Part shown: positions 1-64,000 of the stretch, in pieces
Position numbering within the stretch: position 1 is the stretch's first letter
Layout of the letters: each line of letters starts with the position of its first letter
NCBI GenBank assembly: GCA_964106915.2
Contig: OZ066918.1
Length of the DNA: 64,000 nucleotides
Source of the DNA: Podarcis gaigeae
Taxonomy: Eukaryota
Reading direction: 5' to 3' (one strand)
The notes under the pieces: model-generated
The model's input: only the letters and a program-made list of their open reading frames with translations
Told to the model about the DNA's origin: nothing
Databases searched by the model: none
Position numbers and translations under genes: made by a program

Positions 1-483
1 TAAGAGTATAACTTACACCATGTACAAAGAGCAGCACATAAATGTATGATAAAATAAATCAGTCGCCAAATGCGTGTTTGGGTTAAAGGTGGGTCTTGGA
101 TCTGAAGCGATGAAGACTACTGATATAGACTACTATTGGATAAAATCGAGTCAGAGCATTTAATGTCAACACTTCCCATAAAGAATCCCAAACTGGCCAG
201 CAATCAAGACTCTGTTTGTGTTACATAAATTACCATTACATACTTCTGCTCTTCATCCAGTCAGAACAAATGGGACTGGGGATGGGTGGGAAAATATTGT
301 ACCCAAAATATGCTCTACAATGTCTAACAAAATCTCATGAACAAATAAAGTTAAAAATGGATTGCAAACTTGCATTCAGCAGGAAACCTTTTCCTGTCAA
401 CAGTTTTAATTATTTACTTGTGTTTTTATCTTGTATTTTATTTTGTAAACCACCCTGAGATCTTATGATGAAGGGGGGTATAT

Positions 484-514
484 AAACAAACAAACAAACA
501 AACAAACAAACAAA
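484..514. repeat. (AAAC)n microsatellite, probably the tail of an L2-type 3' end at about 430-483
   Basis: Direct reading; preceded by tgtaaaccaccctgagatc...gatgaaggggggtatataaa. Confidence 0.85.
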
Positions 515-2789
515 GACGTAAGTATTAGAAATAAGGCTCAACTTCCCCATGAATCTTAAGGAAGCATCATTCTTATTTTTAATACGCCAAGAAATGAAAA
601 GAATAGCAGTCCTATTCAGGTATTATACCAGTAAGGAAATTAAAACACCTGAGAAGGAAGATGGGGGTGAACATGCTGGGCTCGATCCCATCACTGTTGC
701 CATTGCTCCTCACAAGCTGAGCTGCAACGGTCTGCAGGGAGGTTTTTCCCCACTTGGCTAGGATTCCTACATGATGCAGAGCTCACTTTTATGACAAGCA
801 GAAGCCAGTTCCCTGCTGCAATTAGTCATGGAGAGCAACCTTGTGGGTGTATGTGAAGTAAAGCTAGCATGCTCACACCCATCTGCCCTGCCACTTTCCC
901 TCATTAGTGTAAGGCCTGAATAGGGCTTGTGTCTATGTTCAGTAAATTTGCTTTCCCTACAACAGAACTGGCAATGCTGAGCAAACATTAAAAGGCTGCT
1001 CAGTCTCACCTTGCTTTATTGGCTCTGCATAGTGTGGTTATCCTGGTGGTTACTTGCATGTTCTGCTTCTAATAAGGAGATATTAATGGAAATTCACAAG
1101 GGAGTAACAGAGACTAGATCTCTGTTCATCAGCGGGTAAACTGAAAGCATGCTCTCGGAACGAGAAAGCTTTGGGCTTAGTGAAGATTTGGCTACAACCA
1201 TAAGGTAGGTGGGCGAGAGGCTTTCCTAGATCTGTGATGTCTTCTCTTCAATAGCTTGGTCTAGTTCCCACTTCAGCGATTCATTTTGGGTTTCAACTCA
1301 GCATGTCCACTATGATGTTTATGTTCCCTGGAATGTACCAGTAAGAAGAGGAGATGTGAACACTCCTTTTGAAAATGTAGCTCATGCAGGTCTCCAGGCA
1401 TAAGATCTTTGAACTTGTTCCTCCTTGCTCATTCTGGTTGTAAACTGCTACCCTGCCGATTTGGATGTGACAAATAAAGTCTTGTTCAGGTGAACTTTTG
1501 CTGATGGAAGGCTGTGTCTGTGCTTGCTTGTTTTGTTCAGATTTAATGCACCTGCCAGGAATTTTGTGGCACTACTACAGAAACGGAGTAATTACCCAAC
1601 TTAAGCCTCAACTTAATCTCTACCACATATAAGGTGATTTGCAGACTGGAACTAGAATCTCAGCTATATAGTACTACCATACTCAAAATCCACAAAGATT
1701 AATGTTTCATAGCCTTTCCATAAATAATTCCACAGAGGGGACCAAAACAACTCAGACATTTCAATGGTGTACTGCATAACTAAGGATCAAATTTTTTTAC
1801 GCAATATTATTGAAACAGTTTTAAATTTATGGTATAAAATATATTTTATTTTACCAACAAAAGTGACAAGGATAGTGAACTAGTAAACATCTTTCATGGA
1901 GAGTTTCTTATTTTGCATGAAAAGGACTGGAGCAAAACAGGTAGAACTGAATTAATCCTTCTAGAGGAAGAGGTGGGAAATTCAATTCCCCCTCCCCACA
2001 TAAAAGTCAAGCAATTATAAGTTTCTACTTGACCAACTTCCTTTACCATCAGATAACAAGATAGCTTGTTGAAAAGTAAATTCTTATAATTTAATCTGAC
2101 ACTGTGATAAGTATTTTAGAAAAACTATTCTCCCCTTCGAAAGTAATCCATCAAAAATACCTGACAAGTGCATCTTTTCACTTCAGATAGTTTGGTGGAC
2201 TTTTCAAAGGCCCTTCCTATTTCCTCAAAAACAAGTTTCTGAACCAAGTACATAATATTAAATAAGTGGCAATGTTGTGGGAAGAGAAACAGTATAAAGA
2301 TGTTTTGTTTCTATTAGAATCCTTGCATTCTGGAAGAGATGTGTACTTTTTACTATAGAATATGCAACGTTCACAAGCTCCTACACATGATGTCTAACAG
2401 CTATAATTAGGTGGACTGGCAAACCTCTTTTTGTTTACTGAGCCACCATGTAGACATTTCCAGTGCCTAAGGCAAGGATAGGGAATGTGTGGCTCTCTAC
2501 ATATTGTCAACCCAAGCCTGTATTGGCTCATAGTCAGGGATGATGGACGCTGCAGTCCAACAGCATGTGATGGGCCAGAGGTTCTTCATCACTGGTGTTA
2601 ATAATAATTAAATTTATACATTGCCCCTCACCCGAGCATCACAGGGAGTTTTATAATATAAAAACACATAACTTAATATTAGTAAATGTTACACAGACAT
2701 CATGGGGACATATGATATCATGTTATATGGTATCTTGAAAATGAATGGAAAATATGTAGCTGTCTCTCAAAACTGCTACATTTTACGGT

Positions 2790-3350
2790 ATTCAAAAGCA
2801 TTCTTACTGGATCAGCCCAATATCTACCTACACTTAATATTCATTCCCCAATAACAGAGAGTTGGATGCTTCTAGGTGGCTTAAAACCAAGAAACTCTGT
2901 TCCACTGCTAGTCCCCAGAGTTTGGTCACCAGAGACCCAGAGCCTCTGAAGATGGAGATGCTATGACATGGCTAATAGCCACTGACTAATTATTGATTAA
3001 TTAAAATCAATCTAAGCTAAGAGACATTATATCTCACCATAATAAATGTTAATAAGGCATTGCATGTTTAAGTGCTTCCTTTTTGACTTCTAAACCTTAC
3101 ACTGCTAAGCTCTACTCTATTGTTCTCCCTCATCATTCACTTGATAAAAATGCCTGGTTTTATAAATCTTTATTATATCCCTCCTTAGTTTTGTATTTTC
3201 CAAACTAAGAATCCCCAAAGACTGTTGCTCTTTCAGCAAACTGGCATACTCTTTGAGAGAGAGGACCAGAAATGTACACAGTATTCAGAGTGATCATACT
3301 TTTATTTGATAATTTCAGTCCTTCTTTAGTATTTCCTAACACTGAATTTT
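2790..3350 (-). mobile_element. Highly degenerate CR1 LINE 3' fragment
   Basis: Motifs atggctaatagccactga, gaccagaaatgtacacagtattc and ccttctttagtatttcctaaca are collinear with the CR1 pieces at 51.8-52.9 kb. Boundaries approximate. Confidence 0.55.
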
Positions 3351-5226
3351 TATTTTTTGCAGAGGAAACAGGAACTACTAGTGAGCTCTCCACTCTGAAC
3401 CCATAGCTCTCTCGGTATTTTTGTGATTTTTGTAAGTAGCTTTAGTAATAATAATAAACAACTTTTATTTATATCCTGCCCTCCCCAGCCGAAGCCGGGC
3501 TCACAGCGGCTAATTTTTCTACTCTGTTGTTTTACTGATTTATTTGTTTATTTAACCTTATACCTTTTAATTTAAAATTACAAGTAACTATAGCTAGGCC
3601 ATCTTCATGTGATGTCACAGTGAACTATGTGTGTGTGGCATATGAAATCGCTACAATTTCCATAGTGGTACAAGCTCAAAAACCTTAGACCTCTGATATA
3701 TACACATCTGCAGAGATGTGCCAGCTCCCACAAACAAGAGAATTTATATAAGCATAGATTAGATGTGAGCTGGTGGTGAGACCTTGTGTGATCTAAGTGA
3801 TCTTGGGTAGGACGATTGTCACGTGTGAGCCAGCTGTCAATTTATTAGTACTGTACATTTGTGTCTTGCTCATCAAAATATTTTTTTTTTGTAGTCCCAT
3901 GGAGACAGAATAGCAAGGGTATTGTAAACTGAATCCATCCATCCTGGGACTGAAATTGAACTTCTGAGATTATTTTTAAAATGAAAATTCATGCTTTTGT
4001 ATAACAACTTTTAATCTTTCTTCAGGGAGTGGTTTTTTAAAAATATTTTTCAAGTATACAAAATTATTATCCTGGTTGACATGCTGCTTAAATAAAAATA
4101 AAAATATGAACCCTAAATTTAATACTTAAATTGTGACCGGACACTTGGAACCAAGGACTTAGCGTCTGATATTTAATTTTGCTTGAAGTTGTGAAAAAAT
4201 TAAGATATGTGCACAGAGGCCTCCAAAACCTCATTATGTATGGCAGATACTATCAGTGTGTGAGACATAAATACAAGATGAAAAGGACACAGAGGGTCAT
4301 CTAGTCACTACATACAGTGCAGTCTCCACTTCCTTTCTATATCCGTAGAAAGACTGTTGTCCAAAGAAAGCACGTGGAAGAGGATAGACTCCAAGAATTC
4401 TGAGTGTTATGCAGAAAAAAGTAAAACCCTTGTAGATCATGTGCTTGTGTGATCCAAAGCTATTGAGTTCTCCTACTGTAGTAAGGTTCCCCCTGAAGGT
4501 CAGGTGGGGATAGAGCCTCAAGCTGCTGGGGACGTATCAGCTTTCTTATCCTGTCCTTTTTAGCTTGAGAAGAAAGGGATTTTCAGTGCTCACACGCTGA
4601 GGACAAATGTAAAGGTCCTAAACATTTAAGACACAGTACATGCCCATCTGTCAGTGACACAGTCACTAAAGCAGAGGAAATGTTTCCTGGAAATCTTTCA
4701 AGCATTACGGCACATCCCAGCGCTACTCCCCCAGGAACTCCCAAGAGGAATCAGACTGCAGAGTACCAGGAATGAATCGGCCCTGTGGTCTGACAGCTTC
4801 ATTCCACTCCATTCATGGCACAAAATGTGGGCTATGAATTTGGTGGTGGCAGAAAAGGTCGGAGGCAGCTCCTGGGTTGTAAGGGAAATCACCTCAAAAG
4901 AGGGTATACAGATACTCTCTTATGCATGTGAAGAAATAAGAACTAGGGAAGGATAATGTGAGGATTTTGATACCACAGATGTTGATTATAAGTTTTAAAC
5001 AACACTTCATCTTTAGGAGCCAAAATACTAAACTAAGATGCTGTCTTTGTTTTCTCTCAATAAATGGAATTAATAAAATGTTGCCTGGTAGCATATTAAT
5101 GTGCCTCTCCTCTCCATGTAAGGCTATATAGGTTTATGCATGCAAATATGTGCAGCTGCATAAGAACATAGGTTACCTAATTTACAGAAGAACAAATTCC
5201 TGCCTTTGCAAAACAAAACAAAACTA

Positions 5227-5229
<3 letters not shown>

Positions 5230-5268
<39 letters not shown>
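5230..5268. repeat. (CA)n microsatellite
   Basis: Direct reading. Confidence 0.95.
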
Positions 5269-5270
<2 letters not shown>

Positions 5271-5345
5271 AGTCCTATGCACACTTAGATCTAAGACTCA
5301 CTGAGTTCTATGGAGCTTACTCCCAGGAAAGTGTGCATAGGACTG
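5271..5345. repeat. Short palindromic dispersed repeat (MITE-like remnant)
   Basis: agtcctatgcacac...gtgtgcataggact inverted ends. Related copies near 24321, 25360, 30664, 41098 and 45759. Confidence 0.65.
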
Positions 5346-5934
5346 CCGTCTAAAGAAATAATCAAGACAGCAGATTCAACAAAACTGTATAAGTATAATG
5401 CATATCAGAGTGTCTGCAATAAGAGAGGTAAGATTGGCAGGAACAATACAAGGACCAGAGGCAAAGGAGGTCAGGGATCCTGTACCTATTATACCTGTAT
5501 GAAGAAATAATTTCATGTTCCTTCTCATGTTAAGGTGAAACCTCTCCAATATAACTCTTAAATCTACAGGATCTGGTCATCCTACCAGATATAAAGCACA
5601 CCCTTCTCAATTATAGGCCTTTGTAGAACCAGCTGCTCAGGAGGTCTGTCAAAGCCTACTTGTATTAACCTTTCCATAGTGCTTGCAAGACTTGGTTTAA
5701 ACATCTGTTTGGTAGGGTCTAATATGTTGGGGCTGTGTATTTTATGTCATCTTGTATATTATTCTAATTCTGCGAAACAGCTCAAAAGTATCTGTGGCAA
5801 AAGCAGAGGAGCAATGTTTTTAAATGAAATAAATTGATTACCCCCCTTCCACTTGTGATTTTGCAATAAAGTCTTGATACTGATGACATCTGGCCTCTAT
5901 TTAAATTTTCCCTTACATGATTGGTGCCTTTCAG

Positions 5935-5971
<37 letters not shown>
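5935..5971. repeat. (GATT)n microsatellite
   Basis: Direct reading. Confidence 0.95.
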
Positions 5972-6981
5972 ATGTCTGGGAAGCTTTAGAGATTTTACCA
6001 ATTTCTATTAGGTACAATCTGTAAACTTGGAAATACTTATCCGTGAGCTATTACTTCCTTCTGAATGTACATGCTATGCTTATTTCCTGCCTCTGGGATT
6101 TTGGTTGCAATTCAGCCATAGCTGTGACCAAACAGTCATGCGTATTAATTGGTAGATTTATGCAGGTTTGCATCCCCTTCACATCTAAAGATGAAGCCAG
6201 CCACTTCATCAGGGTTTGAATGAACATTTTAGTGTCCAATGCTCATTCACAATGCATCTGCATTGCCAGCACAAAGGAAAGTTTGTCATGCATGCAAAAG
6301 GCAGCTTCCATGCACATCTCTCTCTTGTTAAATCGAGACACTGATCTCTGAAAGCAAGCAGCCACAGTTAGAATAACTCAATAGAAGAAAGTGTGGCAAA
6401 TGAGAATTGCACAGGAATAGTTCACCAATAGCTAGCACCAAGATGTTTGGTAAAGACATCATGAATTGAAAGCATTTATGAAAAAATTGTGACCATGACA
6501 GACAACAGTACAATAATATAAAAAAGTAGAGGGTGGAATAATTTATTTAGCCCCACTTGAGAGCAAGACCTCCAACAAGTCTTTGCCAGTCCTTCTCTGA
6601 AGCTAGGGTAAGCCATTCTTCCACTTTCCACTATACTCTCACACAGGTATGCAACAAGGCACTAATTTGGGGGGTAAGGGAAGGAGATGAGGGTGATAAT
6701 AGAGAGGGAGCTCTTTCTTGTTTTATTATTTTCTTTTTTTGGAAACTGCACAAAAGCTGGTGCCCTGATGGAAGACACACGGCCAGATTTCCCCGCCCCC
6801 CCCTCAGAGCTCTACTGACACACCTCAATTGAATGGGTGCCAATTGTATCCAAATGGGTTGGCGACAAAACCAAAACATCCGCTAGAATTACTGGATTGG
6901 TAGTGCTTGTCTTCCGTGTGTGGGTGTACTTCAGCAGATTACAGCAGTACTTGTCTACAAGCTCTACTACTGAAAAAAATT

Positions 6982-7005
6982 CCACCTACATAGCCACCTA
7001 CATAG
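6982..7005 (-). repeat. Perfect 12-bp tandem duplication (CTATGTAGGTGG x2 on the minus strand) spanning the exon 11 donor
   Basis: The plus strand has ccacctacatag at 6982-6993 and again at 6994-7005. Confidence 0.95.
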
Positions 7006-7109
7006 TTATCCCGTGCGGACCAGCCGGGGTAAAGCTGCATGTGGAGCTGTCGTTCCTTTCTGGCTAGTTCATAATATTTAGCTTGTTCTTCTCTGGATAA
7101 TGCATGCCA
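7002..7109 (-). CDS. TCF7L2: TCF7L2 coding exon (exon 11 equivalent), second part of the HMG box: [36 protein letters not shown]
   Basis: Canonical TCF/LEF HMG C-terminal half. Acceptor ctctgcag|TGG, donor TAT|gtaggt; 108 nt, phase 0 to 0. Confidence 0.99.
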
Positions 7110-7351
7110 CTGCAGAGAGAAAGAAAACAAAACCACAAGCACAACAGAACGTCAGTAATAGTGTGTGTACAATGTGCATTCACATTCAAACTTTGGAAAA
7201 TGGCAGCCAATTAAAGCATATCAACTGATGCAGACTATTCATTTATTTATTATTAAGAACTCTGTTTTATCCAGGTTAGTTTAGGCTGGGTTATACCGAT
7301 GGAGCCTTTCACTTTTGAAAACGGAATAGTGTAATTCTTCAAGGACTTTTA

Positions 7352-7606
7352 CCAGTGGTAGATGGTGCCCATTGGAAGACCAACAGTAGTAGAAGCAGGA
7401 GCCAATGACAGGCAGAATCAACTACCGGTAATTCCAGCTTTGTCGCCAACATCCTCTTTGCTGTGTTGTGAAAGGGCAGCACTGAGACTAAGGAGGAGGA
7501 AAATGACCGGTGGTGCCATCCCAGGAATGGTTGTAAGTAAGAAGGCAGGCAGGTGAGGTCTTGATGGGACAGAGCCCCACTCACCCTGATGGACCAGCCG
7601 CCAACA
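7352..7606. mobile_element. Old non-autonomous DNA transposon remnant
   Basis: Degenerate inverted ends cagtggtagatggtgcccatt ... gatggaccagccgccaacag around a GC-richer interior; no clear TSD. Confidence 0.4.
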
Positions 7607-7792
7607 GCTATTCGCCTTTAACCAGCATTCATTTGAACAAGACATGCAAGAAATGCCCATAAAGTAGACCACACTTTAAATTTGCCTCTCCCTTCCCCAC
7701 TTGTCACAATTTGTCACTCTGGTAAACCAGCCTTCTCCAAATAATAATAATGACATACATTAATCAAACACCTATTTTTAATGCCTGTAAGG

Positions 7793-7922
7793 CAGGCCTG
7801 CACAATGTGTGACAGAACAAGTAAAATAGAACCTACAAGCTGTAGCTTGCTGGGAAGTCAATAAATCTTAAATTTGCTACCTGTCTTCAGAACTATGCTT
7901 TGCCACAAGTTGTGAAGGCCTG
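7793..7922. mobile_element. Degenerate hAT-type MITE
   Basis: Imperfect TIRs caggcctgcacaa / ttgtgaaggcctg; flanks ctgtaagg / ctttaaga match 6/8. Confidence 0.6.
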
Positions 7923-8617
7923 CTTTAAGATACAACTCCACCTTCCATATGTAAGAAGTTTATTTTTACTATTATTTTTCTGCTACCAGTTACATAAATT
8001 ACTATAGCTTCACATGGGACTTGTGAACAGAGGCCTACAGTTCATACAACATCCAGACTTAAGGTTCCTACAACCAGAGAATGGAGAATCAAGCTTCAAG
8101 TAAAAGCTTCTACAGCTTTCTAAGTACAGAGTTCTTTACTAATAGGCTACAGTGGTGTGTTTAGAGATAGCTTACAGAGAGAAGTAAGAATGCTGGGGTT
8201 CCTAAGACATGTCTCAGAATTAAGGGGCAGAGCAACCAAGGTATGGTGATGCCCAAGCACTGATGGAGAGGTGGATGGAGTTGAAAAGGCAAGGTCTACA
8301 TCAAAGCGGGGTCATATCTACAGAAAAAGAAATGTATCTGCTGGATAAAAGTAAGTAGCATATGATTATGCTGTGCAGGTGCACATGCATTTGGTGAAAA
8401 TGTAACTTTATTTCCTTGTCTGTGTAAGTAGAATGCAAGGAAGTTTCAAAGCACAAGTATTCAACCAGAAAGCTCGAAAGTTCCACTGGGCAGCCAAATG
8501 CCATAATCACACTTAAAATAACATTGTGGATTGTGCCCTTTCATTTCAGACATGTATCACACTCTCATTCTATCCCACATGCAAACTTGCATATACATAT
8601 CCTGACTAGTTACCTAC

Positions 8618-8777
8618 CCTTCGACCAAGGATTTGATTGATGGCTGCACTCTCTTTCAATGTGCATTCTGCTACAACTTTTGCTCTCATTTCCTTCATAT
8701 ACAACATAAATGCATTAAGAGGTTTCTTTATGTGTGGCTTCTTTTTCTCCTCTTCTTTTTTGGAGTCCTGATGTTTT
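8618..8777 (-). CDS. TCF7L2: TCF7L2 coding exon (exon 10 equivalent), first part of the HMG box: [53 protein letters not shown]
   Basis: Hand translation of the minus strand (missed by the ORF track) gives the canonical TCF/LEF HMG sequence. Acceptor catccag|A, donor AGG|gtaggt; 160 nt, phase 2 to 0. Confidence 0.99.
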
Positions 8778-9351
8778 CTGGATGGTTGACAAGAACAGAC
8801 AGAAGGAGCTTGTACAACATTGTCAAAATTATTCTATGCACTTATCCCAATCTTTGCCTCCATCATTAAAACCACATTGAGGGGAGCAAAGAAAAACTCA
8901 AAAATCCAGAAACTAGCTGTAAAGCATCATACCAGTAGCCATGTATGGGAGAGAGCTGCCCTTGGTGTACATCCAATATAGTATTAAAACTTCGAAAGAT
9001 AATATGGCTTCATGAGATTACAGTACACTACTCCATGTATTTTTTTTACATCAGGAAAATTTATTTACTCAGATTTTTAACCTTTTGCCATATCTACATG
9101 AGCAAACCTAGGGTTCTGTGCTCCAAAATATACATAGCCATCAGTTTTGAGTACCTGACTCTGAAGCAAATATGAGCTTTGAGGTGAACTATCATAAGAT
9201 GCAGAGGTAGCAAGGAGCCATTTTACTGCCCTCACCTCCCCGCTGCCCAGGATATTTATAAACACTTCCAACAATTTTCTTCTCTTCCCCACCTGTAACT
9301 TCTCCTGTGGATCGTCAAGTAACACAGGCATCTAATAATTTACACAGTGAA

Positions 9352-9525
9352 CATGTGAAGAAGCTGACTTATAGTGAACTTGACCATTGGTCTAACTAGC
9401 CCAGTATTGGCAGCAGCTTTCCAAAGTCTCCAGCAGACAGGTCTTCTGAAATCTAATCAGCTACTGGAGATGCCAGAGATTGGACCTGGGGCATAAAGTA
9501 GGTGTTACTCTGCTGGGTTATAACC
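9352..9525 (-). mobile_element. Degenerate squamate tRNA-derived SINE (Squam2-like)
   Basis: gaagctgacttatagtgaacttgaccattggtctaactagcccagtatt...ctggagatgccagagattggacctgggg; similar to the copy at 57914-58095. Family name is from recall. Confidence 0.6.
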
Positions 9526-9975
9526 ACTCTCCCCAAGGCAGTAGACAGCCTTCAAACCCTAGGTCTTAATTTTCTTGCCTAGCAATAGGTGCTGAGATAT
9601 GAAGCAATTAGGGTAGAGGATGACGAAGAGACAGGTATCCAAACTGTTGGAGAATGGGAAATCGAAGCCAGTGCAAGTGAACCTGCTCATGAGAATGCAA
9701 GAAGAGCCTTCCAAAATCAGAACAATGCTGTGCATCTGGTTTCCAGCAGTAGCCAGCCAGGTGCCAAGCAGTGTGTGAAGGTGATAGCCCCTTCCTGATG
9801 CTTATCCCCACCATGTGGCTCTGAAATGTGTTTGCTTTTCTAAAACCAATTGAGCCAATTGTGATGACTCTGAACACAATGTCTGGGCGGATGAAAAATT
9901 GGGCCCCGGGTTAACCATTCAAAATGCTTATTTGGTTAATAATGATCGTGGCCAATAAAATTACAGCCCCTATTT

Positions 9976-10004
9976 GTGCTCGCTTTGGCAGCGCATATAC
10001 TAAA
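9976..10004 (+). pseudogene. 3'-truncated (tailless) U6 snRNA retrocopy with an 18-bp target-site duplication
   Basis: gtgctcgctttggcagcgcatatactaaa matches the U6 5' end GTGCTCGCTTCGGCAGCACATATACTAAA at 27/29. Flanked by aaattacagcccctattt (9958-9975) and aaattatggcccctattt (10002-10019). Confidence 0.9.
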
Positions 10005-10183
10005 TTATGGCCCCTATTTAATAAACAGCATATGAATGTGCAAAATATCTGTGGGGCAAAACTTCTCTCCAAGTCTTACTAGAAACAACATGGGATCACA
10101 TACACTGGGTTTAGCCAGAATTGTTGGCAATTGCTTTGGAAACAAATAACTGAAGTTATTTCAGAAGCTGCATACTTTGCTAT

Positions 10184-10548
10184 AAGGTAAAGGTAGAGGG
10201 ACCCCTGACAATTAAGTCCAGTCACGAATGGCTCTGGAGTTGCAATGCTCATCTCGCTTTAAAGGCCGAGGGAGCCGCCGTTTGTCCGCTTCCGCAGACA
10301 GTTTTTCCGGGTCATGCTGCCAGCATGACTAAGCTGCTTCTGGCGGAACCACAGCAGCACATGGGAACGCCATTTACCTTCCCGCCGGAGTGGTACATAT
10401 TTATCTGCTTGCACTGGTGTGCTTTCGAACTGCTAGGTTGGCAGGAGCATGGACTGAACAACGGGAGTTCACCCCGTCATGGGGATTCGAACTGCCAAGC
10501 TCTCAATAGGCAAGCCCACTGTTTAACCCACAGTGCCACCCGCGTCCC
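10184..10548 (-). mobile_element. Sauria SINE (Squam1/POM-like), full length
   Basis: Minus strand begins GGGACGCGGGTGGCACTGTGGGTTAAAC (tRNA-like head with a GTTCGAATC B box) and ends in an (ACCTTT)-type tail. 12-bp TSD with one mismatch: atactttgctat 10172-10183 and atactttactat 10570-10581. Confidence 0.92.
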
Positions 10549-10990
10549 TGTGCCACCCACGTTCCATAAATACTTTACTATTAGCAACCCATAAATAAAA
10601 AGATAAGGAATTCCTGAGTGCTTCAAATACACACATTTCTTCACTATCTTGACTCGTTCAAAAACCATAGACTTCATATATATCTATACAGGCACTCTCC
10701 AAAGGGGCTTGGGATTTTCTCAGGTCTGGGGTGGGCAGGCTCATGTCTCTCAGTTGTTTAGTGATAGAGGTGTATGCTTTGCTTGTAGAAGGTAGTACAC
10801 TTGATCCACAATACTGTCCTGTCTGAAACCCTGGAAAACTATTGCCAATATGTGTAATATTGAGCTTGCATGGTCCAATGGTCTTTACTTTGTTTGTCAT
10901 AAGGCAGCTACCAATATTCCACACCTTCTACAATAAGCAACATTAAATAAAAGTTTGTAAAATAGATTTGAATATTAAAAAAATACTTAC

Positions 10991-11116
10991 GAGCTGTGGA
11001 GTGAGCCGACATCATTCTGGGAAGATTCCTGTTTGACTGTTGGGGTGACTATGGCCGGATGAGGGATCCCAGTCGTATGTAAACTATGATGTGGAGGGAC
11101 CATGTGTGGAGGGAAC
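10991..11116 (-). CDS. TCF7L2: TCF7L2 coding exon (exon 9 equivalent), [41 protein letters not shown](S)
   Basis: Translation matches TCF7L2, including the VKQE SUMO-consensus motif. Acceptor tctag|G, donor GCTC|gtaagt; 126 nt, phase 2 to 2. Confidence 0.98.
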
Positions 11117-11131
11117 CTAGAGGAGAGAAAG
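11117..11131 (-). other. TCF7L2: Alternative 3' splice-site extension encoding the SFLSS (SxxSS) motif
   Basis: Upstream acceptor tttacacag|CTTTCTCTCCTCTAG adds 15 nt in frame. SxxSS +/- isoforms are established for TCF7L2. Confidence 0.9.
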
Positions 11132-51789: not shown

Positions 51790-52050
51790 TCCATCATGCC
51801 TAGTAGCCATTGGCAGACTTATCTTCCATGAATTTGTCTAAATCACTTTTAAAGCTATGCTAGTTGGTGGCCATCACTATCTCCTGTGGGAATAAGTTCC
51901 ATAGTTGTAACTATGCACTGTGTAACAAAGTACTTCATTTTATCTGACCTGCATCTTCTAACATTCAGCTTCTATGGATGTTCATGAGTTCAAGCGTTAT
52001 GAGGAATAAAAACATTTCTCTGTCCACTTGCTCCAAGCTATGCATTGTTT
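51790..52050 (-). mobile_element. CR1 LINE 3' fragment
   Basis: ccatgaatttgtctaaatcacttttaaagc...gtggccatcact...gttccatagtt resembles the antisense 3' end of CR1 ORF2. Confidence 0.7.
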
Positions 52051-52253
52051 AGCTCTAACAATCATAACTCAAATTGGACACTTTCACCATCAAGCTTGCT
52101 AAGTTTTATCTTCTATTGTCAAACCAATATTGGCTTCTCATGTTAGAACCCATTACATGAGACAGAAGAACACCACCTGTCAAGACTATCCAGAGGCTTT
52201 CGTGTCATTAGCACAGAGAAGAAATTTAGCCAAAAAAAATTGTATTTGCAGTA

Positions 52254-52494
52254 CAGTCAAACCTCTGTTCCCGAACGCCTCTGTTATTGTGCATTTCGGC
52301 TCCCAAATGCCGAAAACCTGGAAGTAAATGCTCCAGTTTTTGAACATTTTTTGGGACCCGAACATCCAACGTGGCTTCTGCTTCAGTGCAAGAAGCTCTC
52401 GCAACCAATCAGAAGCCGTGCCTCGGTTGTTGAACGTTTCAGAGGTCGAATGGTCTTCCGAAATGGATTACGTTCTACAACCAAGGTTTGACTG
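52254..52494. mobile_element. Tc1/mariner-superfamily (Tigger-like) MITE
   Basis: Perfect 11-bp TIR cagtcaaacct / aggtttgactg with TA on both sides. Confidence 0.88.
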
Positions 52495-52569
52495 TAACGG
52501 GACCCAATTCGTTATACCATCTCAGAGTTTCTCTATTGAAAGGTACACCATTATGTCTTTTTTAAAATG

Positions 52570-52860
52570 GATTTCTATAACGTCACCTGTTACTCACCTT
52601 CTCTGTATACTAAGAAATGCCATGTGCCGTAGCCATTCATCATAGTGGAGTTGCTCCATCTCCTTGATTGTTTCGGTTGCCCTTTTCTGAACCAATTCAA
52701 ACTCTACAATATCGTTTTGAGGTGCATTGACCAGAACTGCACATAGTATTCCAAATGAGGTAACACTGTAGATTTGTATAATGACATTGTGGTATTTGCA
52801 GTTTTAGTTTCAATTCCTTTCCTAGTGATCTCTAGCTTGGAATTAACCTCTTCCACGGCT
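52570..52860 (-). mobile_element. CR1 LINE ORF2 fragment (degenerate)
   Basis: Minus-strand translation LYKSTVLPHLEYYVQFWSMHLK resembles the CR1 ORF2 C-terminal motif LYxxxVRPHLEYCVQFWSP. Confidence 0.85.
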
Positions 52861-55600
52861 GAGTTATCTGCTATGAAGGTCTCATTCCTGGTCACTCACC
52901 ACCAGTTCAGATCCCATGAGCATATATGTGAAATTAAGATGTCTTGTTTACATTAAATTTAATGTGCATGTTGCCACCCAATCATGCAGACACAGAAAAT
53001 GATGAATTGGTACCAAGTGTACCATGGTTGGACGTGGTTGTTTGTTTGTTTTTGCAAGTGTTGAACCTCAGGAGTTGGAAAACAGATGATGACTTTGCAG
53101 TTATCACTGTCTTATGTGCATTTATGATGCTGAAGTTGATTCCCAGTTCCCAGTTCCCTATTCAGCAAAGAGATGTGTGGATAACCTAAATGTTTTATTT
53201 GACCCTATACCACAAAATATGAATTCTAATATCCCATATCATAGATCTCCCTCATTAGTGAAACTCTCCCCATCATCATTCTCTGGGGCAAAAAGTGTTG
53301 TTTTTGTGCAAAGCACATTAATGTGCAATGACCTCAGTCTGCAGTTATGAATAAGGGAGCTGTAACTGTGTTCCCCTACATAGTGGCAGTCGGTAGTTCT
53401 TTACCTCTCTTTTCTTAGTGCAAAATGGGAAATACTCCGATCCTTGCCACTAAGTCATTGTAGCAGCTCTGCCTAACACTAATGGACAACTTGCTTTAGA
53501 TAATTGTAATTTGTTTTATATTGCATTGTTTTTATTGTGTACTGAATTTTAAAACTGTTGTTTTGTATGGAACTGTTTTATTATACACCACCTTGATATT
53601 ATTTTTATGAGGGGCAGTAGATAAATATTTTAAATACATGAACAATTTTCAGTACGATACATAAGAAAGCGCTCTGTTAAGCCTCCCTAAGAGTATTCCA
53701 GCTTTAGCACCACAAGTGTGCAATACAAATGATACAAACATATGAAACTGGCAAGATAATGAAAAGTTAATTGCATATAGACTTCTATCCACTGATACAT
53801 ATTTAGAAACAGAGTAACACAAAACAAAGGAAATATGCTGGAAACAACACACCAGAAATTTAGATAATCAGCTATCTTCCAGTAAAGATGCATCACTAAT
53901 TTAAATGTATTAACGTTAAAAAGGTAATTAGCGCCCTTATTTTCAATTTCCCTTTTTGCTGTCTAGATCTAAAATGAATAAGGTTTAGAGAGAAAGACCT
54001 GCCAAATCAGTCTAATAACCCACTGATTTGTGCAATATGTTGATGCCTTTTTAACTGGTTGCAGAATCTGAAGTTCAACCCTAATGTTTGGGATTTGATG
54101 GGCTGCTCTATATGCATGCATAATTTCACTAAGTTCAAAATTCATTTTGTTCTAATTATTCCCCACCACCCATCAAAAATGAAAACAAAAAGCTCCACTT
54201 ATATGAAAATAAATCTTTAGCATTTGAGGAATGGTAGGCCCTTTCTTTGTACTGGAAAACAATAGCTGAAATTGGGCTTTCCGTTTTGTTTTTCAGCAAT
54301 GACTTCAGCACTTGTTTCAACCTCACAATGGCCATATTTGTCACATGTGAAAACAAGCAGTGGCAGAGAAATAAGATAAGTTTAGGAGCTAGTTATGTCC
54401 CTCCTTTTGCTTCCTGAGTTTACCCAATATTCGGTGAAAGTTCATCTCAGCCATATGAAAGAGGTTATGGCAGCAGTGTTCCAAGAAGGAATTTGAACTC
54501 AGCTCTTCCCTGCACGCTAACCACTGTACAACATTATCACTACCATCTATGGCATTACTAAGCATTGAATTATGAGAACTCGTAATCGCTGAGTCAGTTT
54601 GCTGCTTAGAACACGCTCACAGGGAAATAGATATTAGCAAACTGCACCATCTTCTGGTATGGCTGGAAGCATGCTGCCTAGGCTGTAAACAACAAAACCA
54701 GAAAAATATATGGCCACACACTACACAACTTTTCTACAAATTAGGGAAATCTAAATGGTCTTCAGACATAATCCAACCAGTCTACAGCAGGCTTCAGTGT
54801 AACTTATTACTTTCAGAGGTATTGAAACAAGTAACTCCTCCCCAAAATGCATTCAATACAATATTCTGGAACACTGTGGAGGCATAAAAACAAAGGCTCC
54901 AGACAATAAATGAATATTTGTGTCCATATATTTTTACCTCTGATTCAATTGTATGAAGTACACAAGCATGAGTGTTGCAAAAGGGCCAGAAAGCCTTTGG
55001 GGTATGTGGTTTCAGTGGTAATTCTAGTTTGACATTCAACTAGAGGAAAGGAAAGGATTATTTCTATTAAAATATTCCCCACCCCCACCCCAATCTCTGG
55101 AAAGGAAAATCATTTCTTCAAAGTTGGAGGCTCTGTTCCAAAGGGTCTGGAACGAAGGACTATCTGTGTTTGCAATGCAGTCAGAAATTTTGTTGACACA
55201 TATTCCAGCTATCAGGGGGACACACCAAGGCATATGTACTCCTTAAAAGCGAAAGGAGCAAAAATGCCTTCTGCTACTTTCTCTGCACATGCTTATAATC
55301 ATTCAGCCCATGAACAGTTGAATATGTATCTGGATCCTTGCTGGCAGCCTCTTAATGGAGTTCAATGGAAGCAGATTGCAAACCCTAAAGAGCCTATACA
55401 GACAAAACACTGTCAATGCCTTAATTTCAGTTAGAAGACAGCACTTCCCATTGTGCACACAAATTTTCACTTAAGTCTTACACGGTGCTAGCTAACCATG
55501 GTTTGCTCTTAACATGGAATTGTGAAGTCAGTTTCAAACTCTGATTAAATTCCAAATTCTGATTAAAAACTAAATGGTCATAGAGTTTTCAATATACTTG

Positions 55601-55873
55601 CAGGAGCGTCTCCACCCAATCGTTCAGCGCCGAGGACCTTCTGGCGGTTCCCTCACTGTGAGAAGCCAAGTTACAGGGAACCAGGCAGAGGGCCTTCTCG
55701 GTAGTGGCACCTGCCCTGTGGAATGCCAGACTTTTAGAAGACATCTGAAGGCAGCCCTGTTTAGGGAAGCTTTGAATGTTTAACAGACCACTGTATTTTA
55801 ATACTTTGTTAGAAGCTGCCCAGAGTGGCTGGGGAAACCCAGCCAGCTAAGGGGTGTGTGTGTTTATTTAAAA

Positions 55874-55913
<40 letters not shown>
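55601..55913 (+). mobile_element. L2/CR1-group LINE 3' end with an (ATT)n tail
   Basis: agggccttctcggtagtggcacc...ctgtggaatgcc...agacatctgaaggcagccctgtttagggaag...cccagagtggctggggaaacccagccag followed by (att)n. Related copies elsewhere in the window. Confidence 0.8.
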
Positions 55914-55915
<2 letters not shown>

Positions 55916-56058
55916 TCAATCTAACTCTATATCATGAGTATGGCTGGCATAAGATTCATGTGGAAAGGGAAGGGAAGGGAAGGGGTGGGGTTAAGATTAG
56001 GAACATTGTGCCTGCAGCGCTTCAAGGTAAACAACAATGTATAAACAGTGGGTTAGAT

Positions 56059-56178
56059 TAAGGTTACCATTTTTTTTTTCAACTTCCTACTAAAACTCAA
56101 TAGATGGATTTTTGTCAGGGGAGTGATTTGTAAAACCGGGGACTGTCCCCTGGAAAACGGGGACGTCTGGTAACCTTA
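56059..56178. mobile_element. hAT (Blackjack-like) MITE
   Basis: Perfect 11-bp TIR taaggttacca / tggtaacctta; perfect 8-bp TSD ggttagat (56051-56058, 56179-56186). Confidence 0.88.
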
Positions 56179-57913
56179 GGTTAGATCCTTCTGCGTATGG
56201 AAGGGCTCCTTCCATCCACAGAATGGACCAAGGTCTAGTAGTGGAAGCTCCACAATGGAGAAGCAGTTTTTATTTACTCTTTTTTCTCATGTGTCCTGCA
56301 CTTCACCTACAACCCTGGAAGACTCCTCTGGATCTGGAACAGATTTTCTCCAGATTTAAATTTCTGGAGCAGATTTTCAGGGGTTACAAGGAAGGAAGAA
56401 TCACCTATCTTCACCTTCTCCAGCATGAGCAGAATTCTGCTGGGTGGATTCCTGGATCCAATTTTGGTGAAGCAAACACGGGGAGGGAGTTGGACTGTGC
56501 CCCTGGGAGCGGCACACATGTGGCACAGTTGAGACAGAGAGATGCAGAGAGGAAAAGGCAGCCTCAGGGCAGCACCTCACTCAAGGCTGGCAGAGGAGGA
56601 GAAGGGAGAGTCTTGAGCCCAGCAAAATACATGGGAAGTGGGACCACCCCATCGGCTCTGCTAAGACACCAGGTCCATTGGGCCTCTTCTCCCTCAAGAC
56701 GATCATCACAACTCTCAAGAACTGTTGCCTCAGTTTGCTTGTTTTCCTTTACCCATCTGCTTTCCTTTCTCCCCTTTTGTGCTATGTAAACCTGAGGGCA
56801 AGGACTGGCTCACTTGTTAATGATCTCACACCATTCTGGGAGCTTTTTCAGTTGAAACATGCTTTAAATAAAACACACATCTATATACACGCATACACAT
56901 TTATACTATGACTCAGTGTTTACAAGCATCCGAAATCCATAGGACCAAGAAGTTGCTGGTAATGAGAAACGAGAAATGACTTTTACAGTCTTCCTTCTAG
57001 TATCTGCAAAATGGGTTAAATGGATAACAGGTACACATTCAACAGCAGTCACGTGTCTATTGTCTGAAATGGTATTCAAAAGATGCAGGTGTTTCTTTTG
57101 CAAGTTTCAGGTAGTTTAGATAAAAAGTGCAGAAGCTAGAAGGGATTATTGGAGATGGAAAAGCAAGCCCCCCACCCGCCCCCTCAAAATGCAGATCAGT
57201 ATATTATTGGCCCCAAACATCTAACACTCACGACTAAGTCACTTGTGATTATCACTTTAGTTTTCAGCACCACAAAACCTTTGAAACTTAATTTGCATGT
57301 ATGTTTCAGCTCAGCTGAAAGATCATTCCCTTAACATGTTTCCCTATCGTGACAAAAATAGTACCAAGGAAATGTCACGTTAATGATATTGGGAATCCCC
57401 TTTAGACTTAGAGATTCCTTCTGAGGAGTTATTTTTGCAAGACTTTGAAACAACACAATTGCATTTGAGCCTACAAAATTCCACCTAAGCAGTACTTCGA
57501 AAAAGTCTGTTTCTTCTTCTACGTTTGCAATTTACTAAACTTTCACCATGCATGAATGTTTATGTTTGTGTGTGTGGGGGGTAGCTTTGTGGTTTTTTGC
57601 ACTTTAGAAGACAATTGTTTTGGGGTGTGTGGAAGGGGGGGACGGCGGAGGCTTGTCTGTGAAATTATACAGACTAAGACACAACACAGCAGGGAGGGGG
57701 AAAGCTTTTCTTTTCTGCAGTCTGCAATTCATGACCCAGAAACATGTTTATTGACACTATGAAGGAAGGCAATGTGGGTGTTCTTAATTACCACTCCTGG
57801 TGTGACTGTAGTACAAGAACTGTTTACAAGACCTCTATGATTTCCACTATAAATATAAGCTCTTTCAATACTAGCCGGTTTCAGAACCAGGGCTGAGTAC
57901 TGGAATAGGAACC

Positions 57914-58095
57914 TAAGAACATAGGAAGCTGCCTTATAAGTCAGACTTATTGCTCCACCTAGCTCAGTTTGTCTATACTGAGTGGCAAGAAGCTATCTAA
58001 GGCTTCAGATAGGGCTCTCATCAAGCCATACCAAGCTGGGCATGGAATCTGGATATCCCAGATGCAAGGAAGGTGCTTGGCCACTGGGCTATGGT
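57914..58095 (-). mobile_element. Degenerate squamate tRNA-derived SINE (Squam2-like)
   Basis: taagaacataggaagctgccttata...ctagctcagt...ccactgggctatgg: a CR1-like tail at left and a tRNA-like head at right. Confidence 0.65.
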
Positions 58096-58751
58096 GCTAT
58101 GGGAAGCAAAGTTTGCTGGACAATGCACAGAATATCTTTTTCTCTATATTACCAGAAGTAAGAAACAGATTGCCTCTGAAACCAGGATTTTAAGAATTAA
58201 GGCTGAACACACAAATCTGATCCATTCCACTCCATCTTTCCACATTCCACAGTAGCCCAGGGGTCACAAAACATGTCTCTTTCACATTTTTTAAAAAAAG
58301 AGCAAAAATGGAATACATATTTTGAAGAAGCAGTCAGTCCTTACAGAAGACTTCAGCAGGCATAAGGGTGAGCATCACTGCTTGTGTCCCTTAAAAAAAC
58401 AACAACACACGTGTACTCTTGACCTCTGCTGGTCTTTCAAAACTCTTGCAGTTTTTGGTTTATCAGAGGCAAAGCAGGGTCTCTGCAAGGCACAGCAGTA
58501 GGAACTCCCTAAGCACTTTGGGGTGCCTCAGTGATCTAGACATTTTTTTAAAAAATTGCAGGTAAGCATTGGCTGAAAGCAAACATAATGTCTCTAATAT
58601 TACTATAACACCAGGGACTCTGCTAGACTGGTAAAGAAAAAGCAATTTACATGTGTTGTATGTGCAATATAACATTGTGCCACCAGATGGCAACGTGGAG
58701 TCCCGTTTTTCTCTACTTGTTTTCCCTGTTTAAATTTACAATGCTTTAAAC

Positions 58752-59005
58752 CATGGGTAGGCAAACTAAGGCCCAGGGGCCGAATCCGGCCCAATCGCCT
58801 TCTAAATCCGGCCCACGGACGGTCCAGGAATCAGCGTGTTTTTACATGAATACAATGTGTGCTTTTATTTAAAATGCACCTCGGGGTTATTTGTGGGACA
58901 CAGGAATTTGTTCATTCCCCCCCCCCAAAAAAAAATATAGTCTGGCCCCCGCAAGGTCTGAGTGTCAGTGAACTGGCCCCCTGCTGAAAAAGTTTGCTGA
59001 CTCTG
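58752..59005. mobile_element. hAT (Charlie-like) MITE
   Basis: Imperfect TIRs catgggtaggcaaact / agtttgctgactctg, subterminal ggccc repeats, TSD ctttaaac / ctttaaat (7/8). Confidence 0.85.
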
Positions 59006-59772
59006 CTTTAAATTGAAACGCTTCTTTGACATGTCTAGATCCAGCTTTGGATGGTGTGGTGGAAGAAGGGAAAGCAAATCAGAAGAGGAAGGAAGTAGAA
59101 GTCCTCTGTGACTGATAGGTCAAAGGGAGTAATTCTTAGCCAGAAAACAAATCTGTTTTCATTGTTCCCACCCCAAAATCAACTTTAAAAGATGTCTAGC
59201 ACAGAAGTCCCTCTATATATTTGTCTACAATTCGGCAGGCTTCTTACGCTTTCGTGTCTGCGATTTTCAGACCCATTTCACATAAAATACATGGGAAAAT
59301 TAGAAGAGTTCATTTTCATCCACATCAGAATTCTTAACAGCTGGCTTGCAGGAAACTCACTGCAGTAATCCTTTAGAAATGTAGCAAAGGAGTAGCTTCC
59401 TATGATTTTCATTAAACTCTGCCCAATATATATGTGTGCGTGTCTCTCTCTGTGTGTTTTCTTTTCTTTTTTTAAAAAAAGGCAACTATTAAAGGTGCTC
59501 AGCAAAAACATCCCTAAATCTATCTGCCTATAATTTGGCAAACTTTAGCTAATCTGGAGCACTAGCTCGCCTGTAGTTTTCATCCATTGTATCAGAAGTT
59601 TAAAAAAGTTATAGATGGTTATTTATTACAATATTAATGAACTGGGGTGTGACTGGTGGACAAAGAAGACCTGGATGCATTCCGAACCAAATGGGGCAGC
59701 CAGTGAAGTGCCCCACACCCATATCCATATCCATATGATATTTTTATGTAACCATTGATAATGGTAAGAATT

Positions 59773-59970
59773 AATAAATAATAATAATAATAATAATAAT
59801 AATAATTTACACCCCGCCCATCTGGCTGAGTTTCCCCAGCCACTCTGGGTGGCTCCCAATCGAATGTTAAAAACAATACAGCATTAAATATTAAAAACAT
59901 CCCTAAACAGGGCTGCCTTCAGATGTCTTTTAAAAATAAGATAGCTGCTTATTTCCTGGACTTCTGATGG
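59773..59970 (-). mobile_element. L2/CR1-group LINE 3' end with an (ATT)n tail
   Basis: Reverse-complement homologue of about 55730-55913. Confidence 0.8.
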
Positions 59971-61893
59971 GCATATTGTTTAAAAAACAGCATGAGAAGC
60001 AGTCACAAGATCTGATGATGATGATGATGATGATGATTAGCAGGAGCAGCATATTCCATGCCTTCACTATAAGGTGAAGAGTTACAACGATGCAAAAATA
60101 AATTCTAAAACCTGTTAAAGTAATTTCAGATAGCATCAAGCTATTGACTGCACACACCAATCCATTCCATTCATACATCACGCCCTGCGGAAGTCCTTCG
60201 TGGAGCTGTGATAGTCATTTCTGGTATCCAGCAGTGACAGTCCTGTTGTCCCACTCATGGTGACCATGAGAAGGATCCTAAGAATCGGAATAGGAACACA
60301 ACTGGTGTTTGCAAACAAGTAAGTGGGGCTCAACCCAAGTGCACTAGCAGCTGCCACTGTTGGCCATCCTATATTAATAGCTCTTTGGGATTAAACTGGA
60401 TAGACAGTCATTCCATATGGATGCTATTACTTTTTAAGCTGTCCTACTTGTTCACCAAAATATCAAGCGTTCAGCAATTTGTGCTATTATTTCACAGTTT
60501 TTTATATAAATAAAATAAGATTCTGAATAGCATTTTGAAATACCATATGAACAATCTCTATCTTTCACAGGTGGGTAAACGGAGGTCTATGCAGAGAACA
60601 TTCCTGAAAAATTAAGATAACACTTGTGTAATAGTCACATTTAACTACGGAGCTTGACAACTATTCTACAAAGGACCCTCACTCCAGAATATTATGATGA
60701 ATTAAAACATGAGCTACCCTGCCCTGAATTAGCTCTTTGCTACCCCTCCTTTCTTCTGTAAAATGGAAAAAAGGGATCTTAATGATGCCCAGGGGGTGCC
60801 AATAAGTTTAAGTAGAGAGTCATTTTTGTTAATGGAATTCTAGCTTATTCAGTTTGAGTTAGAAGGATGAGAGAATCTTTCACTTTAGCTTTCCAAAGTA
60901 AATATTTGGCACTTTCATCTTCCAGTGCTTAACATGCAATCTGTCACCAAACCCTATTCCTCCCCCCTCATTTATGCAAAAGCTCGTGGGGCGGGGGAGA
61001 GAGAATGGCAAGTTTCTGATGGCAACCAGATAAGGGCAAATGCTATTCTATTGCTCTGAAAGTACATCTTACAAACTGTGGTGCATGAACAAATTGAACA
61101 TCAGCTGCATTCTCCTCGAGCTCTCCAATTCTGAAATGATGGCTCTTTTCATAGAATTCAGCTGCTGTCAAAGAATTTGGGTAGGTAACTTTAAAACTTC
61201 CTGCAATAACATTGAGCACATGCACTGCAGAACATGCCTTGCTCCTCATTAGACCCAAACTGCCTCTCATTAGTACTTTTACTACCTATCCCTGACACTT
61301 TCCAGCATTCAGATTCTTCAAAACAATGCAGATAGAACTATGTAAAGAGATGGGTGCAAGTCTCAACTCCTCCTTGGGGTCACTTTGCAGCTTTGGGAAA
61401 GACACTACTTCTTGGATTTTGATTCATTACATACAAGATAGGAATCACTTTAAGAATGAACTTAACGAAATACCAGACAGGGAGCATTTCTCTCTATAGC
61501 TGGCCTTCAAACTCTAGAGTACCCAGGAAAGTAGCGTATTACCGGTATTTATTAATATTTATCAAAGTATTTATATACTATCCTCTCTCTAAACATAAAG
61601 GCAGTGTACAACATAAACACATTTAACAGCTTTACAAAGCAACAGTGCATTAAAATGAATGACTACTCAAGGGATGTTTTAGACAACTACATAGGTGTAT
61701 TGGCGTAAAAATAAATAAATTCAAGGGACACCTGAATGTAAAAAGCAATGATGCCTGGCAAATCTCTGTTGGAAGAATCTTCCATAGAATGAGACCAGCA
61801 AAACTAAACACTTGGCTTCTAGGTAGTGGATCTCTGTAACATGGAAGACAATGAACAATGCTTCTCCAGATGCACTCAGTGATTGGGCTTGAC

Positions 61894-62029
61894 CAGGCTT
61901 CCTCAACCTCGGCCCTCCAGATGTTTTTGGCCTACAGCTCCCATGATCCCTAGCTAGCAGGACCAGTGGTCAGGGTTGATGGGAATTGTAGTCTCAAAAC
62001 ATCTGGAGGGCCGAGGTTGAGGAAGCCTG
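61894..62029. mobile_element. Young hAT-type hairpin MITE
   Basis: Perfect 34-bp TIR caggcttcctcaacctcggccctccagatgtttt; perfect 8-bp TSD ggcttgac (61886-61893, 62030-62037). Confidence 0.93.
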
Positions 62030-62749
62030 GGCTTGACTATATGGGCTCAGGCAGCCCCACAGGTATCCTGGACCAAAACTTTTCATGGTTTTGTATATCA
62101 GCTCAAAAACCTTGAACCTGACACATTAGCACATACAGCAGCCAGCGCAGATACTTTATTAGAAGTGTCACATGCGGTCTGCCATCTTCCCCTACCAGCG
62201 TTCTTGCCGCTGTATTCTATGTCAGCTGGAGCTTCCAAAACAGGCCCAAGTGACATGGATATGCATTGTATGCTGTTGTATGCTGCTCATCTGACCTCCA
62301 GTCCGCCAGTCAGTCACTGTACTGCACACACACCAGCACAGCCAATCTGGTGTCTACACTGGTTTCTTTGGAAGAACCAGTGCCTTTCCCAAAGCTAGTG
62401 CTCCAAAACTTCCTATAAAACTGTTTGCTTAACTCTTCAGATTATCACGAGCACAGTCCAATAAAGCAACAGAAATTCTGAGTCGGGGGTGGGGTGAGCA
62501 GAGATGTCCTCACAAAGGCAAAAATGCATGTGTTCACAAACATTTATGGATACTTAAAAACAATGTAACATTATTATTTATTATTACTTACTAAATTTGT
62601 ATACCACCCTATTCCCGTAGATCTCAGGGCCTAAAATCACAATATAAGGCAGACATTATGCAGATATAGATAGATAACAGATAGATAGATGCAATTATTA
62701 TAATAGAGAATTCATAGAGCATCTATGCAACATTTGATGGTGATGATGA

Positions 62750-63184
62750 TAATCATAATAATCATAATTTATTACTTGTACCCCACCCATCTGACTGGGT
62801 TGCCCCAGTCGCTCTGGGCAGCTTCCAACAAAATATAAAGAATACATAATAAAACAGGCATTAAAAGCTTCTCAATACAGGAATGCTTTCAGACGACCTT
62901 TATCATTGTTTATCTCTTTGACATATGATGGGAAGGTGTTCCACAGGGGGGCACCATTACAAAGAAGGCCCTCTGCCTGGTTTACTGTAACTTCACTTCT
63001 CACAATGAGGGAACCACCAGAAAGCCCTTGGCACTAGATCTCTATGCCCAGACTGAACAATGAGGGTAGAGATTCTCCTTCAGATATGCAGGACCAAAGC
63101 TGTTTTAAAGCCCTAAAGGTCAACACCAACACTTTGAATTGTGCTCAGAAACGTACTGGGAGCCAATGTAGATCTTTTAGGAAT
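62750..63184 (-). mobile_element. L2/CR1-group LINE 3' fragment (longer, more diverged)
   Basis: cccacccatctgactgggttgccccagtcgctctggg...gaaggccctctgcctggtt...gagggaaccaccagaa is antisense-similar to 55601-55850. Confidence 0.78.
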
Positions 63185-63197
63185 ATATGTATATATG

Positions 63198-63200
<3 letters not shown>

Positions 63201-63246
<46 letters not shown>

Positions 63247-63264
63247 CGAGAGAGAGAGAGAGAG
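63201..63264. repeat. Compound (AC)n(AG)n microsatellite
   Basis: Direct reading. Confidence 0.95.
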
Positions 63265-63266
63265 CG

Positions 63267-63391
63267 CAGTATTCTTCAATCTTGCATCCCGAAACTTTTT
63301 AGAACTCATCCTCTGCCAGCTTACCCAATGGTGAGGAATGATGGGAGTTGTTGTTCAATAACATCTGGGGACCCAAGAGTGAAAAACACTG
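63267..63391. mobile_element. Degenerate hAT-type hairpin MITE related to 61894-62029
   Basis: Ends cagtattcttca / tgaaaaacactg; shares the gatgggagttg...aacatctgg motif. Confidence 0.6.
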
Positions 63392-63571
63392 ATCTACAGT
63401 GTTAATAAGAAAGCACAGGAGGAAGTCTAAAACATAAAATGTTGTTCACCTCAATCAACCGGATAAAATAGCCATCATATTTTAAAGCAGGATACAGTTT
63501 GTGGAACACTTTGATATACATGGGCTCTGGTGGTGGTCTATAGTATAACAGGGTTAGGAAAAGGATTAGAT

Positions 63572-63735
63572 CAGAGCTTTCCAAATTTTTAAAGTTGGTC
63601 ACCCACTTTTTAGACACGCGTCATTTGCAACACAGTATTTCAGTTTTACTAGCAAACTGGAGGTTAAACTAACCCCTTATAAGATCATTCGCACAACACA
63701 CTAACGTGTCATGACACACAGTTTGGAAATCTCTA
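63572..63735. mobile_element. hAT-type MITE
   Basis: Imperfect TIRs cagagctttccaaa / tttggaaatctcta; perfect 8-bp TSD gattagat (63564-63571, 63736-63743). Confidence 0.8.
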
Positions 63736-64000
63736 GATTAGATTAAAGACTGGAATACCAGTGGCTATCAAATAAAATGTCCAGGTATCGTACCTAAAGC
63801 TTGGTTGAATTGTGGGACCTACTGTCAGAAGGAAGCAATATCATAGTACCATTCTGTGGTAATTGTTGGAAACAGAACGTTGGGCTCATTGCTCCATTTG
63901 CCAAACACTCAACATAGCTGTCATGTCTTCTGCTTCTTTTTGTCAATAATAACAAAGTAATTATACACAACTCTCTTTTCTAAATAAGCAGTCTAAACTG

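What the first reader, a model, noticed from the sequence alone, without database searches (positions are those of the whole stretch)
6982..7005. Duplicated splice donor at the end of the HMG box could insert VGGY before the basic tail
Seen: the minus strand reads ...GAT AAC TAT|GTAGGTGGCTAT|GTAGGTGGaa. A perfect 12-nt duplication gives two donors identical from -4 to +8 (GT at 7001-7000 and at 6989-6988). Using the second extends the exon in frame to 6990 and adds GTA GGT GGC TAT = V-G-G-Y. Established: WSARDNY-GKKKKRKR is essentially invariant in vertebrate TCF/LEF proteins, and the basic tail contacts DNA, contributes to bending and serves as the nuclear localisation signal. Inference: the two donors have equal U1 complementarity, so a lineage-specific isoform [16 protein letters not shown] may be made, possibly as the major form. 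That would be a third micro-insertion analogous to LVPQ and SFLSS, but inside the DNA-binding unit. I know of no description of such an isoform. It could also be a private allele or an assembly error.
Basis: partly seen in the sequence, partly recalled or inferred. Interest (0 to 1): 0.72.

Follow-up and report, generated by a model that had tools for sequence, protein, structure and literature searches.

The report
Ancient TCF7L2 splice switch placentals lost
A 12-base duplication at the end of the DNA-binding exon of the Wnt gene TCF7L2 gives two identical splice sites, and gene models from frogs, reptiles, birds and marsupials, but none of the placental mammals sampled, use the second to add four amino acids that likely retune how the protein grips and bends DNA.

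Summary
The duplication is real: the only non-simple exact 12-nt tandem in the window, at the end of the second HMG exon of TCF7L2, with the basic-tail exon 7.2 kb downstream, just outside the window. It is not private, lacertid-specific or an assembly error. Public gene models reading [16 protein letters not shown] occur in about 60 genera: caecilians, salamander, frogs, lizards, snakes, turtles, echidna, marsupials (VGGY), alligators and birds (VGSY), ranoid frogs (VRGY); many species have both forms. 0 of 56 placental proteins (21 genera) and no fish listed carry it. So this is a tetrapod-wide alternative 5' splice site, probably at least 350 million years old and lost in placentals, already in automated annotation but described in no paper I could search. 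I could not count junction reads, so isoform ratios and 'major form' remain untested. The NLS stays intact and invertebrate TCFs normally carry 3-4 extra residues here, so the likely effect is tuning of DNA bending or partner reach, not loss of function. Amphioxus has a separate +/-VQ variant at the same junction; the scan earlier noted a parallel optional exon in TCF7, not this event.

The parts
8618..8777 (-). TCF7L2 exon 10 (first half of the HMG box); left end exact, right end approximate
   Evidence: translation; tblastn of P0228 8782-8618
7002..7109 (-). TCF7L2 exon 11, short form (WHALS...WSARDNY), second half of the HMG box
   Evidence: 36 of 36 residues match LEF1 chain 2lef_A 41-76
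6982..7005 (-). exact 12-nt tandem duplication holding both donors
7000..7001 (-). upstream (intron-distal) GT donor: short isoform NY-GKKKK, intron 7210 nt
   Evidence: short form annotated in Podarcis muralis (P0234)
6990..7001 (-). variable 12-nt exon extension encoding VGGY
   Evidence: VGGY models
6988..6989 (-). downstream (intron-proximal) GT donor: long isoform NY-VGGY-GKKKK, intron 7198 nt
   Evidence: required by every insert-bearing model
6973..6979 (-). run of 7 U at +11..+17 of the downstream donor (+23..+29 of the upstream one); candidate TIA1/TIAL1-type element (inferred)
   Evidence: positional rule from PMC2964331 passages
6870..6989 (-). strongly conserved 5' end of intron 11
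   Evidence: 37 of 40 read-through codons give the same residue as in Anolis P0042
1..6989 (-). intron 11; continues 209 nt beyond the window to the basic-tail/NLS exon 12 at G000:C9:52079791-52079743

Best explanation
This is an ancient duplicated splice donor of TCF7L2 that lets tetrapods other than placental mammals make two proteins, with or without VGGY between the HMG box and the basic tail, and the longer one likely binds the same sites but with an altered bend, hold or reach. Shown: the two identical donors, the frame, and both forms in gene models across amphibians, reptiles, birds and marsupials. Inferred: one 12-nt slippage duplication in or before the common ancestor of living tetrapods; exact loss of one unit in the placental stem; 12 nt is too close for two U1 snRNPs, so each transcript picks one donor, with the U-run just downstream of the second donor likely favouring it through TIA1/TIAL1; the insert moves the basic residues four positions from the D-N-Y anchor that steers the tail into the major groove while leaving the three helices and the NLS whole.
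For:: 73 of 120 listed proteins read [17 protein letters not shown]; among 606 stored proteins 216 carry V-x-x-Y before GK[KR]KK (172 VGGY, 36 VGSY, 8 VRGY); by my count of names they span 62 genera (20 amphibian, 25 squamate, 6 turtle, 1 crocodilian, 7 bird, 1 monotreme, 2 marsupial). Both forms within one species: axolotl, three caecilians, Bombina, Spea, Rana, geckos, Podarcis muralis, turtles, Alligator sinensis, wombat (6 of 16), opossum. Placentals: 0 of 41 and 0 of 15, with a wombat VGGY query that favoured inserts. Two-copy read-throughs (P0042 Anolis; unnamed P0072, P0192) read NY-VG[GS]Y-VGG-x-FFS; unnamed single-copy ones (P0037, P0041, P0060 and relatives) read NY-VGG-x-FF-x in the same frame, as expected if exactly one unit went. 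Fish: none with an insert among the best 120; 6 of 6 fish-type TCF7L2 representatives with a tail lack it and a Goodea read-through starts differently. Mechanism: steric interference of U1 below about 45 nt (PMC3413131 passages); TIA enhances the closest upstream donor from 10-28 nt (PMC2964331 passages); LEF1 tail compresses the major groove and is oriented by a tail Asp (PMC11458547 passages); the insert follows residue 76 of 2LEF. Tolerance of a longer linker: 46 of 92 TCF representatives with a scorable linker have 3-4 residues there, the arthropod, hemichordate and amphioxus ones among them.
Against: No junction reads were counted for any species here; use of the second donor rests on automated gene models, which can be seeded by related proteins as well as by RNA. 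All queries carried VGGY, so the counts do not measure isoform abundance. The reference proteins chosen in a chordate survey for chicken, finch, Anolis, turtle and Xenopus all lack the insert (0 of 75 rows). Five of seven marsupial genera showed no insert in 11 proteins listed. The intron start is conserved far beyond the second donor, so the unit may be kept for RNA reasons rather than for the peptide. Placentals live without it. The U-run lies in the TIA window of both donors. No functional test exists; the AlphaFold model (mean pLDDT 48, no DNA) says nothing about the tail.
Confidence: 0.72

Rival explanations
1. The second donor is used, but VGGY is a tolerated, functionally neutral by-product; the sequence is kept because the intron start is an RNA element that helps a weak donor work.
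For: Conservation runs about 120 nt into the intron (37 of 40 codons vs Anolis); the first two residues are forced by the upstream donor; longer linkers are normal in invertebrates; placentals lost it.
Against: Tyr at the fourth position is kept in 216 of 216 inserts and the frame in all, while positions 2-3 vary; the same junction is alternatively spliced in amphioxus (+VQ in 9 of 15), which suggests repeated use of this linker as a dial.
Confidence: 0.22
2. The second donor is not used; the insert-bearing models are annotation carried from species to species.
For: No reads seen here; survey reference proteins lack it.
Against: Plus and minus models stand side by side in many separately annotated genomes and in several pipelines (RefSeq X isoforms, GenBank-submitted models such as P0040, P0068, P0205, P0290); each carries its own genome's variant (VGGY, VGSY, VRGY); an unused intronic copy would not stay in frame across tetrapods (inference).
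Confidence: 0.05
3. A recent lacertid duplication, private allele or assembly error.
For: The two copies are perfect, as young duplications usually are.
Against: Same two copies in Anolis (P0042) and the same insert in about 60 genera.
Confidence: 0.01

Closest known systems
WT1 +/-KTS (PMC11807054, passages)
   Same: Two nearby 5' splice donors at the end of one exon add a few in-frame residues inside the DNA-binding region; conserved across vertebrate classes.
   Different: 12 nt rather than 9; donors are exact tandem copies; HMG box and basic tail rather than zinc fingers; absent from placentals sampled; no ratio, binding change or disease shown.
TCF7L2 +/-LVPQ and +/-SFLSS micro-insertions (PMC2847248, PMC12166992, passages)
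   Same: Same gene; LVPQ is likewise a 12-nt alternative-donor extension; combined freely with VGGY in wombat and caecilian models.
   Different: [quoted passage not shown]
RefSeq/GenBank TCF7L2 isoform models with VGGY/VGSY/VRGY (e.g. XP_028586085.1 Podarcis muralis, XP_027707685.1 wombat, XP_038613482.1 echidna)
   Same: Exactly this isoform; the Podarcis model matches the window's gene.
   Different: Automated predictions only; the event, its age and its loss are not remarked on in any paper found.
Amphioxus TCF +/-VQ and invertebrate linkers (GYG[STA], GYVS, AVHG)
   Same: Extra residues at the same point; amphioxus models come with and without VQ.
   Different: Different length and sequence, no sign of the same duplication; in Saccoglossus (4 of 4) and insects the longer linker appears constitutive.
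Optional TCF7 exon between HMG box and basic tail (earlier scan note e1-9502692; Etheostoma P0477 here)
   Same: Splicing changes the HMG-to-tail distance in a paralogue.
   Different: A separate cassette exon of 16-31 residues, not a duplicated donor.

Membership tests
TCF7L2 gene | LVPQ and SFLSS motifs, TCF7L2-type HMG box, CRARF and CRALF exons, E-tail | tested here: met
Short-distance alternative 5' splice site (WT1 KTS-like) | two GT donors a few codons apart on one exon, in frame with a shared acceptor | tested here: met
   GT at 7001 and 6989, 12 nt apart, phase 0 acceptor
Short-distance alternative 5' splice site (WT1 KTS-like) | both forms present as transcripts in one species | tested here: inconclusive
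   both forms in gene models of many species, but no junction reads counted
Short-distance alternative 5' splice site (WT1 KTS-like) | conservation of the second donor across vertebrate classes | tested here: met
   62 genera from amphibians to marsupials; not in placentals or fish listed
Short-distance alternative 5' splice site (WT1 KTS-like) | isoforms differ in nucleic-acid binding or function | not testable with these tools
   needs EMSA, bending and reporter assays; no protein-DNA model could be made
TIA1/TIAL1-regulated variable-length exon | U-tract 10-28 nt downstream of the enhanced donor | tested here: inconclusive
   U7 at +11..+17 of the downstream donor but also +23..+29 of the upstream one
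TIA1/TIAL1-regulated variable-length exon | crosslinking and a ratio shift on knockdown | not testable with these tools
   no CLIP or knockdown data on hand
Lineage-specific recent duplication | absent outside lacertids | tested here: not met

The most novel reading that the evidence does not exclude
The gap between the HMG box and the basic tail is a splicing-controlled dial on Wnt transcription: tetrapods evolved a KTS-like, regulated +/-VGGY switch in TCF7L2 that changes DNA bend angle and which enhancers (C-clamp Helper sites, CDX partners) it serves, amphioxus and TCF7 reached the same dial independently, and placental mammals deleted the switch, fixing TCF7L2 in the short, tight-bending form.
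Probability: 0.3. Interest if true: 0.8.

Novelty: new variant of a known kind. Interest (0 to 1): 0.6.

Why it matters
TCF7L2 is a central Wnt effector whose splice catalogue was built in mouse and human, the one group that seems to lack this event, which explains how a tetrapod-wide isoform inside the DNA-binding unit could go unremarked. Frog, chick, axolotl, turtle and opossum work may involve a protein form mammals cannot make. Two identical donors 12 nt apart, held for some 350 million years with natural variants (VGSY, VRGY) and a natural deletion, are also a clean natural test of how close 5' splice sites are chosen and of how much the basic tail's position sets DNA bending.

Tried and rejected
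Structure: single-sequence AlphaFold of the Anolis read-through product (pLDDT 45) was the wrong substrate and uninformative; the aligned model of a VGGY isoform (pLDDT 48) puts the insert in coil after the last helix but is too weak to use. Literature: searches (130 papers held a term, 40 listed, none relevant, 90 not shown; 0 papers) found no description; one paper on terminal arms of HMG boxes was not held. Earlier-findings look-ups by place and by sequence were blank. Rejected: that the survey alignment's lack of inserts shows absence, because it also lacks the Saccoglossus linker that 4 of 4 database proteins have, so it looks trimmed; I rely only on its protein table. Rejected: arguing from the absence of stop codons in the insert, since such alleles would not be annotated. 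Left out of the insert count: P0046 (VGGYVVVYSIVG) and P0424, which look like mis-modelled joins, and tail-less read-through products.

Full report
Observation. On the minus strand the second HMG exon of TCF7L2 runs 7109-7002 and is followed by two exact 12-nt copies (7005-6994, 6993-6982) with GT at 7001-7000 and 6989-6988, identical from -4 to +8. It is 1 of 6 non-simple exact tandems of unit 10-30 nt in the window and the only one of period 12. The gene is TCF7L2; a Podarcis muralis model maps onto it exon by exon with the last exon 146 of 146 identical. The basic-tail exon lies 210 nt beyond the window's left end and starts in phase 0, so the second donor adds V-G-G-Y in frame. The two closest paralogous exons in the genome have single donors.

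Distribution. A search with the extended exon listed 120 of 5816 hits; 73 read [17 protein letters not shown]. A wombat query (120 of 4889 listed), a frog query (120 of 5136 listed) and three cluster look-ups (at most 15 members listed per cluster) extended this. Of 606 stored proteins 216 carry V-x-x-Y before the tail: 172 VGGY, 36 VGSY, 8 VRGY. By my count of source names they come from 62 genera: 20 amphibian (all three orders), 25 squamate, 6 turtle, Alligator, 7 bird, echidna, wombat and opossum. VGSY occurs in archosaurs and separately in Spea and several hyloid frogs; VRGY in ranoid frogs. Plus and minus models coexist in many species, for example wombat (6 of 16 with), Rhinatrema, axolotl, Euleptes, Alligator sinensis, Spea, and Podarcis muralis itself. 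Placentals: 0 of 41 proteins from 14 genera and 0 of 15 more (21 genera in all, Afrotheria included, Xenarthra not sampled). Marsupials are mixed: 7 of 30 listed, none in five of seven genera. Xenopus, chicken and tuatara did not appear in my lists. Because every query carried the insert, these counts show presence, not abundance.

Genomic state elsewhere. Read-through products reveal the DNA behind the donor. Anolis P0042 reads [17 protein letters not shown], the same two copies as the window, and 37 of the next 40 codons give the same residue. Unnamed P0072 and P0192 read NY-VGSY-VGGNFFSSRAC. Unnamed P0037, P0041, P0060, P0113 and relatives read NY-VGG-S-F..., one unit shorter with the downstream motif in the same frame; P0113 has an amniote-type exon 10. 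I infer these are placentals that lost exactly one unit; that human has one copy is recalled, not tested. Fish: no insert among the best 120, where a fish insert should have ranked high; 6 of 6 fish-type TCF7L2 representatives with a tail lack it (gar named), and a Goodea read-through begins differently. Coelacanth is known only from one survey row without insert; lungfish was not seen. The simplest history is one duplication in or before crown tetrapods (about 350 million years, date recalled) and one loss in the placental stem.

RNA. No RNA holder was listed and the contigs laid did not cross the junction, so use of the second donor rests on gene models. That NCBI's alternative models normally need aligned transcript support is established practice recalled, not checked here; they may also be seeded by related proteins. 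A short-form read cannot be mistaken for the long form, since the long form needs 12 extra matching bases (inference).

How it likely works. Splicing: with identical U1 pairing and 12-nt spacing the two sites cannot both be occupied; passages of PMC3413131 put exclusive use of the downstream site at 45 nt or more and ascribe the threshold to steric interference, so mixed use is expected here. A run of 7 U sits at +11..+17 of the second donor and +23..+29 of the first; passages of PMC2964331 say TIA1/TIAL1 act from 10-28 nt downstream and enhance the closest upstream donor, which would favour VGGY, although the run lies in both windows. The G-to-S change in VGSY likely alters position +7 of the upstream donor towards the U1 consensus (inferred from the codon). 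Protein: the insert follows residue 76 of the LEF1 structure 2LEF. Passages of PMC11458547 describe the LEF1 tail lying in and compressing the major groove, oriented by a salt bridge from the tail Asp; PMC8421206 (passages) shows the tail also binds CDX; PMC4154663 (passages) ties Helper-site spacing to the linker after the tail; PMC12166992 (passages) places the NLS wholly in the next exon. So VGGY leaves the helices and NLS whole and shifts the basic run and C-clamp by four residues. Loss of function is unlikely: 46 of 92 TCF representatives with a scorable linker have 3-4 residues there against 42 with a single Gly, including insects and Saccoglossus (4 of 4). I commit to tuning of bend, residence or reach; this step is untested. 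The AlphaFold models add nothing.

A recurrent site.

What is known. The isoform is in RefSeq and GenBank models, so it is not new as a sequence. I found no paper on it: searches. The mouse catalogues (PMC2847248, PMC12166992; passages) list alternative donors and acceptors only around LVPQ/SFLSS, and one reports a single band across this junction in mouse heart, as expected of a placental. The chordate survey PMC9303524 (passages, section 3.4, first part of section 3.3, search of 3 supplements, parts 7-8 of file 2) does not mention it and has 0 VGGY or VGSY in 75 and 105 rows. PMC12865960, PMC8651982, PMC5996498 and PMC6908431 (passages) do not either. Older frog and chick cloning papers in subscription journals, figures and bioRxiv supplements could not be seen and may show it. 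The closest analogue is WT1 +/-KTS (PMC11807054, passages): it works like that in architecture; whether it does in function is open.

Verdict. Observation confirmed; first reading partly supported: right about the isoform, wrong about its scope. A real, ancient, apparently unreported alternative donor inside the DNA-binding unit of TCF7L2, absent from placentals sampled. New variant of a known kind; interest 0.6.

Noticed in passing
window 6989-6870 (minus): The first 120 nt of intron 11 are strikingly conserved between this lacertid and Anolis (37 of 40 read-through codons give the same residue), and the first 30 nt or so also in bird-like read-throughs; likely a splicing element.
   Followed up: partly
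window 6979-6970 (minus): The U-run is followed directly by CAG, so it also looks like a 3' splice site 20 nt downstream of the second donor; no model using it was seen.
   Followed up: no
P0453, P0567-P0580 (Branchiostoma): Amphioxus TCF models exist with and without VQ after WSARDNY, a separate micro-splice at the same junction.
   Followed up: partly
P0477, P0509, P0460, P0456: Teleost TCF7-like proteins with 11-16 extra residues (EAGLSG...) between WSARDNY and the basic tail.
   Followed up: partly
PMC9303524 supplementary file 2: The published alignment shows Saccoglossus without the AVH linker that 4 of 4 database proteins have, so linker variation at this site may have been trimmed out of that survey.
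   Followed up: partly
window 12209-12244, 13133-13158, 45505-45542, 62266-62285, 39069-39100: Other exact short tandem duplications, all in introns as far as the exon map shows.
   Followed up: no
P0421, P0422, P0450 (unnamed representatives): Proteins with three to six tandem, divergent TCF-like HMG boxes, apparently from fish-type TCF7L1x-like arrays or fused gene models.
   Followed up: no
L012:904-973: A short interspersed repeat in intron 11 near exon 12 draws most contigs from the runs laid.
   Followed up: no
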